Positions 1 to 64,000 of a stretch of DNA of 64,000 nucleotides are shown here, piece by piece (position 1 is the first letter of the stretch; each line of letters begins with the position of its first letter). The notes beneath the pieces are model-generated. The model had not been told where the DNA came from. It searched no databases and was given only the letters and a program-made list of their open reading frames with translations. This DNA comes from a virus: IMG/VR virus record IMGVR_UViG_3300042691_022450; one strand, given 5' to 3'. The translations under genes were made by a program, and so were the position numbers.

Positions 1-186
1 GTATCTGATGAGGAAGGAACAACTTATACTGATACGACTATGTGTGTTCCCGTGTGGTTATGCAACTGGAACCAAGGATACTTTGGTTTTGTGCCCGAAG
101 AAATTTACATTAAAGTTAGGCCAATTAACAAAGGACTTGAATCATTTGTGAAAGCAACTGGTATGAGGGGGTTTTTGAATAAATAA
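1..186 (+). CDS. 3' end of hypothetical protein (partial)
   Basis: Open frame 1 from the window edge: ...PVWLCNWNQGYFGFVPEEIYIKV...NK*. Confidence 0.7.
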   Translation, partial: VSDEEGTTYTDTTMCVPVWLCNWNQGYFGFVPEEIYIKVRPINKGLESFVKATGMRGFLNK

Positions 187-203
187 AAGAAAAAAGTAGT
201 CAG

Positions 204-362
204 ATGAAACCAACACCAAGAGAATTGCAGGAAACCTATAAGATTCATTCACAACTTATAGAGCATCTCATCTCGGAGGGTTATGCAGATGACAATGAAT
301 CTGCAAATAAAATCATTGAGGGTATGAGTGAGACTTGGTTCACTACAATTATTAAGGACTGA
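204..362 (+). CDS. Small protein consisting of the 'L..EGYA...A..I...MSE.W' motif
   Basis: Manual translation MKPTPRELQETYKIHSQLIEHLISEGYADDNESANKIIEGMSETWFTTIIKD; same motif as the C-terminus of 2727..3341. Confidence 0.75.
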   Translation: MKPTPRELQETYKIHSQLIEHLISEGYADDNESANKIIEGMSETWFTTIIKD

Positions 363-439
363 CACTTTCCGAACCGTCCACTCCCCTTGCCACGCAGCAG
401 CATCCGTGGTATGATTACTAGGTAATCAAGGGAAAACCG

Positions 440-658
440 ATGGAAGTTCTTGAGTTCACTGATTCTTCTGCTATCGCAAAGATTCAGTTTGATTATGCTG
501 AAAATCAGGTAGGTATTGCTTATACTTACAAACCAGAGCAAGTTTATGTCTTCAAGTGCAATGACTTGACTTTGGTGAAAGAACAGGTTAAAGTTGCTGA
601 TAGTGTTGGGAAACTTATTTCTCAATTTCGTAAAGATGGGACTTTGATTTCTGTTTGA
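440..658 (+). CDS. KTSC-like small protein
   Basis: SSAIAKIQFD...VYVF...SVGKLI pattern resembles the KTSC domain. Confidence 0.55.
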   Translation: MEVLEFTDSSAIAKIQFDYAENQVGIAYTYKPEQVYVFKCNDLTLVKEQVKVADSVGKLISQFRKDGTLISV

Positions 659-692
659 TTATCCTGCTATTCGTTATTTGCGAATAGCAAAT

Positions 693-765
693 GCTGGTTT
701 AGCAATCTGGCGAATGCAATCGACTCATAATCGATGGGAGGCGAGTTCGATCCTCGCAACCAGCA
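693..765 (+). tRNA. tRNA-Met/Ile2 (CAU)
   Basis: Cloverleaf; anticodon arm ATCGA-CTCATAA-TCGAT; TTCGA T-loop. Confidence 0.9.
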
Positions 766-766
766 C

Positions 767-795
767 TTGACAATCTAAGCACACTCTGCTATGAT
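767..795 (+). promoter_or_regulatory. Sigma70-type promoter
   Basis: TTGACA-17 bp-TATGAT just upstream of tRNA-Ile. Confidence 0.7.
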
Positions 796-805
796 TGTCT
801 TATAA

Positions 806-880
806 GGGACTGTTGCTTATTGGTTAAAGCCCACTGCTTATAACGGTGTGAACAGAGTTCAATTCTCTGCAGTCCTACCA
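806..880 (+). tRNA. tRNA-Ile (UAU)
   Basis: CACTG-CTTATAA-CGGTG anticodon arm; encoded CCA. Confidence 0.9.
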
Positions 881-881
881 A

Positions 882-1224
882 GCGAGTATGGTGGAATCGG
901 TAGACACACCAGACTTATGAAAATTGAGCCTCATTTGGGAAACCTTATGAGTGTAATTCCTCAAATTCGGTGAAACCTGTAAAATGGCAATACCGAGCGA
1001 AGTTGCAAGACAGTTGGAAAGACAACGGCTACCCAATGTGCTTCTAGAGAGGGTTGGAATTATCTAGAAAATGCAAAACGTGTAGAGACTAGACGGGGAA
1101 CACCTAAACTGAAAGGTATGGTGAAGGTATAGTCCAGACCACAAACCGAAAGGGTAGTGAAAACTATAGTGGTAAGAAAATCTGTTGGGCATTGCCCGTG
1201 GGAGTTCAAGTCTCCCTACTCGCA
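882..1224 (+). tRNA. trnL: tRNA-Leu (UAA), split by group I intron (exons 882-916 and 1177-1224)
   Basis: Joining ...CAGACTT to AAAATCTG... restores the CTTAAAA loop; long variable arm; acceptor GCGAGTA/TACTCGC. Confidence 0.9.
917..1176 (+). ncRNA. Group I self-splicing intron (cyanobacterial/plastid trnL type, IC3-like)
   Basis: Core motifs AATTGAGCC, AAATTCGGTGAAACC (P), GGCAATACCGAGC (Q), GTAGAGACTAGACGG (R), AAGGTATAGTCC (S); 5' exon ends in U and intron ends in G. Confidence 0.9.
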
Positions 1225-1268
1225 CTTGCCCGAAAGGGCAAACACACATTATTTCAGTTATTAGTATT

Positions 1269-1853
1269 ATGATTGAACAGTTTATTTCCGATTTGAAAAC
1301 TATTCCCTCTGAGGAATATAAAAAATTCTTCATTCAAGCAAATAAAGTTGCTGCGATGTATCCCCTAAATGAAGGGATTGATTGTTTTGCTAGGGGTGAA
1401 TCAATTGAATTTGGATTCATTGAAACCTTCTCAAAATATATTGATATTAAAGCATCAGAAAAGAAAGAAAAAAATGACCCAGATGGTCTTTATCGCACAA
1501 AACATCTTTGGGATGCAAAAACGAAAAAATTTGGTTTGGAACCCCAAGAAAAGAAATCTTGGTTGATCAAATCAAAAACTTGGGATTTCAAAAAAACTCA
1601 GTCGGGAGTTTCTGAGTTCAAAACTAGGTCCGAATGGTTTGTTTTGATTGATCCTTGGACTCACCGACTTGCCGTTCTTGACGCAAAACTTCTGTTTTCT
1701 AAAAACTTTACTGAAGGTAAATCGAGAATTACTTTCTCAGTTTCTCAGGAAGATATTACAATGATTTATGATGGCATAAATGATGTAGAAGAAGTTAATG
1801 TTGTACCTGAGAGCAAAACTCTGCTAAAATACATTTGGGAACAAGCACAATAG
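1269..1853 (+). CDS. Putative PD-(D/E)xK nuclease (candidate restriction endonuclease)
   Basis: PDGLYRTKHLWDAK motif; 5 bp upstream of the MTase; start moved to ATG 1269 because the longer ORF overlaps the tRNA. Confidence 0.5.
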   Translation: MIEQFISDLKTIPSEEYKKFFIQANKVAAMYPLNEGIDCFARGESIEFGFIETFSKYIDIKASEKKEKNDPDGLYRTKHLWDAKTKKFGLEPQEKKSWLIKSKTWDFKKTQSGVSEFKTRSEWFVLIDPWTHRLAVLDAKLLFSKNFTEGKSRITFSVSQEDITMIYDGINDVEEVNVVPESKTLLKYIWEQAQ

Positions 1854-1858
1854 ACTAA

Positions 1859-2698
1859 ATGAAACAATTTCCATTAAAGACAATGCTCCGTTATCCTGGA
1901 GGAAAGAGTAAAGCACTTAAAACTCTTGCTCCTTGGTTTCCTAGTGATTTCAAGGAGTTTAGGGAACCATTCTTGGGTGGTGGAAGCATTTCTTTAATGG
2001 TTTCACAGAACTATCCAAAAGTTCCTATTTGGGTAAATGATAAGTATTTTTATCTTTATAACTTTTGGATTCAACTCCGTGATAATGGACAAGTTCTTAA
2101 AGACAAATTAAGAGCAATCAAAGAAGAAGTGAATGGAGATGATGAAGCACATAAAGACTTGTTCAATCAGTATCAGAGTGACATTGAAACTCTTGAACCA
2201 TTAGAACAAGCAGTTGCTTTCTTTATTCTGAATAAGTGTTCTTATTCTGGTTTGACTGAGAATTCTACTTTCTCAGTTCAAGCATCACGTTCCAACTTCT
2301 CTTTGGTTGGAATTGATAAACTTCCAAAGTATTCTTATATTATCAAGAACTGGAAGATTACTAATATTGATTATGCCGAGGTAATGAATGACCGTGGTGA
2401 GGAAGTATTTGTATTTCTTGACCCACCTTATGATATCAAGGATTTCCTTTATGGAACTGGAAGGAAACTTCATTCATCATTCTCACACGAAAGATTTGCT
2501 GATGATGTAGATAAGTGCCCTCATCGTTTTATGATTACATATAATCTAAATGATTGGTTGCTGAATCGTTATAAAGAGTACAATTTGAATGAATGGAAAC
2601 TCCGATATTCAATGGTTCATCGTGGGGAAAAAGGAACTCAGGACAACGTTAAAACAGAATTGTTAGTTACAAACTATGTTCTGGATTCAGTTTTATAA
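1859..2698 (+). CDS. dam: Dam-family DNA adenine methyltransferase
   Basis: RYPGGKS, EPFLGGGS (motif I), FLDPPY (motif IV). Confidence 0.93.
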   Translation: MKQFPLKTMLRYPGGKSKALKTLAPWFPSDFKEFREPFLGGGSISLMVSQNYPKVPIWVNDKYFYLYNFWIQLRDNGQVLKDKLRAIKEEVNGDDEAHKDLFNQYQSDIETLEPLEQAVAFFILNKCSYSGLTENSTFSVQASRSNFSLVGIDKLPKYSYIIKNWKITNIDYAEVMNDRGEEVFVFLDPPYDIKDFLYGTGRKLHSSFSHERFADDVDKCPHRFMITYNLNDWLLNRYKEYNLNEWKLRYSMVHRGEKGTQDNVKTELLVTNYVLDSVL

Positions 2699-2726
2699 AT
2701 AAATTATATAAAACTATAAAAAACCA

Positions 2727-3341
2727 ATGAACTATAAGGACCTTCAGAACATTTCTTATCTTTCGCATCAAATTCTTACAGAAGCTTCTTCTGAGGAGCA
2801 CAATGTAATGAATCGTTGGCCTTATGCTTCTCCTTATCTTCAAGAGGAAAGAGCACCTGGTGTAAAACCTTACAAACCTGGTGTACCACCTATGTCTTAT
2901 TCTAAAGCAAAACCACCTTCAGGTGAAAAGGGAGATGGAAGTGGATATGGTGCTGACAAGAAATTTACTCAAGATACTGACGCAAAGTCATTTAGACCTG
3001 GTGTAGATGTTCCAAAAGTAAAGAAATTTGGTAGAATTTCAAGAATCATTCCTCACGGTATTGGTGATCACGCAAATAGAACTCAGTCAAGAGTTTCTAC
3101 AATCGTTGGAAAGGACCCTGGAGCACCAAAATCGGAAAAAATGCCACAGGAAAAGAAAAAGCCAAGTCGTGAAATTATCCGTAAAGGTAAGCAAGAAGAA
3201 AGTTTTGACCTTTATGACTTAGTTCTCGCACATCTCCTTGATGAAGGTTATGCTGATACTCAAGAACAAGCAGAAGCAATTATGGTGAATATGAGTGAAG
3301 GATGGGTTGATGCCATCGTTGATTCTTATATTCAAGGATGA
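2727..3341 (+). CDS. Hypothetical late protein with C-terminal EGYA...MSE.W motif
   Basis: Preceded by TATAAATA; K/P-rich middle; LLDEGYADTQEQAEAIMVNMSEGW. Confidence 0.75.
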   Translation: MNYKDLQNISYLSHQILTEASSEEHNVMNRWPYASPYLQEERAPGVKPYKPGVPPMSYSKAKPPSGEKGDGSGYGADKKFTQDTDAKSFRPGVDVPKVKKFGRISRIIPHGIGDHANRTQSRVSTIVGKDPGAPKSEKMPQEKKKPSREIIRKGKQEESFDLYDLVLAHLLDEGYADTQEQAEAIMVNMSEGWVDAIVDSYIQG

Positions 3342-3414
3342 TAATTTGACAATTTTAAACTAATAGTTTAAAATTACATATATAAATAATAATTATTTTA
3401 TTTTTATAACAATT

Positions 3415-3612
3415 ATGTCTGATACTGTAAATCAAATTGCTTCTGTTTTTGAAACTTGGAAACAAGAAGATGAGAAGTTTGAAACTGGAAATAGTTCTGC
3501 TGGAACTAGAGCAAGGAAAGCTCTGCAAGAAATTGCAAAACTTGCAAAGACTCGTAGAGCAGAAATCTCCGAAGTAAAGAATGCTAAAAAAGCAGAAAAA
3601 GTTGCTTCTTGA
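3415..3612 (+). CDS. Histone H1-like (Hc1 family) small basic protein
   Basis: EKFETGNSSAGTRARKALQEIAKLAK motif. Confidence 0.7.
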   Translation: MSDTVNQIASVFETWKQEDEKFETGNSSAGTRARKALQEIAKLAKTRRAEISEVKNAKKAEKVAS

Positions 3613-3641
3613 CCTTATAAATAAAACAACGACTTAAAACA

Positions 3642-3740
3642 ATGACTAACCTTCATACACAACCTAAGAGTGATTATCCGATGAACTGCTGGTTTATTGG
3701 AGAGACCCTCTTGGTTGCGAATATGGTAAGTCAAAGTTAA
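3642..3740 (+). CDS. Putative attenuator leader peptide (32 aa, 19 different amino acids)
   Basis: MTNLHTQPKSDYPMNCWFIGETLLVANMVSQS*; TATAAATA promoter at 3616; overlapping alternative helices. Confidence 0.65.
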   Translation: MTNLHTQPKSDYPMNCWFIGETLLVANMVSQS

Positions 3741-3763
3741 AAGAACAAACCATAAAAGCAATG

Positions 3764-3798
3764 AAGAGGGAGAATCCAAAAGATTCTCCCTCTTTTTT
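3764..3798 (+). terminator. Intrinsic terminator (3:4 helix of putative attenuator)
   Basis: AAGAGGGAGAATC-caaaa-GATTCTCCCTCTT followed by a T run. Confidence 0.85.
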
Positions 3799-4015
3799 AT
3801 GCCTTGTGCCAGTTGAGCAACTGGTCGTATGATTTGCCACCAGGGTCCAAACTCTGGTATATTACTTGAGTCGGTGGGGGAACGAGACCCCAAATGCCTG
3901 GGACCACTTCTGGAACTGGCACAACCCACTTGCCCCGCAACGGGTTCTGTGGTATTCTTAAAGGGTGGTTGAGAGACCACCAGCACCTTGACAACTGAAT
4001 AATTACCACATTATT

Positions 4016-4087
4016 GGGACATTAACTCAGCGGAAGAGTATCCGGCTTTTAACCGGTTAGTCCTCGGTTCGAATCCGAGATGTCCCA
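4016..4087 (+). tRNA. tRNA-Lys (UUU)
   Basis: CCGG-CTTTTAA-CCGG; cloverleaf. Confidence 0.92.
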
Positions 4088-4091
4088 TCGT

Positions 4092-4182
4092 GGGAGAGTG
4101 GCTACTGTTGGCAATATGTGTAGCGGAAGTCTGTAAAACTTTTACATCGGAACCATCGGGGGTTCAATTCCCTCCTCTCTCA
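4092..4182 (+). tRNA. tRNA-Tyr (GUA), enlarged D loop
   Basis: GAAGT-CTGTAAA-ACTTT; long variable region. Confidence 0.85.
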
Positions 4183-4186
4183 CCTT

Positions 4187-4258
4187 GGCCCTATAGTGAA
4201 GTGGTTATCACGCATCTCTGTCCAAGATGTATCACGAGTTCAAATCTCGTTAGGGTCG
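4187..4258 (+). tRNA. tRNA-Asp (GUC)
   Basis: CATCT-CTGTCCA-AGATG. Confidence 0.9.
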
Positions 4259-4261
4259 CCT

Positions 4262-4333
4262 GGTCTCGTCGTCTAATGGTTAGGACGTTGCTCTTTCACA
4301 GCAAAAACGAGGGTTCAAATCCCTTCGAGACTA
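4262..4333 (+). tRNA. tRNA-Glu (UUC)
   Basis: TTGCT-CTTTCAC-AGCAA. Confidence 0.92.
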
Positions 4334-4337
4334 CCTT

Positions 4338-4411
4338 GGGAACATAGCTCCAATTGGTAGAGCACAGGATTGAAGATCTTGGTGTTGTCGGTTCAAATCC
4401 GACTGTTCCCG
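4338..4411 (+). tRNA. tRNA-Phe (GAA)
   Basis: CAGGA-TTGAAGA-TCTTG. Confidence 0.92.
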
Positions 4412-4414
4412 CTT

Positions 4415-4569
4415 GCCCTTGCCGTTGGGACGGTGAAATAGGGTTCAATTTGACAAAGTAGTTTTAGATAGGTGTGCTGAACCCACACTGATAAGATTCC
4501 CCTCGTAAGGGTACTTCTTGTACGAAACCTCAAGTCTATTGAGAGTGGGATCATTCCCCACCAAGGGCA
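4415..4569 (+). ncRNA. Unknown ~155-nt RNA with tRNA-like acceptor stem and T arm
   Basis: GCCCTTG/CAAGGGC-A closing stem, GTGGG-ATCATTC-CCCAC T-like arm, several internal hairpins; occupies one slot of the tRNA array. Confidence 0.65.
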
Positions 4570-4574
4570 CATAA

Positions 4575-4646
4575 TGGAATATAACTCAGTGGTAGAGTGC
4601 TGTGCTGATAACGCAGAAGTCGTGAGTTCAAATCTCACTATTCCAA
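4575..4646 (+). tRNA. tRNA-Ile (GAU)
   Basis: CTGTG-CTGATAA-CGCAG. Confidence 0.92.
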
Positions 4647-4697
4647 TTGTTGCCTTCGGGCAACATAAAACCCTTATGGGTTGCTTCAAGACAACAT

Positions 4698-4785
4698 AGA
4701 AAGGTGACCGAGAGGCTTAAGGTAGAAGTTTGCTAAACTTCCGAGGGAGAATATCCCTCCGAGGGTTCGAATCCCTCCCTTTCTG
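4698..4785 (+). tRNA. tRNA-Ser (GCU)
   Basis: GAAGT-TTGCTAA-ACTTC; long variable arm. Confidence 0.92.
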
Positions 4786-4787
4786 CT

Positions 4788-4859
4788 GGCAGTATAGCTG
4801 AGTGGTAAAGCACATCATTCATACCGATGCGACCGTGGGTTCAATTCCCACTACTGCCT
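4788..4859 (+). tRNA. tRNA-Met/Ile2 (CAU)
   Basis: CATCA-TTCATAC-CGATG. Confidence 0.85.
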
Positions 4860-4860
4860 T

Positions 4861-4932
4861 GTGTCATTATCCTAGTGGTTAAGGAACCAGTTTGTGAAAC
4901 TGGGTAGATGAGTTCAAATCTCATATGGCACC
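4861..4932 (+). tRNA. tRNA-His (GUG)
   Basis: CCAGT-TTGTGAA-ACTGG; C discriminator. Confidence 0.9.
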
Positions 4933-4934
4933 CC

Positions 4935-5006
4935 GCCCTTATAGCTCAGTGGTAGAGCAACTCACTAGTAATGAGTAGGTCGTTGGTTCAAATCCGACTG
5001 AGGGCT
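4935..5006 (+). tRNA. tRNA-Thr (AGU)
   Basis: ACTCA-CTAGTAA-TGAGT; GCC acceptor start typical of Thr. Confidence 0.9.
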
Positions 5007-5039
5007 CTTAACTATCTGGAATTTCCAGATAGTTCAAAT

Positions 5040-5110
5040 GTGTCTGTCGCCAAGTGGTAAGGCAGGAGTCTGCAAAACTCTTATCGTCAGTTCGATTCTG
5101 ACCAGACACT
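5040..5110 (+). tRNA. tRNA-Cys (GCA)
   Basis: GGAGT-CTGCAAA-ACTCT; U discriminator. Confidence 0.92.
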
Positions 5111-5115
5111 CCTAC

Positions 5116-5187
5116 TCCAGAATCGACTAACAGGCAGGTCAACACACTTTGAATGTGTTTGTCTAGGTTCGAATCCTAGTTCTGGAA
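5116..5187 (+). tRNA. tRNA-Gln (UUG)
   Basis: ACACA-CTTTGAA-TGTGT. Confidence 0.9.
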
Positions 5188-5190
5188 CTT

Positions 5191-5263
5191 GTCCGTGTAG
5201 CCCAACGGAAGAGGCACTATCTTGAGGGGGTAGGTGTTGGAGGTTCAAATCCTCTCACGGACA
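5191..5263 (+). tRNA. tRNA-Leu (GAG), short variable arm
   Basis: CTATC-TTGAGGG-GGTAG; 5-nt variable loop. Confidence 0.85.
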
Positions 5264-5266
5264 TAT

Positions 5267-5344
5267 GCTGGTGTAGCCCAATCGGCAGGAGGCAGCAGAT
5301 TCAAAATCTGAACAGTGTGGGTTCAAATCCCTCCACCAGTACCA
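5267..5344 (+). tRNA. tRNA-Leu (CAA), short variable arm
   Basis: CAGA-TTCAAAA-TCTG; encoded CCA. Confidence 0.88.
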
Positions 5345-5345
5345 T

Positions 5346-5418
5346 ATCAGAGTAGCTCAATTGGTAGAGCAGTGGTCTCCAAAACTAAAGGTTGCGGGTT
5401 CAAGTCCTGTCTCTGATG
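5346..5418 (+). tRNA. tRNA-Trp (CCA)
   Basis: TGGT-CTCCAAA-ACTA; G discriminator. Confidence 0.9.
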
Positions 5419-5422
5419 CCTT

Positions 5423-5456
5423 GTCCTCTTAACTCAGTGGAATAGAGTAAAGGACG
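5423..5456 (+). pseudogene. Internally deleted tRNA remnant (probably Arg)
   Basis: GTCCTCT-TA-ACTC-AGTGGAATA-GAGT joined directly to AAAGGAC-G; anticodon and T arms absent. Confidence 0.6.
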
Positions 5457-5457
5457 C

Positions 5458-5486
5458 TTGACATTCAATTGAATGTCATATATACT
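5458..5486 (+). promoter_or_regulatory. Sigma70 promoter with 20-bp perfect palindrome over the -35
   Basis: TTGACA-17-TATACT; TGACATTCAA|TTGAATGTCA. Confidence 0.75.
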
Positions 5487-5572
5487 ATTGATAGAGGTTA
5501 AGTCCCTGTTATATCCTTATGAGATATATCACACTTAATCCATCAAACACACAAACACACAGGAGTAAAAGA

Positions 5573-5776
5573 ATGTCACCTTACGAACTACGATTTGAGA
5601 TTTTTAAGCAAGCATATGCATTTGCTAACGATAAGTTTAGCATTGAGTATGATACTGCCCGTTGTTGGAATGAAAATTCTATGAATACGGTTAAGATGGA
5701 TTATCCAGATTTTCCTACATATGAGTATATTGAGCAACTTGCAGAGAAAATCAATAACTTTGTAAGTTCTAAATGA
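5573..5776 (+). CDS. Conserved T4-like phage hypothetical protein
   Basis: AGGAG RBS; MSPYELRFEIFKQA...FPT...AEKINNFVS. Confidence 0.8.
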   Translation: MSPYELRFEIFKQAYAFANDKFSIEYDTARCWNENSMNTVKMDYPDFPTYEYIEQLAEKINNFVSSK

Positions 5777-5815
5777 TAAAATAGGGTGATAACACCCTTT
5801 AAAGATAGATTATAA

Positions 5816-5902
5816 GGAAGGTCAATCCGATTGGTGACGGAACCGCTCTTGAAAAGCGTTGAGGTGTTAAAGCCCTTGGGAGTTCGACTCTCCCACCTTC
5901 CG
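5816..5902 (+). tRNA. tRNA-Ser (UGA)
   Basis: CGCT-CTTGAAA-AGCG; long variable arm. Confidence 0.92.
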
Positions 5903-5923
5903 TTGCTTCTTATGAAGCATAAT

Positions 5924-5995
5924 GCCCTTGTAGCTCAGTGGTAGAGCAATGGTTTTGTAAACCATTGGTCGCAAGTTCAAATCTTGTCGGGGGCT
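5924..5995 (+). tRNA. tRNA-Thr (UGU)
   Basis: ATGGT-TTTGTAA-ACCAT. Confidence 0.92.
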
Positions 5996-6031
5996 TGACA
6001 GAATTTCGATTCTGTCTTACAATCAAATAAT

Positions 6032-6106
6032 GCGAAATTAATTCAGCGGTAGAATGTCTGCCTTCCAAGCAGAACGTCAGGAGTTCGAATCTCCTATTTC
6101 GCTCCA
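6032..6106 (+). tRNA. tRNA-Gly (UCC)
   Basis: TCTGC-CTTCCAA-GCAGA; CCA end. Confidence 0.93.
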
Positions 6107-6181
6107 GGGTGATTAACTCAGTGGTAGAGTTTCTCGTTTACACCGAGACAGTCGGGGGTTCGAATCCCTCATCACCCACCA
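6107..6181 (+). tRNA. tRNA-Val (UAC)
   Basis: TCTCG-TTTACAC-CGAGA; CCA end. Confidence 0.93.
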
Positions 6182-6255
6182 CGGGATGTAGCTCAACTTG
6201 GTAGAGTGCTTGATTTGGGTTCAAGATGTTGCAGGTTCAAATCCTGTCATCCCGA
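6182..6255 (+). tRNA. tRNA-Pro (UGG)
   Basis: CTTGA-TTTGGGT-TCAAG; C1-G72. Confidence 0.92.
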
Positions 6256-6295
6256 CTTGGAGAATCTAAATACCTCCAAACACTACAAAATCATT

Positions 6296-6451
6296 ATGTC
6301 ACTGATTTCACAAAAAGACAGAACGATTGCCATTGAGGCACTAGACTTTTATCTATTCAATAAGAAATTTGATCTTACTGAAGAAAAAAGAATGGAACTT
6401 AATGCACTTCTGAATTGGATTAAAATCGAATACAATAAACATGAAAATTAA
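6296..6451 (+). CDS. Small hypothetical protein
   Basis: MSLISQKDRTIAIEAL...; after TAAATA; overlaps next start. Confidence 0.7.
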   Translation: MSLISQKDRTIAIEALDFYLFNKKFDLTEEKRMELNALLNWIKIEYNKHEN

Positions 6452-6602
6452 TCTTTGGCACTGTAAAGAAATGAATCAATGGAGATGGACTTTATGTGAA
6501 GATTCTCGTCCAATTGTTAAACAAGAATCAGGTCAAAGAGAAAATTTACGAGATGCTATGAATGACGTAGTAAATACAGTTGAGTATTTAATGAATACTT
6601 GA
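6441..6602 (+). CDS. Small hypothetical protein
   Basis: MKINLWHCKEMNQWRWTL...ESGQ...LRDAMNDV (manual translation). Confidence 0.7.
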   Translation: MKINLWHCKEMNQWRWTLCEDSRPIVKQESGQRENLRDAMNDVVNTVEYLMNT

Positions 6603-6611
6603 CATTCTTAT

Positions 6612-6684
6612 TCCAGATGACCGAGCAAGCGAACGGGCCCGACTGTTAATCGGAGATTGGTAGGGGCAGTACCTACATCTGGAG
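6612..6684 (+). tRNA. tRNA-Asn (GUU), atypical T loop
   Basis: CCGA-CTGTTAA-TCGG; T loop GGCAGTA. Confidence 0.82.
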
Positions 6685-6732
6685 TTTCTAACCTCTAAAA
6701 TATTATAAATAATAATAAAGTTGGAGGTTAGA

Positions 6733-7278
6733 ATGTCTGGTAAATCAGTTGTTGAATTTCGTCAAAGAAGAAAAAGATGGGCAGTTGAAGCATTTGGTGG
6801 AAAATGTGGTATTTGTGGTTATGATAAGTGTGTTGAAGCATTAGATTTTCACCACATAGACCCAAATGAAAAAGATTTTTCTATAACTGCATCTGTAGCA
6901 AACAGACAAGTATTTGTTGAAGAACTTAAAAAGTGTGTTTGTTTATGTTCTAACTGCCATCGTGAAGTTCATTCTGGAATTACAAAAATCCCAGATAATG
7001 TTCTAAAATTTGATGAAAGTTTTTCCAATAAACCTGTTCCAGAAAAACCAAAGCACCCTTGTAAAGAGTGTGGGAAACTAACAATCATTACTCAAACTTT
7101 TTGTTCAGTAAAATGTTCTCATAAAAGCAGAGAAGTTGTTGATTGGCCAACTAATCAAGAATTACAAAAATTAGTTCTTGAGAATGGTTATCGTTCTACT
7201 GGAAGAATGTTTGGAGTTAGTGATAATGCTGTTAGAAAAAGGTTAAATAAATTATCCAAATATCGTGGGGAAGTGTAA
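6733..7278 (+). CDS. HNH homing endonuclease inserted in tRNA array
   Basis: GGKCGICGY...LDFHHIDP...LCSNCHREVH; extra CxxC/FCS motifs and C-terminal HTH-like GVSDNAVRK. Confidence 0.9.
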   Translation: MSGKSVVEFRQRRKRWAVEAFGGKCGICGYDKCVEALDFHHIDPNEKDFSITASVANRQVFVEELKKCVCLCSNCHREVHSGITKIPDNVLKFDESFSNKPVPEKPKHPCKECGKLTIITQTFCSVKCSHKSREVVDWPTNQELQKLVLENGYRSTGRMFGVSDNAVRKRLNKLSKYRGEV

Positions 7279-7338
7279 AGGTTGCACAGAAGTCTCATAA
7301 GCTTCAGGTTGGTGGTTCGATTCCACCCCCCGCCACCA
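7264..7338 (+). tRNA. tRNA-Met (CAU), initiator-like
   Basis: C1.C72 mismatch; GAAGT-CTCATAA-GCTTC; CCA; overlaps HNH stop. Confidence 0.82.
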
Positions 7339-7341
7339 AAT

Positions 7342-7415
7342 GCCCATATACTCCAACTGGCAGAGAGGGTGGACTTAGAATCCATACAGTGTAGGTTCGA
7401 CTCCTATTATGGGCA
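7342..7415 (+). tRNA. tRNA-Leu (UAG), short variable arm
   Basis: GTGGA-CTTAGAA-TCCAT. Confidence 0.88.
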
Positions 7416-7419
7416 CCTA

Positions 7420-7492
7420 GGGGTCTTAGCTCAATTGGTAGAGCATTTGCTTTGCAAGCAAGAGGTTAGGGGTTCGAGTCCCCTAGATTCCA
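7420..7492 (+). tRNA. tRNA-Ala (UGC)
   Basis: G3.U70; TTGC-TTTGCAA-GCAA. Confidence 0.93.
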
Positions 7493-7712
7493 TTGTCCAA
7501 GAGGATAAGAAGTCTGATGTTTCGGACGGGGTTTCGATTACCCCCATCTCCATTACTTGGGGGTGCCAGGTTTCGACGGGGCATAAAGGTCTTATCTGTT
7601 GACGGGACAAGAAAACAAACGCAAACAAAATTGTTGCTTTCTCTCGTCAAACCGCATTGGTTTGAACTAAACGAGTGAGGGGGTTATAAGTTTCCTTCTT
7701 ACCCAAAACTTA
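7493..7712 (+). ncRNA. ssrA: Circularly permuted (two-piece) tmRNA; tag ANKIVAFSRQTALV
   Basis: T arm and 3' acceptor strand (GGGGTTTCGATTACCCCCATCTCCA, 7528-7552) precede the 5' strand GGGGGTG..GGTTTCGAC (7559); G3.U70; tag frame 7621-7665. Confidence 0.9.
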
Positions 7713-7714
7713 CA

Positions 7715-7739
7715 AGGAGGTGTAATGCCTCCTATTTTT
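7715..7739 (+). terminator. Intrinsic terminator ending tRNA/tmRNA operon
   Basis: AGGAGG..CCTCCT hairpin plus T run. Confidence 0.75.
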
Positions 7740-7775
7740 GTGCCTTGTGCCAATATAAGGACTGGCACAAGGCAC

Positions 7776-7804
7776 TTGACATTCCGTCAAAACTTTGTTA
7801 TGAT
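7776..7804 (+). promoter_or_regulatory. Sigma70 promoter for Ro60-like gene
   Basis: TTGACA-17-TATGAT, preceded by a GTGCCA-N10-TGGCAC palindrome. Confidence 0.75.
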
Positions 7805-7821
7805 GAATAAGTACTCGATAA

Positions 7822-7880
7822 AAGATCAGGCAGCAATACAATACATTTTCCTTTCAAGAAAACCCATAAAAACTGATCTT
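7822..7880 (+). ncRNA. CAGCAA stem module A (Y-RNA-like candidate)
   Basis: AAGATCAG/CTGATCTT stem, CAGCAA, internal TTTTC-CTTTCAA-GAAAA hairpin. Confidence 0.65.
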
Positions 7881-7886
7881 GTATTA

Positions 7887-7940
7887 AAGTTAATTCAGCA
7901 ACACAACTTTGAATCTGTAAACTCAAAACAACATTAACTT
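7887..7940 (+). ncRNA. CAGCAA stem module B, abutting the RBS
   Basis: AAGTTAAT/ATTAACTT stem, CAGCAA, internal hairpin containing CTGTAAA. Confidence 0.6.
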
Positions 7941-7952
7941 GGAGAAAAAATT

Positions 7953-9419
7953 ATGACTTTCCTGACCGCACTTGAAACTGAACTGAACACCACTGAAACT
8001 CTCAATGGTGCCAAAGCATATAAATCTACTCTCAACAAATGTGTAGACCTGTTCGGTAAAATCTCTGCCTGTCGTAATGACATTCCACAGGCACGGAAAC
8101 TATTTGCTCACGCATATATGGAAGACCCTGAGACTGCGACTCGTATTCTCTTCAATGCCCGTGATATTCGTGGTGGGCAAGGAGAACGTGAAGTCTTCCG
8201 TAATCTATTCAAAGACCTTGTGAATGGGAATAGTGAAATTGCAACTAAACTTATTGAACTCATTCCTGTCTATGGTCGTTGGGATGACCTTCTAATTCTT
8301 GAAGGCACTGCTATCTGGGATAATGTTGTGGATGTTATCATCACGCAACTTGGTAAAGATGATGTTGCTCTGACCGCAGGGGAGAATGTTTCTCTGCTTG
8401 GTAAGTGGATGCCTTCTATCAATGCTTCTAGTGCTGATAGCAAACGTCTTGGTCGTGTGTTCGCAAAACGTCTTGAACTGAACGAACGTCAGTATCGTAA
8501 GTTCCTGACTGCTCTTCGTTTTCAAATTAAAATTGTGGAACAGAAGATGTGTTCCAAAGAATGGTCTGAGATTGACTACGAACATCTTCCTTCTCGTGCT
8601 GGATTTATGTATCGTAAGGCATTCGCAAAGCAGGATGCTACTCGTTACGCAGAATATTTGAGTGCCGTGGAGAAAGGTGATAAGAAAATCAATGCTGGAA
8701 CCATCTATCCTTATGAGATTGTAGATAAGTATCTCTACAAAGGTGGCAGTCAAGATAAGACTATTGACCTGATGTGGGAGGCACTGCCTAACTATATGGA
8801 AGGTCAAGAACTCAATGGTCTTGTGGTTGCCGATGTTTCTGGTAGTATGATGGGAACTCCAATGGCAGTTTCTATCTCTCTTGCGATGTATATTGCCGAA
8901 CGCAATACTGGTATTTGGAAAGATAAGTTCATCACTTTCTCTGAATCTCCTGAACTTCAATCCATCGTCGGTAATACTATCGGTGACCGTATTCGCAATC
9001 TTGCCAGTTCTTCTTGGGGATTCAATACTGACCTCAAAGCAGTATTTGAAAGTGTTCTGAATGCAGGAATCAAGAATAATGTTCCTGACGCAGAAATGCC
9101 TAAGAAACTTATCATTGTTTCTGATATGCAGTTTGACCAAGCGTGTAGTTCTAACAAACGCACCAACTTTGAGCAAATTCAGAAGATGTATCATAAGGCA
9201 GGATATGAGATGCCTGAACTTGTTTTCTGGAATGTGAATGCGATTGGGGGCAATGTTCCTATAACTATCCACGATACTGGAACTTGTCTGGTTTCAGGAT
9301 GTTCTCCTTCCATTCTGAAAAGTGTTCTGGGTGGTAAAACTATCACTCCTGTTGACGTGATGAAGGATGCGGTGTATGATGAACGTTATGCTCCTATCGG
9401 TGAGGCATTCAGTTCCTGA
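7953..9419 (+). CDS. DUF2828-type Ro60/TROVE-like protein with C-terminal vWA domain
   Basis: RDIRGGQGER, GRWDDL, GKWMPS motifs; vWA MIDAS DVSGSM, NTD, SDMQFD, FWN. Confidence 0.85.
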   Translation: MTFLTALETELNTTETLNGAKAYKSTLNKCVDLFGKISACRNDIPQARKLFAHAYMEDPETATRILFNARDIRGGQGEREVFRNLFKDLVNGNSEIATKLIELIPVYGRWDDLLILEGTAIWDNVVDVIITQLGKDDVALTAGENVSLLGKWMPSINASSADSKRLGRVFAKRLELNERQYRKFLTALRFQIKIVEQKMCSKEWSEIDYEHLPSRAGFMYRKAFAKQDATRYAEYLSAVEKGDKKINAGTIYPYEIVDKYLYKGGSQDKTIDLMWEALPNYMEGQELNGLVVADVSGSMMGTPMAVSISLAMYIAERNTGIWKDKFITFSESPELQSIVGNTIGDRIRNLASSSWGFNTDLKAVFESVLNAGIKNNVPDAEMPKKLIIVSDMQFDQACSSNKRTNFEQIQKMYHKAGYEMPELVFWNVNAIGGNVPITIHDTGTCLVSGCSPSILKSVLGGKTITPVDVMKDAVYDERYAPIGEAFSS

Positions 9420-9442
9420 ACTGACACAAGGGGGGGGGGAGG

Positions 9443-9472
9443 TTGACAAAACTCCCCAACCTGTAATATAAT
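9443..9472 (+). promoter_or_regulatory. Sigma70 promoter driving the ncRNA array
   Basis: TTGACA-18-TATAAT immediately before the first module. Confidence 0.7.
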
Positions 9473-9479
9473 AATTTTA

Positions 9480-9527
9480 TAGATGGTTCAGCAATTTTAC
9501 CCATTTTATAGGAAAAACAACCATCTA
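9480..9527 (+). ncRNA. CAGCAA module 1
   Basis: TAGATGGTT-CAGCAA...AACCATCTA. Confidence 0.7.
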
Positions 9528-9534
9528 GCAAACA

Positions 9535-9603
9535 AAGGTCTCTCAGCATTTCAATTTTCTCCAAACTCAAATCTGAGACTCTGAAAAACCTCAGTGAGAC
9601 CTT
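9535..9603 (+). ncRNA. CAGCA module 2
   Basis: AAGGTCTC-T-CAGCA...GAGACCTT with inner CTGAG/CTCAG hairpin. Confidence 0.65.
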
Positions 9604-9614
9604 GAAAAAACAAA

Positions 9615-9734
9615 GGGAACGTGGTGTAACGGTAGCATTAACAAAATCGGTAATCTTGTATAAGATTCGGACAGCAATTTCTATTACTTTTTCTGTAAAA
9701 AAAAAAGGTTCAGGTTCGAGTCCTGACGTTTCCA
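9615..9734 (+). ncRNA. tRNA-like RNA (Tyr GUA loop) with CAGCAA insert, module 3
   Basis: Acceptor GGGAACG/CGTTTCC, D arm, T arm TCAGG-TTCGAGT-CCTGA, insert AATCTT-gtat-AAGATT..CAGCAA, then TTTTT-CTGTAAA-AAAAA. Confidence 0.75.
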
Positions 9735-9735
9735 T

Positions 9736-9783
9736 TAGATGATTCAGCAATTTACTGCTTGGTTATGCAAACAAAATCATCTA
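9736..9783 (+). ncRNA. CAGCAA module 4
   Basis: TAGATGATT-CAGCAA...AATCATCTA. Confidence 0.7.
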
Positions 9784-9789
9784 GTTTAA

Positions 9790-9902
9790 AGGAAGGTAGC
9801 TCAGTTGGTAGAGCAACGTAAAATATATCTTGCCAAAGATATTCACAGCAATTAAACTGCATTGGGGGCCGTTGGTCGCAAGTTCGAATCTTGCCCTTCC
9901 TA
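9790..9902 (+). ncRNA. tRNA-like RNA (UGG loop) with 40-nt CAGCAA insert, module 5
   Basis: Canonical acceptor, D and T arms; anticodon stem ACG|insert 9819-9858|GC-ATTGGGG-GCCGT. Confidence 0.8.
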
Positions 9903-9906
9903 CTTA

Positions 9907-9953
9907 TAGATAGTTCAGCAATTTACCCATTTTATAGGAAAAACAACTATCTA
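9907..9953 (+). ncRNA. CAGCAA module 6 (near-copy of module 1)
   Basis: TAGATAGTT-CAGCAA...AACTATCTA; compensatory G-C to A-T change relative to module 1. Confidence 0.72.
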
Positions 9954-9963
9954 GAACAAATAA

Positions 9964-10042
9964 GAGATTATTCAGCAACTCCAAAGGATAACGGTTTATC
10001 AATAGGTAAACTTAGAGAGAATCGAATCTCTCAAATAATCTC
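9964..10042 (+). ncRNA. CAGCAA module 7
   Basis: GAGATTATT-CAGCAA...AATAATCTC with two inner hairpins. Confidence 0.68.
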
Positions 10043-10050
10043 GAAAATAC

Positions 10051-10164
10051 GGGGATGTAGCTCAGTTGGTAGAGCAACGTAAAATATATCTTGTCAAAGG
10101 ATATTCACAGCAATTAAATCGCATTCTAAGCCGTAAGTTACAGGTTCAAGTCCTGTCATCCCCT
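10051..10164 (+). ncRNA. tRNA-like RNA (UCU loop) with 41-nt CAGCAA insert, module 8
   Basis: Acceptor GGGGATG/CATCCCC; ACG|insert 10080-10120|GC-ATTCTAA-GCCGT; T arm intact. Confidence 0.8.
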
Positions 10165-10166
10165 TC

Positions 10167-10284
10167 GAGAATGTAGCCCAAATGGCAGAGGCACCGTTTA
10201 TAAAAAAGTCATCTTGTTGTTAAGATGCGTCAGCATTAAATAAAAAGGCACGATCCAGTGTAGGTTCGAATCCTACCATTCTCA
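10167..10284 (+). ncRNA. tRNA-like RNA (Leu-type body) with CAGCA insert, module 9
   Basis: Acceptor GAGAATG/CATTCTC, D and T arms; CATCTT..AAGATG hairpin then CAGCA; no clear anticodon loop. Confidence 0.72.
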
Positions 10285-10372
10285 TACACAAAGACCAGTT
10301 TTTAAACTGGTACATAATACTTCCAATGCTCCTTCAGACCTGCTATAATACACAGGTAATCAACGAAATCCA

Positions 10373-10552
10373 ATGAAACTTGTCGGTCTTGCTTTTGGTG
10401 TAATTGTCCTTGCTGTTGCTGGACTATTCTTTGAGGCATGGTTGCTTGGAGTGATTCTGTCTTGGTTTGGTGTGACACTGACATTCTGGCAGAACTTTGC
10501 CATTATCTTCCTTGCTAATGCTATTTTCAAATCTAACGTATCTTCCAAGTGA
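10373..10552 (+). CDS. Small membrane protein
   Basis: MKLVGLAFGVIVLAVAGLFFEAWLLGVILSWFG... hydrophobic; first gene after a promoter cassette. Confidence 0.75.
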   Translation: MKLVGLAFGVIVLAVAGLFFEAWLLGVILSWFGVTLTFWQNFAIIFLANAIFKSNVSSK

Positions 10553-10854
10553 AACCTATTCTTGCTATTGTTGGTGGTGTTGCTCTTCTTTGGGGTATTG
10601 CCTACCACCAACTTATCTTCACTGCATTCTTCGGTCCTAAGTTTGAGAATGTTCGTAGGAATACCTTTGAGCAATCAAAGTCCTTCCGAACTGGTGCTGT
10701 TCAAGAACTGCAAAATATGCAGTTTGAATACATTAAAGCATCTCCTGAACACAAGAAAGCACTCGCAGATATTATTCGGCACCGTGCTGTAGAAGTTCCT
10801 GCTGATGCCATGCCTACCGACCTCCAATCATTCATCTCCAATCTTCCTAACTGA
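10549..10854 (+). CDS. Hypothetical membrane-anchored protein
   Basis: N-terminal TM segment; GTGA overlap with previous stop. Confidence 0.75.
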   Translation: MKPILAIVGGVALLWGIAYHQLIFTAFFGPKFENVRRNTFEQSKSFRTGAVQELQNMQFEYIKASPEHKKALADIIRHRAVEVPADAMPTDLQSFISNLPN

Positions 10855-10859
10855 TTATA

Positions 10860-11399
10860 ATGACCGAAAACTACCCCGAGTTCGTTCCTTTTCCTAAGAT
10901 TCCCCGTCTTCATAAAGAATGTGTAGTTACTGAAAAGATTGATGGAACTAATGGTATTATCTACATCACTGACGATGGAGATATGTTTATCGGAAGTCGC
11001 AATCGTTGGTTGAGTGCAGAGTCTGACAATTTTGGGTTTCATCGTTGGGCATCTGAAAATCAAGATGAACTGATGAAACTTGGTGCTGGTCGTCATCACG
11101 GAGAATGGTGGGGTAGTGGTATTCAACGAGGTTATAATCTACCCAAAGGTGAGAAAAGGTTCTCCTTGTTTAATGTGAGTATCTGGAATTATGAAAACAA
11201 ACCAGAGTGTTGCTATGTTGTTCCTACTCTTTATACTGGAGAGTTTAGCACTAATGAACTTGATGATGCGATGGATAAACTTTGGGATTATGGTTCTGTT
11301 GCCTCTCCAGGGTTTATGAATCCAGAAGGTGTGATGATTTTCCATTCTGCTGCGAATCATTATTTCAAGGCACCTTTTGATAAAAATCATAAGGGTTGA
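10860..11399 (+). CDS. RNA ligase (Rnl2-like nucleotidyltransferase domain)
   Basis: Motif I TEKIDGTN, SRNR, DNFGF, GEWWG, motif IV EGVM, terminal K. Confidence 0.85.
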   Translation: MTENYPEFVPFPKIPRLHKECVVTEKIDGTNGIIYITDDGDMFIGSRNRWLSAESDNFGFHRWASENQDELMKLGAGRHHGEWWGSGIQRGYNLPKGEKRFSLFNVSIWNYENKPECCYVVPTLYTGEFSTNELDDAMDKLWDYGSVASPGFMNPEGVMIFHSAANHYFKAPFDKNHKG

Positions 11400-11482
11400 G
11401 GACACCTGACGAACTGGCACAAAGGCACTTCCCCAGTGCCCTGTGATGCCCTATAATGACTTCATACACAACCAAATCCCTG

Positions 11483-11782
11483 ATGAACTACACTCCCGAA
11501 CAAATCGCAGAAATCGTCCTTAAAGTTCTTAAGGAAGTAAATGAACCTGATGTTCTCACACTTTCTTTTGATGAAAAATATAAACTAGCAAAAAATCCAA
11601 ACACACCTGTAGAAACTCTAAAGGTTCTTGCGACCGATAAGGATTGTAGTGTTCGTTGGGTGGTTGGACAAAATCCAAACTATAAGACTCAAACTCTTGA
11701 ACTGACTCAAGTTCAATATGATGCTCTTAAGGTTCTTCTGAAATCAAGTCAAGATGAGACTCTTAAGACCCTGACACTCTGA
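11483..11782 (+). CDS. Leucine-rich-repeat-variant (LRV) containing protein
   Basis: LAKNPNTPVETLKVLATD..VRWVVGQNPN. Confidence 0.65.
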   Translation: MNYTPEQIAEIVLKVLKEVNEPDVLTLSFDEKYKLAKNPNTPVETLKVLATDKDCSVRWVVGQNPNYKTQTLELTQVQYDALKVLLKSSQDETLKTLTL

Positions 11783-11849
11783 CAACTGGCACAAGACCCC
11801 TCCCATTCCCCTCAATCCCTGCTATAATTACAAAGTAATCAACAAAACC

Positions 11850-12335
11850 ATGAAACCTTTTATTGCTCTTGCTTCAATCGCACTTCTGAGTGTAACTCTT
11901 GTTGGTTGTGAAGAATATGGAGATTCTGATGATAAGCAACGTGCTCAACAAGAACGTATTCTGAAAGAAGGTACGGCACAAACTGGTATGCCTGCCATCA
12001 AGAACTTCCGTGAACGTAAATTGCTGAAGCAGATTATTGAAATGCGTGACCAGGATGGTCTGGTGACTTATACTTACACTGTTCCTGAAACTACTGGTCG
12101 TCCAGTGTTTCTGTGTAACTCTATTGGTTATGCCATTCCTGCTGCCACACAATATACCAATCCTGAGAAGTATGAATACACTGGCACAACTCTTCCACAG
12201 GCAGAACCGAATGGTCTGTACTCTCCTTCCAGTGCCGAAGGATCTTGGGTGATGTGTACTGACCCCAATGGTTCTGGAAAGACCGGACCTATGTACATTG
12301 AACCTCGTGTGATTGTATCCCTATTCAAACTGTGA
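11850..12335 (+). CDS. Putative lipoprotein
   Basis: Signal peptide with lipobox LVGC; PQAEPNGLY motif. Confidence 0.75.
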   Translation: MKPFIALASIALLSVTLVGCEEYGDSDDKQRAQQERILKEGTAQTGMPAIKNFRERKLLKQIIEMRDQDGLVTYTYTVPETTGRPVFLCNSIGYAIPAATQYTNPEKYEYTGTTLPQAEPNGLYSPSSAEGSWVMCTDPNGSGKTGPMYIEPRVIVSLFKL

Positions 12336-12529
12336 TGAACTCCAAAGGATTTACTCTTATTGAGTTGCTGATTGTTGTTGCTATTGCTGGTATTGGATGT
12401 GCTGCTTTGTTTAGTATTGCCACAGGCAACTCTATTGTTCCATCCAAACAATCCTGTATTGCTGCTGGAGGCAAATGGTCTGAAGGCATTCAATACGGTC
12501 GTATCACTCAACTCTGTACTTATAACTGA
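12332..12529 (+). CDS. Type IV pilin-like small protein (prepilin N-terminal methylation motif)
   Basis: SKG|FTLIELLIVVAIAGI; C-terminal Cys pair. Confidence 0.8.
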   Translation: MMNSKGFTLIELLIVVAIAGIGCAALFSIATGNSIVPSKQSCIAAGGKWSEGIQYGRITQLCTYN

Positions 12530-12531
12530 TT

Positions 12532-12963
12532 ATGACTAAAGTAGTATATAACGCCAATTTTGGTGGGTTCAATCTGTCCCGTGAAGCATGTAATCGTTAC
12601 TGGGAACTTCAAGGCAAAGAAGTTTGGATTGAACAAGACAAACAATTCAAATCTTTTGACATGTTCACTGTTTGGTTAGTTCCACCTGAAGAACGTGCTG
12701 TAAAACCAGAACCCTGGTATTCTGTACCAATTGAAGAACGAATTGCTTACAACAAAAAGCATTCCGAACAAACTTGGTATTATGGAAATGTTGACCGTCA
12801 CGATCCTATTCTGGTTCAGGTTGTAGAAGAACTGGGTGACAAAGCAAACGGAATGTGTGCTAAACTTGCTATTGATGAGGTCTCTGGTCCTTATCGTATT
12901 GATGAATATGATGGGTATGAGACTGTTAAAGAACCTGATGGTTATGATTGGATTACTCCCTGA
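12532..12963 (+). CDS. Conserved phage hypothetical protein
   Basis: KVVYNANFGGFNLS...RHDPILVQVVEELG...IDEYDGYE. Confidence 0.8.
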   Translation: MTKVVYNANFGGFNLSREACNRYWELQGKEVWIEQDKQFKSFDMFTVWLVPPEERAVKPEPWYSVPIEERIAYNKKHSEQTWYYGNVDRHDPILVQVVEELGDKANGMCAKLAIDEVSGPYRIDEYDGYETVKEPDGYDWITP

Positions 12964-12982
12964 ACTTTATTTGAGGTAAATT

Positions 12983-13390
12983 ATGACTCGTTACGATGAT
13001 CCCAACACTCCTGTTGCTATTGTTTTTGGTGTTGGGTTTGTAGTTGTTATTGCTCTGCTGTTTATTGGTGGACCAATGTATAATGTGTGGCAACAATCTC
13101 TTGCTGGTAAAGCAGAACTGCAAAAGGCAGAATACACTCGTCAGGTTGCGGTTCTGGAAGCACAAGCAAAGAAAGATAGTGCTCAACAACTTGCTGATGC
13201 TGAAATCATCCGTGCTTCTGGTGTTGCCAAGGCAAACCAAATCATCGGTGATAGTCTGAAGGACAATCGTGAGTATCTTCAGTATCTTTATATCACTGGT
13301 ATCGAAGATGGCAGTAAGAATGGTAATGTAACCATCTATGTGCCTACTGAAGGTGGTATGCCTGTTCCTACTCTCCAAATGAATAAGTGA
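12983..13390 (+). CDS. Membrane protein with SPFH/Band7-like coiled-coil tail
   Basis: TM helix then AEIIRASGVAKANQII...YLQYLYI. Confidence 0.65.
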   Translation: MTRYDDPNTPVAIVFGVGFVVVIALLFIGGPMYNVWQQSLAGKAELQKAEYTRQVAVLEAQAKKDSAQQLADAEIIRASGVAKANQIIGDSLKDNREYLQYLYITGIEDGSKNGNVTIYVPTEGGMPVPTLQMNK

Positions 13391-13599
13391 TTATGGCAAC
13401 TGCAACTAAACGTAAATTTGTTTGTGTAGAACCTGTGTCAAATCTGGCAAAAGTCAGGTTTGATGTAGAGATGGATAATCTACATAGTTGCTATGTAGAT
13501 GATGAAAAAGATGGAACTATGTTCCTGACATCAGTGAATGGAAAATACAAATTCACTCTAAACAAAGCACAAGATTTTAACTGGCAAATTGTTAAATGA
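13387..13599 (+). CDS. Hypothetical protein
   Basis: Coupled stop/start in operon. Confidence 0.7.
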   Translation: MIMATATKRKFVCVEPVSNLAKVRFDVEMDNLHSCYVDDEKDGTMFLTSVNGKYKFTLNKAQDFNWQIVK

Positions 13600-13961
13600 T
13601 TATGAAAAGCATTCTTCTTCTTTCTTCTCTTTTTCTGACTTCTCCTGTATTTGCACAAGAACAGAAAACTCATCGATCGTTTACCTACGAAACTTCGTGT
13701 GCAGTAGAAACACCGACCCAATTTATAACAGATGTATGTAAAGTAGTTGAAACTCGTGAGAAAGGTGGAGCACTTCGCACACGCAACATTTACTCAAATC
13801 GTTTTAGTTTGACAATTAAATCACGATTTGATAAAGAAAAAGGATTCGTAACTTGGGATAGTCATAATAAGTACGAGTATAAATGGGATTACAAACCTTC
13901 TAGCACTGGTTTGACTTATGTGATGCCAGGTTTCCTTGTTCAAAACGTTTCTTGGGATTGA
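13596..13961 (+). CDS. Hypothetical secreted protein
   Basis: Signal peptide ending VFA. Confidence 0.7.
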   Translation: MIMKSILLLSSLFLTSPVFAQEQKTHRSFTYETSCAVETPTQFITDVCKVVETREKGGALRTRNIYSNRFSLTIKSRFDKEKGFVTWDSHNKYEYKWDYKPSSTGLTYVMPGFLVQNVSWD

Positions 13962-13965
13962 AATT

Positions 13966-14199
13966 ATGTTTATTAAATCTATCATTGCTTATCCAGTTCT
14001 GATTCTAACTGCAATTGCTGGATTTGCTATTGGTGGTGCAACTTCTGTAAATACAATTACTAATAATGCACTTAAAATGTGTAATCAGAAACCACTTGAA
14101 TGTAAGTTCAAGTATGATATTCTGATGTATAATGAAACTGGTAGAATCCCTTATACTCAACCAAAACCTCAAACTGAAGAAAAGAAAAATAAAAAATGA
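13966..14199 (+). CDS. Hypothetical membrane protein
   Basis: TM helix plus CxxKPxEC motif also seen in 18082..18282. Confidence 0.7.
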   Translation: MFIKSIIAYPVLILTAIAGFAIGGATSVNTITNNALKMCNQKPLECKFKYDILMYNETGRIPYTQPKPQTEEKKNKK

Positions 14200-14393
14200 A
14201 TGAAAGAGCAAAAGAGTTTATGAGTGCTGTGTGGGAGCAGAGAACTAATCAAGGTGCTGATACTGAAGAAAAGTTAGTTGCTGCTATTCTTTCACTTGCT
14301 AGTAACTATGTGATATCTTATACGGCACAAAACGATTTGATTGTTCTAGATAAGAACGATATGTTGCAACTTGCTGAGGAACTGAAACAATGA
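14196..14393 (+). CDS. Hypothetical protein (MTERA/LADEL paralog family)
   Basis: Similar to ORFs at 16927, 17115 and 17461. Confidence 0.7.
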   Translation: MNERAKEFMSAVWEQRTNQGADTEEKLVAAILSLASNYVISYTAQNDLIVLDKNDMLQLAEELKQ

Positions 14394-14671
14394 AATTTTT
14401 TCAAGTTGCTAAATGGTCTCATCGTGAAGACTTTGGGCACGAATGGTACGTTCAATTCCTCTTTACAGACCGTTGGACACTTCTTCAAACATCTGTAAGT
14501 TGGAATGATTTTCCTTCTTGGCCCTACATTCAAATCACTTCTGGTAGTAATGGTCTGCTGAGTATTTTGTTCTGGATATATAAGTTCGGATTTGATATTG
14601 GATTTATTGAACGCACTTGGAATTGGGAACGACTGGAGAAATTAAATGAAGACGAAACTGAATTGGTTTGA
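14390..14671 (+). CDS. Hypothetical Trp-rich protein
   Basis: ATGA overlap. Confidence 0.7.
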   Translation: MKFFQVAKWSHREDFGHEWYVQFLFTDRWTLLQTSVSWNDFPSWPYIQITSGSNGLLSILFWIYKFGFDIGFIERTWNWERLEKLNEDETELV

Positions 14672-15008
14672 ATATTACTTCGGTCATTGTTTCCAGACTG
14701 GTTGGAGAGAAATCTGGAACAACTTCAAGATGTGGAGAGACCTTATCAGTGGAAACTATGACAACTATGCTCTTCTGAAAACTGATGACCCCTATCAAGA
14801 ATGTTATGATTGGTTCTGGACTTCTATCAATCTTGATGAAACATATCCCAAAGAGTTTCTTGAATACCTGATGGAAATGTGTGATAGAATTGATAGAGGT
14901 GAAGAGAAACTGATTCCATTCACCAAAGAAATGTTTGATGACCTTGATGACCTTGTAGGTAATTTGATTGATGATTTGAAACTTGATGAGGAGTTGGACG
15001 AAGAATGA
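14646..15008 (+). CDS. Hypothetical acidic protein
   Basis: ORF in operon. Confidence 0.7.
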   Translation: MKTKLNWFEYYFGHCFQTGWREIWNNFKMWRDLISGNYDNYALLKTDDPYQECYDWFWTSINLDETYPKEFLEYLMEMCDRIDRGEEKLIPFTKEMFDDLDDLVGNLIDDLKLDEELDEE

Positions 15009-15316
15009 TTGGATTGATTGCTGGACTGACTTGTGGAATTGCAACTTACTATGGAGTAGGTGATGGTTTTGATGGTCAGAGAACTGCATCAGGAAAAAGA
15101 TTTGATGCTTATGCCCATACCGTAGCCCATCCTTATCTTAAGTTTGGAACACGACTTCGGATTACAAATCAAGACAATAGGAAACAAGTTTATGTGACCG
15201 TGACTGATAGAGGTCCATATTCTCACGCTGATATGGATATGAGTTATGGAGCATTTCGTAAGATTGCAAATGTTAATAATGGAAATGCAACTGTTTGTTG
15301 GAGAGTAGTTGGATGA
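15005..15316 (+). CDS. rlpA: RlpA-like (DPBB) lytic transglycosylase
   Basis: ATYYG..FDGQRTASG..AHPYLKFGT..VTDRGPY..DMSYGAF. Confidence 0.85.
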   Translation: MIGLIAGLTCGIATYYGVGDGFDGQRTASGKRFDAYAHTVAHPYLKFGTRLRITNQDNRKQVYVTVTDRGPYSHADMDMSYGAFRKIANVNNGNATVCWRVVG

Positions 15317-15473
15317 TGAAGAAACTACCTGATAAAAAAGAACTTGATATAATTTGGACTGTTGCCACCAGTTCCGCAATTGAAAGTGGCACAAGGCCCC
15401 ACCTAATTTTTGCCCGACTGCTGTATGATGAGTTGTCGGACGAAGAGTTCCCTTACAAACTTGCTGACTAATT

Positions 15474-15755
15474 ATGAGCTTTTCTAAAACAATTTCAGTC
15501 TTTGCTGCTCTTGCAAGTATCTTTGCTGCTGGTGCCACTGGTTGGAAACTGGCAGATTCACAAAAAGAAGTTCCTTTGACTCCATTGGACCAAAAGGTAA
15601 TGGAACTGGAAAAGAAACTTGACCAAGCACAACAACCACAAGTTGCTCCAGAACCAGTCAAACTTCCACCACCTACAGTTCAAACAGTAGCACCACAACC
15701 TGCTATACTGCCACCACCTCCACCACCAGTAACTACTACTGAGGTAACACAATGA
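15474..15755 (+). CDS. Pro-rich membrane-anchored protein
   Basis: N-terminal hydrophobic segment and poly-Pro tail. Confidence 0.7.
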   Translation: MSFSKTISVFAALASIFAAGATGWKLADSQKEVPLTPLDQKVMELEKKLDQAQQPQVAPEPVKLPPPTVQTVAPQPAILPPPPPPVTTTEVTQ

Positions 15756-16012
15756 AAACTGAAATGAATAAGGACGAATACTACAACTGGATTGCCGAAA
15801 ATGATTCATATCCAGAACATTCTCATAAGTGGATAGTGGGACTTTATAACAAATATGAAGGTGTAGAAGCACTTCACCGATACTTTGGAGTTTTTGAAAC
15901 TCAAAATGAAGCACGAATTTTTGCTTCAAACTATAAGGACAAATATACAAAACCAGGATTTATTTCCAAAACCAAAATCTTCCCACTCTGTGAGGTAGTA
16001 AAGGACACTTGA
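15752..16012 (+). CDS. Hypothetical protein
   Basis: GAGG RBS, ATGA overlap. Confidence 0.7.
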   Translation: MKTEMNKDEYYNWIAENDSYPEHSHKWIVGLYNKYEGVEALHRYFGVFETQNEARIFASNYKDKYTKPGFISKTKIFPLCEVVKDT

Positions 16013-16082
16013 AGAACTGGCACAGGGCATCTCCACAGGTGCCCTTTTTGGTCTATAATGACTTCATACACATAGAAACCTT

Positions 16083-16454
16083 ATGATTGACTTTACAAAA
16101 CTTACAGACGAAGAGTTACTTCAACATCGAAATGATATTAATGATTATATTCAAAATATAAAAATAAAAGAACCCAATTTTCATCTACACAAATCAATTC
16201 AAATTGAACATACTTCCTGTGTAAATTCGGATACTCTTATTCCAAATCTTGAGTTTAAGATTTCTGTAAATAAAGAAGATGTGGAACACTTTAGACATTT
16301 GTGGGAAGAATATTACAATAAACAAAATCAATTTTATAGATATCATCGTTCACTTCCACCAGAAAAACAAGTAACAGTTGATATTAAACACGAAATAGAA
16401 AGACAATTTGTGGATTATCTCGATTCCTTATTTCCTGTTGTTCATTATGGGTGA
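16083..16454 (+). CDS. Hypothetical protein
   Basis: Single-gene cassette between two promoter repeats. Confidence 0.7.
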   Translation: MIDFTKLTDEELLQHRNDINDYIQNIKIKEPNFHLHKSIQIEHTSCVNSDTLIPNLEFKISVNKEDVEHFRHLWEEYYNKQNQFYRYHRSLPPEKQVTVDIKHEIERQFVDYLDSLFPVVHYG

Positions 16455-16709
16455 TGACACTTGACGAACTGGTACAAGACCCCACCAATCCCCCTGTGGA
16501 TGCCTTATAATACTCTCATACACACAAAGGACTGATGACTGAATTTATTTTTGGATTTGAAAACTTTTTGATTTCTGTGGAAAACTGGAGTCTTATTCTA
16601 AAAACTTCTGTTCATCCCAATCATTTTTGGAATGTGCTAAATTTGGGGTGGAAAGATATGTATGACCTACTTTGATTTCTTATAATACTCTCATACACAC
16701 AAAGGACTG

Positions 16710-16925
16710 ATGACTGACCAACGACTAATGGAACTCTGGGGAGATGGAACTGAGTTTGGTATGTCTCCTGATATGATTGCTACTACCAATAACGAATTTA
16801 TTACTATCCGTGATGTTGCTATGAGGTTTGCTGCTAAGGTTATGGAAATTGAGTATCGAGAAGGTTATGATGATGGTTGGAAGGATGGTGTTGATAGTGT
16901 ATTGACTGGTGCTATTGGAGGTTGA
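16710..16925 (+). CDS. Hypothetical protein, paralog of 19114..19329
   Basis: Shared LMELWGDGTEFGMS...EIEY..GY.DGW. Confidence 0.72.
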   Translation: MTDQRLMELWGDGTEFGMSPDMIATTNNEFITIRDVAMRFAAKVMEIEYREGYDDGWKDGVDSVLTGAIGG

Positions 16926-16926
16926 A

Positions 16927-17118
16927 ATGACTGAAAGAGCAAAAAGGATTATGAAAGCATATCAAAGAGCAAAAGAAAAATCTGTTTACTATGATGAAGA
17001 ATGTGTTTCTGCTGCTATTCGTGAGATTGCTAATTGTTTTGAATGGGATAGTTATGGTCTTGCCGAATTGAATGCTGACGATTTTATTGAACTTGCTGAT
17101 GAATTGGAGGCACTATGA
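16927..17118 (+). CDS. Hypothetical protein (MTERA family)
   Basis: MTERAKRI..AAIRE..LADELEAL. Confidence 0.7.
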   Translation: MTERAKRIMKAYQRAKEKSVYYDEECVSAAIREIANCFEWDSYGLAELNADDFIELADELEAL

Positions 17119-17321
17119 CTGAACGAGCACAAAGGATTAGGGAAGCATTTTATCTCACTTTCGCAGATAAAAGACAAGATTTTATTATTGAAAAACTTAA
17201 TGATGATGCGATTGCTAATGTTCTCCGTGAAGTCATCAACCAACTCCAACAAAGTCCTGGTGTGATTATGTGTGCTGATGTGTTAGAATTGTGTGAAGAA
17301 CTTGAAGAGAAACTGAAATGA
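17115..17321 (+). CDS. Hypothetical protein (MTERA family)
   Basis: MTERAQRI..LCEELE. Confidence 0.7.
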   Translation: MTERAQRIREAFYLTFADKRQDFIIEKLNDDAIANVLREVINQLQQSPGVIMCADVLELCEELEEKLK

Positions 17322-17460
17322 CGTATAAAGGTAATGATGAATATTCTAAGTATTTGATTTGTGTAGAACCTATACCTTTGCGTGAGGAAATTAATCTAAA
17401 ATCTACAGTAATTAAATTACTCAAAAAGTGTTGGAATGTAATTAGTAGGAGCAAACTGAA

Positions 17461-17676
17461 ATGACTACCAGAGCACAAAAAATCGTAGATGCTACGATGG
17501 AACTTACACTACGACCACAACAAGGAGACAGAGCAAAAGTGATTGCTGCTGCTATTCGTGAGATTGTGAATGAACATCAATACTATCAGTTTTGTGACGA
17601 ATCGGGTGTAGAAGATATGGTAGTTGATGCTCGGTTGCTTTATGAACTTGCTGATGAACTGGAGGCACTCAAATGA
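17461..17676 (+). CDS. Hypothetical protein (MTERA family)
   Basis: MTTRAQKI..AAIRE..LADELEAL. Confidence 0.7.
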   Translation: MTTRAQKIVDATMELTLRPQQGDRAKVIAAAIREIVNEHQYYQFCDESGVEDMVVDARLLYELADELEALK

Positions 17677-20600
17677 TTTTAAATGAAGAAATCATCAAAC
17701 TTGCTAACACCTATGGGTTTGATAGACACATAAGTAAAGCAACAAACGACATTTACTGGGAATGTGATGAAGAAGACCTTCTGAAGTTTGCTCTAATAAT
17801 TCACGAAATGGGTTATAATGAAGGTAGTTATGATACTTCAATCGTAATGGGAGATTAAAATGTATGAAAAACTTTGAAGAAATTGATTGGGCAGTTTTGT
17901 CTGTATTCTTTATTATAATCGTTGCTGCTACTTCTATCACTTATAGTGAGCAACAACAACGAGCACTCTTTCAACAAACATACAATAAGAACTTGGAGTG
18001 TCGTCAAGCACTCAAAGACCAAACAGTGGGACGAATTACTGATATTTGTGGAACTGTTCCCGTCATTGGTGATTTTGTGAAATGAACGATGATTTTCCTA
18101 TTGGAGCATTATGTTTTGGTATTCTCGCAACCGTTGCTGTTGTATTTCTTTTAGGTTCTCGGTTTGGTTTTGATGATGGTATGGTGAAAGGAAAGAACGA
18201 AGGTATTGTGTATTGCGTAGAGAAACCCAAAGAGTGTAAGATTTCTTATGAATACATAAAATTACAGGAGAACCAGAAATGATTGAAAACAAACAACTCA
18301 CAGAATATCTCAAAGAAGTTCTCAATCCTCCTGATAATGTAGAACTCTCTGTTTATGATGAAGATAATAATGAAAAGGATTTGTCTAATGGTATTGTGAA
18401 TGTATGGATAGAGGAGAACCACAAATGAAACTCAAAATTGAAAGAAAAAGATTTGAAAGTGGTTCGCATTACTACTTGATTTATGAATGGTTCTGGTTCC
18501 ACTGGGTTCGTCGTAGCGGACTTTTTGATACTCTGGACGAAGCAGAGAAAAATGCTGTAAGTATTCTGGAAGACGAAAGAGAGCAAAGAAAAATCAAAAA
18601 AGAAAACCCCGTGTATTATCAACTGGATGGTGATAAAATTACATATAAGAAGGGTGATGGAAATGAAAGAGTTCTTATGGGAGAACCACCACTCAAATTA
18701 AAAAAAACGGAGAACCAAAAATGAAATACCCCGACAAAGAAGAACGACGTAGAATTTATGAAAGTATGAAAAAAGAAATGGAGCAACCATGCAAATATAG
18801 TTGGATTCTTATTGATTTTAATGATAACTGGATTAAACATTATAAAAAATTAAAAGAAGAATTTGGAGAATATTATGATTGAAATGAGAGTTGTTGATAA
18901 TGGACCGATGTGCCGTCCAGAAATCCAGTATCGTTTTATGTTGTTTTCTATTGGTCAGGGTGGTTATTTGTGCCCACCAAATGAGGATATGAAATGGTCT
19001 GAATGGAGAACTGCACCTTATGTAAAAGCAGAGGACACTTGAAGAACTGGCACAGTAGGCATCCAGAGTGGTCTGTGATGCCTTATAATAGTAGGACAAA
19101 CAAAGGAACTCCAATGACTGAACAAGAACTAATGGAACTCTGGGGAGATGGAACAGAGTTTGGGATGAGTACTCTTGGTGCTGGTGTAATGACTGGTGCT
19201 ATGAATAATGCCTTTCGTGAGGTTGCTGTAAAGTTTGCTCAACGAGTTGCTGAAATTGAATATGAAAGAGGTTATACTGATGGTTGGGATAGAGAAAAAT
19301 ATTCTGGACTTGTAGGAGACCCACAATGACCCTTGTATCAATTCATTATCATCATTCTTACAATCTTCCTATTACTTTTATTTCAAGCAAAGAAAGTTTT
19401 ATCCGTGTTTGTGAAAAACTTCCAACTGACTGGGCACACCTTATAAATCAAGAAACTGGAGAAATCCTACACACTTGGAGGAAAGATACTCTTACTGTTT
19501 CTCAACCAACCTCCACTAAAATCTCACACAAACAATCTATCAACCGAGTAGAACGATGACTGAACAACGCAAACTATGCAAAGATTGTCTTTACTATGAG
19601 AAAAGTTGGTTAGGACATCTTTTTAGGGACAACTCATTTGATAGGTGTTACAATCCAATCATAACTGGTGATTTGGTGACTGGAGAAAAAACAAGTATAA
19701 GTTGTAAATTTGCCAGAAATATTACGATGTATTGTGGTAGAGATGGTAAGCATTTTGAGCAACTGTGGGGGGATAAAAAATGACTGCCAATTACAAACAA
19801 CTTGCTGAAGAACTTTACGATGTTCTAAAAAGATTGAAAAATTTGATGGATGATGCAAATGGTAGTCCTATCAATAGATATGGAGTTAGTATTTCTCTTG
19901 CTGATAAAGTCATTCAAAAATACGAACAAGAAACAACCAGAGGAGACAGAAAATGACTAAACTATCATATGATGAATGGGAAAAATGGTATAAGGACACC
20001 AAATGCATAGTCACAGAAGAAGAGATTGAAAGTTGGAAAACTCAATATTATGGTGGTCTGAATACTTATGAAGAATTTAAATCAATATTGAAGGATGAAT
20101 ATAAACGTTATTGTGAGGTAGAGGAATGACTGAAAGAAGAAATTCAAGGATGGTGATGATGCTGGTCAAATAATAAATGAAATGATAATTCTACAAGTTC
20201 TAAAAGATATTTTTGATAAAGACAAAACGAGGACACTTGGAGAACTGGCATAGGTGCCCTTGAAATCTGGTGCCCTTTGTCGTATAATAATCTTACAAAC
20301 ATAAAACGAATGAACCACGCACTTATTCTGCTTCTTGCTGATCTAACTTCTGTTGCCTGTGTGATTGGAGGAATCATTCTTGCTCTTCACGGGATTGCTG
20401 GTTGGGGATGGTTTCTCTTTATGTCTGGTTTGCTTTATACTTCTTATAGTTCTTCTAAAACTACTGATTGATTATGACTGAACCACCAGATTGTTTGGGT
20501 GTTGTTGGTAAATGCACCGATTGTGAAAATCCTGTGTTAGAATACCTGTGTAATCAATCTCTTTTGGAAGTGCGACCAGAAAGTAAAAACTTTGACTATT

Positions 20601-20689
20601 GGTTTTCTTGTAGTAATATTCTATGTAAAAATCATAGTGGTGGAGGTTCTTATGGATATTATTATGATGATTGGGTGGATGTGAAATGA
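17673..20689 (+). other. Run of small coupled hypothetical ORFs (e.g. 17673-17858, 17864-18085, 18082-18282, 18425-18724, 19114-19329, 19326-19559, 19556-19783, 20310-20471, 20468-20689)
   Basis: Overlapping ATGA junctions, GGAG RBSs and promoter repeats; no recognisable function. Confidence 0.7.
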
Positions 20690-20759
20690 AAAAACCTTAT
20701 TTACTAATTGCGGGAGACAACCTGTATCCTTCTGCTTATACTGATGAACAAAAGGTGAA

Positions 20760-20864
20760 TAAATAAGAATGTCTATAAGAACCGCAATTCTCTACAGACA
20801 GATTAGGTGCTCTTTAGGGCACCTTTTCTATTATAAATACTAATGCGGTTTTTGTAGAATAGAA
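20760..20864 (+). promoter_or_regulatory. Nuclease control cassette 1: late promoter, small RNA, terminator, late promoter
   Basis: TAAATA; arm 20772-20786 complementary to 20844-20858; AGGTGC..GCACCTTTT; TATAAATA. Confidence 0.8.
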
Positions 20865-21716
20865 ATGGTAAATCCTAACAGGTTTTATACCTATGCATAT
20901 TTGCGTAAGGACAGAACTCCTTATTACATAGGTAAAGGTCAAAAAATAAGAGCATATCAAGGTAGTGGAAAACCTTGTAGAGTTCCAAAAGATAAATCAA
21001 GAATAATCTTCCTCAAACAAAATCTAACAGAAGAGGAAGCATTTAGACACGAAATCTATATGATTGCCGTGTTTGGTAGAAAGGATAATGGAACTGGTAT
21101 TCTTCGTAATAAAACTAATGGTGGAGAAGGTCCTTCAGGTCTTATTCATAGTGATGAAACTAAAAGAAAATTGAGAGAAATTAATATAGGAAGAACTTTT
21201 TCTGAGGAACATATCAAAAAAATATCTGAAGGTTGTAAAGGGAAAAATAAAGGACCCAGAAAACCTCTTTCAGAAGAACATAAACTAAAAATAAGTAAAT
21301 TATGTAAAGGTAAAAAACATACAAATGAAGCAAAACTAAAAATAAGTCAAAGTAATAAAAATAGAATAGTTTCGGAAGAAACTAGAGAAAAAATGAGAGA
21401 AGCAAAGAAAAATATAACAGAAGAAACTAGAAGAAAACTAAGTGAAGCAAGGAGAAACATAACAGAAGAAACTAGAAGAAAAATGAGTGAAGCAAAGAAG
21501 GGTAAAAGTCGTTCTCAGGAAATTGTGAAAAAAATATCTGAAAAAAACAAAGGTAAAAAGCATTCAGAAGAAACTAAAAGAAAACAGAGTGAAGCAAAAA
21601 AAGGTAAAAACAAAGATAAAAAATGGTGGAATGATGGTTGTGGAAATACTAAATTTTGTTTTGAATGTCCTGGACCAAATTGGATTTCTGGTCGTGGAAA
21701 AATAAAAAAAGCATAA
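20865..21716 (+). CDS. GIY-YIG-family (Seg-like) homing endonuclease with NUMOD3 repeats
   Basis: FYTYAY..PYYIGKG..R..E..LRNKTNGGEG; repeated (H)SEETKRKxSE. Confidence 0.88.
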   Translation: MVNPNRFYTYAYLRKDRTPYYIGKGQKIRAYQGSGKPCRVPKDKSRIIFLKQNLTEEEAFRHEIYMIAVFGRKDNGTGILRNKTNGGEGPSGLIHSDETKRKLREINIGRTFSEEHIKKISEGCKGKNKGPRKPLSEEHKLKISKLCKGKKHTNEAKLKISQSNKNRIVSEETREKMREAKKNITEETRRKLSEARRNITEETRRKMSEAKKGKSRSQEIVKKISEKNKGKKHSEETKRKQSEAKKGKNKDKKWWNDGCGNTKFCFECPGPNWISGRGKIKKA

Positions 21717-21796
21717 AGACACTTTTCAAACTGGCACATACCTACTTTACTCAACTCTTTATTTGGTGTATAATAAGAGCAAATATAAGACAATTA

Positions 21797-24700
21797 ATGA
21801 TGGGGCACAAAAAATTCAACATTAACGAAACTGTCAAGATTCGTCTCACGAAGTTTGGCAAAGAACTTCATAAGAAACAGTGGGAAGATTTTTGGAACTC
21901 TCACGGTAAATTAGATAAGTTTCCTTATGAACCACCTAAAGAAGATGAAAATGGATACTGTGAGTTTATAATGTGGGACTTGATGAATAAGTTTGGTTCT
22001 TATTGTGTATTGGGATGTGAGTTGCCTTTTGAGACTGTGATTCTTATTGAAGATAAGGATTTGAAGGATGCCTGAGTTTCTTATGATTGTTTTGATTGTT
22101 TATATGGGAGGTTCTATGTTTTTGGGACTACTTGAATACTTTATGGATAGAAAGAAATGACTGAACCAGACTACAAAATTGAAGAACTGTACGACGTAGA
22201 AGAACTCAAAGTTTATTTTGTGGTTTATAGTATGAAACCATTAGTATTTGAGGTAAAAAGGAGATTTGATACTCTCGGAGAAGCAAGGCAAGTTGTTAGA
22301 ATGTTGAGAAAATATAAGGAGAGGATTTTTCATTATGTAGAGGATTGAAAATGAAATGTAAATACAATGATTGTGGTTGGTGTTATGCTCCTGATGATGT
22401 AAAACCTTCAACTTCGGCAACACCTCATAAACAATGTCTAAACCCAGATTGTTGCCTTAATCTAAAATCACAAATGACTGAAAAACAATCAAAAGAAAAT
22501 ACAACTTATATTACAACTGGATCTGGGCACCCAATTGATGATGATGTTGTAATTATCAATGGTGTGGAATATAGGAAAACTGTAAAACCTGATATCAAAC
22601 CAAAAGTCAGAACTCTTTATGATATTTGTGTTGAGTGGAACGATGATGATTATGACCCACCAGTTTCTGCTTTAATTTTTAAGATTGAAAAAGAATGGAC
22701 CCCTCTAAATCTCAATCAAAAAGAAAAGAGGGGATATACTGATGGTTATTCTATGGGGTTTGATGATGCTCTTGATTTGGTGAGGAAAACACTAAAATGA
22801 CTGACTACACTCTAATGGAACTGGAACTTATCTGTGAGGAAGTCGCAAAACTTCCAAGAACCACAGACACTTCCTATGTGCCCCCCGATGTGTTAGAATT
22901 GGTGGAACAACGGATTTGGGATTATTGCTACAAATGACTGAACTCCTTAAAACTCCAATAAAATATGTGGTAGATATTCAAAATAAAAAGATTTCTCTTC
23001 ATCAAGAAGAGGACTTTGAAGTATTATCTTTCAATACTATTGATGAGTTTATGTATGCTCTAACAGATATTCGCAAAACAAACAACATTATCTGGTATGT
23101 AATTCCACCAGGATTGATTGAGGGTCCTCACAAATGAACTCCAAACTCAAAGAAAACCTAACACTCATTCAAGATGTTGCGAATAAAGCACTTGAACTTC
23201 ATAAGAACTCCACAAAAAAATTTAATGGTGTAAATTATGCTGACTTGCGAGTGGTTGATGTATGGGTGAAGTATAGTATTCACGAAGAAGATTTAGAGTA
23301 TGGTGTGCTGATTGAAGAAGCATCACCAACTGCTTATGATTTGCAGGATTATATGCTAGAATACCTGAAAGATAATCTGACCAATAATTTGGGGTGGAGC
23401 ATTTATGTTGAATGTGAATGGTAAAGAAAAATGACTGAAAGACCTGAACCAAAAAAGTGGAGTGAGACTTACGATAAAGAACTCACACTTGAAGAACTAT
23501 TTCAACTGATTGGTGATGTTGAGTGGAACTTAAAGGATTATATTTGGGAACTCAAACAAGAAGTTGAAGAACTAAAAAAAATAGCACACTTTCACGACAT
23601 TATTGAAAGAGAAAAAAATGACTGAAAAAATAGGATACAAACTTAATCCAAAGAAACTCAAAAAAGCACCACAATATATTACTCCTTATTTGTTTCTTGG
23701 TGCCTTTTATTACACCGAAGATTATGAGTATTTTGATGTAATTAAACCTTATCTTGATATTCCAGAGAAACCTAAAACTCTGGAAGAAATCTCACAAGAA
23801 CTTGATGAGAAGATTGATGATTTGATTGAGAGAACAAAGAATAGTTTTTATAAGTCAAAGTATATTGCTGAAACTTTGTATGATACAAAGTTCAATAGAA
23901 TTATTGAGAACTTTGAGTATGCGAAGGAACACGGACAATTTCCATCTAAACTTACATATTCTAACCTTATTGCGACTGGTAGTAATATTACTTCCAGTCT
24001 TGTAATCAAATCAGGTGGTAAAGAAGTCGGTTATTATACATTCGGTAATGGGTATTTGAAGTATTATATGAATAAGAAACCGACTGCGATTGTTCGGTTC
24101 TTTATGAAAAATTGTCTTTCTATTAGATGGGTGGATGAGAAAAATGACTAAACCAACAGACGAAGAACTTGATAGTTTTATTCAAGGTTATTTGTGTGAT
24201 GGTGAAGATTGGTGGTATGATGAAGAAATCGTAAGAGGACTTGCCCGTGCTTTGCTTGAATGCTTTGGAGATGAGAAATGACTAAACTATCGGCAGCAGA
24301 CCTTATGGTAATCCATAATACTCTTTATAAAAGTTTGAGTGTCGTTGGAAATAGTATTTGGACACAAGAAACCAGAGAAAGAGTTATGGATAAGGTGTCT
24401 ATTATTATGGAGAATATGAACGCAGAAGTTGTCTGTGGTGATGTAGAACCTATTGTTGTAAGTGGAGATTTGGGTGGATGACTTACCCATCGTATTGTTG
24501 CCCTAAATGTGGAGCACAGATAGGATATATTGGAAGGTTTTTTCAGTTTCTTCGTATTCCATTACATCGGTGTAAGGACACTTGAAGAACTGGCACAAGA
24601 GCATCCCACAGGTGCTCCTTTTGCCTTATAATACTTTCATACCAAACGAGGTTTCCCAATGACTATTGAAATCACCAATCAAGTTCGTATTCAAGAACAT

Positions 24701-25489
24701 TCTGACTATTGGTACACTGCCGAAGACATTCATCTTGATGTTGGATGTGAGGGTTTTACTGTTTCTTATTGGGAGTTTAATAAAGAAAAAGGAGATAAAC
24801 GAATCCAACATATTTGTATGAATAAGGAAGAAGCACTTGCTATTGCTGATGCCATCTACAAACTCTTTAAGAACTGAAATGATTGACCTTACACAACTGA
24901 CCGAAGAACAACTCAACGAACTTGAACTTCAAATTCAAAAGCATAAGGAACAACAGAAGGTAAAGGATGCTTTGGAAAACCTAAAAGGTTATAAAGTAAC
25001 TTTTTATATTAGGTTTGACCCTGAAAAGCATAAGGATCACGATATGCTTACAAATAAAGGGAAACTTGACCCAGAAATTTTTGCTGATTATCTGTGCGAT
25101 AATCTTGTTACAGACCTGATTAGAAATTTTGAATTGTATGGTTATGAGGATGTAAATTATCCTACTGTGGAAGTAGCAACAAAACAAGAAATTGAAGAGA
25201 AATTTTGAGGAAACTGAAATGACTGAACGCATTTATGAACTTGAGTGTGGAATCAGAAAACTCAACGGAGAATATTGAAATGAACCAAGCAAACAAGAAC
25301 TCATTTTTCTTTTATGTCCTCAAAGAAGGTGGTGGAAAAATTGACCCAAGAAATATAGAGTTTATGATTGAAGCACTCAAAGAATGGTTGCCTAATACTA
25401 TTGGATATCCAGACACCGACTATTCTATGAATGCTTATAAGTTGGGGCAAAGAGAATACAAAGAATTCATTATGAGGAACCTCAAATGA
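21797..25489 (+). other. Run of small hypothetical ORFs (21797-22075, 22157-22348, 22345-22800, 22916-23137, 23134-23424, 23431-23625, 23618-24151, 24278-24481, 24659-24877, 24879-25208, 25235-25489)
   Basis: Tightly packed + strand ORFs with coupled starts. Confidence 0.7.
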
Positions 25490-25795
25490 CTGAAAACATT
25501 CAAAAGTATCCAGAGGTAAATCGTGTTGAAGTCATCTCAAGTGAGGGTGAAGAGTTTTTTTGGGATGAATGGGATGAGTGTTCTAAAGTTCAGGTAAGTT
25601 TTCATAATGATGGGAAGACACTCAAAGTATTTCTCACGGGGAACATAAAATGACTAAACACGAGATTGGAGCAACAATTGGATTTTATATTGTTGTGGGA
25701 TTGATGGGTTGGGCACTTGTGTCTTTCTTTCCTCTTACTTGGGGACAGGCACTCATAATCTCTTGGATGTTTAACAAACTTATTGATGTATTAGA

Positions 25796-26125
25796 ATGAC
25801 TATCAAACGCATCAAAGTCAAAGAAACTCAAAAATACTGGGGGGACTTTGATGGTTCTCTTGAAAGCATCATTGCTTCACTTCAACAAGATTTGAATGAT
25901 GGTTGGGAAGGTATTGAGATTGAATATGGGTATCATGGTGACCCAGACGAATATTATCTCTACAAGCATCGTGAAGAAACCGACAAAGAGTATGAGAAAC
26001 GGATGAAGCAATTGGAGAAAGAAAAGGCAGAGAAAGTAAAAGCAAAGGAACGAAAACTCAAACAACTCAAGAAAGACCTTGCTTCCTTGACCGATGAAGA
26101 AAGGGAATTGTTGAAACTGAAATGA
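25796..26125 (+). CDS. Hypothetical protein, paralog of 26765..27097
   Basis: Shares 143 identical bp. Confidence 0.78.
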   Translation: MTIKRIKVKETQKYWGDFDGSLESIIASLQQDLNDGWEGIEIEYGYHGDPDEYYLYKHREETDKEYEKRMKQLEKEKAEKVKAKERKLKQLKKDLASLTDEERELLKLK

Positions 26126-26445
26126 CTGCCTTCACTTACAAAGGATACGGACGCATCTACACCAATCCAGAGAACATTCAAGATGTAAAAAACATTATTC
26201 AAGAACTTGATGAGTTTGAGTGGGAATATTATCCAGAAAGTCTTGTAGGTTTCTGGGATGATTATCCAATAGTTGTGTATGTTGGTAAGTTTGAATTGGA
26301 TGAAGAAAAGTTCAAACAAATCTGTAAAGAACGAAACATTCCTGTTTTTGTCTTTAATGCTTATGATGATGAGTATCCTCGTGGTTATGTCAAAACTTTG
26401 AATAGAGAAGAAATCAAAACACTTTCTTATGGAGAACTGAAATGA
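26122..26445 (+). CDS. Hypothetical protein
   Basis: ATGA overlap. Confidence 0.72.
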   Translation: MTAFTYKGYGRIYTNPENIQDVKNIIQELDEFEWEYYPESLVGFWDDYPIVVYVGKFELDEEKFKQICKERNIPVFVFNAYDDEYPRGYVKTLNREEIKTLSYGELK

Positions 26446-26768
26446 CTATCAAAGCAACTGAACTTCTCAAACTCTTTTCCAAAGCAGAAAAACTTGATTT
26501 GAGTGTTGCGGTTCTTGAGGAAAAAGATGGGGATTATGTAATTCGTATCTTTGCAATGTTTTCACCCAAAAATTTTGATGAGTATGTAGTCATCACTCAA
26601 GAGGGTGAGAGTGATTGGAGTAAAGGATACCAAAGTTTTGATGCTGTGATGGATGTTCTTGATGAGAAACTGGAAGAACAAAAGCAAAAAGAAATCAAAG
26701 AACAAAAACGACAAGAACTGATTGCTCGTTTGACTGATGAAGAAAAAGAACTACTTAACCTGAAATGA
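26442..26768 (+). CDS. Hypothetical protein with LTDEEKELL tail
   Basis: Same C-terminal motif as the flanking paralogs. Confidence 0.72.
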   Translation: MTIKATELLKLFSKAEKLDLSVAVLEEKDGDYVIRIFAMFSPKNFDEYVVITQEGESDWSKGYQSFDAVMDVLDEKLEEQKQKEIKEQKRQELIARLTDEEKELLNLK

Positions 26769-27097
26769 CTAACCAACCTAAAAAAATTCAAGTCAAAGAA
26801 ACTAAAGAATATTGGGGGAACTTTGTAGGTTCTTTTGAAGACATTATCTTTTCACTTCAAAAGTGTAAAGATATGGGTTGGGAAGGTCTTGAAATTCAAT
26901 ACGATATGGATTATGGGAATGAATATTATCTCTACAAGCATCGTGAAGAAACCGACAAAGAGTATGAGAAACGGATGAAGCAATTGGAGAAAGAAAAGGC
27001 AGAGAAAGTAAAAGCAAAGGAACGAAAACTCAAACAACTCAAGAAAGACCTTGCTTCCTTGACTGATGAAGAAAAAGAACTTTTAAATCTAAACTAA
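26765..27097 (+). CDS. Hypothetical protein, paralog of 25796..26125
   Basis: Shares 143 identical bp. Confidence 0.78.
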   Translation: MTNQPKKIQVKETKEYWGNFVGSFEDIIFSLQKCKDMGWEGLEIQYDMDYGNEYYLYKHREETDKEYEKRMKQLEKEKAEKVKAKERKLKQLKKDLASLTDEEKELLNLN

Positions 27098-27206
27098 ATA
27101 GAAATGTCTGTTTGGACGGCAATCTCTACGGACAGATTAGGTGCTTTCGGGCACCTTTTCTATTATAAACTCTTATAAATAGTAATGCCGTCCAAGTAGA
27201 ATAGAA
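27095..27206 (+). promoter_or_regulatory. Nuclease control cassette 2
   Basis: Same scaffold; arm 27107-27121 complementary to 27186-27200. Confidence 0.8.
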
Positions 27207-28013
27207 ATGGTAAATCCTAACAGGTTTTATACTTACGCATATTTGCGGGAAGACAGAACACCTTATTACATAGGAAAGGGACAAGGTAATAGGGCATATA
27301 AAAAAAGAAAAGGTGAAGTAAAACCACCAAAAGATAAGTCAAGAATAATTTTCTTAAAACAAAACCTAACAGAAGAAGAAGAAGCATTCAAGCACGAAAT
27401 CTATATGATTGCTGTGTTCGGTAGAATAGATTTAGGAACTGGGATATTGAGAAATAAAACTGATGGTGGAGAAGGTTCATCTGGATGGGTTCCAAGTGAA
27501 GAATGTAAAAGAAAACAAAGTGAAATAAAAAGAGGTGAAAATAATCCTAATTATGGCAAATCACCTTCTGAAGAAACCAGAAGAAAATTAAGTGAGTCAA
27601 ATAAAGGAAAATCGCGTTCCCAAGAAACCAGAATAAAACAAAGCAAAGCAAAACAAAATAAAAAATATTGGAATGATGTGAATGGTAATCTTGTTCGTTC
27701 TGTAGAATGTCCTGGGAAAGATTGGTTTCCTGGAATGGGCAAAAGAAGTGAGGATTTAATACGAACCGGAAGAGAAAGTTCTTGTTATGGTAAGTTGTGG
27801 TGGAATGATGGAAATGGGAATCGTATTCTTTCAGTAGAATGCCCAGGAGAAAACTGGATTCTTGGTCTTGATGAAGAACATAAAGAAAAAATAGGTAAAG
27901 GAAATAAAAATAAACGATGGTGGAATGATGGAAATGGTAATACTAAATTTGCTGAAGAATGTCCTGGTGGAGGTTGGGATGCTGGTCGGGGAAAATTAAA
28001 AGAACATAAGTAA
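27207..28013 (+). CDS. GIY-YIG-family homing endonuclease with NUMOD3 and WWNDG repeats
   Basis: N-terminus near-identical to 20865 ORF; three (Y/W)WND..GN...ECPG..W..G repeats. Confidence 0.88.
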   Translation: MVNPNRFYTYAYLREDRTPYYIGKGQGNRAYKKRKGEVKPPKDKSRIIFLKQNLTEEEEAFKHEIYMIAVFGRIDLGTGILRNKTDGGEGSSGWVPSEECKRKQSEIKRGENNPNYGKSPSEETRRKLSESNKGKSRSQETRIKQSKAKQNKKYWNDVNGNLVRSVECPGKDWFPGMGKRSEDLIRTGRESSCYGKLWWNDGNGNRILSVECPGENWILGLDEEHKEKIGKGNKNKRWWNDGNGNTKFAEECPGGGWDAGRGKLKEHK

Positions 28014-28098
28014 TATGAGGACACTTCTTAAACTGCACCACTTGCCCTTGCGGTGAGTGGGTTTTTGGTCTATAATACTTCCATACAAAAATCACAAA

Positions 28099-28761
28099 AT
28101 GCCTTTATCTGACGAAGAAAAACTCACACTTCTCCTCAAGGTTCTCAAAGAATTCGCAGAGGCAAAACACTGTTATGATATAGAAGGAGATGATTATACT
28201 CCAAGTGCTATTAGTTATGATGTTGCCTTTGACGATGGTATTGATTATGGTGAGATTACCTTTGCCCGCACACTATTAGAACAAATCGGTGAAACTTTTG
28301 AATACCCTTGTGTGAAAGAAAATGACTAACAAAGTAAAATTCACACAAGTATCACGGGTGATTGACCCTAAGACCCGTATTCATTATCTTGATGCGGTTG
28401 ATGAGTATGGGAACCATTGGATGGCACAGATGGAGCACAACACAGAGAAATGGTTGTGTTTTAGTAGAGTATGGTATGAAGACCCCCAACAACCTTTTGA
28501 TACACTATGACTAAACATCCTGCTAATGAGTATCTTGACCCCCAAGAAGATGCTCAACTTTCATTTAACAAGTGGTTTTATGAAGATTTTTATGGTAGAT
28601 TTACATATCGGTATGAATACTTTATGGACGACATAAAAATTGAGGATGAGAACCAAAGGAAACAAATTCTTATTAATTGGGTTGAAAGTGCATTTCTGTG
28701 TGGATACGAATATGCTCTTTATAAGCAACTGGAAGAAGAGGTAGAGAACGATAATAAATAA
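28099..28761 (+). other. Three small hypothetical ORFs (28099-28329, 28322-28510, 28507-28761)
   Basis: Coupled ORFs after a promoter repeat. Confidence 0.7.
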
Positions 28762-28856
28762 AAATGTCTGTTGATACTGCAATCTCTACGGACAGATTAG
28801 GTGCTTTCGGGCACCTTTTCTATTATAAATAGTAATGCAGTATCAACAGAATAGAA
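28755..28856 (+). promoter_or_regulatory. Nuclease control cassette 3
   Basis: TCTGTTGATACTGCA (28767-28781) is the exact reverse complement of TGCAGTATCAACAGA (28836-28850). Confidence 0.82.
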
Positions 28857-29642
28857 ATGACTTACCAAAGTCCAAGAATATACTTGTATAAAATTACTTT
28901 TGAAGAAGTTCCATATTACTATTATGGAGTTCATAAGGAAAAATACTTCAACGAAGAATACTGGGGTTCTCCAATAACAAACAAATGGTGTTGGGAGATT
29001 TATACTCCAAAGAAACAAATACTTCAACTTTTTGATTTCACGGATGAAGGTTGGTTGAAAGCACAAGAAATTGAAGAAAGATTGATAAAACCATTTTTCA
29101 ATACTGATAAATGGTGTTTGAATGAAAGTTGTGGTGGTAAAATATCTCTAAAAGTTTTGCGTGAAAGTGGAAATAAATGCTATGAACTTGGTTTAGGAGT
29201 TCATTCATTAACCAAAGAGCAAAGAAGTGAAAATGGTAAAAGAACTGGTAAAATTTCTGGAAAAAAAGGAGGTGAAAGAGCATATGAACTTGGTGTTGGA
29301 GTTCACGGAAGAACAAAAGAACAGATGAGTGAAGATGGGAAACAAGGAGGAAAAAAATCATACAAACTTAAAATAGGAATACACGGAAGAACCAAAGAAC
29401 ATATGGTTGAAAATGGTAGAAAGTGTGGAAATAGGGCATATGAACTTGGGATTGGAATTCACGGACAAAGCAAAGAAAAAATGACGGAAAATGGAAGAAG
29501 AGGTGGAAAAATAGGAGGTAAAAAAACAAGTTCTCAAAGATGGATGTGTCTTGAAACTGGATTTATCACAAACGCAGGTGCTCTTTCAAATTATCAAAAG
29601 AAAAATGGAATAGACACCTCTAAACGAGTGAGAATAGTGTAA
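28857..29642 (+). CDS. GIY-YIG-like (Seg-type) homing endonuclease with G(I/V)HGxxKE repeats
   Basis: IYLYKIT..YYYYGVH..YWGS..E..CLN; repeated ELGxGxHGRTKEQMxENG. Confidence 0.78.
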   Translation: MTYQSPRIYLYKITFEEVPYYYYGVHKEKYFNEEYWGSPITNKWCWEIYTPKKQILQLFDFTDEGWLKAQEIEERLIKPFFNTDKWCLNESCGGKISLKVLRESGNKCYELGLGVHSLTKEQRSENGKRTGKISGKKGGERAYELGVGVHGRTKEQMSEDGKQGGKKSYKLKIGIHGRTKEHMVENGRKCGNRAYELGIGIHGQSKEKMTENGRRGGKIGGKKTSSQRWMCLETGFITNAGALSNYQKKNGIDTSKRVRIV

Positions 29643-29722
29643 GGACACTTCTCAAACAGGCACAAGAGCACTTTACGGGTGCTCTTTTTTGATGTATAAT
29701 GACCTTATGAGTAATCACTTAA

Positions 29723-30169
29723 ATGAATAACGATTGGAAACCAACTGAAATCAACGAAGGACAACCAACAAACTGGGAACCAAGGAAGCAACATCCCGAA
29801 GAAGTTGCTGAAGGATTGCGTAATGCTTTCAGACAAGCAATCAAAGATGGTGTGATGGATGCTACTCCTTACCTGAAACAAATGACACCTAAAATTGAAA
29901 TTGACCCTTCACTTATTCTCAAATCTGGTGATTGTATTTACTATCATGGAGTAAAGTATCAGAAAGTAGTAGAACCCAAGAGTTTTTATAATAAACTTTG
30001 GGACTTGCTAAAAACCAAATTGAATGATACTCTTGATTGTGATGAACTCACTGATGAAGTTATTGATTTGATTAGAGATACTATTCCAGAAACTATGGAG
30101 AATAAGTATCATTCTGATATTATTCAAGGTTATAATACGGCACTCAAAGAAGTAAAGGAGAGGTTCTGA
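29723..30169 (+). CDS. Hypothetical protein
   Basis: ORF after a promoter repeat. Confidence 0.72.
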   Translation: MNNDWKPTEINEGQPTNWEPRKQHPEEVAEGLRNAFRQAIKDGVMDATPYLKQMTPKIEIDPSLILKSGDCIYYHGVKYQKVVEPKSFYNKLWDLLKTKLNDTLDCDELTDEVIDLIRDTIPETMENKYHSDIIQGYNTALKEVKERF

Positions 30170-30780
30170 TGACTTTTAACACAGACATCGAAAAAACTGA
30201 AAAAGAAATTGCTGTCTTACAAAAGAAACTGGAACTCCTCAAAGAGATTGAAACACATAAATCTCAACCAAAAATGGAGTTTAGTTTTGGTGGTAAGTTT
30301 GAGGTCGTCTCTTATAATGATGAGGTTTATTATCGTCTTGAGTTTGATGATGAAAGTCATAGTTGGTATAAGAGAAAAGAGAAACTTGATGGTAATCTCC
30401 TGAAACAGATTACTGATGGTGAAACTCATCGTCTGCTTGAAGGTGTGTGGTTCAACGATGTCAAGCACGGAAAGTATGATGATGTAACGACAACAGAACC
30501 TTATAAAAATGTGAGAGCATATTGGGGTGAGAAGGATAATCCAAAACCTATGGATGAAGTAGTTGATAAGTTGATAAAAGAACAACAAGCACAAAAACTC
30601 TACAACAGACTGTATGATGAACTTGGTTTCGAGTTTGATACTTGTAATGATATTGTAGATATTGTTGAGGAGTGGATTTTAGATGAACAAAGTGCTTCTG
30701 GTTCCCAAAATGTAAATACTGAATTACTGGTAGAAGGTTTCAACGATTGTGTGCGGAAAATGAAGGAGATGTTGCGATGA
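30169..30780 (+). CDS. Hypothetical protein
   Basis: TGATG overlap; 203 aa. Confidence 0.75.
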   Translation: MTFNTDIEKTEKEIAVLQKKLELLKEIETHKSQPKMEFSFGGKFEVVSYNDEVYYRLEFDDESHSWYKRKEKLDGNLLKQITDGETHRLLEGVWFNDVKHGKYDDVTTTEPYKNVRAYWGEKDNPKPMDEVVDKLIKEQQAQKLYNRLYDELGFEFDTCNDIVDIVEEWILDEQSASGSQNVNTELLVEGFNDCVRKMKEMLR

Positions 30781-32982
30781 GACACAATCCAGCAGATTGG
30801 GACACCTATTCTTCAAAGCAAAGAAAAGAATGGTATTATAAACCATATGAAGAACAACGAGAGATTATAAATCAATCATATCTCTCAATTATTACTGATG
30901 AGAATGGAAATCTTGATGCTTTGAAAATCCTTGAAATTATTATGGATTTACAAGACCGAGTAGAAGACCTTGAAACAGAATGTGTGAGGAAGGATTATTT
31001 CTAATGACTGACGAACAAATTAATACGATGCTCCAGATGCACCGACATCTTATTGTGAGTGAGATGACTGCTTGGTGTCATAAAATCAACAAAGATTACC
31101 GTGCTGCTGAACTCCAAACAGAAGTGAATGACGGACACTGGAATAACTTTGCTCTATGGTTGAGGAAGATTAGAGATGAATGAAGAACTTTATATTCTTT
31201 ATCTCAAACTTCGTGGTGGATATTGGAGAGTTAAGGAGGCATTTTCTATTTGGGGATTTTTGATGACCCATAGTTTGGAAAGATTAAATGAAAGATGTCA
31301 CGGTTTAAATTGTTTTGATGAGTTTTATGCTACAATTAATGGTGGTTGGAAATGACCGAACAATACGGGAATCTTCCTGATGGTTTCTTTCTTTCTGAAA
31401 AGGAGATTGAAGACTTGAGAAACTCTAAAAAGGAATTAACGGATTATGGTAGAGAGAAACTGAGAGAACTTATTGAAAAGCAGAAGAAAGAGGACACTTG
31501 ACGAACTGGCACAAGACCCCTCCACAGGGGCACCAGATGCCCTATAATAGTCTCATACACAAAGAAACTTTCTGATGTCTAATTTCTACACAAAACTTCC
31601 TGGTTGTGAAGTACTTCGCAGCAAGATTGATGTCTTCACGATGTCTGACCCTGATGATGAAAACATTTTTCAACGGGTAGAACTGACTGTAGATAATGAT
31701 GGTGTCTTCATTACTTCTTGCTCTGGTGGTGCTCGTGAGGATATGAGTATCGCACAGAAGGACTTGGCAATTGCTACTGCCCGTGCTATTCTGGAAGCAT
31801 ACGGAGTGGGTTGAATGACTTACAACCTCAACCAAGAAGCAAAAGCATTCTCTTACACTCGTGAAGAGTTGTTTAAGTGCATTGTAAAGATTGTTGCACA
31901 TCCTCATAAGACCATCACCGAGCACGACCAATCCCGTGCTCTCGCCATTATGGTGGTGTTTGATGATTATTTCTCCAATTACACAGAAAGTGATAATAAT
32001 GGTGGGTATTATGTCTATGAACAAGAATCCACAGACTTTACTGATTTTGTAAGGTTCAAACTTGGTATTAGTGATTATGATGCTGTTGCTGTTGATGAGA
32101 TGCTGAAATGAGATTTGAAACTCAATCAAAATGGGAAGATTTCCTTGATGGATTTCGTAATGTCCTGTATATTCTTGACTGTTATGATGACGGTGATGAA
32201 TGGGGTTATGGTGAGTTCTGGGAGAGTTTGAGTATTGGTTGGTTTCAGGAATATATCTATCCTTATGATGACCCATACAATCTAACTATCAGTCCAGAAC
32301 GTAAGTTAAGATTAGCACAAGAACCAGAAAGGATTATTGTATCCGCAGAAGCATATGATGAACTTGTGCGACGAATAAATGAACCACAAGACTCTGCTGT
32401 AGTTGAGAGAATTAAAGAAATTATGAATCGTAAAGCACCGTGGGATGAATGATATCATTTTCCCACAACCACTTTTATAAACAAAGAACTTTTATGAACA
32501 AAGAACCACTCCAAGCAAAAGTATCCGACGAAGATTACCAAAAGGTTTTAAATCTTATGAATAATCAAGAACCATATCCTGATTCTATGTTTGAGGAAGC
32601 AGAACGTCGTGAAGTAGCAAACAGAGAACTTGCAAAAGAAGAATGGGAACGCAAAAAACGCAGTGATACTCTGCTGGCACGATATAATGCTTTCTATAAT
32701 GATGAATGTTCTGGACTGCCTCACGGGACACCAATCACACCAGAACATATGCAGGCAATTGCATTACAATCTGCAATTGATGCTCTGCGTTGCGAAAACC
32801 TGAATCGTGAGTATAATGAAATCGCAATCTCTGATATTGAGGATTTGATTGAACGATTGTATCAACAGAGTAATGAGTATCTTCAACGAGTGAGGAAACT
32901 GAAAAATGACTTACTCACCAAACCTGTGACACTTGTGAAACTGGCACAAGACCCCACCAATCCCCCTGTGGATGCCCTATAA
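30777..32982 (+). other. Small hypothetical ORFs (30777-31004, 31004-31183, 31575-31814, 31815-32111, 32108-32452, 32494-32982)
   Basis: Packed + strand ORFs. Confidence 0.7.
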
Positions 32983-33005
32983 TAGTCTCATATTCAAAAA
33001 GAGCA

Positions 33006-33269
33006 ATGACTGCTTCCAATCTTTCTAAAATCAAACCTAAACTTCGCACTCAAGGCTCTGTATCTGGGAACTTTGGTAGGGCAAAAGTTAAAGCAGGTTC
33101 TCCTTTGCGTGATATTGGAATGACCGATGCAAAAGTAGTTAAAGTTTGCACACAAGAAGATTATCTGAAGAGACTCTATCTTGCATATAAGACAACTGAA
33201 GATGCTAAACTGAAAAAGTTTGTATTTTCTGAAATTAAAAAGATTATGATTCAACGAGGAGAATGGTGA
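33006..33269 (+). CDS. Basic hypothetical protein
   Basis: SKIKPKLRTQGSVSGNFG; first gene after a promoter repeat. Confidence 0.75.
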   Translation: MTASNLSKIKPKLRTQGSVSGNFGRAKVKAGSPLRDIGMTDAKVVKVCTQEDYLKRLYLAYKTTEDAKLKKFVFSEIKKIMIQRGEW

Positions 33270-33451
33270 GTAACACTGTTTACGCATATTCAGAAGTTGA
33301 ACGTGCTTACAAGATTCTTAAAGAACTTGTAGAACGTGAGAATAAACTTCATATGATGGATATGACCATCAATCTCCAACATCTTGATGTTATTCAATAC
33401 GAGATTCTTCCTGCACTGGAAGAAATCGTTTATTTTGACCCAACTCCTTAA
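33263..33451 (+). CDS. Hypothetical protein
   Basis: GAGGAG RBS. Confidence 0.7.
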   Translation: MVSNTVYAYSEVERAYKILKELVERENKLHMMDMTINLQHLDVIQYEILPALEEIVYFDPTP

Positions 33452-33455
33452 ACTA

Positions 33456-33746
33456 ATGCAATTCAATTTTAATACTGTTAAAGATTTTTACGTTGAAAAC
33501 GTGAATGATGATGTCCTTAAAAAAGTTGGACTGACTGCTGGTATCTTCACAGTCGTGATTGTCTCTCAACTCTTTCTTCACGGATTTGTTGAAATTGTTG
33601 ATAGTATCCCCGTATTCAACTCTCTGATGCAAGTTGTTGGTGTTTATGCATCTGCAAGGTTTGCTATAGCAAACCTCACAACTCAAGAGAAACGTGATAA
33701 TCTTGCGAAAAACGTTCGGAATACCTACCAAGATGTAGTAGGTTGA
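33456..33746 (+). CDS. CAAD/CurT-like thylakoid membrane protein
   Basis: Two TM helices; IVDSIPVFNSLMQVVGVYASARFAIANLTTQEKRDNL fits the CAAD pattern. Confidence 0.7.
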   Translation: MQFNFNTVKDFYVENVNDDVLKKVGLTAGIFTVVIVSQLFLHGFVEIVDSIPVFNSLMQVVGVYASARFAIANLTTQEKRDNLAKNVRNTYQDVVG

Positions 33747-33844
33747 TTGAATACATAAGTATAACGATGGACGGTTTTTGTTCTGTCCATTTGCACTTGA
33801 TTACGCACCGAAAGGGTGCTATGATTACGAAGTAAATCACTCAA

Positions 33845-33973
33845 ATGATGTTCGACACGTTCAATTTTACTGGTGATGCCACTACCTTTATTGGTTTGGT
33901 TGGTGTTATTAGCACTGCTGTTATTGTTATTACTGTTTTCCGTTCTTACTGGTCTAGTCCTTATCGCAAATGA
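33845..33973 (+). CDS. Small single-TM protein
   Basis: MMFDTFNFTGDATTFIGLVGVISTAVIVITVFRSYWSSPYRK (manual translation). Confidence 0.65.
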   Translation: MMFDTFNFTGDATTFIGLVGVISTAVIVITVFRSYWSSPYRK

Positions 33974-35516
33974 TTTATTCAAAATCCATTCAAGAGTACG
34001 AAAAAGAACTCAAGGAAGCAAAGAAAAAGTTTGATAAACTCTCTAAGCAATATAAAAAGTGTAGAAGTGTTTATCAAGCAGAGATGATGTACGATGACCT
34101 AACAATTCTGAATGAAGATATTTCTGAACTTCAGATGATTGTGAAGGAACTGCGTCAACAAAAGAAACTTGCCGAAATTGATGTTGTCTAATTATGTCTG
34201 ACCTTTATACTGAAATCTTGGTGTTTAACAAAATGTCTTTTAATCGTGAGCAACTTGTTGAGGATTATATCCAGCAAACGATTGGAGGAATGGATTATAA
34301 GACTATGGAACGTTTTGTTTATGATACTTTGAAAGATAATCTAGCAGATTATAATGATGAAGAATTGATTACAGAGGTTACAGACTACTACCCAGAATTG
34401 TTGGAGGATGTTGATACTCTGTGACACTTGTGGCACTGGCACACTAAAAGAGCACAGCACCTCAAATCCTGCTATAATTACTTCGTAATCAATCAACACC
34501 ATGTTAGTCCTTGATTCTATTGGTTTCTACGATAAGTTTCAAAATTATAATCTAATCCTAGATTTTTCTGGTCGTTGGGTAGAATATTATAATTATATGA
34601 TATCTCCTTTTAATGAAAAATGGATAAATAAAACTTATCAAGATGAGATAAAGCAAAATCGGTTTTACGATGTTTGATTGTGCCTTGTGCCACTGATTCT
34701 TCTGGCACATAACACTTTACAGACCCCAGAACCTGTGATATGATGTATTCATCAAGTCAAGGAGGTTTCAAGATGATTGACACTTGTGTTCTTCACGATG
34801 ATTACGAGGACTTTGCTAAAAAGTTTCTCGGTGTTGATTATGAGGACTTTATTGGTCTTCAACTTGGTCTTCCCGATGAAGATGAAATTGAAATTGAATA
34901 CTCTTTAAGTATTTGATTTCATTTGGAACGGGTTTGCCAATGGGTTGGAAATATCTAACCAATAAAGTTACCCATTTTTCGTTCCCTTGACTTTTCATTA
35001 AATGTCTGCTAAACTGATTGCTCTTGCTTCCGAAATCGTTGATACCAACCCTGCTGGTGCTCAACTGATTGTTAGTCTGACTAAAGCAGAAACTGGTGCT
35101 GAACTCATCGAAGCACTTGATAACTATGATTCCACCGTGCTTGAGAACTATTCTGAACCTGTGGATTCTGAAGATGAAGGTGAAGTGACTCTCACCGATG
35201 CAGATGGTATTGTAACTTCTGTTTGATTTTTGATTCTTTAATTTCTTAACCAACTAATTTTATTATGGCACGTCGCAACAAGTCTGCATCTCGTCAAATG
35301 GTTGAAAATCTTCAAGAACAACTTGTTGAGTATTTTCAAGAAAACATCTTTGATGATTGTGATTACGAAGATTTGACTGGTTCTGACCTTCTTGAAGCAC
35401 TGGTTGGCACTTTCCGTGAACTGGAAAGTGAAATCCAAAAGAAAATGAACCCGATTCAATATGTTCTAAATAAAATTGACCCAGAGGATTCTGAATCTCA
35501 AGTCCTTAACGGTTAA
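33970..35516 (+). other. Small hypothetical ORFs (33970-34191, 34194-34424, 35002-35226, 35265-35516)
   Basis: Acidic or coiled-coil small proteins downstream of promoter repeats. Confidence 0.7.
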
Positions 35517-35600
35517 TTCTTACGGGCATCAAAGGTCCAAACTTTGAATAAGACCCACACCTCCTATGCCTCTTCACAATGCACAAACCTGGAGGTTTAT

Positions 35601-35674
35601 GGGTTAGTAGCTCAGATGGATAGAGCAATTCACTTCTAATGAATTGGTCGGGGGTTCGAGTCCCTCCTAACCCG
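35601..35674 (+). tRNA. tRNA-Arg (UCU)
   Basis: ATTCA-CTTCTAA-TGAAT; GGATA D loop. Confidence 0.93.
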
Positions 35675-35688
35675 TTATTTTTATTATT

Positions 35689-36459
35689 ATGAAACTCAAA
35701 GTTTTAAGTGACCTACATCTTGAGCACTTTGTTGCTTGTCAAGTATTTGATGTTGGTGAAGGTGATGTTCTAGTTCTTGCTGGTGACATACTTAATGCCA
35801 AGCATTTCAAGACTGATGGGTATATTCACGAGGTTTATGATAGATTCTTGAATGATTGTAGCAAGAACTACGATAGAGTTCTTTATGTATTTGGAAATCA
35901 CGAATATTATGGATACAATTACGAAGGAAGTAAGAGGAAAATAAAAGAGCATCTTCCTCATAATTTCCAAATCCTTGACAATGACACAGTTACCATCAAC
36001 AACTGGAATTTCTTAGGTTTCACTCTCTGGACTGACTTTAGGAATGAAAATGCTCTAGAGATGATGGAAGCAGCACAAGTGATGAATGACTACAAAGTTA
36101 TTCGTATTACTCCAAAGTATCGGAAACTGAATCCAACTGACACTCTTAATTTTCATAAGGATAGTAAGAAGTATCTGTTGAATCAACTAAAAACACTCAA
36201 TGACAATGTATTTGTCATCAGTCATCATGCACCGAGTTATCAATCGGTTCCACAGCAATTCAAGAAACACGCAAATGGTGCCTATTGTAGTAATCTGGAT
36301 GATTTGATTGTTAATCATCCACAAATCAAATACTGGGCTCACGGTCATACTCACACTGCTTTTAATTATATGATTGAAGGTTGCCGAGTGATTTGTAATC
36401 CTGGTGGGTATCCTGGACAAGGAACTGGATTTAATCCAGATTTACTTTTTGACATCTAG
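35689..36459 (+). CDS. Calcineurin-like metallophosphoesterase
   Basis: SDLH, AGD, GNHE, SHH, HGHTH motifs. Confidence 0.9.
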   Translation: MKLKVLSDLHLEHFVACQVFDVGEGDVLVLAGDILNAKHFKTDGYIHEVYDRFLNDCSKNYDRVLYVFGNHEYYGYNYEGSKRKIKEHLPHNFQILDNDTVTINNWNFLGFTLWTDFRNENALEMMEAAQVMNDYKVIRITPKYRKLNPTDTLNFHKDSKKYLLNQLKTLNDNVFVISHHAPSYQSVPQQFKKHANGAYCSNLDDLIVNHPQIKYWAHGHTHTAFNYMIEGCRVICNPGGYPGQGTGFNPDLLFDI

Positions 36460-36507
36460 ATATAAGGAAGGTAGAATCTTCCCACACATTAAACTCGCAA
36501 AAGGTCG

Positions 36508-36984
36508 ATGGACTACTTAAAAATTGAACCAAATCAAACTATTCTTGTTCTAAACGCATCCTATGAACCAATTAACTTTACTAATTGGAAAAGAGCAATC
36601 GTGCTGCTTATGAAGAACAAAGCACAAGCACTTGGTAAGAGAGTCATTCGACTGGTCAATTACATTAAGTTGCCCTACGAGAAACTAATGCAAAATAGAC
36701 CATCACGAGCAATGATTTATAAACGTGATGGTCATAAGTGTCAGTATTGTGGTTCAACTAAAGAACTAACTATTGACCACATCATCCCACGTTCTCGTGG
36801 TGGTGAAGATACTTGGGAAAATCTTACTGTTGCTTGTATGCCTTGCAACTCTAAAAAAAGTGATAAACTTCTTGAAGAAACTAATTTGTCTCTTCGCACT
36901 ATTCCAAAAAAACCACTGAATAAGATGCTATTTGCTCTTGATAGAGCAAATGTCCCAGAGTGGAATGAATACTCTTATGTCTAA
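36508..36984 (+). CDS. HNH endonuclease (VLNASYEP family)
   Basis: RDGHKCQYCG..LTIDHIIPRSRGG..WENL..AC..CN. Confidence 0.9.
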   Translation: MDYLKIEPNQTILVLNASYEPINFTNWKRAIVLLMKNKAQALGKRVIRLVNYIKLPYEKLMQNRPSRAMIYKRDGHKCQYCGSTKELTIDHIIPRSRGGEDTWENLTVACMPCNSKKSDKLLEETNLSLRTIPKKPLNKMLFALDRANVPEWNEYSYV

Positions 36985-37715
36985 ACTCAATAATGAGTTT
37001 TATACTGTAGAATATGAGTTTATGGGGAAGAGAAAGTTTGCTTGTTATTTTCAACTTGAATCCGCACAGGAAGCAATGATGAAAATGATTAAGAAAGGAA
37101 TGGTTGTTAATGGATTAGAAACCAAGACTCTCAAAAAATAGTCAGTGTGCCACTTGTAGCACTGTCCCTAACACCTCTCCAAATCCCCTGGAGGGGTGTT
37201 ATACTATGGAGACAAGCAAAGGGGAGGGATGACTCCAAATTGGCAGCACAACTCAGGAAAAAATAAGAATACTAAAGGTTCTTGTAAGGGGAAACTCAAA
37301 GCAAGAAAACAAGCATTGCAGCACATCAAACGCAAACTCAAAGTAATCTGATGACCTATCAAAATCTTCTGGAGATTCTTCAGACTCTCACTCTGGAGCA
37401 GTTGAAGATGGATGTGTCAATTTATGACATTAGTTATGATGAGTTTTGTCCAATGCACAAATTTCATTTTGCAGATAACACTGTAGATGTGCTTGACCCT
37501 GACCACCCTTACCTTTCTTTCTGATTATGAACTCTAAAACTATTACTTACATCTTTCTTGCTTTTATTGCTGTTCTTGGATGGAACTCATTTGCAATTCA
37601 ACGTGATGAGAAAATGTTTGATGCTTATGATAAACAAGTTAAAGAGGTTTGCAAACAACAAACAGGTTGGCATCCAGACTGCAATCTTAAATAAGTATTA
37701 TAGTTTTGACTCCAA

Positions 37716-37910
37716 ATGTCTAAAATTTCATTTACTGAAGGATTGCAAGTTTATTATAAGGGACTGTTTGGTGTCGTAGATTTTGTCTGCGACCAATATA
37801 TCACTGTATGCGTCCGAAAATTTCCAAATGAAAGAGTCAGAAATGTTTGTTTAGTTGTGCATCCAACAGAGTTTTATAATATAAAATTAGCAAAGGAGTC
37901 TACAAAGTAA
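37716..37910 (+). CDS. Hypothetical protein
   Basis: Small beta-rich ORF after TAAATA. Confidence 0.65.
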   Translation: MSKISFTEGLQVYYKGLFGVVDFVCDQYITVCVRKFPNERVRNVCLVVHPTEFYNIKLAKESTK

Positions 37911-37950
37911 AGTAAGTCATAAATACCTAAAAAGTCTAGGTATTTCAATA

Positions 37951-38589
37951 ATGACTACAAGAGTTAGTTTAATTGCCAATGACGCAGTAACTGGTGCTGG
38001 AATTAGTAATGAAACAATTACTAATGATGATATAGCACCTGGAACAATATCAACTAATAAGATCAATTTCACCACAGCACTTGTTCCAGTTGGTGGAATT
38101 ATTATGTGGTCTGGAACTACGACACCAGATGGGTGGCAACTATGCAATGGAACTGATTTACCATCAACTTCTCCATTAAGACCAAATATTACAAAAACTC
38201 CAGACCTAAGAGATAGATTTATTGTAGGTGCTACTAGTGGAGGAGATGGTGTTTATCCTGGAGTTGGTGTCAATCAAACTGGTGGTAGTGCCAATGCCGT
38301 TGTAGTTTCTCACATTCATACTGGAACCACTGGTGGGCAAAGTCAAGATCATACTCATACTTGGGGACGACAAGATGCTCAAAATGATGCCAATAATAGA
38401 CCCTGGCCTGCAAGTAATAATGACTGTATAATTAGTGAAGTTCAAACTGGTGGTACATCACAAGACCACACACATAATTTTACAACTTCCGATGCCAAAA
38501 ATGGATCTGATGTTGTCATTGGCGCATCAGCAACAAATGCAAACCTTCCACCATATTATGCCCTTGCGTTCATTATAAGGGTCTTATAA
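37951..38589 (+). CDS. Tail-collar domain (short fibre-like) protein
   Basis: PVGGIIMWSG..GWQLCNG..PDLRDRFIVG..HTH repeats..NLPPYYALAFI; late promoter TAAATA upstream. Confidence 0.85.
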   Translation: MTTRVSLIANDAVTGAGISNETITNDDIAPGTISTNKINFTTALVPVGGIIMWSGTTTPDGWQLCNGTDLPSTSPLRPNITKTPDLRDRFIVGATSGGDGVYPGVGVNQTGGSANAVVVSHIHTGTTGGQSQDHTHTWGRQDAQNDANNRPWPASNNDCIISEVQTGGTSQDHTHNFTTSDAKNGSDVVIGASATNANLPPYYALAFIIRVL

Positions 38590-38626
38590 TTTATCCAATG
38601 TGCCACTCGTAGCACTGGCACAGTAA

Positions 38627-39661
38627 ATGAGCACAGACCCCCCTGATGCCCTACAATACAGGGACACAAGCAAAGGAGACCACTTGGCAGACCTCGATAC
38701 TATCTTTAACTACACCACCTCTCGTTGGGATTGGCATGAAGGTAATGTCAATCAAATGTGGATTCAAGAGATTGAAGAATCTCCTGATTTTTATCGTTAT
38801 ATTGCCGTTGCTTACAATCCTCGTAAGAATGTGAGCACGGTAGTATCTGAACCTCGTTGCTATGCTGACACCTTGAACTGGGTTCGTATGTATTGCGGTA
38901 ATTTCTGTATTCTTCCTGAGTATTGCTATTGATTATGCTTTACAACATTACAGTTGAGTTTAAGGATGGAACTGTCGAGACGTTTCAACGCAGAAGCAAC
39001 ATCAAACCCATCAACAGTGTAAAACTCAACGATAAGATTGCTAACGAAATCTTTCCACGAGAGTGGAAAGAAATCTCTTCCAAACCTGTTTATTGATTAT
39101 GTCTTTCACTTTTCTTCGTCTGTCTGCTGGTATCTACGAAGTTCAGAAGGATTCTAACACTGTTGGATTCATTCGTAAAGCATCTGCTGCTAAGTGGATT
39201 GTTGTTGATGTTGTAGACACTCCTCAACAAGTCACAAAGACTCTCAAAGAAGCAAAGGATGCTTGTGTCAATCTAATCATCTTTGATGTGGTTGACAAGA
39301 CCCCTGAACCTGAGTATAATGACTCTGTAGGGGTTGATAAGGTGAATACTGAACTTAATAAGGTTGTTGAAGGTTCTTTGAATTGCTATAAGCAAGTTGA
39401 AGGTACTGATGAGTTTGTAAAAGTATCTCCTACTGAGTTTGGATTCCCTGAACCTACTCTTGAACCGATTGAGTTCTAATGTTTAAGTTTATTTTACACC
39501 TTTTAGTTAATCAAAACAAAATGCACGATTCTACTCTTGACCTGTTCTGCGAACACGAAGATTCTAAGTATGCAGATGAATATGCACTTTATGTTGAAGA
39601 ACTTGCTTCAAAATACGAAGTGACTTGTGATTACATCATCCAAGAGTTTATTCTTGAATAA
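38627..39661 (+). other. Small hypothetical ORFs (one ending 38932, 39099-39479, one ending 39661)
   Basis: Cassette after the promoter repeat at 38600. Confidence 0.65.
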
Positions 39662-39766
39662 TCTGTGCCACTAATTGCACCGTCCATAACACCTTCCGTT
39701 GATTCGGGGGGTGGGATTTGTGTTATTTTTTTATTATAAATAATAACAGAAATAACATTAAACCCT

Positions 39767-40273
39767 ATGCCATTCAAAGATGAAAATAAGTTAAAACAAT
39801 ATAGAAAAGATTATTGGGAAAAAAATAAAGAACATTATGAGAAATCCAGAAGAAATAGAATTTCTAATCAAACTGAAGAAGATAAGGAAAACTATAAAAA
39901 TACCAGGAATATATGGAGAGAAAAAAATAAAGATGAAATTAATAAAAAACAGAGAGAAAGGAAAGAAAAACATAAAAAATATTTGATTGAGATGCTTGGT
40001 GGAAAATGTGCTGGATGCGGAACAACTACCAATTTACAATTCGACCATATTGATAGAAATAGTAAGTTATTTTGTATAACTCATCAACTTGCTTCAAAAT
40101 TAGAAAAATTAATAGAAGAGGCAAACAAATGTCAATTATTATGTGATAGTTGCCATAGAATAAAAACATCAATAAATCACGATGCTAATTGTTTAGCAGA
40201 AGGCAAGAGGGTAATTGACATACAAATTATCGGAAGTAAAACCATTGTGACACTAGAACAAGTGTCCCTATAA
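39767..40273 (+). CDS. HNH homing endonuclease
   Basis: LGGKCAGCG..LQFDHID..CQLLCDSCH; TATAAATA inside a start-occluding hairpin. Confidence 0.88.
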   Translation: MPFKDENKLKQYRKDYWEKNKEHYEKSRRNRISNQTEEDKENYKNTRNIWREKNKDEINKKQRERKEKHKKYLIEMLGGKCAGCGTTTNLQFDHIDRNSKLFCITHQLASKLEKLIEEANKCQLLCDSCHRIKTSINHDANCLAEGKRVIDIQIIGSKTIVTLEQVSL

Positions 40274-40327
40274 TTGACCGAGCACGGGGTTTCTGTGCTA
40301 CAATACTTGTATTGATGAATTGATTTT

Positions 40328-41560
40328 ATGAAACTTTATCCCTATCAGCAGAGAACTCTTGATGCGATTAAGTCTCAAATTAAAGGCACTTGCTATCTTC
40401 CTACTGGTGCGGGTAAAACTGTTGTGATGATGGAAGATGCTCGTCAGAGGATTCTTAACGCACTGGAACCAATGACATTTGTTGTTGTTGCTCCTCGTAT
40501 TCTGCTTGCAAATCAACTTTGTTCTGAGTTTGAAGCATATCTCAAGGACCAGAATGTTGCTTATATGCACGTTCACAGTGGTGAAACTCATCATCAATCC
40601 TCTACACGTCCAGCAGACATTGCAGAATACAATGACACTGCAATCGGAAGTGGAAAGCATCAGTTTATCTTCACCACTTATAATTCGATTGGTCGGGTGA
40701 ATGAATCAGATATTGAAATTGATGTTGTGTATTTTGATGAAGCACATCATTGTGTGAAACCATCCAACTTTGTTGGTATTGCACATACTTCATCAGTTGC
40801 AGATAATGCTTATTTCTTCACTGCAACCCCGAAGTTCAATAACAGCACTGAGTCTATGAATAATACTGATGTTTATGGAAATAACATCATCAGTATTCCT
40901 GCACAAGAACTGATTGATGCTGGTAGTATCATTCCTCCCAAAGTTGTGCCTTATGAAGCACAAACCATTCGCACTAAAGAAAATGCTGCATTTGTAGATG
41001 CAGAAAACGTTGTAGGTATTCTCTCAGAGATTTCTGATTGTGATGCTCCTAAAGTTCTTGTTGCTGCTCCAAGCACCAAAGTAATCTGGGCAATGTTTAC
41101 TGAGAGTGATTTGCTTCAACAACTCAATGATATGGGTTATACGATTATGCACATCACTTCCAAGCACGGTGCTTATATTGACAAACAGAAAGTGTCTCGT
41201 GAAGTATTCTTTGAGAAGATGAGTGAGTTTGGTGCAGACCCAGAGAAAAAGTTCATTGTGTTTCACTACAGCATCTTGTCTGAAGGTATCAATGTTCAAG
41301 GTTTGACTCATTGCATTATGCTTCGCAATCTTCCATTGATTGAAATGGCACAGACTGTTGGACGGGTTATCCGTATGCACGGTGATGACCGTAAAGCAAT
41401 CGCAGATGGTAAGATGAAAGCAGGAGAGTTTGCTTTCTACAAGAAACCATTTGGCACTATCACGATTCCTGTTAATAACAACTATGGTGATAAGATTGCA
41501 AAGCAACTTCAAAATGTTGTGGATACTATCTTTGTGAAAGGTGAAGTTCTTGGTGTATAA
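40328..41560 (+). CDS. Superfamily II (DEAH) helicase
   Basis: Q motif YQQ, PTGAGKT, DEAHH, TATP, LSEGIN, QTVGRVIR. Confidence 0.92.
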   Translation: MKLYPYQQRTLDAIKSQIKGTCYLPTGAGKTVVMMEDARQRILNALEPMTFVVVAPRILLANQLCSEFEAYLKDQNVAYMHVHSGETHHQSSTRPADIAEYNDTAIGSGKHQFIFTTYNSIGRVNESDIEIDVVYFDEAHHCVKPSNFVGIAHTSSVADNAYFFTATPKFNNSTESMNNTDVYGNNIISIPAQELIDAGSIIPPKVVPYEAQTIRTKENAAFVDAENVVGILSEISDCDAPKVLVAAPSTKVIWAMFTESDLLQQLNDMGYTIMHITSKHGAYIDKQKVSREVFFEKMSEFGADPEKKFIVFHYSILSEGINVQGLTHCIMLRNLPLIEMAQTVGRVIRMHGDDRKAIADGKMKAGEFAFYKKPFGTITIPVNNNYGDKIAKQLQNVVDTIFVKGEVLGV

Positions 41561-41587
41561 ATTATATTATGTGTCCCACATAGAATT

Positions 41588-41752
41588 ATGCCATTTACAA
41601 AGAAATTTCCACAGTCAGGAGAAACAACCCATATTCGGGTTCCGAAATGTTATGCTGAACTCATTGAAGAACTGATGGTAACGTTAGATGAACGATTTGA
41701 TGTAGATAAGGGCAAACATCTACTGAAGAAGTTCATACACAACTTAACGTGA
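41588..41752 (+). CDS. Small putative DNA-binding (RHH-like) protein
   Basis: SGETTHIRVPKCYAELIEEL (manual translation); beta-strand then helices. Confidence 0.5.
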   Translation: MPFTKKFPQSGETTHIRVPKCYAELIEELMVTLDERFDVDKGKHLLKKFIHNLT

Positions 41753-42014
41753 GTCCAATGATATCCTGTGCCACCTGTAGCACTGGCACAGTAAATGAGC
41801 ACATACCCCTAAATGTGTTATAGTAGTTCTATGGTTGAGGAAGACCTTCAATGACTTACACCCCACATCTTTCTAAGATTCCTTATTTGATGATTCCAGA
41901 AAACAGAGTGAATCTTGCATTCAACTGGTATCAACGAGATAGGAGTCATCCACAAAACTTTCCTGCTTATTCTTATTGGATTCAACAATGCACAAATGAT
42001 GGGAGTGATTACTG

Positions 42015-42669
42015 ATGGAAATGCTTGATACTGTTCTGACTATTGAGGAAGTTTTGACTGATAAACAATTGCTTGCTCTGCAAGACATTCTTTGCCATTA
42101 CAAAGAGTTTCAGGAAGAACTTTACAACTATCCTGAACCTGATACTCTCTTCACTAAGACTCAACAAGAACTGTTTGACATCTTTAACATCAAATGACTT
42201 CTATTTCTTTTACCTCTGGTGAGTTGTTGGATATTATGTCCGTACTTGAAGAGAAAGAAAATGCTCTTCAACTTGCAGAGAATTATCAACTCTCTGCTTA
42301 TTATATGCACCTTGGGGGTCAATTCCAACGGATTTATGATAAACTGCAGGAGTTTGTTCCTGAGAACCGAGTTGCCAATCTTGTCCTTGCTGTGAATTGA
42401 TGACTATGGAAACACACAGTCTGATTATTCTTTCTACTGCACACCTACATCCATTGGAAGCAGCAAAGATTGATGAATTTTCTTATGTTGGAAACAAAGA
42501 ATGTGCTCTTGTTTCCACTGTTTCAGAGATGAGGGATTTCTATTATCAGGGTGGATTGGTTTGCTTGTGCGACCTGTTGAAATTGGTGCAAGAAAAATAT
42601 AATGCAAAATATGTTCTCTTTGACCCTGATGCAGATACTACTGATGAGTTCAGGTGTTATCAATGGTGA
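42015..42669 (+). other. Three small hypothetical ORFs (42015-42197, 42194-42400, 42397-42669)
   Basis: Coupled starts. Confidence 0.7.
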
Positions 42670-42749
42670 TGTGCCAGTTGTAGCACTGGCACACTAAAAG
42701 AGCACAGAGGCACCAGATGCCTTATAATACTCTCATACGAAACAAACCG

Positions 42750-42917
42750 ATGACCCTGACCGAAGCAAACAAGATATGGTCCGACTGTTACAACAGCGGC
42801 GACCTCTCACTGTGGAACAACTATACTAACGCCCAGCGTGAGCAGGCAATCGCCACCCGAGACGCCCACTTCAACGGTCGCCAGTGGGGCATCTGGAACA
42901 TCAACGATTGGGACTGA
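42750..42917 (+). CDS. Small hypothetical protein with GC-rich codons
   Basis: MTLTEANKIWSDCYNSGD...; bracketed by two promoter repeats. Confidence 0.7.
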   Translation: MTLTEANKIWSDCYNSGDLSLWNNYTNAQREQAIATRDAHFNGRQWGIWNINDWD

Positions 42918-43032
42918 TTGCCCTACCTGGTGGTCTGACTGGTAAGTGATGGCACTCTGAAAACTGGCACAGGGCATCCTTCGGAGTGCCCTTTGATGCC
43001 TTATAATACTCTCATACACAAAGGAACTTCAA

Positions 43033-44057
43033 ATGCTTGATGCCTTTACTGATTATCCTATTGAAAAACTTGATGATATTGAATTTGAAAAAGCACCCAT
43101 TCGTAAATGCACCATTCTAACTTGGGACAGAAATAAGTATTGTGATGTCCTTGTATATTTTGTAGATGAGGATGGTGATTTGCGAGGACACATTACTAAC
43201 TTCAAGCAGTGGTATTTGTATAAGAATGAAGCACGACTTGATGATGGTATTCAATTTACTGATGATGAACTGAAAACTCTTCCTTGGACTTGCCGATGAC
43301 TGCTATTGAAATTGATGAAATGATGAACCGAATGGAATCATTTGGTGGTTCATTTGTTGTTGCACTTGCTTATGCAATGCGAAAAGCAGACCCATCAAAT
43401 AAAACTAGACTGATTCTTGCCTTTCCTGAGTATGTGAAAGAGTATGGACCAGAAAGTCAGTTTCCTGCGTATGAATGATGAAACCTAAGTTCCGTGCCGT
43501 ATTAGAAATGGCAATAGAAGAAGGTGTAAGGTTTGGATACAATCGTGCTTTTAAGCATAATTCAGAACCACACATTGATTCTATATCTGATAGTATAGTT
43601 ACAGAAATCTTTAATTCACTTGACACTTGGTTTGATGACATCAACGACACTGAAAACTAAAATGAATCCTGAAATTAAACAGAAATGGGTTGATGCTCTG
43701 CGTTCTGGTAAGTATGACCAGGGCAGTAAGAAACTCCGCAGTCATCAAGGTTATTGTTGCCTTGGTGTTCTTTGTGATTTGTATGCACAAGAACAGAATA
43801 GAGAGTGGAAGTTTAGTGGAGAGTATGAGGAAAGTCCTCTCCCGATGGATTATTGGTATTTCGATGGTGAGGGTGAGTTTCTGCCCGACTCTGTAAGAGA
43901 ATGGGCAGGATTTTCTCTTCCTAGTCCTGAAGTTCGAGTTGATGTAACCGACAATGATGATGAGGATGATTGGTTCTATAATGATGAGATTGCCAGTCTG
44001 AACGATACAGGTTATACTTTTGAAGCACTTTCTAAACTAATCAAAGAACAATTTTAA
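43033..44057 (+). other. Hypothetical ORFs (43033-43299, one ending 43478, 43475-43660, 43662-44057)
   Basis: The 43662 ORF has a KWVDALRSGKYDQG..CCLGVLC phage motif. Confidence 0.7.
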
Positions 44058-44320
44058 TGGAACAACAAACTGTGACTCAATACAAGTCTGTAAATCTTAC
44101 TCTGTATTTCAATGCTGAATTGGATGATGGTGAGGTACAAGATTTCATTGACCGTATGACTGGAAAGTATAATCATCCTGATGACATCATCAAAGATTAT
44201 GAATACTGGTATGATGAGTGAGTCTAGTGTGAGACTGTGCCACTTGTAGAGGTGGCACACTATACCCCCCAAACCCCTTGCTGAGGTGCTACAATGATTG
44301 CATTGAAGGTTGAGAGACCA

Positions 44321-44716
44321 ATGACCGAAACACAAGTTCAACTCAAAGAAGCCACTGTTGATTTCATTAAGGATTTGGTTGAGCAATCCTATTATGATGA
44401 AGATATGTATATTTTCATCGGTGAGCACGGTGAAGATACATTTGTTCAGTATTATGAAGAGTATGTTCAGTTTGGTGAATCTTATAACTATCGTGCTGTA
44501 GATACTTTCATTGAAGAGTTTGGTATTGATAATCTATCTTCCTTTGAAGATGCTTACCGTGGTGAATGGGAGTCTAAAGCAGATTATGCGGAAAACTTTG
44601 TAACTGATTGTTATTCTGTTGATTTCCCTGCTTTTATTGAGATTGACTGGGAAAATACCTTTGACAATCTTGATTCTGTTTATGTCAATGGTTTTGTTTT
44701 TGATACCCAATTCTGA
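44321..44716 (+). CDS. ArdA-like antirestriction (DNA mimic) protein
   Basis: Very acidic; FEDAYRGEWES..DYAENFV..IDWE resembles the ArdA C-terminal domain. Confidence 0.65.
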   Translation: MTETQVQLKEATVDFIKDLVEQSYYDEDMYIFIGEHGEDTFVQYYEEYVQFGESYNYRAVDTFIEEFGIDNLSSFEDAYRGEWESKADYAENFVTDCYSVDFPAFIEIDWENTFDNLDSVYVNGFVFDTQF

Positions 44717-44719
44717 ATT

Positions 44720-45765
44720 ATGAAACTTCAATCTAACGATGGAAACATGGTGGTAGATTTCTACCCCATCAAAACACCTTTTGGTGATGTATCTCAAGAG
44801 TGGTTCTTGAAGACTCTCACTTTTATGGGTCAAAGTCAATCCAAGAAGTTTCTCAATCGCATTGAGATGAATCTTGAGATTGAAGAATATCTCAATCACA
44901 CTATTCCGTATGAAGTTGTAGACTTCAATACGATTCCACAACTTGCTAATCCTTTTATTGGTGTCTGACAATGCTTCTGAAACTAACTGACATTGAGTTT
45001 GATTTTGATGATGGAGAAGAAATCTCTGGGGAACTTCCTTATGATGAACAGGTTGCAGTCACTAAATCCGTGATTGGTGAAGTCTTTGAGGTTGAGACTG
45101 AAGATGAACTTGCTGATGCAGTTTCTGACAGAACTGGTTGGTGTGTGAAATATCTTGATTATGTTGAAATCTCTGAATCTCACTGAGTCCAATGATGCCC
45201 TGTGCCACTTGTTCTAGTGGCACACTAAAAGAGCACAGACCCCTAAATGTGGTATTCTTAAAGGGTGGAAGGGGTCGCACCCACCCGCAAACGTCCAAAC
45301 TCTATTTTAATCAAAATGACTGTTGATTTCTCTCGTGATGTGATGGTTGGTATGCTCCGCAAGGGTGATACTGGCAACGACATTCTGGATATTCTGAATG
45401 TTCTTGTTCCCGATCAAACTGAACTCACTCGTGAGCAAGTTTGTGAAGACCTGGGCATTGCTGATTGTCCTGAGAATGATGATGAGATTGCCCGTGCTAT
45501 GGTTGCTGCCTGAGTTTAATTTGGGGGAGATTCAATTCTCCCTCTGTGGATTTAATTCATTTACTCTTTGATTCCAATGTTTGTTATCTGTCCCGCATCT
45601 TTTGATTTGATTGATGCTGAGTGGTTTGACAATGTATATGAAGCAAAAGATGAAGCACTTGATTGGAGTGTTGAACTCTCTGGTGAGAATGTGATTGTTT
45701 ATCGGGCAGTTGAGGAAGATGATGGTGCTTATGAGTTTGATAAACTCTATGCCATCTCTGCCTGA
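44720..45765 (+). other. Small acidic hypothetical ORFs (44720-44968, 44971-45186, 45316-45513, one ending 45765)
   Basis: Early-type cassettes. Confidence 0.68.
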
Positions 45766-46199
45766 TGAGAACTAAAACACTCACATTTAGACCACCAAAT
45801 AAGATGCGAACTATAATTCTTATCTTTGCGGTTGCATTTATTTTCTCTCCGAGTGTGAGGAATGTAACTGCAAACACACTTTACACTGTTGCTGACGTTA
45901 TTTCATCCAAATGACACTCACTCACATTAACAATCAAAAACTTAAGCAGTTTGCTATTACTGCTCCTGGATTTGAGTTTCCTGATTATGTTTATGCAGAA
46001 ACAAGAGAACAAGCAATTCTAGAGTGGGCAGATACTATTGTTTGTGCTGATGTAACTGAAATTGAAGAACGGTGAGTCCAGTGTTGAGACATGCCACTTG
46101 TAGCACTGGCACACTAAACGGGCACTGGCACTTTTTTCTGGTAAATTAAGAGGGTGGAAGGGGTCAGTCCCATCCGAGTCCAATTCTTCACTTCTTGTT

Positions 46200-46874
46200 A
46201 TGGATCGTCAGCAAGTTATCGCAAAGATTCAATCCATTCTGAAACTGCAGAATGGAACTTCTTTTGAAGGTGAGGCAGATGCTGCTGCCAAGATGATTGA
46301 TAAACTGTGTAAGCAGTATGGTGTTACAATCACCGAAGCAACTGAAACTCAAGTTTATGATGAATCTTTCATCAATTTCAAACGTGTGAATGTTGCACTT
46401 ACGACTCTTCTGAATGCGATTGCATCTTTCTATGATGCAAAGGCATATATGAAGAATGGTGATGTTAAGTCTCTGCAAATCATTGGTAGTGAAGCACAAC
46501 AAATCCAAGTGCGTCTCTATTATGATTACCTGAATCAAGTGATGGAGAAAGAAGCAGAAGTTGCATATCAAGCAGAGAAGATTATGTCTGCTCTAACTGG
46601 TGCAACTGTTTCTCGTAGTTTCAAACTTAATTTCCGCAAGGCATTTGCAGATAATGTTGCTCTGCGTTTGCGTGAAATGAAGAAAGCAGAGAACCGAGTT
46701 CACGATGATGCAAAAGCAGTGAGTGATAAACTCTCTACGATGCGATTCGGACGTGCAAAGAAGATGAATGGTGCTAATGGTGCTGGTGCTTATGCTGGTT
46801 CTAACGTTGGTGCTGGTGTATCTCTGAACCGTCAAGCAACTGGTTCTGTGACCAAACAACTGTGTGGAGTGTGA
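46200..46874 (+). CDS. DUF2786-like domain protein
   Basis: KIQSILKL...EGEADAAAKMIDKLCKQYGV N-terminus. Confidence 0.7.
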   Translation: MDRQQVIAKIQSILKLQNGTSFEGEADAAAKMIDKLCKQYGVTITEATETQVYDESFINFKRVNVALTTLLNAIASFYDAKAYMKNGDVKSLQIIGSEAQQIQVRLYYDYLNQVMEKEAEVAYQAEKIMSALTGATVSRSFKLNFRKAFADNVALRLREMKKAENRVHDDAKAVSDKLSTMRFGRAKKMNGANGAGAYAGSNVGAGVSLNRQATGSVTKQLCGV

Positions 46875-46918
46875 GTTAATCTCACCTCTACTTCACTTTT
46901 CCCTTTATTCCTAATACG

Positions 46919-49054
46919 ATGAACGCACAACTGACAATTGATGAGTGTAAACTGATGTGGGTTGTTGGTGCATTGCAACGACTTGCAACTTTGGGTATGA
47001 TTGGTCCTGATATTCCTCTGAAACTTTCTGGTAGTGCAGTAGATGATTATCTTTATATTGATGAGCATCGGGAAATTCTGTTTGAATCTGATTTTGAGAT
47101 TGCAAGTATTTTCACTGCTCTTGTCAATAGTGAATGTGACCCAAAAGTTCAAAATCCTGATGATACCAAACCTCTGATTGAACTTCTTCTGCAATATAAG
47201 AACAATCGCACCGAGATTGTGAAGTATGCACTCTCGCAACAAGTTATTTGAAAATGACAATGGATAAAGATTTAATGCAAATCACACTGAGTAAGGAAAA
47301 TTATAAGGTTCTACATAAACTCATCTGCGACCAAATGGTTTATATTCTTTCTCCATTTGACAATGATGATTATGAACCAACGCAAGAACATCTAAAGATT
47401 CTCGACGCAGTTACAAAGTTCAGTTCTTATCAAGTTACTTACAATGTTTGACCTTCTGAAGTTTAACCCCCATCATATTCCTGAGTCTATTCAAGCACGA
47501 CATAAGTTTTCCAACGGTTGGGAGATTAGTGTAGTTGCTGGTCCACCGAATTGTGGTCTCTATGGCAACATCAATGAGAACACTTATGAAGTTGCAATTT
47601 TCCGTCCCAATGGAAATATGACTGAAGATGTAAATGGTTGGAATACTAAAGAAGAAGTATCTGCGATGATGTGGGTGCTGTCTCAACTCTAGTCTCTTAT
47701 ACCGTGTGCCACTTGTAGCACTGGCACAGTAAAAGAGCACAGACCCCTGGATGTGGTATATTAAAGAGGTGGAGGGGTCTGGTCCCACCCGAGTCCCATT
47801 CTTCATTCTTTATGCAAACTCTTCAGATGACTGCTGCTCAACGGATGGAAAAGCAATTCTTCATTCAAATGATTCAACTTGTGAATGAAGTGCAAGGTAA
47901 GCAGAAACTTCCTTCTCAAGTTAATTCTTCTCGTAAGTCTGCTTGGTGTAAGAAAGTTTCTAATCCCAAGCAAAAGAAAGATGCACTTGCTCGCATCTAG
48001 TTCTTAATTCTTTCATCTGTCCCACACAAACAACAAACAATGCTGATCAAAACTGTTTTCGATGTTCAAACCAAGCAAGCAGGTTATGCTATTTGTGATC
48101 CTGCCACTGAACGTTGTGGTTTTGTGACTTATAGCATCATCAATGCTATTAAAGCAGGGCAATGTAAAACCTTCGCACAAGTTCAACAACTCATCAATGC
48201 CTGAAATGAATCAAATGTATGAAGTTACTTATCAGGTGCCTTACAACGATTGTGAATGGAGAAGTCAATACTTTAATACTCTACAAGAAGCACAATCAAT
48301 GGTAGAGTTTTATAGGTCTTGTGGATCTCCTGCTAAACTGATTGAACGTAAAGTAAGTAACTGAAATGACTCAAACTCTCACTGAAACCATCTACTCTGA
48401 TGCTCTGTTATTTCTGACTCGATACTTCAATCAGTTTGATGAATGTCAGTTGCAAGAACACGATGATTTGACTATTCAAGACATTGTTGATGTTCTTGGT
48501 TATGCAAGTTTCGAGGAGCATTATCATTCTGATGTAGCATATATTTCTGATATTCAGACACTCAATAAACTTCGTAATGAAATTCGCAATCGGTTCTATC
48601 AATGACTGAACTCATCAATCGAACTCATATGCTTATCGAGGCACTTGAGTATTATATTCAAGACCTCAAAAAGAATAATTGCACTGAAGCATCTATTCAA
48701 GCATACACAACTCTTCTCAAAGAGATTGATGTTGACAACTACTCAGTCATTGATTAAAACAAAGATGAAACGTAAAGAAAAACTTGAACTACTATCTAAA
48801 GCACAAGATGGTAATGAACTTCTTCTAATCGCACAAGCAATTATTAACTCTCAAACCAAATGATTATTCTTCAAAAAGAAAACCACGGTTGTGTTTATAC
48901 AATTGATCCTGATACTCAAGAACTCTTCTATGCCCCCATTCATACAAACAACACTGTAAATCTTTCTGAGTTTGCACCTGTTGATCTATCAAGTGTAGAT
49001 GATGAATATGATGTAATTACGATTCAAAAAGAACTGATTAACCTAAACAAATAG
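46919..49054 (+). other. Small hypothetical ORFs (46919-47251, 47248-47451, 47444-47692, 47812-48000, one ending 48364, 48366-48605, 48860-49054)
   Basis: Packed + strand ORFs. Confidence 0.68.
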
Positions 49055-49354
49055 TAATACAATGAATGAAACGTTTGTAAGGTTGAGTGAAGAACAAATC
49101 AATCTGATTATGTTCTGTCTAGAGCAAATGGAATGTGATTTCAATGAGACTGAACAATCATTATGCGAAGCAATCATTGACTCTTTCACCACTGCTCTAG
49201 TAGAGATAAACACTTAATCATAAGATGAAATAATCATTTATAACGATAAAATGTTTTAATTGATAATTAAATTAAATGTATTAAAAAACATATGTTAGTG
49301 TTTTGTGTTGATATAATGATAGTGTTATAATAGTCTTTATATCCTCTTTATACT

Positions 49355-49411
49355 CTTATAAATGCCTCTAGTTCTTGTCTTTAGACACTTATAAATGCCT
49401 CTAGTTCTTGT
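49355..49411 (+). repeat. 24-bp direct repeat x2
   Basis: CTTATAAATGCCTCTAGTTCTTGT at about 49355 and 49388. Confidence 0.8.
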
Positions 49412-49691
49412 TGTCTAGGCCCGCATTATACCATAAGACCCAAAAAAAGTCAAGGGCATTACAGACACTCCTAGGGGTGGCACAAGACATATAGACAATG
49501 AAACTCCTGAGACTCACACATCTTATGAGTCTTGGGAGTATTTTGCTAGTTACTCGTAAGACTCATAGGTCTCAAACCACTGCAGTAACTGGCACATCGT
49601 ATCGTGAGTCTCACTGATTCTGCGATAGACTTATAGGGTCGGGAGGGGAGGGAATATTATAAACTCCCATAACTGATAAGAAATACGCACC

Positions 49692-49868
49692 TGTGGAAAA
49701 ATAGTTTTCCACAGGTTTCATTCATTTCCTATAGGGGAAAGTAATGATTTCCCACAGATAGTTTTCCACAAGTTTATGATGATTTGTAGTGTTTGCAAGG
49801 GTTTATAAGAATTGCCCTGTGGAAAAAGTCTTATAGTTTTCCACAGGTTCGTTATATCTTGTGGAAAA
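49692..49868. promoter_or_regulatory. Cluster of DnaA-box-like 9-mers (candidate origin or DnaA sink)
   Basis: TTTTCCACA at 49705, 49762, 49837; its reverse complement at 49692, 49818, 49860; one-mismatch copy at 49748. Confidence 0.65.
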
Positions 49869-50009
49869 CTATTCGTGTTAGAATCTCATTCGTCCTGAGA
49901 GTTCGTTATACATAAGAGTTCGTTATAATCATTCGTTGTGCTTATAGTATTATAATATATTCGTCTTATAGTATAATAATATAATAGCAACGTTATGTTT
50001 GAGACCCCC

Positions 50010-50240
50010 CATAAGGTTTGCTATTTCAATCAGACAGTGCTATACTATTCGTTGTACACAGTTTCTGACATAAACTGATGTCGTCCTCTGAGTATCATAA
50101 ACTCTCGGAGGAGTTCGTTATGCAACCCCCCATAAGGTTTGTTATTCTTATTGACCAAGACTACATAATTCGTGTTGCACAGTTCGTGTTATAAACTGAT
50201 GTCCTCCTTTCGTTATATCTAACCCCCCATAAGGTTTCGT
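50010..50240 (+). repeat. Degenerate ~100-bp tandem repeats
   Basis: CGTTAT..CCCCCCATAAGGTTT three times; CACAGTT..ATAAACTGATGTC twice. Confidence 0.75.
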
Positions 50241-50883
50241 ATTAGAATTAAACAGTAATGAATATAAACTATTCGTGATTGTTCGTTTATTATAATTAAA
50301 CAGCACTGTTTGACAGTTATATTTTGTGTTGTTGTATTCTTATACCTAACCGATGCCCCCTTATATAAAATCAATGGGTCCTTCAAGGCTACACCGAACC
50401 GAAAACGAGAGAGTAATTGTCTTTCAAATAAAAAAATTTTTCCAAAAAATTTTTCCAAAAAAGTTGAGGGCACAAGAACAAAAAATGATATATAAGTTTA
50501 GAATTTAATCAAAAAAATGACAATGAGATTAGAAATTGATGATTATGAAAAGGATCTTTTAATTGATACAATTCAGCATAGATTAGACACTGATAAAATC
50601 TTAGTGATTAACAATAGTCTGAAAGAAGAACTTGAAGATCTTCTAAGGAAAGTGGAAGAAGATGAATACGTATAATATTTCAGTAAATGGAAATGAAATA
50701 TTAAGTCAAGTGCCGCAGAATGATTTACAGGAAAATCTGAAACTTATCAGAGGACTTGTATGGACATCTGGGGGAAATGATGGGGATATTACAGTATCTC
50801 TAAATAAGAATGAAAACCATTGCAATGAATGATTTGTGGTGGTAGAATACTAAAGAACAGATTATTTTTCGCAATTATTTTTT

Positions 50884-51633
50884 ATGGCTAAAGGATTTAC
50901 GGTAAAAGCAAAACTTCCGACAGGACCTGTGGAAGGAGAGTTTAATTTAGAAGCAGCAAAAGAAATGATCCGAGGCAAATCAATTGTCTTTTGTTTGCCT
51001 GGACGAGGAGTATCTTATCTGTATCTGAAGAATTTTGTTCAATTATGTTTTGACCTTGTTCAGAACGGAGCAAGTATTCAGATTTCACAAGACTACAGTT
51101 CAATGGTGAACTTTGCACGATGCAAATGTCTTGGAGCAAATGTTCTCAGAGGACCCAAGCAGATTCCTTGGGATGGAAAACTACAGTATGATTATCAACT
51201 CTGGATTGACAGTGATATTGTCTTTGATACTGAGAAGTTCTATCGTCTTGTAGCAATGGACAAAGAGATTGCTGCTGGATGGTACTGCACTGAAGATGGT
51301 CACACCACATCGGTTGCCCATTGGTTACAGGAAGATGATTTCAGAAGCAATGGTGGTGTGATGAACCACGAGACACTGGAGACCATTCAGAAACGTCGTA
51401 AACCATTTACAGTGGATTACACAGGTTTCGGATGGGTTTTGATTAAGAAAGGTGTATTTGAGAATCTTGAGTATCCTTGGTTTGCTCCGAAGATGCAGGT
51501 CTTTGAATCTGGTGAAGTTCAAGATATGTGTGGAGAGGATGTTTCATTCTGTCTTGATGCAAAAGAGGCAGGATATGAGATCTGGTGCGATCCTCAAATT
51601 CGTGTTGGTCACGAAAAGACACGAATCATCTGA
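50884..51633 (+). CDS. Conserved cyanophage glycosyltransferase-like (GT-A) protein
   Basis: WIDSD (DxD), TGFG, GEDVSFC, VGHEK. Confidence 0.8.
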   Translation: MAKGFTVKAKLPTGPVEGEFNLEAAKEMIRGKSIVFCLPGRGVSYLYLKNFVQLCFDLVQNGASIQISQDYSSMVNFARCKCLGANVLRGPKQIPWDGKLQYDYQLWIDSDIVFDTEKFYRLVAMDKEIAAGWYCTEDGHTTSVAHWLQEDDFRSNGGVMNHETLETIQKRRKPFTVDYTGFGWVLIKKGVFENLEYPWFAPKMQVFESGEVQDMCGEDVSFCLDAKEAGYEIWCDPQIRVGHEKTRII

Positions 51634-51782
51634 TAAGTGTCTAGAAGGTATTTCTTGACCTTCTTTGAAACGTTATGATAGAATGTCTCTATAAGGTTTG
51701 TATCGTCTTATAGAGACATTTTTATTGGCTTGAGAGACTTTATAAAAACCCCCTTATAAAAACCGTTAGATGGAGAACTAAA

Positions 51783-51920
51783 ATGGCACAAAAGAGTCGG
51801 AAGGATATGAAGATTGAGAGTATTCCGAAGAATACTCGACAAGGTGAAGGTAGAAATACTAAATATGCTGCTACGAGTCGCAATGGGGCACGTAAGAAGT
51901 ACCGAGGTCAAGGACGGTAA
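51783..51920 (+). CDS. Small basic conserved cyanophage protein
   Basis: MAQKSRKD..PKNTRQGEG..KKYRGQGR (manual translation); GGAG RBS. Confidence 0.75.
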   Translation: MAQKSRKDMKIESIPKNTRQGEGRNTKYAATSRNGARKKYRGQGR

Positions 51921-51922
51921 AT

Positions 51923-52561
51923 ATGGCTTATTTAAACCATAGTCTTCCAGATTGGTCCTGTTATATTCGTAATGAATTTCTTTTTAATCACAAGAAAGGT
52001 CACGGTGAAGTAACTAAATGTGATGTTCATTGTGTTGCTAGTATTGAAAAAAGAGTTCCTTTATTTGAGGCATTCCTTGAGAATGGCGTGAATTGGACTC
52101 GTAGACCTCTTCACGCATTTTGTTGGAAACCAGATGCAGAAATAGAACCTTTAGAGGATCTTATGTACTGGGACTGCTTTTCACCGTATGTTGATGTTCA
52201 AAAACGTGCCCGTCTTGCTGGATTGCAAGCAGAATTGATTCGTCCTGATGGAAAAAAAGTGATTGGGAGATATATGTTTACCCTTGATTGGTCATGGGAA
52301 AATAAAGGAGTCACTGATCTTAATTTTTCAGAGACTCCTGAACATAAATGTGCTCATTTATTCAAGGTGGAAACTGGAAATTACTATGCATATCCAAACA
52401 ATCGCATTATTTGGTATGATAATGCCTGGACTTTCAATAGAATTGACAAAAATCCAGGATATGAAATTGATTTGACAGTATATTCGGTTGAAAATAAAAG
52501 AAAAATCGAAACATCTGATCATTACATGTACGAAATTACAAATTTAAATCAAAATAAATAA
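51923..52561 (+). CDS. Conserved phage hypothetical protein
   Basis: MAYLNHSLP..WDCFS..YMFTLDW..EHKCAH..YPNNRI. Confidence 0.8.
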   Translation: MAYLNHSLPDWSCYIRNEFLFNHKKGHGEVTKCDVHCVASIEKRVPLFEAFLENGVNWTRRPLHAFCWKPDAEIEPLEDLMYWDCFSPYVDVQKRARLAGLQAELIRPDGKKVIGRYMFTLDWSWENKGVTDLNFSETPEHKCAHLFKVETGNYYAYPNNRIIWYDNAWTFNRIDKNPGYEIDLTVYSVENKRKIETSDHYMYEITNLNQNK

Positions 52562-52582
52562 ATTTTTACTAAAGATATTGAG

Positions 52583-52924
52583 TTGAAACAGTTTTCGATG
52601 GGCAATCACCTTCTTTTGGAGGTTTATGATATAGAACACAATCTTCTGAATGATGGTATTTCTCTTCAGGGGGTGATGGAACGTGGAATTGAACGTGCTG
52701 GAATGACTATTTTAAATATTTTTCAGCACTGTTTCTATCCTCAAGGAGTTACGATTGTAATTGCTCTTTCGGAAAGTCATGTTTCGTGTCATACATGGCC
52801 GGAAAGAGGTTGTATTGCCATAGATGTATATACTTGTGGTGAAGGAAATCCAAAATTAGTTGCACTAGAATTGTTGAAGTATTTTAATTCGGATAATTAT
52901 AAACTTCGTCAGTTGGATCGTTAA
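52583..52924 (+). CDS. speD: S-adenosylmethionine decarboxylase proenzyme
   Basis: GNHLLLE..F.PQGVT..LSESHVSCHTWPE..DVYTCG (ES pyruvoyl cleavage site); alternative ATG at 52598. Confidence 0.92.
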   Translation: MKQFSMGNHLLLEVYDIEHNLLNDGISLQGVMERGIERAGMTILNIFQHCFYPQGVTIVIALSESHVSCHTWPERGCIAIDVYTCGEGNPKLVALELLKYFNSDNYKLRQLDR

Positions 52925-52979
52925 ATAATAATAGAGATAGCAACCTCTTTAAAAGTTCCGGTTTTACTAAAAACAGGAG

Positions 52980-53228
52980 TTGCAAATGTCTTTTTATCAA
53001 ATTGATAGAAATAAAGATTATATGAGAGAAATGTGGGGAACTACAAGTCTCATTACTGATTACAATCAACAAAAAAATACAAAAAAAGTACTTCAGGAGA
53101 TTATGCACGATCATGCACCAAAGCATGATTTTAAAAAACAAACTGAATTACACGAAAAGATCAGAAATGATGAAGATTATGATGATTGGAATTATGGTAC
53201 AGAACCAGTCTATGGAAAAATTGTCTGA
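52980..53228 (+). CDS. Conserved cyanophage hypothetical protein
   Basis: YMREMWGTTSLITDY..HEKIRNDEDYDDW. Confidence 0.7.
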   Translation: MQMSFYQIDRNKDYMREMWGTTSLITDYNQQKNTKKVLQEIMHDHAPKHDFKKQTELHEKIRNDEDYDDWNYGTEPVYGKIV

Positions 53229-53265
53229 AAAGTCTTATAGATATATAAAAGACAATTAATCTTAG

Positions 53266-53667
53266 ATGCCAATTAGCATTTCAAGATCTTTTAAAGACAT
53301 TAGTTTGTCTTTTTCACGTCATCCTGTTACAAATGATATTTTAATTTTAAAAAATGAGGATGCAATTAAAAGATCTGTTCTCAATTTAGTTCAAACTCAA
53401 ATTAGTGAGAGGTTCTTCAATAACTTATTGGGAACCTCTGTGAATTCTTCTTTGTTTGAACTTGCAACACAAGAAATAGAGATTATTTTAAAAAGAGAAA
53501 TTGAAACTGTATTAAATAATTTTGAACCAAGAATTAGATTAAATAATATAGAGGTAGAAGTAATTGATGATTATAATGAATTGACCGTTAAAATTGTATA
53601 TGACATTGTTGGACTACCATTACCACTACAGAATATAGAGTTTATTTTACAACCAACTAGAATATAA
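53266..53667 (+). CDS. gp25: Baseplate wedge subunit gp25
   Basis: FKDISLSF..HPVTND..NEDAIKRSV.NLV.T..ERFF..FEPR. Confidence 0.9.
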   Translation: MPISISRSFKDISLSFSRHPVTNDILILKNEDAIKRSVLNLVQTQISERFFNNLLGTSVNSSLFELATQEIEIILKREIETVLNNFEPRIRLNNIEVEVIDDYNELTVKIVYDIVGLPLPLQNIEFILQPTRI

Positions 53668-55559
53668 TGTCCTTCAATAACTTTACAAACTTAGATTTTA
53701 ATGATTTAAGAACTCAAATTAAGAGTTATTTGAGAGCAAATGCAAATTTTACAGATTTTGATTTTGAAGGATCTAATTTTTCTGTTTTAATTGATATTTT
53801 AGCATATAATTCTTACATTACTGCATTTAACACCAATATGGTGGTGAATGAATCCTTTATTGATAGTGCAACTCTTCGGGAGAATGTTGTTTCTCTTGCA
53901 CGTAATATCGGATATGTACCAAGATCAAAAAGTGCATCAAAGGGAAAAATAAGTTTTTCCGTAAGCACACCTAGAGATTCTAGTGGTAATTTAATTTCAA
54001 AAACAGTTACTTTAAAGGCAGGAGTAGTTGCCTTAGGTGCTGTGGAGGGGGGAAATTATATTTTTTCAATTCCAGAAGATAAAACAGTTGTTGTTGGAAA
54101 TGATGGATTTGCAAATTTCACAGATGTTGAAATTTATGAAGGAACATTTTTAACTAAATCATTTACAATTGACGATTCGCAACCAAATCAAAGATTTTTA
54201 ATTCCAAATGCAAGTGTGGATACATCTACACTTCGTGTGAAAGTTACAAATGTTATAAATGAAAAATATGAGTTATATAATAATATTTTTAAAGTAGACA
54301 AAACTTCAAAATTATTTTTAATACAAGAAGTTAGTGATGAGAAATATGAAATTGTATTTGGTGATAATATTTTAGGAAAAAGACCAATTAGTGGAAGTAC
54401 CGTTCTTGTTTCCTATATTGTAACAAATGGAAAGGAAGGTGATGGTTGCTTTAACTTTACATTTTCAGGAATTTTAGTTGATAATAATCAAACAGCAATC
54501 ACAAGTGGAATTTCTTTAATTACCACAACTCAAGTATCAGAAAATGGTGACGATATTGAGTCTATTGATTCAATTAAATATCTTGGACCAAGAGTCTATG
54601 CCTCCCAGTATCGTGCAGTTACTGCAAATGACTATAAAGGATTAATCCCATCTATTTTTCCAAATGTAGATACTGTTACTGCTTATGGTGGAGAAGAACT
54701 AGACCCACCAGAATATGGAAAAGTTTACATTTCAATAAAACCAAGAAATGGTAAATTTTTATCTCAAATCTCAAAAAATGAGATTAAAAAGCAACTAAAG
54801 CAATATTCAATTGCAGGAATACAACCAGAGATTATTGATTTGAAATATTTGTATGTTGAATTGGAATCCTCTGTATATTATGACAAAAGTTCAACTTCAA
54901 GTGTTACTGATTTACAATCTAGAGTTATTAATTCATTAAAGAGTTATGCAAAATCAACAGAATTGAACAGTTTTGGTGGAAGATTTAAGTATAGTAAAGT
55001 TTCAACGTTAATTGATAGCACAAGCACTGCAGTCACTTCAAATATCACAAAAGTAAAAATAAGAAGAGATTTACAACCAGCACTCAATACTCTTGCAAAT
55101 TATGAACTTTGTTTTGGAAATCAATTTCATATTCAAAAGTTAATTGATGGGAAAGGATATAACATAAAATCTACAGGATTTACTGTCAAAAATATAGCAG
55201 ATAAATTATATTTAAGTGATACACCAAGGACAGATGAAGTTGGAACTATCTTTTTCTTTAGACTTGTGAATGGAGTTCCATTCATTGTAGTAAATAATGC
55301 AGGAGAAGTTAATTACAAAAAAGGAGAAATATTATTAAATCCAGTGATTATAACTTCTTCGGATAATTCTTCGGGAATACAAATTCAAGCAATTCCGGAA
55401 TCAAATGATATCATTTCTTTGAAAGATATATACTTAGAGATGGATACTACTACACTTAAAGTAACTATGCTAGAGGATGTGATAACTTCTGGAGAAAATA
55501 CCTCTGCAACAGAATATCCAGTCACATCTAGTTACAACAACGGAAATTATATAAGATAA
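53667..55559 (+). CDS. gp6: Baseplate wedge subunit gp6
   Basis: LDFNDLR..FTDFDFEGSN..LAYN..ESFIDSATLRENVVSLA..RAVTANDY. Confidence 0.93.
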   Translation: MSFNNFTNLDFNDLRTQIKSYLRANANFTDFDFEGSNFSVLIDILAYNSYITAFNTNMVVNESFIDSATLRENVVSLARNIGYVPRSKSASKGKISFSVSTPRDSSGNLISKTVTLKAGVVALGAVEGGNYIFSIPEDKTVVVGNDGFANFTDVEIYEGTFLTKSFTIDDSQPNQRFLIPNASVDTSTLRVKVTNVINEKYELYNNIFKVDKTSKLFLIQEVSDEKYEIVFGDNILGKRPISGSTVLVSYIVTNGKEGDGCFNFTFSGILVDNNQTAITSGISLITTTQVSENGDDIESIDSIKYLGPRVYASQYRAVTANDYKGLIPSIFPNVDTVTAYGGEELDPPEYGKVYISIKPRNGKFLSQISKNEIKKQLKQYSIAGIQPEIIDLKYLYVELESSVYYDKSSTSSVTDLQSRVINSLKSYAKSTELNSFGGRFKYSKVSTLIDSTSTAVTSNITKVKIRRDLQPALNTLANYELCFGNQFHIQKLIDGKGYNIKSTGFTVKNIADKLYLSDTPRTDEVGTIFFFRLVNGVPFIVVNNAGEVNYKKGEILLNPVIITSSDNSSGIQIQAIPESNDIISLKDIYLEMDTTTLKVTMLEDVITSGENTSATEYPVTSSYNNGNYIR

Positions 55560-55560
55560 A

Positions 55561-58500
55561 ATGTCAGAAGTTAAAAGAGTAAAAATCCAATCTTTTATTG
55601 AATCACAAATTCCAGAATTTTTAAATTCTGAATCTCCTCTGTTCAAAGAATTTTTAGAGCAATATTATATTTCACAGGAACATCAGACTGGTGTTACTGA
55701 TTTAACAGTTAATTTACAAAATTATAAAAGCATTGATAATTTTAATAACGAAACATTTTACAGCACAGTTGGAATTTGTACTCTCACTTCTGATGTTGTG
55801 TCTTTTGATGATACGATTCTCGTCAATCATACAATTGGATTTCCCCAAAAATATGGTTTATTGAAAATTGATAATGAAATTATTACATACACGGGAATTA
55901 CAACAAATTCTTTTACTGGTTGTATTCGTGGTTTTTGTGGATTAGATAAAGATAATACAAATGATTTATTTAAATTTTCTTCAACAGATACTTCAGACCA
56001 TACAAAAAATTCACAGGTAATTAATTTAAATATTTTATTTTTTCAGGAATTATTTAAAAAATTCAAAACACAATTTTTACCTGGATTTGAAGATAGACAA
56101 TTTGCAACTGGAATTAATTTACAAACAATATTATCAAGAGCAAAGGATTTTTATACTACAAAAGGAACTGATACTTCATTTAAAATTCTTTTTAGTGTTC
56201 TTTTTAATGAGTCAATATCTGTCATTAAACCACAAGACTATTTAATTTCTCCATCATCAAATGATTATTTGATAACTAAAAATATTTTAGTTGAACAAAT
56301 AATTAGAGATTCCACATTTAAAGTTTCGGATTCTACTTTAAGAAAAGAATTAAAAGGAAAAACAATATTTCAATCAACTTTAGATAATAAAACAGCAAGT
56401 GCATCAATTTATAATGTTGAATATAGACCAATAAATTCTGGAGATTTTATATACAATTCGGTTGGATTTGACGAAACTGCACAAAAAAATTATATCACCA
56501 AGGATTTTTATGAAATTTCTTTAGATCGTACATCATTTATATTAAACTTTGAATCTACTAAGAAAACAAAAGTTTTAGAAAATACATTCAAAAATTCAAC
56601 TTCTATTTTAGTTGATTCTACAATTGGATTTAAAAAATCTGGAACTTTATTGATTAAACCAAAAAATCTTTCAAATCCAATTGTTTTAACATACACCGAT
56701 AAAACAATTAATGAATTTTTAAATGTAAGTGGTCTAACAATTGATTTAGATTATGGTGCAGAAATAATTGAAGAAAATTTCTTATACACATATTTGGATG
56801 ACGGATCAAAAATTGAATTCAGATTGATTAACATTATTAATGATATTGATTATAAAGAAACATCAAATTTAAGAGTAAATGATAAAATACAACTATTTTC
56901 ATTTGGTATTGATTTAAATGACCGAATTGAATTCAATCAATGGATTTATAATGTACCAACAACGCATCTCATAAAATCAGTAGATACAGGTAGAATATAT
57001 TTGTATGAAAACATTAATTTGTCTATTGGAGACCAAGTAGTATTATCTAATCCAGATTTAGTAGATGTACAAAATGTTACAGTAAGTATTGAAGGATTTG
57101 GTTTTAATGCATTTGGACATTTTATTGATACAAAAGGTCCAAATGCAAGCACATTCAAAAAAACACATTTAACAAAAATCATTAATAAAGTTTCTAGTGA
57201 TCAAAATTATTTTCCAAATGTTTCTATTTTTCCATCTTCAATTCAGAATACCTACATTGATTATAATAGTGAAAATTTTTATGTTGCTTCTTCTGGACTC
57301 CCCAATTATGAAATTTATGCAACCGATAGAAAAACATTTGTTTCTGCAAATGTAAGTACGGGTTCAACTACAATTTTAAATTGTTCTAATCACAATTTAT
57401 TTACTGGTGAAAAAATATATTATATTCAAAAATCTGGAAATGTTGGAATTAGAACTTCTGCATATTTTGTAACAAAAGTAAATGACAATCAAGTAAAATT
57501 GTCATATAGTAATTCTGATTTATTCTCAAAAACTTATGTCCCAATAAAAAATAATGTTGATGGTGATTATTTTGTTAAATTTGATTTTCAAAATAAATCA
57601 TTAGGCAATCAAAAATTATTTAAAAAATTTAATTTAGTTAAAAAATTAAATAAATTTTTTACAGATAATGATAAAAGTACTATAGATAAAGCCACTGGGA
57701 TTTTAATCAATGGTGTTGAAATATTTTCACCGACTCTTTATGATGAAAATATTTACTACGGAAAAATTAATTCGGTCATTGTTGAGAGTTCAGGAAAGGA
57801 TTATGATGTTATTAATTTTTCTGGTTTAGAAGTTGATGATATTTATGGCACTGGTGCATCAGTAGAGGCAAATCTATCTGGAAGTCTGGATAAAGTAATA
57901 TTATTAAATCCTGGAATTGGATATCCAAGAAAACCAAAAATTACTTTAGTTGGAGGAAATGGATCAGGAGCAGTTTTAGAGTCAAACTTAGTAAAAACTA
58001 AAATCGTATCAAAATTTAACCCAAGTTCCGCCATCAGCATTGGATCAAGCACAATACAGTTTTTGACTAATCATAATTTTGATGACGGAGAAGAAGTATC
58101 TTATATTAATGATTCTAATGGAAATGTATCACCATTAATAAACAATTCAAATTATTTCGTAGGTATAGTAAGTGCAACACAACTGAAATTATATAAAACT
58201 AAGGAAAATGCATTAGGAAAAAATAGTCCTATTACTTTCACTGGGATTGGTTCAGGAATACACTCTTTAAAAACCTTAAATTCAAAAAATACAATCACAA
58301 AAATTTATGTAAAAGAAAAAGGAAAAAATTATTCAAATAGATCGGTCAAAATACCAAGTGATTTATCATCAAATAACCAAAATAATGGAATAAACACATT
58401 TGATGATTATATTTTTGCAAAAGAACACAATTTTAAAAATGAAGATGTAGTAATATACTCCACAAGTGGCACTTCAATATCTGGATTATCAACTCAAACA

Positions 58501-61500
58501 AATTATTATGTTACTGTAATTGATAGCAATAGATTTAAATTATCAGTTTTTGGATCTTCTGAAAATCAAAGAATTAATTATGATAATAAAAAATATGTTA
58601 GGTTTTCTTCTGTAGGGGTAGGAACTCACATTTTCTCATATCCACCAATTCAAATTGAAATTGAACACGTTTCTGGAATTGCAACTTCACCATCGGCAGA
58701 ACCGATAGTTCTTGGATCAATTGAAAATGTTTTTATCACAAATGATGGAAAAAATTATGGTTCTCCTGATACATTAAATTATCACAGAAAACCTAGAGTT
58801 GGAATTTTCAGTATTCTTTCTGAATGTATTCTAAAACCAGTTTTGTTGAATGGTTCTATTGTTGATGTTCAAATATTAAACTCTGGTAGAGGATACGGGA
58901 AAGACATTGATATAAAGATATTTGGCAAAGGAAAATATGCAGAATTATATCCAATTGTAACAAATGGAAAAATAACAAGTATTAATATTTTGAATTCTGG
59001 TATAGGTTATGATGAAAAGACTACGTTACTTATTCAAAGAAGAGGTTTAGGTGCAAGATTTAGTGCCAATATTTTTGAATGGAAAATTAATCAAGTAGAA
59101 AAAAACAAAAAAATTATTTCACCCAATGATGGGGGTTTAATTGTACCTAGTAAAAACAACGAAACAACACTGGAATTTATTCATTTTTATCCACCAAAAA
59201 ATCTAAGATTTAAAGTTAATAATTTTATTGATAAAGATAATAATGAAATCTTACCAGACAATAATCAAAATCCATATAAAATTTTAGGGTGGGCTTACGA
59301 TGGAAATCCAATTTTTGGACCATATGGAAAAGTTAATGGTGAGTCAAAATTATTACAATCAAGCTATAAACTAAAAAATTCTGGTGAAATCGGAATTTCA
59401 ATTTCAAATCAACTGAGACCCAATTTTGGATCAGGATTTTTTGTACAAGATTATCTTTATGATAGGGGAACTGGAGATTTAGATGAATATAATGGAATGT
59501 TTATTAATGACAAAAATTTACCAAATATTAACTATGGTTACTTTTCAACGATTTCTAATGATGAAAAAGAACCACAGTATCCATATACAGTACCTTTGAA
59601 TTTTAAAGATTTACCAATAGAAGAAAATTTTAATCCGTTATTTAATCAAGATTTTAATTTTGAATCCTTAGATATTGTTAGAAATATTGGACCTTATTAT
59701 TTGAATTCAAGTAATTCTTCTTATGATTTAATTGATAAAATTGATTCAAAATATAAACAAGAATTTATTGTTAAAGATATAAGTTCTTCTGGTATAACTT
59801 CAATTTCTATTTTTGAACCAGGTGATAATTATAAAGTAGGAGAATTAATTAAATTTGACAGTAAATCTTCTGGTGGAAATTCAGTTTCTGCTGAGATTTC
59901 TAGGATAAAAGGAAAAAACGTATCAAATGTACAGGTTGGAATTTTAACATTTACTGATGTAAATTTCATCACAAAGGGTGTTTCAATAAAAGGAATTACA
60001 AATCAACCACATAATCTAATTAGTGATGATGAAATCATTATATCCAATTTGTCATCAAGTGAATTTAATCATTTGGAAGGAACTAAAAAAATATATGTTT
60101 TCCAAAACAGTGCAGGATTAGTAGAAAACCTAGAGAGTCAATCAGTTACTGGAGTGACAACATACGTTAAAGTTACCGATGTATCTGGATTTGAAGTTGA
60201 TAATTTTATAGGAATAGGAACAGAAGTTTTAAAAATAATCAACATTTCTTCAACGGAATCAAAATTATACGTAAATAGATTTGATAATTATTCTGGAATA
60301 CACAGTGTAGGATTTGCAACTGTAACTTTGTTGCCAAATACATTTACATTTTCAACTCAAAAATATGAAGATGATATAGTTGAAAATAAAACTGTTTATT
60401 TCAATCCAAGCAATACGATTGGAATTGGAACAACTGGTTCAATTTATTATAACATAGTCGGATTTCAAACTGCTTTCGGAACTTTAAATGCAACAGGTCT
60501 CAGCACAGTTGGTGTAAATACTACTTTATTGGAAATTGGTGATTATGTATTTGGGACTAATATTCAAAATAACACAACTATAACATCAATTGGGATTGGT
60601 TCAATTACAATAACACCAGACCACACTCTTGGTGGTGGGATATCAACAAATTTATTGACATTTTCAAGGAAAATATACGATAAAACTGTTCCAAGTCGTT
60701 CAATATACATACCAAGTCACAAATTTTATACTGGACAATCTATTACTTATAATGTTGGGTTGGTTGGAAATGGCATTGTGGTTTCTGAAACTGGGACAGG
60801 AACAACATTTAGATTAGCAAACAACCAAACAGTATATACAGTTAATTTAGGAAAAGATTATGTTGGTCTATCTACTTTAGGATTTACTACTAGTACTGGA
60901 ATTGGAACGACACAAAATTCTTTATATTTTAGAAGTCCTATTGAAAATATTGGTTTGGCTCATTCTTTGACAACTCAATATGAAAAAATTAAGGGGAAAG
61001 TAAATAATTATTCAGTAGTCGTTTCAACTTCTCAAACACACGGTTTGCAAACAGGTGACAATATTAAATTTAATTTTGAACAAAGTAACACAAATACTAT
61101 AAAATTAAGATACGACAAAGTAATTAGAAAAATAACTACAGAACTTATTGATTTTGACCCCTTATCGGGAATAAACACACTCACAAATGAAATTAATATT
61201 CCTGGAAATAATTTAAAAACAGGAGATAAGATTGTTTATTATACTAATGACCAAACTTCTGTTGGTGGATTATCTACAAATGCTGTGTATTATGTTTTAA
61301 AACAAAATCCAGATAAAATTAAGTTATCAAGTTATCAATATGATGCTAATGTTGGAATTGCAATTACTTTGACTTCTGTTGGTGCAGGATTAACTCACAA
61401 TTTTGCTCTCGTCAATCCACCAATCAATATTTTAAATGGAAATATAATATCCTTTGATTTAACTGATGGTAGTCTTTCAAATATGGATTTGAGACTATAT

Positions 61501-63951
61501 GCAGATTCCAATTTTAGTAAAGAAATAGAAACATTCAAATATCTTAATTATGACACTAATAGAGTCAAAGAATTGAATACCAAGTTGTCTTTGCCAACTG
61601 AAATCTATTATAATTTAATTTCACTTTCTAAAAATGAAGATGAAAAAAATCAATTGTCTTCAGATAAAGAAGTAAATGGATTCAATAAAATTAAAATAAT
61701 CCCAAATAATATTAACACTTACCATTCTATAATAAAAACAGGAAATTCGCAGTTTAAATTTAATTTAAACGTTATTCCAGAACCACTCACATTTATTTCT
61801 GGATTATCAACATCATACTATGATACTGATTCAAAAAATGTTGTTGGTCCAATATCAAATCTTAGAGTTAATTTTGGAGGAAGAGGATATAAGAAAATTC
61901 CAAAAATTTCTTCAATTACTACAACATCAGGAAAAGGTGCAGCATTAGAAGCAAAATCTTCTACTATTGGAAAAATAGAAAATTTAGAAAGAGTAAAAGA
62001 TGGATTTGATTATCCAAGTGATACTACACTAAAACCTTTTTTAAGTGTTCCTGCTGTTGCTCAAATAGGAGATATTTCAAGAATAGAATATGTTGGTATT
62101 ATAACTGGAGGAAATGGATATAATACTGCACCTACTTTAAAAGTTTTGGGGAATAATAAAATTAAATTATCGGCCAAATTGCAAAGTGGTAGTGTAATTG
62201 GTGTTGATATTGTTGAGAATACTAATGATTTGATAACTCCATTGAGAATTGTACCTATAAGAAATTCCAATGGTTATGAAATTGATAGTGTTGTTGCCTC
62301 CAATGATGGTTCTACTGTAACTTTAGAACTTCTTAATAATTCAGAATTATTTCCACTAATTACAACTGGTTATGGAACAACTGATGTTGTATTTCCATTT
62401 ACTGAAGGTGATGAAATTTTCATAGAAAACTGCAGGCAAGTGGATAGAACTAAAGATAATATAAACTCCAAAGATTATAGTTATAGATTTTTTACGGTAA
62501 CTTCAGTGAGTTCTCAAAATTTTACTGTCACTTTTAGTATGACTGGTGTTAAAGATTCATTGAATTTAAATCAAAATAATGGAGAATCAAATTATGAAAA
62601 TGGATTTGGATATGGTTATGTAGTGAATAAAAAAGATATGGCCGTGTTTGAAATGAATTTGGTTGATGATTTGAGTTATATTTCTGGAGAAAATGTTTTT
62701 GGATATGATAATAGAGGAAATTCAGTATTTTCTGCAAAAGTTGCAGAAAATGGTTGGGATAATGAAATTAACCAATTGAGAATGGTAGATGCAAAAGGAG
62801 AACTAGAAGTTGGAAATAAATTAAAAGGTGAAAAATCACTACTAAATGGAACAGTAAAAGACGTAAATAAATTTAATTTAAAAGCAAATCTAGGTGTCTC
62901 AAGAGATAAAGTAAATGAAAGCAAAAATCAAAGTGGATTTTTGAATGATTATTTACAAAGACTCTCAGATAATTTTTATTATCAAAGATTTTCTTATGCA
63001 ATTAAGAGTCAGATTTCTTATGATAAGTGGAAAGAACCAATCAAATCTCTAATTCATCCATCAGGATTTAAAGAATTTTCCGATTTAGATATTGTGAGTA
63101 TTCCATCTTCAAATGTAAAAGTTGGAATTAGTAGTAATGATTTAAATCTTAGTGTTTTGATGGATAATATCCAGTCACTTTACACTAAAAATAATTTTAC
63201 ATTAGTTTCAGAAGATGATGATAATTTATTTGAAGATGGATCAATTGAAAGAATTAATGTAGGTGCAGAAGAAGGAAATATTGCTGGAGTTGGAACTTTT
63301 GGTCCTATCTTTGGGGTTCCCCTCAAAGAGTATATTTTAAATAAAACAAATAAAGTTTTATTGATGAATGACATCAGTGATCAGTTTGATGGGTCAAATG
63401 ATTACATTTCAATAGGAATTACCACAGCAACATTTAATGCTCTAAATCAATATTATGTTGGAATTTCCACAGAAAATTTAAAAATAGGTGATTATATTGG
63501 AAATTCTGAATTTTTAATTCCAGAGGCAACATTAGTTGATGAAATTGGAATTAACAGTATCAGAATAAATTTACCTCATCGTTTGCAAGTGGGAATTGAT
63601 ACGACTGATGTATCAATTAGAAGAAAATTACCTGGAAATAAAGTCGTAGGTAAAACATCATTTGAACTCACATCTGGAATTAGTTCGGAAAAAGTACCAT
63701 TATATTATCGTGAATTCAATTCTAATTCTTCCCAAATTTTGAATTTAGATAATAATATAATCAATCTAAAGAGTCATAATTTCCAAACTGGTCAAAAAAT
63801 ATTTTACAACAGATCTATTATTGATTCCCAACCAGTTGGATCTGCAACAACTGAAGTTGATAATGCATTTTCATATAATGTTTCTAATAAATTTGATTCA
63901 AATACAATTATGAGACTTGATATGACTATATTCAAGTTTGATTCAAATTAA
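55561..63951 (+). CDS. gp7: Large baseplate wedge initiator (gp7-like) structural protein, 2796 aa
   Basis: Follows gp6; IESQIPEF, KDFYTTKGT..SF, GWAYDGNPIFGPYG, GDLDEYNG, DNFYYQRFSY..HPSG motifs. Confidence 0.8.
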   Translation: MSEVKRVKIQSFIESQIPEFLNSESPLFKEFLEQYYISQEHQTGVTDLTVNLQNYKSIDNFNNETFYSTVGICTLTSDVVSFDDTILVNHTIGFPQKYGLLKIDNEIITYTGITTNSFTGCIRGFCGLDKDNTNDLFKFSSTDTSDHTKNSQVINLNILFFQELFKKFKTQFLPGFEDRQFATGINLQTILSRAKDFYTTKGTDTSFKILFSVLFNESISVIKPQDYLISPSSNDYLITKNILVEQIIRDSTFKVSDSTLRKELKGKTIFQSTLDNKTASASIYNVEYRPINSGDFIYNSVGFDETAQKNYITKDFYEISLDRTSFILNFESTKKTKVLENTFKNSTSILVDSTIGFKKSGTLLIKPKNLSNPIVLTYTDKTINEFLNVSGLTIDLDYGAEIIEENFLYTYLDDGSKIEFRLINIINDIDYKETSNLRVNDKIQLFSFGIDLNDRIEFNQWIYNVPTTHLIKSVDTGRIYLYENINLSIGDQVVLSNPDLVDVQNVTVSIEGFGFNAFGHFIDTKGPNASTFKKTHLTKIINKVSSDQNYFPNVSIFPSSIQNTYIDYNSENFYVASSGLPNYEIYATDRKTFVSANVSTGSTTILNCSNHNLFTGEKIYYIQKSGNVGIRTSAYFVTKVNDNQVKLSYSNSDLFSKTYVPIKNNVDGDYFVKFDFQNKSLGNQKLFKKFNLVKKLNKFFTDNDKSTIDKATGILINGVEIFSPTLYDENIYYGKINSVIVESSGKDYDVINFSGLEVDDIYGTGASVEANLSGSLDKVILLNPGIGYPRKPKITLVGGNGSGAVLESNLVKTKIVSKFNPSSAISIGSSTIQFLTNHNFDDGEEVSYINDSNGNVSPLINNSNYFVGIVSATQLKLYKTKENALGKNSPITFTGIGSGIHSLKTLNSKNTITKIYVKEKGKNYSNRSVKIPSDLSSNNQNNGINTFDDYIFAKEHNFKNEDVVIYSTSGTSISGLSTQTNYYVTVIDSNRFKLSVFGSSENQRINYDNKKYVRFSSVGVGTHIFSYPPIQIEIEHVSGIATSPSAEPIVLGSIENVFITNDGKNYGSPDTLNYHRKPRVGIFSILSECILKPVLLNGSIVDVQILNSGRGYGKDIDIKIFGKGKYAELYPIVTNGKITSINILNSGIGYDEKTTLLIQRRGLGARFSANIFEWKINQVEKNKKIISPNDGGLIVPSKNNETTLEFIHFYPPKNLRFKVNNFIDKDNNEILPDNNQNPYKILGWAYDGNPIFGPYGKVNGESKLLQSSYKLKNSGEIGISISNQLRPNFGSGFFVQDYLYDRGTGDLDEYNGMFINDKNLPNINYGYFSTISNDEKEPQYPYTVPLNFKDLPIEENFNPLFNQDFNFESLDIVRNIGPYYLNSSNSSYDLIDKIDSKYKQEFIVKDISSSGITSISIFEPGDNYKVGELIKFDSKSSGGNSVSAEISRIKGKNVSNVQVGILTFTDVNFITKGVSIKGITNQPHNLISDDEIIISNLSSSEFNHLEGTKKIYVFQNSAGLVENLESQSVTGVTTYVKVTDVSGFEVDNFIGIGTEVLKIINISSTESKLYVNRFDNYSGIHSVGFATVTLLPNTFTFSTQKYEDDIVENKTVYFNPSNTIGIGTTGSIYYNIVGFQTAFGTLNATGLSTVGVNTTLLEIGDYVFGTNIQNNTTITSIGIGSITITPDHTLGGGISTNLLTFSRKIYDKTVPSRSIYIPSHKFYTGQSITYNVGLVGNGIVVSETGTGTTFRLANNQTVYTVNLGKDYVGLSTLGFTTSTGIGTTQNSLYFRSPIENIGLAHSLTTQYEKIKGKVNNYSVVVSTSQTHGLQTGDNIKFNFEQSNTNTIKLRYDKVIRKITTELIDFDPLSGINTLTNEINIPGNNLKTGDKIVYYTNDQTSVGGLSTNAVYYVLKQNPDKIKLSSYQYDANVGIAITLTSVGAGLTHNFALVNPPINILNGNIISFDLTDGSLSNMDLRLYADSNFSKEIETFKYLNYDTNRVKELNTKLSLPTEIYYNLISLSKNEDEKNQLSSDKEVNGFNKIKIIPNNINTYHSIIKTGNSQFKFNLNVIPEPLTFISGLSTSYYDTDSKNVVGPISNLRVNFGGRGYKKIPKISSITTTSGKGAALEAKSSTIGKIENLERVKDGFDYPSDTTLKPFLSVPAVAQIGDISRIEYVGIITGGNGYNTAPTLKVLGNNKIKLSAKLQSGSVIGVDIVENTNDLITPLRIVPIRNSNGYEIDSVVASNDGSTVTLELLNNSELFPLITTGYGTTDVVFPFTEGDEIFIENCRQVDRTKDNINSKDYSYRFFTVTSVSSQNFTVTFSMTGVKDSLNLNQNNGESNYENGFGYGYVVNKKDMAVFEMNLVDDLSYISGENVFGYDNRGNSVFSAKVAENGWDNEINQLRMVDAKGELEVGNKLKGEKSLLNGTVKDVNKFNLKANLGVSRDKVNESKNQSGFLNDYLQRLSDNFYYQRFSYAIKSQISYDKWKEPIKSLIHPSGFKEFSDLDIVSIPSSNVKVGISSNDLNLSVLMDNIQSLYTKNNFTLVSEDDDNLFEDGSIERINVGAEEGNIAGVGTFGPIFGVPLKEYILNKTNKVLLMNDISDQFDGSNDYISIGITTATFNALNQYYVGISTENLKIGDYIGNSEFLIPEATLVDEIGINSIRINLPHRLQVGIDTTDVSIRRKLPGNKVVGKTSFELTSGISSEKVPLYYREFNSNSSQILNLDNNIINLKSHNFQTGQKIFYNRSIIDSQPVGSATTEVDNAFSYNVSNKFDSNTIMRLDMTIFKFDSN

Positions 63952-63983
63952 ACCATAAATAATCAAAAGAAACACATTACCTA

Positions 63984-64000
63984 ATGGCAAGACTAGGGAT
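63984..64000 (+). CDS. Start of next structural gene (partial)
   Basis: TAAATA late promoter at about 63956 then ATG GCA AGA CTA GGG. Confidence 0.5.

Follow-up and report, generated by a model that had tools for sequence, protein, structure and literature searches.

The window, the whole stretch of 64,000 nucleotides analysed here (IMG/VR record IMGVR_UViG_3300042691_022450), belongs to a T4-like cyanomyovirus (Kyanoviridae). Between positions 3616 and 3798 its plus strand carries a compact cassette made of a promoter box, a short ORF and an intrinsic terminator, followed by a spacer and an array of tRNA genes. The cassette opens with a T4-type late promoter box, TATAAATA (3616–3623), from which transcription would start near 3630. 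This box occurs eight times in the window, always on the plus strand, and in the part of the window for which ORFs were listed the copies at 2694, 3381, 3616 and 6704 lie, as judged by eye, shortly 5' of an ORF start. The published late promoter of cyanophage S-PM2 is NATAAATA (PMC2984593). The leader ORF (3642–3740) starts with ATG and has 32 codons and a TAA stop codon (3738–3740). In the window its 5' UTR consists of 12 A-rich nucleotides without a Shine-Dalgarno sequence, and the corresponding ORF of the cultured phage S-CREM1 carries a GAGG Shine-Dalgarno (ribosome-binding) site. A sequence-only reading of this locus had described a late promoter ahead of a 32-codon ORF with 17 kinds of residue in the first 21 codons and 19 in all, Arg being the absent one, and our analysis confirmed each of these points.

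The terminator (3763–3798) is composed of a 14-bp stem (3763–3776/3782–3795), a 5-nt loop and a T run that extends to 3798, and the stop codon of the ORF is located 23 nt 5' of its stem. It is followed by a spacer (3799–4014) with promoter-like cassettes, for example at 3834–3863 and 3930–3958, each of which consists of an inverted repeat, then an extended -10-like box and then a hairpin. The candidate regulated genes, tRNA-Lys(UUU) and after it the rest of the tRNA array, occupy positions 4015–7492, and a permuted tmRNA comes after the array (7480–7731), all of them on the plus strand. The nearest related contig is 97–98% identical to the window over 3400–3894, and the closest relative lacks positions 3895–3986, a 92-nt indel within the spacer. 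A scan of positions 1–9000 against Rfam (cmscan, E <= 1) returned no T-box, leader family or other match over 3616–3800.

The RNA of the cassette is predicted to adopt mutually exclusive helices. In the minimum-free-energy fold, the outer helix P0 pairs a 5' arm that holds the start codon (3633–3651) with positions 3725–3743. Region 1 (3658–3670, codons 6 to 10) is the 5' arm of helix 1:2, the anti-antiterminator, and pairs with 3708–3719, and between regions 1 and 2 there is an apical hairpin of 11 bp with a 3-nt loop (3677–3701), which contains the Cys and Trp codons. Region 2 (3706–3727) may be the partner of region 1 or, through 3706–3712 and 3714–3718, of region 3, and it includes the 5' arm of a stop-codon hairpin (3722–3727). 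Region 3 (3749–3770) comprises the 3' arm of that hairpin (3749–3754) and the antiterminator segments 3758–3762 and 3764–3770, and overlaps the 5' arm of the terminator.

The leader as a whole (3625–3750) folds as one long hairpin of -35.6 kcal/mol (z = -5.4), a stability matched by none of 200 shuffles. Without the 3' arm of the terminator, the partner of region 2 becomes region 3 (3706–3718/3758–3770 and 3722–3727/3749–3754), and in the window this 2:3 fold encloses the stop codon. The three helices are nearly equal in energy, with -24.5 kcal/mol for 1:2 together with the apical hairpin, -26.1 kcal/mol for 2:3 and -22.0 kcal/mol for 3:4. All three had been listed in the sequence-only reading, including the extension of 2:3, and all three are present. 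Even when region 1 is masked, the terminator fold keeps an advantage of about 2 kcal/mol over the forced antiterminator fold, and a switch between the two would therefore need to be kinetic, like that of classical attenuators.

Distribution of the cassette among cyanophages

Relatives were gathered in two ways, using the 65-residue histone-H1-like gene (3415–3612) as an anchor and using DNA patterns derived from the terminator and the conserved core. The cassette was found at 158 loci on viral contigs, which represent 86 distinct versions and 70 distinct peptides, and it is also carried by a further marine group and by the cultured phages S-PM2 and S-CREM1, giving about 90 distinct versions in total. 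The carriers are diverged freshwater, estuarine and marine cyanophages. The order of the parts is constant in every member: late-promoter box, ORF of 31 to 37 codons, stop-codon hairpin, terminator, spacer and, at nearly all loci, tRNA-Lys(UUU) leading an array that comprises up to 28 tRNAs and shares the orientation of the cassette. A terminator is located at this position in every relative, and its sequence differs by clade. At 152 of the 158 loci the terminator is followed within 600 nt by a tRNA of the same orientation, which is tRNA-Lys in nearly all cases, and among the loci listed this distance is mostly 112–224 nt. The first seven bases of the late-promoter box are identical in 85 of 85 aligned relatives. 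In addition, a TTGACT -35 box lies about 17 nt 5' of the late box in 46 of 72 relatives; the window has no TTGACT there.

Upstream of the cassette, most relatives have a tRNA-Arg(UCU), tRNA-Ala or tRNA-Gly that ends about 24 nt 5' of the promoter box, and the cassette therefore lies inside the array in these genomes, with the H1-like gene taking the place of the tRNA in the clade of the window. The leader ORF of S-CREM1 is annotated as a 32-residue hypothetical protein, and that of S-PM2 is unannotated, its site being covered by an opposite-strand CDS (S-PM2d160) that also overlaps tRNA-Arg. In S-SRM01, the nearest named relative according to the H1-like gene, there are few tRNAs at this place and the cassette is absent, and in S-H9-2 a short tRNA set comes right after a CDS and the cassette was not seen.

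Conservation of the leader frame and of the alternative helices

The leader ORF stays open in the approximately 90 distinct versions, and its internal indels are of 3, 9 or 18 nt only, all multiples of three. The lengths of the other cassette parts vary in all classes modulo 3, and stop codons are present in the other frames of the leader region. In clade B the third codon positions are 2–3 times more variable than the first and second ones, with an entropy over codons 14–33 of 0.32 at the third position versus 0.15 and 0.11 at the first and second. Between clades the peptides are 16–34% identical; the initiator Met is the one invariant residue, and one Trp is found in at least 90% of the members. 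Pfam had no match for any of 27 member peptides, the ESM Atlas contained no look-alike of the peptide, and PHROGs returned nothing usable, the one entry being a PHROG of unknown function at E = 0.05. This pattern of conservation appears to fit a translated leader peptide better than a folded protein, and the codon periodicity in clade B also fits a peptide with a function of its own.

For the antiterminator, in the alignment of 85 sequences, 93.6% of the cells of 2:3 are paired, compared with 40–66% in controls slid by 1–3 columns, and 8 of its 17 pairs are changed on both sides, a number that 0 of 500 shuffles reached. In the stop-codon hairpin, A-U pairs are replaced by U-A and G-C pairs by A-U among relatives, and in S-CREM1 its sequence is wholly different, yet self-complementary. 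Because linker lengths differ between clades, the complementarity was also evaluated by duplex tests on each sequence. These tests gave a result for 14 clade representatives and none for two others; in each of the 14, a segment in the latter half of the ORF is complementary to the terminator 5' arm of its own clade, with -17 to -26 kcal/mol and P <= 0.025 versus shuffles. When ORFs and arms were combined in a 9 x 9 matrix, the cognate combinations averaged -26.3 kcal/mol and the non-cognate ones -18.1 kcal/mol, and the same matrix without the stop hairpin gave -16.9 and -13.3 kcal/mol, respectively (permutation P < 5e-5 in both cases). Since a terminated RNA never forms 2:3, the co-evolution of this helix makes sense only if it is of consequence, while transcription is under way, which of 2:3 and 3:4 is formed.

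For the outer helix P0, 75% of the cells are paired over the 85 sequences and five pairs are changed on both sides. Helix 1:2 was recovered in clades A, B, F and G. It is seen in the window, in clade B as folded by RNAalifold, in the S-PM2 group and in S-CREM1, and clade B and S-PM2 differ in it by at least one compensatory exchange; clades C and D gave no sign of it. For clade B an apical hairpin is predicted at the corresponding place, and helix 1:2 shares only about two bases with 2:3. The duplex test for helix 1:2 is noisy, being significant in clades B, F and G and giving P = 0.23 in the window despite the z of -5.4 for the full fold. Conservation in related phages had been put forward as a check on the arrangement seen in the window, and the comparison bears it out, as the ORF, the terminator and competing helices with compensatory changes are kept ahead of tRNA-Lys and its array.

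The proposed attenuation model and its alternatives

From the sequences and their comparison, we consider it likely that the cassette is a ribosome-dependent transcription attenuator of the trp (leader-peptide) type, which would gate the passage into the main tRNA array of transcription begun upstream, at a late or hybrid early/late promoter. The locus has a translated-type ORF, a terminator 3:4, an antiterminator 2:3 and, in most clades, a predicted helix 1:2; of the usual parts, it is the codon run that it lacks. An ORF and a terminator that would be switchable lie before the main tRNA cluster in more than 150 relatives, which suggests that the phage probably tunes part of its tRNA transcription, adjusting it to the smoothness with which ribosomes decode.

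According to the attenuation model, transcription would start a few bases past the late-promoter box and a ribosome would load on the short A-rich leader. With the ORF untranslated, or smoothly translated to its stop, region 2 would be held by region 1 or blocked by the terminating ribosome; being unavailable, it would leave region 3 to pair with region 4, and RNA polymerase would stop at 3796–3798. The released RNA of about 170 nt would then fold with its start codon buried in helix P0. A ribosome stalled at about codons 3–18 would block helix 1:2, region 2 would pair with region 3, the terminator would be pre-empted and transcription would run on through the spacer into tRNA-Lys and the array. 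The codon range comes from a ribosome taken to cover about -15/+12 nt relative to its A site, set against region 1 (3658–3670) and region 2 (from 3706). We infer that stalling controls termination, which stalls count and how far tRNA expression depends on read-through and not on the spacer promoters.

The influence of the attenuator would probably be limited to the transcription that the upstream promoter or promoters contribute. In 81 of 84 distinct spacers an extended -10-like box is found 40–69 nt 5' of tRNA-Lys, and the long spacers, the window's included, hold two promoter-like cassettes. The earlier caveat that promoters lie between the terminator and the array is therefore well founded, and the conservation of the boxes themselves indicates that the array can probably be transcribed independently of the attenuator.

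As for the signal, classical attenuators gain their sensitivity from runs of regulatory codons (PMC1183508). The leader has no such runs, nor does it repeat codons for amino acids tied to the regulated genes. This speaks against the attenuation model, as do the failure to find helix 1:2 in clades C and D, its small overlap with 2:3 in clade B, the stability of the terminator fold with region 1 masked, the promoter-like boxes of the spacer and the codon periodicity in clade B. The signal would most simply be a general slowness of decoding, not the shortage of one amino acid.

Among the other explanations, it is unlikely, though quite conceivable, that the cassette is a stand-alone micro-gene or a dual-function small RNA, an independent unit of about 170 nt with an ORF of 32–37 codons, whose peptide or RNA product would act in trans, and with a terminator that insulates an array driven by the spacer promoters. 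This would agree with the unit having its own promoter and a strong terminator, and with the conserved promoter-like boxes downstream. The codon periodicity and the nearly constant Trp suggest that it matters which residues are present, the mature fold hides the start codon in the manner of small mRNAs under translational control, and RNAs derived from attenuators can act in trans, as reported for rnTrpL (PMC6614838). However, the clade-specific co-evolution of 2:3 would have no role here unless termination were decided co-transcriptionally, and the peptide is divergent between clades (16–34% identity) and shows no family or language-model signal.

Returning to the attenuation model, a narrower form of it can be put forward tentatively, namely a broad-spectrum sensor of decoding in which a stall on the codons of any of about 13–14 amino acids within codons 3–18 would open the terminator. 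Such stalls could follow the decay of host tRNAs during infection or the cleavage of tRNAs by a host anticodon nuclease, and read-through would boost the near-complete tRNA set of the phage, with tRNA-Lys first and the tmRNA last. If true, this would be a virus-encoded homeostat for translation capacity and possibly a counter-defence. The sensing of decoding speed in general would be the more economical explanation, and it has a precedent in the bmrB leader (PMC4191407).

The amino acid composition of the leader bears on a stronger claim, that of a pan-amino-acid sensor, in which the leader was selected to hold nearly every amino acid once and most tRNA depletions or cleavages would open the terminator. 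We regard this claim as doubtful. The chance of finding 19 kinds of residue in 32 is about 0.004–0.007 given the protein composition of the window and 0.03 in nucleotide shuffles of the ORF; the window contains 81 ORFs of such size, and the count alone is not significant after selection among them. Among the relatives, frame 0 averages 18.6 kinds of residue versus 14.2–16.5 in the other frames, and several leaders have all 20 residues in 32–37 codons; three of these leaders gave P values of 0.001–0.0045 when tested by shuffling, and for a fourth no shuffle reached 20. Within the stall zone (codons 3–18), 11–14 kinds were counted per 16 residues in 29 of 29 members examined, above the null of 10.3 +/- 1.4, although the members are related and these counts are not independent. 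The diversity reaches 18–20 kinds in the freshwater clades A to C and is ordinary elsewhere, with 15 kinds in S-PM2, 17 in S-CREM1, 17 in clade D and 16 in clade E. Moreover, by ribosome geometry, a ribosome stalled past about codon 18, or on a codon for Ile, Gly, Glu, Val or Ala, would sit over region 2 and so promote termination, and single codons confer weak sensitivity to mild starvation (PMC1183508).

The absent amino acids do not match the absent tRNAs either. The sequence-only reading had noted that Arg, which is missing from the peptide, is also the sole amino acid without an intact tRNA in 4016–7492. ARAGORN and Rfam find neither an Arg nor an Asn tRNA there, and the window leader has three Asn codons though the array is without tRNA-Asn. 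A Tyr-like tRNA gene (4092–4184) was called at a relaxed threshold only, and the window has a tRNA-Arg(UCU) outside the array, at 35600–35675. In the nearest relatives Arg replaces Cys in the leader though their arrays encode tRNA-Cys, most clade-B leaders are without Val though their arrays encode tRNA-Val, and S-PM2 and S-CREM1 have no tRNA-Cys, yet Cys is present in their leaders. Over 37 loci with at least 20 tRNAs each, amino acids appear in the peptide at a frequency of 0.94 when the array has a tRNA for them and 0.90 when it does not (P = 0.26), and the proposed match must be rejected. Of the idea that a stall at nearly any codon turns on the tRNA set, the attenuator architecture is upheld, while the diversity proves ordinary in several clades, only codons 3–18 or so are placed for switching and the link to the missing tRNA fails.

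An attenuator governed by an arrest peptide of the TnaC/SecM type, in which the conserved Trp and its neighbours in the nascent peptide would stall the ribosome, possibly in answer to a small molecule, and termination would depend on where it stalls, is improbable. The Trp is present in at least 90% of aligned members, and in clades B and F the block of residues around it is invariant with synonymous variation. However, the block lies where the apical hairpin and region 2 are, and RNA pairing can therefore explain it; clades A, C, D and E are without it.

Finally, it is hardly credible that the site codes for a protein on the other strand, the annotation given for S-PM2 (S-PM2d160), with incidental cassette features: a stop-free antisense frame does span the element in 66 of 86 versions, with an ORF of 123 codons (3615–3986) in the window, but the annotated ORF of S-PM2 overlaps tRNA-Arg on the other strand, the promoter, the terminator and the codon periodicity all indicate the plus strand, and we rejected this candidate because element lengths in all three classes modulo 3 and the 92-nt indel in the spacer leave no conserved antisense frame.

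Comparison with known systems

Phage tRNA arrays are usually seen as codon-usage patches or as replacements for degraded or cleaved host tRNAs. We know of no leader-peptide attenuation described in cyanobacteria. Full-text searches of the literature revealed no attenuator described before phage or cyanophage tRNA genes, and the S-CREM1 paper, which treats the 24 tRNAs and the Rfam RNAs of that phage, does not mention the cassette. If the attenuation model is correct, the regulatory logic of a conserved attenuator that leads the array would have no earlier example known to us in the literature searched: a leader-peptide switch, otherwise placed ahead of amino-acid or synthetase genes, would here precede tRNA genes, in a phage of cyanobacteria. 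Since S-PM2 and S-CREM1 grow on laboratory Synechococcus strains, the idea is directly testable. The analysis would also correct the annotation of S-PM2, in which the leader ORF is unannotated beneath a spurious opposite-strand CDS.

The cassette resembles the trpL, hisL, pheL, thrL and ilvGMEDA leaders in having a short translated-type leader ORF, predicted exclusive 1:2, 2:3 and 3:4 helices and a terminator before the genes that would be regulated. The ilvGMEDA leader, likewise of 32 codons, is multivalent and responds to several amino acids. Unlike the attenuators of amino-acid operons, the cassette has no runs of regulatory codons, is followed by tRNAs instead of biosynthetic enzymes and is found in phages of cyanobacteria; it adds an outer helix that buries the start codon, and the antiterminator is extended by a conserved hairpin whose loop holds the stop codon. 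T-box riboswitches also link the status of tRNAs to transcription through a terminator and an antiterminator; however, they contain no translated frame, uncharged tRNA binds to them directly, and the genes under their control are those of synthetases or amino acids, whereas the cassette has a conserved translated-type frame and no T-box match.

The promoter region can be compared with the overlapping early/late promoters of T4-like phages without MotA, such as RB49 and S-PM2 (PMC2984593). The TTGACT of most relatives, at 17 nt from the late box, is similar to these proposed middle-mode promoters, whereas the copy in the window has the late box only, and the type of promoter says nothing about the attenuator. 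When terminated, the leader of the cassette would be released as a stable, highly structured RNA of about 170 nt, as is the case for rnTrpL (PMC6614838). Stress attenuators of the bmrB type act on genes for drug efflux or ribosome protection, and it is antibiotics that they respond to, whereas the output of the cassette would be tRNAs, and there is no sequence relationship between them. Nevertheless, the bmrB leader of the Bacillus subtilis bmrCD operon (PMC4191407), in which a leader ORF and a terminator/antiterminator pair likewise sense stalling as such, is the closest match to the mode of action proposed here.

The hybrid promoter and the spacer before tRNA-Lys

The hybrid promoter, in which a TTGACT -35 box lies upstream of the T4-type late box in most relatives of the putative attenuator cassette, carries a palindrome of A/T runs as its -35 to -10 spacer. 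This palindrome lies within the interval of about 24 nt that separates tRNA-Arg from the late box in L184, L186 and most loci of clade B, one of the clades of cassette relatives, and at positions 2481-2510 in L209, the cultured phage S-PM2. A comparison of clade B with S-PM2 shows covariation at the palindrome ends, and the element may be an operator or the trailer hairpin of tRNA-Arg. In S-PM2, a hypothetical CDS annotated on the opposite strand, S-PM2d160 (LN828717; L209 2354-2710), overlaps tRNA-Arg and the entire cassette, and is almost certainly spurious. The tRNA-Arg(UCU) gene is located immediately upstream of the cassette in most relatives, unlike in the window, where a solitary copy is found at 35600-35675, about 28 kb away from the tRNA array.

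Analysis of the spacer between the cassette terminator and tRNA-Lys (window 3799-4014; related loci L010-L208) revealed one or two repeated spacer cassettes, each composed, in this order, of an inverted repeat, an extended -10-like box and a GC-rich hairpin. The inverted repeat shows C-G to U-A exchanges between relatives. A segment of approximately one spacer cassette (window 3895-3986) is absent from the closest relative.

Features within the tRNA array

A Tyr-like tRNA gene at window 4092-4184 displays a GUA anticodon loop, as read by eye from the sequence; its variable arm is long and its D-loop oversized. This gene was missed by ARAGORN with default settings, was called as tRNA-Phe(gaa) in a relaxed run, and scored only 29 bits with Rfam; a normal tRNA-Tyr occupies the matching position in relatives. 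Further into the array, 160 nt without a tRNA call (window 4413-4574) contain a T-loop-like motif and represent a degenerate tRNA or, alternatively, some other small RNA. The array also harbors an HNH-type ORF (window 6704-7278), which contains paired Cys motifs and has its own TATAAATA box upstream. A similar insertion was detected in one relative, L124, located between the cassette and tRNA-Lys.

Elements outside the array and the cassette

The last tRNA of the array directly precedes a phage-encoded permuted tmRNA of the two-piece, cyanobacterial type (window 7480-7731; Rfam cyano_tmRNA, 115 bits), whose tag, as read by ARAGORN, ends in LV and not in AA.

Upstream of the cassette, a group I intron match was identified at window 907-1158 (Rfam RF00028, 58.8 bits); tRNA-Ile(UAU), at 806-880, lies just 5' of it. 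The match is followed by a 222-codon ORF (window 1185-1853) that could encode the homing endonuclease of the intron, and by a 279-codon ORF (window 1859-2698) containing a DPPY motif, which is typical of N6-adenine DNA methyltransferases.

What the first reader, a model, noticed from the sequence alone, without database searches (positions are those of the whole stretch)
7822..10042. Stand-alone CAGCAA modules carry anticodon-loop look-alikes
Seen: module A has a perfect 5-bp/7-nt arm TTTTC-CTTTCAA-GAAAA (Glu UUC); B and 3 contain CTGTAAA (Tyr); 2 contains CTCCAAA (Trp) and CTGAAAA (Phe); 7 contains CTCCAAA; 1 and 6 have a weaker CC-ATTTTAT-AGG (Lys-like). Known: host anticodon nucleases (PrrC, RloC, PARIS AriB, VapC) cut specific tRNA loops in anti-phage defence. 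Inference: the array may be a library of decoy substrates with a constant handle and variable payload. Several stems are weak and the DNA is AT-rich, so some matches may be chance.
Basis: inference. Interest (0 to 1): 0.7.

Follow-up and report, generated by a model that had tools for sequence, protein, structure and literature searches.

The report
Ro60-partner RNAs displaying tRNA look-alike parts
A cyanophage encodes, around the gene for a Ro60-shaped RNA-binding protein, small RNAs with one constant "handle" and a variable part that in a real but limited share of cases copies a tRNA anticodon arm; whether these act as decoys for tRNA-cutting defence enzymes is untested.

Summary
Partly confirmed. 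As bare strings the 7-mers are at chance (21 seen, 22.1±3.3 in shuffles).

Across homologous modules the signal is real. In 61 non-redundant free modules from related cyanophages, exactly 7-nt hairpin loops number 23 against 4.4±2.0, and other loop sizes sit at chance. Loops identical to natural anticodon loops number 8 of 55 against 0.42, and 6 of 29 against 0.13 in distant phages.

The modules share a handle: a terminal helix, an unpaired CAGCAA and an A-rich opposite strand. They cluster on the gene strand beside a DUF2828/DUF7788 gene whose model folds like Ro60. Cargo also includes T-arm look-alikes, and four whole tRNA-like genes carry a circularly permuted handle in the anticodon arm.

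Best reading: Y-RNA-like partner RNAs of a phage Ro60-like protein that display tRNA parts. The decoy idea is possible but untested. This scan has noted the same CAGCAA/DUF2828 system in at least 16 other genomes. I found no description in Rfam or in the papers searched.

The parts
7776..7804 (+). sigma-70-type promoter (TTGACA-17-TATGAT) ahead of modules A and B and the Ro-like gene
   Evidence: 11 of 12 matches; conserved in relatives
7822..7880 (+). Free module A. P1 is 7822-7829 with 7873-7880; CAGCAA at 7831-7836; anticodon-arm look-alike at 7846-7862 (loop CTTTCAA, 7851-7857); A-rich tail before the P1 3' strand
   Evidence: The hairpin covaries in 12 orthologues: 4 of 5 pairs change on both sides, 88% of cells paired against 30-45% when slid
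7887..7940 (+). Free module B. P1 is 7887-7894 with 7933-7940; CAGCAA at 7896-7901; hairpin TTTGA/TCAAA with a 10-nt loop (7908-7927). The P1 3' strand abuts the GGAG ribosome-binding site (7941) of the Ro-like gene
   Evidence: The same position is kept in L001-L018 and in L032, whose protein is 34% identical
7953..9419 (+). DUF2828 + DUF7788 protein of 488 aa with a Ro60/TROVE ring plus vWA fold and an intact MIDAS DxSxS motif
   Evidence: Pfam; AlphaFold model with pLDDT 82; Foldseek top hits are all Ro60/TROVE (9kop, 9l5y, 1yvr, 2nvo, 9nen; E 6e-8 to 7e-4); D294, S296 and S298 invariant
9443..9472 (+). consensus promoter (TTGACA-18-TATAAT) ahead of the downstream RNA array
   Evidence: 12 of 12; conserved in B3 and IMG/VR relatives
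9480..9527 (+). Free module 1. P1 is 9 bp; CAGCAA at 9489-9494; only a weak 2-bp CC/GG hairpin
9535..9603 (+). Free module 2 (CAGCAT variant, 9544-9549). P1 is 8 bp; inner hairpins have 10-12-nt loops
9615..9734 (+). tRNA-like gene with a closed-hairpin (permuted) handle between the D arm and the anticodon arm. CAGCAA at 9672-9677; anticodon arm TTTTT-CTGTAAA-AAAAA at 9688-9704
   Evidence: Rfam tRNA, 37 bits. The anticodon is GUA here, GCA in L002 and CCA in L003
9736..9785 (+). Free module 4. CAGCAA at 9745-9750; no anticodon-like arm
9790..9902 (+). tRNA-like gene with the handle (9819-9858) inside the 5' strand of the anticodon stem. CAGCAA at 9846-9851; loop ATTGGGG at 9861-9867
   Evidence: Rfam tRNA, 52 bits. 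The loop is ATTGTAA in L003 and L004
9907..9953 (+). Free module 6, a near-copy of module 1; CAGCAA at 9916-9921
9964..10042 (+). Free module 7. P1 is 9 bp; CAGCAA at 9973-9978. Three inner hairpins give a cloverleaf-like fold, the last being T-arm-like (10015-10032)
   Evidence: -21.4 kcal/mol, z = -5.4. T-arm cargo appears in orthologous modules of L005, L007, L008, L009 and L013
10051..10164 (+). tRNA-like gene with the handle in the anticodon stem. CAGCAA at 10108-10113; loop ATTCTAA at 10123-10129
   Evidence: Rfam tRNA, 53 bits
10167..10284 (+). tRNA-like gene whose anticodon loop is replaced by the handle (CAGCAT at 10231-10236)
   Evidence: Rfam tRNA, 36 bits

Best explanation
The free CAGCAA modules are small structured RNAs of 45-80 nt. 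I read them as Y-RNA-like partners of the phage's own Ro60-like protein (ORF 7953-9419).

Each has a constant handle: a terminal helix P1 with conserved outer pairs (AGAT/ATCT), an unpaired CAGCAA directly 3' of the P1 5' strand, and an A-rich stretch opposite. The handle is inferred to be the protein's binding site.

Each also has a variable cargo that imitates part of a tRNA. The cargo can be an anticodon arm (module A here), a T arm or cloverleaf (module 7), or another hairpin. When the handle is circularly permuted and set into the anticodon arm, the cargo is a whole tRNA-like body (9615, 9790, 10051, 10167).

The units are transcribed from two sigma-70-type promoters. They are probably released by the tRNA-processing enzymes that cut the interleaved tRNA-like genes (inferred from 1-8 nt spacings). 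Modules A and B lie in the 5' leader of the Ro-like gene, and B touches its ribosome-binding site, so they probably also let the protein repress its own translation (inferred).

In the particle, the cargo would dock host proteins that recognise tRNA parts, such as nucleases or modification enzymes. This would either tether them to the Ro-like ring, as Y RNA tethers Rsr to PNPase, or hold them away from real tRNAs.

Shown here: RNA anatomy, conservation, linkage to the gene, the protein fold, and enrichment of tRNA-type 7-nt loops. Inferred: binding, processing, and what the cargo docks.
For: - Handle and strand: modules occur only on the gene strand in L001-L018 and L031. Opposite-strand matches are few and lack the AGRT base.
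- Clustering: in two complete genomes the motif clusters only at the DUF2828 locus (G002 54.8-61.3 kb; B3 219.7-221.8 kb).
- Distant loci: of 67 loci with proteins mostly 40-48% identical, 37 have a handle on the gene strand and 11 on the other strand. Positions peak in the 1 kb on either side of the gene. A handle sits just upstream of the gene at 34% (L032) and 48% (L019) protein identity.
- Protein: the model's top ten structural matches are all Ro60/TROVE proteins, including a phage Ro60.
- Precedent: Ro60 orthologues of bacteria and phages bind adjacent Y RNAs that combine a terminal stem with a tRNA-like domain (PMC4201824). Thermus phage phiLo Ro60 binds two phage-encoded Y-like RNAs and host PNPase (PMC12135203).
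- Cargo mimicry: exactly 7-nt loops number 23 against 4.4±2.0. Loops with T33 and R37 number 16 against 2.9. Exact natural anticodon loops number 8 of 55 against 0.42 and 6 of 29 against 0.13. The module A hairpin covaries.
- Other cargo: T-arm cargo and the module 7 cloverleaf-like fold, z = -5.4.
- Permuted form: the embedded handle keeps the same order, A-rich stretch, P1, CAGCAA, spacer, anticodon arm.
Against: - No binding data exist for this protein and these RNAs.
- The free modules do not match Rfam YrlA or any other Rfam family.
- The protein does not hit Pfam TROVE by sequence, and an HMM profile of it finds no Ro60 in the PDB. The link rests on a predicted fold with TM about 0.5.
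- Many cargo stems are A-U rich and thermodynamically marginal. RNAfold does not predict module A's arm and RNAalifold predicts only P1.
- An Ounavirinae phage (Mordin) has a DUF2828 gene next to its tRNA array with no handle seen in the two intergenic stretches read. The pairing is therefore not universal.
- P1 detection required pairing, so P1 'covariation' across paralogues is partly built in.
Confidence: 0.6

Rival explanations
1. Decoy library. The anticodon-arm cargos are bait or competitive substrates for host anticodon nucleases such as PrrC, RloC, PARIS AriB or VapC-type enzymes, and so spare real tRNAs during infection. The handle only stabilises or marks them.
For: - Real enrichment of natural anticodon loops in the cargo.
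- Anticodon triplets flip among near-identical phages while stem, U33 and position 37 are kept: GUA/GCA/CCA at 9693, UGG/UGU at 9861. Five of 23 window-versus-L003 substitutions fall in 14 loop positions (hypergeometric p = 2.4e-4, chosen post hoc).
- Position 37 mostly follows the natural rule: G37 in each loop with G36, A37 in most loops with A36 or U36.
- Several module A family loops are Lys-type (CTTTTAA, CTCTTAA). From my own knowledge, tRNA-Lys is the target of PrrC and PARIS.
Against: - No nuclease, cleavage or rescue data exist.
- Only about 15-25% of free modules carry a proper arm, and only one of seven in this window.
- T-arm and whole-tRNA cargos are not explained.
- Module A family loops are conserved rather than diversified, and half lack U33.
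- The tight linkage to a Ro60-fold gene is not needed for a plain decoy.
- The papers found by the search on anticodon nuclease, phage and decoy did not, by title or abstract, describe such RNAs.
Confidence: 0.15
2. Intron-like or mobile insert. The handle is a small element that inserts into tRNA anticodon arms and is cut out and resealed by phage enzymes. The free modules are excised or orphaned copies and spacers of the tRNA array with no function of their own.
For:
- The handle sits at three or more different places in the anticodon arm in different genes.
- An RNA ligase gene (PF09414) lies at 10860-11399.
Against: - Free modules are conserved in position and sequence across phages, with covarying inner hairpins. 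This is unlike debris.
- The ligase was not found in the flanks held for relatives (tblastn, no hit below E = 0.4).
- I saw no bulge-helix-bulge pairing at the junctions by eye, and the insert is far too short for a group I or II intron.
- Anticodon flips in near-identical phages argue against these being ordinary decoding tRNAs.
Confidence: 0.1
3. Chance hairpins or terminator- and processing-type stems in AT-rich intergenic DNA. On this reading the anticodon-like words are coincidences.
For: Within the window the 7-mers are at chance. Several single-module z-scores are only -1.7 to -2.1, and B is +0.6.
Against: - The same architecture recurs in dozens of phages, only on the gene strand.
- 7-nt loops and natural anticodon loops are enriched against shuffles.
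- The module A hairpin covaries.
Confidence: 0.03

Closest known systems
Ro60 (Rsr) with Y RNAs of the YrlA/YrlB type in bacteria and phages (Chen et al. 2014, PMC4201824; Rfam RF02553), and Thermus phage phiLo Ro60 with Yrl1/Yrl2 (PMC12135203; PDB 9KOP, 9L5Y)
   Same: A Ro60-fold ring-plus-vWA protein is encoded beside small RNAs. The RNAs combine a terminal stem and internal loop or bulge (the protein-binding part) with a module that imitates tRNA. More than one RNA occurs per locus. Phage versions exist.
   Different: - The protein is the DUF2828/DUF7788 family and is not recognised as TROVE by Pfam.
- The RNAs do not match YrlA (25 bits against a threshold of 69, and that hit spans two tRNA genes).
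- The handle motif is CAGCAA plus AGAT/ATCT, not the Y RNA conserved helix or the CGAA motif.
- The units are shorter (45-80 nt) and much more numerous (11 per locus here).
- Cargo is modular: an anticodon arm alone, a T arm alone, or a whole normally ordered tRNA with the handle permuted into its anticodon arm.
Deinococcus radiodurans Yrn1 'anticodon arm' (Chen et al. 2014, PMC4201824)
   Same: A Ro-bound RNA with a 5-bp stem in the position of an anticodon arm.
   Different: The Yrn1 loop has 6 nt and is not reported to copy natural anticodon loops. Here exact natural 7-nt loops are enriched.
Phage answers to anticodon nucleases: T4 Pnk/Rnl1 repair of PrrC-cut tRNA-Lys, and phage tRNA variants that escape PARIS or retron effectors (recalled from my own knowledge, not tested here)
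   Same: They concern anticodon loops and phage tRNA clusters, and an RNA ligase gene is nearby in this window.
   Different: Those systems repair or replace real tRNAs. No free anticodon-arm decoy RNA turned up among the papers found by my search, judged by title and abstract. The ligase is not conserved at this locus.
tRNA introns: archaeal bulge-helix-bulge introns, including non-canonical positions, and cyanobacterial group I introns in tRNA anticodon loops
   Same: The embedded handles interrupt the anticodon arm, and exact removal restores the stem in two genes.
   Different: The inserts are 40-60 nt with no ribozyme core. I saw no bulge-helix-bulge at the junctions, and the same element also exists free-standing with its own closing helix.

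Membership tests
Y RNA / YrlA (Rfam RF02553) | Encoded next to a Ro60/TROVE gene | tested here: met
   The modules flank ORF 7953-9419, whose model matches Ro60 structures. The linkage is kept in relatives.
Y RNA / YrlA (Rfam RF02553) | Terminal stem formed by the 5' and 3' ends, next to an internal loop or bulge | tested here: met
   P1 is 7-11 bp with different sequences in different modules, plus unpaired CAGCAA and an A-rich opposite strand. P1 detection required pairing.
Y RNA / YrlA (Rfam RF02553) | Scores at or above the family's covariance-model threshold | tested here: not met
   The best YrlA match is 25 bits against a gathering score of 69. It spans the 3' half of one tRNA-like gene and the 5' half of the next. 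No free module matches.
Y RNA / YrlA (Rfam RF02553) | tRNA-like domain with T and D arms | tested here: inconclusive
   Module 7 has a T-arm-like hairpin and a cloverleaf-like fold. The embedded units are whole tRNA-like genes. Modules A, B, 1, 2, 4 and 6 have no T or D arm.
Y RNA / YrlA (Rfam RF02553) | Bound by the Ro60 protein | not testable with these tools
   Needs immunoprecipitation or a gel-shift assay.
Ro60 / TROVE protein | HEAT-repeat ring plus vWA domain with a MIDAS motif | tested here: met
   Full-length Foldseek matches to 9kop, 9l5y, 1yvr and 2nvo (E 6e-8 to 1e-4, TM 0.38-0.60). DxSxS is invariant in 17 homologues.
Ro60 / TROVE protein | Sequence match to a TROVE family model or to solved Ro60 sequences | tested here: not met
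   Pfam gives only DUF2828 and DUF7788. The profile search against PDB sequences finds no Ro60.
tRNA anticodon stem-loop (as a look-alike) | 5-bp stem, 7-nt loop, U33, purine at 37 | tested here: met
   Met for module A only (7846-7862). Not met for B, 1, 2, 4, 6 and 7. In the wider family it is met in about a quarter of free modules, far above shuffles.
tRNA gene (RF00005 / ARAGORN) | Cloverleaf recognised by tRNA models | tested here: not met
   No free module is called by ARAGORN or Rfam. Rfam calls only the four insert-bearing genes, and ARAGORN calls none of them.
Anticodon-nuclease decoy | Bound or cut by an anticodon nuclease, and protects phage growth | not testable with these tools
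   No computation available here addresses this.

The most novel reading that the evidence does not exclude
The locus is a modular display system. A phage Ro60-like ring, through one universal RNA handle, presents an evolving set of tRNA parts (anticodon arms with rapidly switching triplets, T arms, whole tRNA bodies). These capture or neutralise host tRNA-targeting defence enzymes. It would be an RNA-based counter-defence library that has not been described.
Probability: 0.15. Interest if true: 0.85.

Novelty: new variant of a known kind. Interest (0 to 1): 0.62.

Why it matters
Ro60 and its Y RNAs are conserved from bacteria to humans, yet what the tRNA-like part of bacterial Y RNAs is for remains open.

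This phage family offers a natural dissection of that question. One handle is joined to separate tRNA parts, with many copies per genome and many genomes to compare. That makes two questions directly testable: which host proteins each cargo binds, and whether the particle protects or attacks the tRNA pool during infection.

It also flags four 'tRNA genes' in this phage, and similar ones in relatives, that annotation pipelines call pseudo-tRNAs or miss. Their anticodons switch between near-identical phages, so they are probably not ordinary decoders.

Tried and rejected
- Rfam at a permissive E-value over 7700-10400 gave no family for the free modules. The weak YrlA hit spans two tRNA genes and I judged it spurious.
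- RNAalifold on 12 module A orthologues predicted only P1. The inner helices had to be named and counted by hand, and the MAFFT alignment of the P2 region is poor (58% paired), so P2 remains unproven.
- The HMM profile of the protein against PDB sequences gave nothing useful.
- A 15-base handle word scanned over IMG/VR gave mostly chance hits. Only three new loci had real modules (L078, L084, L145).
- RNA ligase as part of the system: tblastn finds it near none of the relatives' loci, so I treat it as context only.
- The Ounavirinae phage Mordin has a DUF2828 gene beside its tRNAs, but I saw no handle in the two intergenic stretches I read.
- No whole genome is held for this window.
- The full-text search for DUF2828 returned only plant and tardigrade papers.
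- The excess of CAGCAA in the window as a whole (72 against 31) is mostly on the minus strand inside coding regions and is unrelated to the modules.
- I looked for bulge-helix-bulge pairing at the insert junctions by eye only and saw none.
Full report
**What the region is.** The window is from a T4-like cyanophage. Its nearest named relatives are Synechococcus phages B3 and B23 (Kyanoviridae), at about 71% nucleotide identity over 69% of 7700-10400. Upstream lie 24 ordinary tRNA genes and a two-piece tmRNA. ORF 7953-9419 carries the Pfam families DUF2828 and DUF7788. Rfam also calls four tRNA-like genes that ARAGORN misses, because each has a 45-60-nt insert in the anticodon region: 9615-9734, 9790-9902, 10051-10164 and 10167-10284. 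Seven free hairpin units lie before the ORF and between these genes. Each has a 7-11-bp closing helix (P1) followed directly by CAGCAA, or CAGCAT in module 2.

**Checking the observation in the window.** Every quoted string is present at the stated place. Only module A forms the described arm: TTTTC-CTTTCAA-GAAAA at 7846-7862. In B the word CTGTAAA sits in a 10-nt loop. In module 2 both words sit in 10-12-nt loops. In module 7, CTCCAAA is not in a 7-nt loop. Modules 1 and 6 have only two C-G pairs. 'Module 3' is not stand-alone but the anticodon arm of the tRNA-like gene at 9615-9734. As bare words, YTNNNRN 7-mers in the seven variable regions number 21 against 22.1±3.3 in dinucleotide shuffles (p = 0.70).

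**Homologous modules.** The DUF2828 protein retrieved 32 IMG/VR loci. An alignment of the family retrieved 80 more.
- In the cyanophage clade (proteins 63-98% identical), the same units recur at the same places and only on the gene strand.
- The handle consensus is (A/T)AGAT-NNNN-CAGCA(A/T)-TT... on the 5' side and ...AAAA(C)-NNNN-ATCT(A/T) on the 3' side.
- In two complete genomes the motif clusters only at this locus.
- In 67 more distant loci, 37 have a handle on the gene strand against 11 on the other strand. Positions peak within 1 kb on either side of the gene.
- A handle directly precedes the gene at 48% (L019) and 34% (L032) protein identity.

I clustered the free modules of the clade into 61 non-redundant groups.
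- Hairpins of at least 4 bp with a 7-nt loop occur in 29 against 15.6±3.2 in shuffles. With T at loop position 2 and a purine at position 6, the count is 16 against 2.9±1.6.
- I forced P1 and kept CAGCAA unpaired. The minimum-energy folds then contain 23 loops of exactly 7 nt against 4.4±2.0, while every other loop size is at chance. About six of these are T-loop look-alikes (GGTTCGATTCC).
- After removing T-arm modules, the hairpin loop is letter-for-letter one of 109 natural anticodon loops, taken from 647 tRNAs that ARAGORN called in the loci. This holds in 8 of 55 modules against 0.42 expected, and in 6 of 29 modules from distant loci against 0.13. Examples are TATGT-TTTGGGT-ACATA (Pro), TTGAA-CTTGAAA-TTCAA (Ser), TTTGA-CTGTTAA-TCAAA (Asn) and TCGA-CTTTTAA-TCGA (Lys).
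- Permuting letters within the observed loops still leaves the purine at position 37 enriched: 29 against 17.9, p = 2e-4.

Anticodon-arm look-alikes are therefore a real, selected feature of the family. They occur in roughly a quarter of free modules, not in most.

**Module A family.** Twelve orthologues align well across the apical hairpin. Four of its five pairs change on both sides, and 88% of cells are paired against 30-45% when the partner is slid. The loop is conserved as C-N-N-T-T-A-A: CGTTTAA, CCGTTAA, CATTTAA, CTTTTAA, CTCTTAA, and here CTTTCAA. About half the members lack U33. This looks like one conserved, mostly Lys-type loop rather than a freely variable payload.

**Embedded copies.** In the tRNA-like genes the handle is circularly permuted. 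P1 is closed by a 3-5-nt loop, and the chain runs A-rich stretch, P1, CAGCAA, spacer, anticodon arm. This is the same order as in the free modules, so the free hairpins correspond topologically to real anticodon arms. The handle sits in at least three places: between the D arm and the anticodon arm, inside the 5' strand of the anticodon stem, or replacing the anticodon loop.

The anticodon switches between near-identical phages while stem, U33 and position 37 stay. At 9693 it is GUA here, GCA in L002 and CCA in L003. At 9861 it is UGG here and UGU in L003 and L004. Five of 23 substitutions between the window and L003 fall in the 14 loop positions (p = 2.4e-4), but I chose that comparison after seeing the data. 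Ordinary decoding tRNAs would not be expected to do this.

**The protein.** The AlphaFold model built on 17 homologues has pLDDT 82. Its top ten structural matches are all Ro60/TROVE proteins: Thermus phage phiLo Ro60, Xenopus and human Ro60, and Deinococcus Rsr, with E from 6e-8 to 7e-4 over the full length. The MIDAS DxSxS motif is invariant. Sequence methods alone do not see this relationship.

**Comparison with what is known.** Bacterial and phage Ro60 proteins bind Y RNAs encoded beside them. These RNAs join a terminal stem to a tRNA-like domain (PMC4201824). The phiLo protein binds two phage Y-like RNAs and host PNPase (PMC12135203). The present system works like that but is not a member of the YrlA family, since the covariance-model test fails. 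It differs in four ways: the protein family, the handle motif, the copy number, and the modular cargo together with the permuted insertion into whole tRNA bodies. I found no paper describing it. Earlier notes of this scan report the same CAGCAA/DUF2828 pairing in at least 16 other genomes. I treated those as leads and re-tested the pairing on my own loci.

**Mechanism, and what remains open.** Most likely (about 0.6) the handle is the binding site of the Ro-like ring. The cargo would dock tRNA-recognising host proteins, and modules A and B would also let the protein control its own translation, since B abuts the ribosome-binding site. It fits the natural loops and the switching anticodons. It does not explain T-arm cargo or the conserved module A loop, and it has no direct support. 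An intron-like reading of the embedded copies (about 0.1) cannot be excluded without RNA data. The nearby RNA ligase is not conserved at the locus in relatives.

Noticed in passing
window 7480-7731: Two-piece (permuted) tmRNA of the cyanobacterial type (Rfam cyano_tmRNA, 115 bits). ARAGORN reads the tag as ANKIVAFSRQTALV, which does not end in the usual Ala-Ala.
   Followed up: no
window 907-1158: Group I intron match (Rfam RF00028, 58.8 bits) directly after tRNA-Ile(tat) at 806-880. It may interrupt another tRNA gene that ARAGORN did not call.
   Followed up: no
window 35560-35596: abiF RNA motif (Rfam RF03085, 46.9 bits) immediately upstream of the isolated tRNA-Arg(tct) at 35600-35675.
   Followed up: no
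window, whole: CAGCAA occurs 72 times against 31±6 expected. Most copies are on the minus strand inside the long coding region at 12-30 kb (TTGCTG on the plus strand), which is probably a codon-pair effect unrelated to the RNA modules.
   Followed up: no
L005 4720-4810 and L009 4730-4815: A minihelix-like unit (acceptor stem GGGGAAG.../...CTTCTCCGC plus a T arm) carries the closed handle and CAGCAT in place of the D and anticodon arms. It resembles a tmRNA-like tRNA domain. This window has no counterpart.
   Followed up: no
L175 2500-2620, L177 530-650, L179 5430-5540, L182 3800-3910: In distant DUF2828 loci the handle encloses circularly permuted tRNA mimics in the order T arm, acceptor hairpin, D arm. 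This is the YrlA topology, but with the CAGCAA handle.
   Followed up: partly
window 9734-9790: Free modules start 1-2 nt after the 3' end of the preceding tRNA-like gene and end 5-8 nt before the next one. RNase P and the 3' tRNA-processing enzymes alone could therefore release them.
   Followed up: no
window 6721-7278: A 185-aa ORF with a Cys-rich segment and a helix-turn-helix-like C-terminus lies between tRNA blocks. It has no Pfam hit and may be a homing-endonuclease-like gene.
   Followed up: no

What the first reader, a model, noticed from the sequence alone, without database searches (positions are those of the whole stretch)
9790..10164. tRNAs whose anticodon stem is split by a 40-41 nt insert; exact removal restores UGG and UCU cloverleafs
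Seen: in modules 5 and 8 the 5' anticodon strand reads ACG|insert|GC. Deleting 9819-9858 or 10080-10120 yields perfect ACGGC-(ATTGGGG or ATTCTAA)-GCCGT arms. The two inserts are nearly identical while acceptor stems and anticodons differ. The insert is far too short for a group I/II intron and is not at position 37/38. Inference: either a new protein-spliced tRNA intron at 29/30 (an RNA ligase lies ~700 bp away), or unspliced RNAs with a protein handle displaying interchangeable anticodon loops.
Basis: partly seen in the sequence, partly recalled or inferred. Interest (0 to 1): 0.85.

Follow-up and report, generated by a model that had tools for sequence, protein, structure and literature searches.

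The report
tRNA-shaped Y RNAs of phage Ro60
Two phage "tRNA genes" split by a 40-base insert are most likely not intron-containing tRNAs. They look like small partner RNAs of a Ro60-like phage protein: whole tRNA shapes that carry a protein-binding handle and show a real-looking, fast-changing anticodon loop.

Summary
Window 9790-9902 and 10051-10164 are full tRNA cloverleaves whose anticodon stem is split after position 29 by near-identical 40 and 41 nt inserts. Conceptual removal gives perfect Pro-UGG and Arg-UCU arms.

The insert is probably not an intron. It is a conserved module (A-rich linker, covarying hairpin, CAGCAA) that also stands alone as hairpins in the same array. The array lies just downstream of a gene whose predicted fold is Ro60/TROVE plus vWA (Pfam DUF2828).

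I collected about 100 distinct relatives beside this gene family.
- The module enters the anticodon arm anywhere from 26/27 to 31/32, and 44 of 100 copies restore no canonical arm.
- Circularly permuted copies with YrlA topology keep the same three-way junction, with compensatory changes.
- Near-identical scaffolds carry different anticodons in 25 of 40 close pairs, against 0 of 46 pairs of ordinary tRNAs from the same loci. U33 and the 36/37 rule persist.
- No splicing endonuclease gene was found, and the nearby ligase is not syntenic.

Best reading: unspliced, tRNA-shaped Y-RNA partners of a phage Ro60-like protein. The scan met this class before in other genomes. I found no paper that describes it.

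The parts
7953..9419 (+). Gene for a 488-aa Ro60-like protein (helical TROVE-like ring plus vWA domain; Pfam DUF2828 + DUF7788). Proposed protein partner of the RNAs.
   Evidence: Pfam hits at 1.9e-37 and 3.7e-51. AlphaFold2 model, pLDDT 82. Best PDB fold matches are TROVE/Ro60 structures, E 4e-8 to 6e-5. Homologues occur in 709 phage records; the mycobacteriophage ones are annotated 'Ro-like RNA binding protein'.
9443..9472 (+). Consensus sigma-70-type promoter in front of the RNA array.
   Evidence: 12 of 12 hexamer matches, spacer 18.
9480..9527 (+). Free-standing handle module 1: a 9-bp stem whose 5' strand runs into CAGCAA.
   Evidence: Read from the sequence. Exact motif match at 9487-9496.
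9538..9601 (+). Free-standing handle module 2 (stem followed by CAGCAT).
   Evidence: Read from the sequence.
9615..9734 (+). tRNA-like unit 3. The module enters before position 27. An intact U/A 5-bp stem carries a loop with anticodon GUA.
   Evidence: Rfam tRNA 37 bits. Parse. Close relatives carry GCA or CCA instead.
9736..9783 (+). Free-standing handle module 4.
   Evidence: Sequence. Motif at 9743-9752.
9790..9902 (+). tRNA-shaped unit 5, the first RNA of the finding. Full cloverleaf, loop with anticodon UGG.
   Evidence: Model R1 scores 121 bits.
9819..9858 (+). Handle module inside unit 5: 6-nt A-rich linker, 7-bp hairpin with tetraloop, 3-nt spacer, CAGCAA, 7-nt linker.
   Evidence: Hairpin covariation.
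9907..9953 (+). Free-standing handle module 6.
   Evidence: Sequence. Motif at 9914-9923.
9963..10031 (+). Free-standing handle module 7.
   Evidence: Sequence. Motif at 9971-9980.
10051..10164 (+). tRNA-shaped unit 8, the second RNA of the finding. Full cloverleaf, loop with anticodon UCU, U at the discriminator position, no A20.
   Evidence: Model R1 scores 124 bits. Contrast with the ordinary tRNA-Arg at 35601-35674.
10080..10120 (+). Handle module inside unit 8.
10167..10284 (+). tRNA-like unit 9. Acceptor, D and T arms are intact; the module replaces most of the anticodon arm and no anticodon loop can be restored.
   Evidence: Rfam tRNA 36 bits. Best split gives only 3 of 5 pairs.
7822..7940 (+). 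Two further handle modules in the leader of the Ro60-like gene, after the promoter at 7776-7804.
   Evidence: Sequence. Promoter.
10860..11399 (+). 179-aa RNA ligase (adenylyltransferase domain only). A neighbour in this window, not a conserved part of the system.
   Evidence: Pfam PF09414, 1.4e-12. No homologue within 4 kb of the Ro60-like gene in 34 related loci.

Best explanation
The two RNAs are partner RNAs (Y-RNA analogues) of the phage Ro60-like DUF2828 protein encoded just upstream. They are not intron-containing tRNA genes.

Proposed mechanism (inferred):
- The array 9480-10284 is transcribed from its own promoter.
- It is cut into units, the tRNA-shaped ones presumably by RNase P and RNase Z.
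- Each tRNA-shaped unit folds into a normal L-shaped body.
- From the 5' strand of its anticodon stem a handle protrudes: A-rich linker, short helix, unpaired CAGCAA. The Ro60-like protein binds this handle.
- The split anticodon stem still closes as the third arm of a three-way junction. The particle therefore shows a genuine-looking anticodon loop next to the protein.

The anticodon triplet changes quickly between related phages while the scaffold stays the same. The loop therefore seems to be read by something other than the translation system's fixed amino-acid identity rules. The most plausible readers are host factors that recognise anticodon loops, such as tRNA-cleaving defence nucleases.

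Shown here: the anatomy, the family, the gene linkage, the permuted relatives and the anticodon switching.
Inferred: protein binding, absence of splicing, and the decoy-like role.
For: 1. Protein partner. The gene at 7953-9419 has the Ro60 fold. It belongs to a family present in 709 phage records. All six fuller phage records that hold these RNAs also hold a DUF2828 gene (4 of 4, 2 of 2), against 0 of 14 control genomes. In mycobacteriophage LeBron, a YrlA-like RNA lies 125 nt after the homologous gene.

2. The insert is a module, not filler. All but two of the 70 family RNAs examined carry a CAGCAA-type motif preceded by a hairpin (38 distinct covarying stems) and a mostly 2-4 nt spacer. The same motif heads four free hairpins in this array.

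3. Variable entry point. Among 56 restorable copies the split lies after position 26, 28, 29 or 31. 44 of 100 distinct copies restore no canonical arm.

4. Circular permutation. L294, L272, L268, L061, L066, L103, L283, L292 and L304 run in the order: handle strand, CAGCAA, linker, 3' half of the tRNA, closed acceptor stem, 5' half, A-rich linker, complementary handle strand. Linker lengths match and the same split stem is kept. L272 and L268 differ by a compensatory change in the handle helix. The core of L294 matches Rfam YrlA at E 4e-5.

5. Anticodon switching. 25 of 40 pairs that are at least 90% identical outside the loop differ in anticodon. For ordinary tRNAs of the same loci the figure is 0 of 46. 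The unit-5 scaffold carries UGG, UGU, GGA or GGU, and a closely related scaffold (GGGGAGG acceptor, identical insert, 93% identical outside the loop) carries UCG. The unit-3 scaffold carries GUA, GCA or CCA.

6. Missing identity elements. The Arg-type copy lacks A20 and has U73. The Pro-type copy has A1-U72. The window's ordinary tRNA-Arg and tRNA-Pro have A20/G73 and C1-G72/A73. A GGA (Ser) anticodon sits on a body with no long variable arm.

7. Redundancy. Ordinary tRNAs with UGG, UCU and GUA anticodons exist in the same window.

8. No splicing machinery. There is no tRNA-intron endonuclease domain in 5 records, and RtcB in only 1 of 5. The ligase is not syntenic.
Against: - Removing the insert gives a flawless anticodon arm in 56 of 100 copies, with U33 and a purine at 37. 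Position 37 follows the tRNA rule: A after U36 in 30/30, G after G36 in 16/18, A after A36 in 7/7.
- GUU copies keep the Asn-type G73 in 12 of 17 cases, against 2 of 39 for other anticodons. BUCT-ZZ01 encodes CCA after both of its copies. These features would also suit a tRNA that is eventually spliced and charged.
- Nearest-neighbour folding does not predict the split stem in the unspliced RNA. Its formation would need stacking or protein help.
- No binding, expression or processing data exist for this phage.
Confidence: 0.7

Rival explanations
1. The inserts are a new kind of protein-spliced bacterial or phage tRNA intron at 29/30. An endonuclease recognises the handle or junction, cuts at both stem junctions, and an RNA ligase joins the halves to give working tRNA-Pro and tRNA-Arg. 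Permuted relatives would mature through circular intermediates, as in some red algae.
For: Exact restoration of canonical arms with a covarying split stem. Canonical U33, the 36/37 rule and G73 with GUU. Encoded CCA in BUCT-ZZ01. An RNA-ligase family gene in all five phage records checked and one next to this array. The split stem is not predicted to be stable before removal.
Against: - The entry point varies from 26/27 to 31/32, and 44 of 100 copies cannot be restored.
- The same module occurs in free hairpins with no tRNA around it.
- By inspection, no conserved pairing links the two junctions. The 5' side is constant and A-rich; the 3' side varies.
- No tRNA-intron endonuclease domain in 5 records. 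The ligase is not syntenic.
- Anticodons switch amino-acid class on constant bodies that lack the matching identity elements.
- No uninterrupted allele of this scaffold turned up in 2.2 Mb of related loci.
Confidence: 0.13
2. The RNAs work in translation without splicing, as unusual tRNAs that carry an extra arm. The Ro60-like protein acts as chaperone or protector, for example shielding the anticodon stem from host nucleases.
For: Complete tRNA tertiary-core nucleotides are conserved: U8, A14, G18, G19, T54, T55, C56, A58. Anticodon loops are canonical. True tRNA ends sit at the acceptor stem in this window.
Against: An arm leaving the 5' strand of the anticodon stem would clash with the ribosomal decoding and P sites (established tRNA-ribosome structures; my knowledge, not tested here). 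The Arg-type and Pro-type copies lack the matching identity elements. Anticodon switching to a Ser anticodon on a class I body argues against faithful charging. Permuted relatives have no free acceptor end.
Confidence: 0.05
3. These are decaying tRNA pseudogenes hit by a small repeated element. The module would be a mobile or recombinogenic repeat with no RNA-level role.
For: GenBank annotators call the homologues tRNA-Pseudo or tRNA-OTHER. Some copies have non-canonical loops: C37, 8-9 nt loops, or no arm.
Against: Compensatory changes maintain every helix, including the hairpin inside the insert and the stem split by it. All seven acceptor pairs form in nearly all 100 copies. The system persists next to one gene family from cyanophages to Aeromonas and huge phages. 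The array has its own consensus promoter.
Confidence: 0.04

Closest known systems
YrlA-type bacterial and phage Y RNAs with Ro60/Rsr (Rfam RF02553; Chen et al. 2014, PMC4201824)
   Same: Both are small RNAs encoded beside, and on the same strand as, a Ro60-fold protein gene. Both combine a protein-binding stem module with a tRNA-like domain that has D, T and acceptor arms and the tRNA tertiary-core nucleotides. Permuted relatives of the window RNAs have exactly the YrlA chain order, and one matches the YrlA core at E 4e-5. A YrlA-like RNA follows the homologous gene in mycobacteriophage LeBron.
   Different: The window copies are not permuted: their ends lie at the acceptor stem, as in a real tRNA, and the handle is an internal hairpin. 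They keep a full anticodon stem-loop with canonical, switching anticodons, which YrlA lacks. The handle motif is CAGCAA, not the GNCGAA-type motif described for Rsr binding. The Rfam YrlA score in the window is 25 bits against a threshold of 69, and only across two adjacent units. The protein is the DUF2828 branch and gives no Pfam TROVE hit.
Bas63 gp130, a Ro60-like counter-defence protein of a Felix O1-type coliphage (PhageMaP preprint, 10.1101/2024.10.10.617714)
   Same: Felix O1-type phages carry homologues of the window protein at about 36% identity. The preprint reports Ro60 structural similarity for gp130. It notes that the gene lies directly upstream of annotated tRNAs and suggests some of them may be Y RNAs. 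It shows that gp130 counters the Ppl defence.
   Different: The preprint describes no partner RNA, handle motif or anticodon behaviour. Whether the cyanophage protein counters any defence is unknown. I did not align gp130 itself.
Archaeal non-canonical tRNA introns (bulge-helix-bulge type, including position 29/30) and permuted tRNA genes of red algae (from my knowledge, not checked in papers here)
   Same: A short insert inside the anticodon stem whose exact removal restores the tRNA. Both chain orders exist.
   Different: I see no bulge-helix-bulge pairing at the junctions. No splicing endonuclease gene is present. The insert is a conserved module that also stands alone. Hosts and viruses here are bacterial.
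Group I introns in bacterial and phage tRNA genes
   Same: An interrupted tRNA gene in a cyanophage. This window even holds a real group I intron at 907-1158.
   Different: 40 nt is far below ribozyme size. The insert sits in the stem, not the anticodon loop. No Rfam ribozyme or intron match appears in 9380-10400 even at E up to 5.

Membership tests
YrlA-type Y RNA (RF02553) | Encoded close to, and on the same strand as, a Ro60-type protein gene | tested here: met
   The array starts 60 nt after the stop of a gene with the Ro60 fold. The same linkage holds in L005-L021, L029, L034, L191-L201, L235-L251 and others.
YrlA-type Y RNA (RF02553) | tRNA-like domain with D, T and acceptor arms and tertiary-core nucleotides | tested here: met
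   Rfam tRNA 52-53 bits. U8, A14, G18, T54, T55 and A58 are invariant, and G19 and C56 nearly so, in 27 homologues.
YrlA-type Y RNA (RF02553) | Chain order: RNA ends form the protein-binding stem and the acceptor stem is closed by a loop | tested here: not met
   In the window copies the ends lie at the acceptor stem and the handle is an internal hairpin. The feature is met only in relatives such as L294, L103 and L283.
YrlA-type Y RNA (RF02553) | Rsr-binding motif GNCGAAN0-1G near the 5' end (Chen et al. 2014) | tested here: not met
   The conserved motif is CAGCAA or close variants in 68 of 70 copies. The published motif is quoted.
YrlA-type Y RNA (RF02553) | Rfam gathering score (69 bits) | tested here: not met
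   The best window hit is 25 bits and spans two adjacent units whose acceptor strands do not pair.
YrlA-type Y RNA (RF02553) | Physical binding to the Ro60-type protein | not testable with these tools
   Needs pull-down or gel-shift experiments.
Functional (decoding) tRNA gene | Cloverleaf above the Rfam tRNA threshold | tested here: met
   52.4 and 53.3 bits against a threshold of 29.
Functional (decoding) tRNA gene | Identity elements that match the anticodon | tested here: not met
   The UCU copy has U20 and U73; the window's ordinary tRNA-Arg has A20 and G73. The UGG copy has A1-U72; the ordinary tRNA-Pro has C1-G72. Which elements matter is taken from E. coli work (my knowledge).
Functional (decoding) tRNA gene | Anticodon conserved among close orthologues | tested here: not met
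   25 of 40 close pairs differ, against 0 of 46 for ordinary tRNAs of the same loci.
Protein-spliced tRNA intron (archaeal/eukaryal type) | Bulge-helix-bulge or other conserved structure that pairs the two splice junctions | tested here: not met
   By inspection of alignments A3 and A8. The bases after the 5' junction are nearly constant and A-rich; those before the 3' junction vary and are not complementary to them. No formal motif search was run.
Protein-spliced tRNA intron (archaeal/eukaryal type) | Splicing endonuclease available | tested here: not met
   PF01974 is absent from five phage records but found in 4 archaeal controls. Host genomes were not searched.
Protein-spliced tRNA intron (archaeal/eukaryal type) | Spliced product exists | not testable with these tools
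   Needs RNA sequencing of infected cells.
Ro60/TROVE protein (for the neighbouring gene) | Helical ring plus vWA domain fold | tested here: met
   Foldseek top ten hits are all TROVE/Ro60 structures, TM about 0.5 over the whole length.
Ro60/TROVE protein (for the neighbouring gene) | Sequence match to Pfam TROVE (PF05731) | tested here: not met
   Only DUF2828 and DUF7788 hit. No PDB sequence match. TROVE is absent from two related viral records that hold DUF2828.

The most novel reading that the evidence does not exclude
The Ro60-like protein and these RNAs form a phage particle that presents authentic anticodon loops as bait or sensors for host factors that attack tRNA anticodon loops, such as defence nucleases. 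Each phage lineage retunes the displayed anticodon by point mutation, and position 37 follows the rule for the new anticodon, as host defences change. This would be an RNA-level arms-race organ built from a tRNA and a Y-RNA handle.
Probability: 0.3. Interest if true: 0.85.

Novelty: new variant of a known kind. Interest (0 to 1): 0.7.

Why it matters
Ro60 and its Y RNAs are conserved from bacteria to humans, yet it is still unclear why bacterial Y RNAs imitate tRNA.

In this phage branch of the system the imitation is complete. The RNA keeps a working-looking anticodon loop, and only the anticodon triplet evolves fast. That points to recognition of the anticodon loop as the reason for the mimicry. 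It also offers a testable link to tRNA-targeting anti-phage defences, since a homologous protein already counters one defence in a coliphage.

There is a practical side too. These genes are now annotated as pseudo-tRNAs or missed altogether. Tallies of phage tRNAs and searches for tRNA introns will misread them.

Tried and rejected
- **Own genome.** The window's assembly is not held, so whole-genome counts for this phage were not possible.
- **PDB sequence search** with the protein found nothing. Only the fold search was informative.
- **First pattern scans.** I first dismissed the 14-mer and gapped-pattern scans of viral contigs as chance, because model R1 found nothing there. For the gapped pattern this held for the two matches I read. 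Several 14-mer and 18-mer loci turned out to hold permuted relatives, which R1 (built for the unpermuted order) cannot see.
- **Uninterrupted allele.** A regular-expression search for an uninterrupted form of the scaffold in 2.2 Mb of fetched loci found none.
- **Ligase linkage.** Tested by tblastn and rejected.
- **YrlA across units 8 and 9.** This reading of the window is rejected because the two acceptor strands pair at only 5 of 7 positions, while each unit's own strands pair at 7 of 7.
- **Thermodynamic folding** neither supports nor excludes the split stem.
- **Literature searches.** Searches for DUF2828, YrlA plus phage, TROVE plus cyanophage, and Ro60 plus anti-defence found no description of these RNAs.
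- **Retron anti-defence protein Rad.** It is a 189-aa protein and unrelated.
- **Chen et al. supplement.** The tables listing phages with YrlA are not held.

Full report
**What is there**

The window is a cyanophage-like genome segment. It holds 25 tRNAs called by ARAGORN, a cyanobacterial-type permuted tmRNA and a group I intron.

Between 9480 and 10284, after a perfect sigma-70-type promoter at 9443-9472, lies an ORF-free array of nine RNA units.

Each is a 7-bp acceptor stem, a standard D arm, three bases of the anticodon stem, a 40 or 41 nt insert, two more stem bases, a 7-nt loop, an uninterrupted 3' stem strand, a variable loop, a T arm and the 3' acceptor strand.
- A script that tried every split point found 5 of 5 Watson-Crick pairs only for a split after position 29.
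- The Rfam tRNA model scores both units above threshold with a local insertion.
- ARAGORN does not call them.

**What the insert is**

Both inserts have the same anatomy: a 6-nt A-rich linker, a 7-bp hairpin with a 4-5 nt loop, three bases, CAGCAA, then a 7-8 nt linker.
- The same motif, preceded by a helix, heads four free-standing hairpins in the array (9487, 9743, 9914, 9971) and two more in the leader of the upstream gene.
- Units 3 and 9 are also tRNA-like, at 36-37 bits, and carry the module. Unit 3 has it before an intact 5-bp stem. Unit 9 has lost any recognisable anticodon arm.

**The neighbour**

The 488-aa ORF that ends 60 nt before the array hits Pfam DUF2828 and DUF7788.
- A 16-sequence AlphaFold2 model (pLDDT 82) finds TROVE/Ro60 structures as its ten best PDB matches. 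They include a Thermus phage Ro60 and the Xenopus and Deinococcus proteins, followed by vWA domains.
- tblastn finds homologues in 709 phage records, including Felix O1-type coliphages. Mycobacteriophage homologues are annotated 'Ro-like RNA binding protein'.
- In phage LeBron a YrlA-like RNA lies 125 nt after that gene.

**Relatives of the RNAs**

DNA similarity alone found interrupted tRNAs in Synechococcus phages B3, B23 and BUCT-ZZ01, in an Aeromonas T4-like phage and in a 735-kb phage.
- The four records I checked (B3, BUCT-ZZ01, the Aeromonas phage and the 735-kb phage) each hold a DUF2828 gene, against 0 of 14 control genomes.
- I built a covariance model from seven copies. I ran it on DUF2828 loci from viral contigs and on metagenome loci that hold an 18-mer from the D arm and insert boundary. 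This gave 100 distinct tRNA-like RNAs of 101-136 nt, nearly all just downstream or upstream of the gene on the same strand.
- In a 27-sequence alignment every helix covaries, including the stem split by the insert and the hairpin inside it.
- All but two of the 70 examined carry a CAGCAA-type motif preceded by a hairpin, with 38 distinct stem sequences.

**Why not an intron**

1. The module enters the anticodon arm at different places: after 26, 28, 29 or 31. Only 56 of 100 copies give a perfect stem with a canonical loop when something is removed.
2. The module exists without any tRNA around it.
3. I see no conserved pairing between the two junctions, so no bulge-helix-bulge type structure (inspection).
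4. No tRNA-intron endonuclease domain is present in five phage records. RtcB occurs in one, next to its DUF2828 gene. The ligase near this array has no counterpart near the gene in 34 other loci.
5. No uninterrupted allele of the scaffold was seen.
6. Circular permutation is the most telling point.
   - Loci L294, L272, L268, L061, L066, L103, L283, L292 and L304 hold permuted versions. Their order is: one handle strand, CAGCAA, a 7-8 nt linker, the two stem bases, loop, 3' stem strand, T arm, acceptor stem closed by 3-12 nt (or by a long helix), D arm, the three stem bases, the A-rich linker, and the complementary handle strand.
   - Element for element, this is the window RNA with the chain opened at the hairpin loop and closed at the acceptor end.
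   - L272 and L268 differ by a compensatory pair in the handle helix.
   - This is the chain order of bacterial YrlA, and the core of L294 matches Rfam YrlA.
   - A design kept through permutation argues that the whole three-way junction, handle included, is the working form.

**Anticodon behaviour**

After conceptual removal the loops look genuine. U33 and a purine at 37 are present in all 56 by selection. Position 37 tracks position 36 as in real tRNAs: A after U in 30/30, G after G in 16/18, A after A in 7/7.

Yet the triplet is unstable.
- The unit-5 scaffold carries UGG, UGU, GGA or GGU. A closely related scaffold, with a different acceptor stem but an identical insert, carries UCG.
- The unit-3 scaffold carries GUA, GCA or CCA.
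- In the unit-3 group, 2 of the 5 variable columns among 120 are anticodon positions.
- Of pairs at least 90% identical outside the loop, 25 of 40 differ in anticodon. The figure is 0 of 46 for ordinary tRNAs from the same loci, which differ only at the wobble base even at 85% identity. The pairs are not independent, so the Fisher value of 1e-11 overstates the case. The contrast is still plain.
- The window's UCU copy lacks A20 and the UGG copy lacks G72. The window's ordinary tRNA-Arg and tRNA-Pro have both.
- A Ser anticodon sits on a body without the long variable arm.
- Ordinary tRNAs for UGG, UCU and GUA exist in the window.

These RNAs are therefore not constrained as decoders. Their loops are still kept tRNA-like, which points to selection on what the loop looks like.

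**What remains open**

Several features fit a chargeable tRNA equally well: the perfect restorable arms, G73 in 12 of 17 GUU copies and the encoded CCA in BUCT-ZZ01. Nearest-neighbour folding does not close the split stem on its own. I give splicing about one chance in eight.

The function of the particle is inferred. By analogy with Ro60/Y RNA it is an RNA-handling particle. A homologous Felix O1-type protein, Bas63 gp130, counters the Ppl defence, and its discoverers guessed that nearby 'tRNAs' might be Y RNAs. The switching anticodons suggest bait or sensing for anticodon-directed host factors. That is a hypothesis.

**Novelty**

YrlA-type tRNA mimicry beside Ro60 is known (Chen et al. 2014). 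Three things are not described in Rfam or in any paper I could search:
- this DUF2828-linked handle;
- the unpermuted whole-tRNA form;
- the retained, canonical but fast-switching anticodon loop.

Earlier notes of this scan report the same protein-plus-handle class in at least ten other genomes. I reached the same reading independently from this window's relatives, and checked the one paper those notes led me to.

Noticed in passing
window 4092-4182: This looks like an ordinary class II tRNA-Tyr (anticodon GUA, long variable arm, 7-bp acceptor stem with one G-U). ARAGORN and the Rfam gathering scan both miss it. It makes the GUA-bearing unit 3 redundant.
   Followed up: partly
window 35560-35596: An Rfam abiF RNA motif (46.9 bits, above threshold) sits 4 nt upstream of the ordinary tRNA-Arg(UCU) at 35601-35674.
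   Followed up: no
L312:210-339, L306:330-460, L270:1265-1393: These have the same scaffold and the same 29/30 entry point, but a different 57-58 nt insert without CAGCAA. The insert starts with the same A-rich linker and ends in a UACUU-type motif just before the stem. Permuted relatives with a similar UUACAU-type motif occur in L273, L305, L291 and L269. This may be a second handle class, perhaps for another protein. No DUF2828 gene lies in those short loci, except for a weak hit in L291.
   Followed up: partly
L311:303-416: In a contig whose protein is 98% identical, the unit-8 body carries the 5' acceptor strand of unit 5, so its acceptor stem pairs at only 4 of 7 positions. This is either a recombinant or an assembly chimera.
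   Followed up: no
LR756501.1 342463-343182 (record coordinates, minus strand): In the 735-kb phage a short RtcB-like ORF lies directly next to the DUF2828 gene (341431-342156). This recalls the bacterial rsr-rtcB operon.
   Followed up: no
L272:9330-9040 (minus strand) and L268:4150-3700 (minus strand): In L272 a small ORF of about 75 codons lies between the permuted RNA and the DUF2828 gene. In L268 a promoter-like sequence is repeated on both sides of the permuted RNA. In both, the closed acceptor stem is extended by a helix of about 20 bp that still contains an encoded CCA.
   Followed up: no
window 907-1158: A group I intron (Rfam 58.8 bits) lies just after the tRNA-Ile(UAU) call at 806-880. 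The interrupted host gene was not worked out. No tRNA-Asn was found in the window.
   Followed up: no
window 9669-9725 and 10099-10155: Weak sub-threshold Rfam matches to Dictyostelium Class I RNA (17.6 and 21.8 bits) overlap the 3' part of the handle module and the T arm of units 3 and 8.
   Followed up: no
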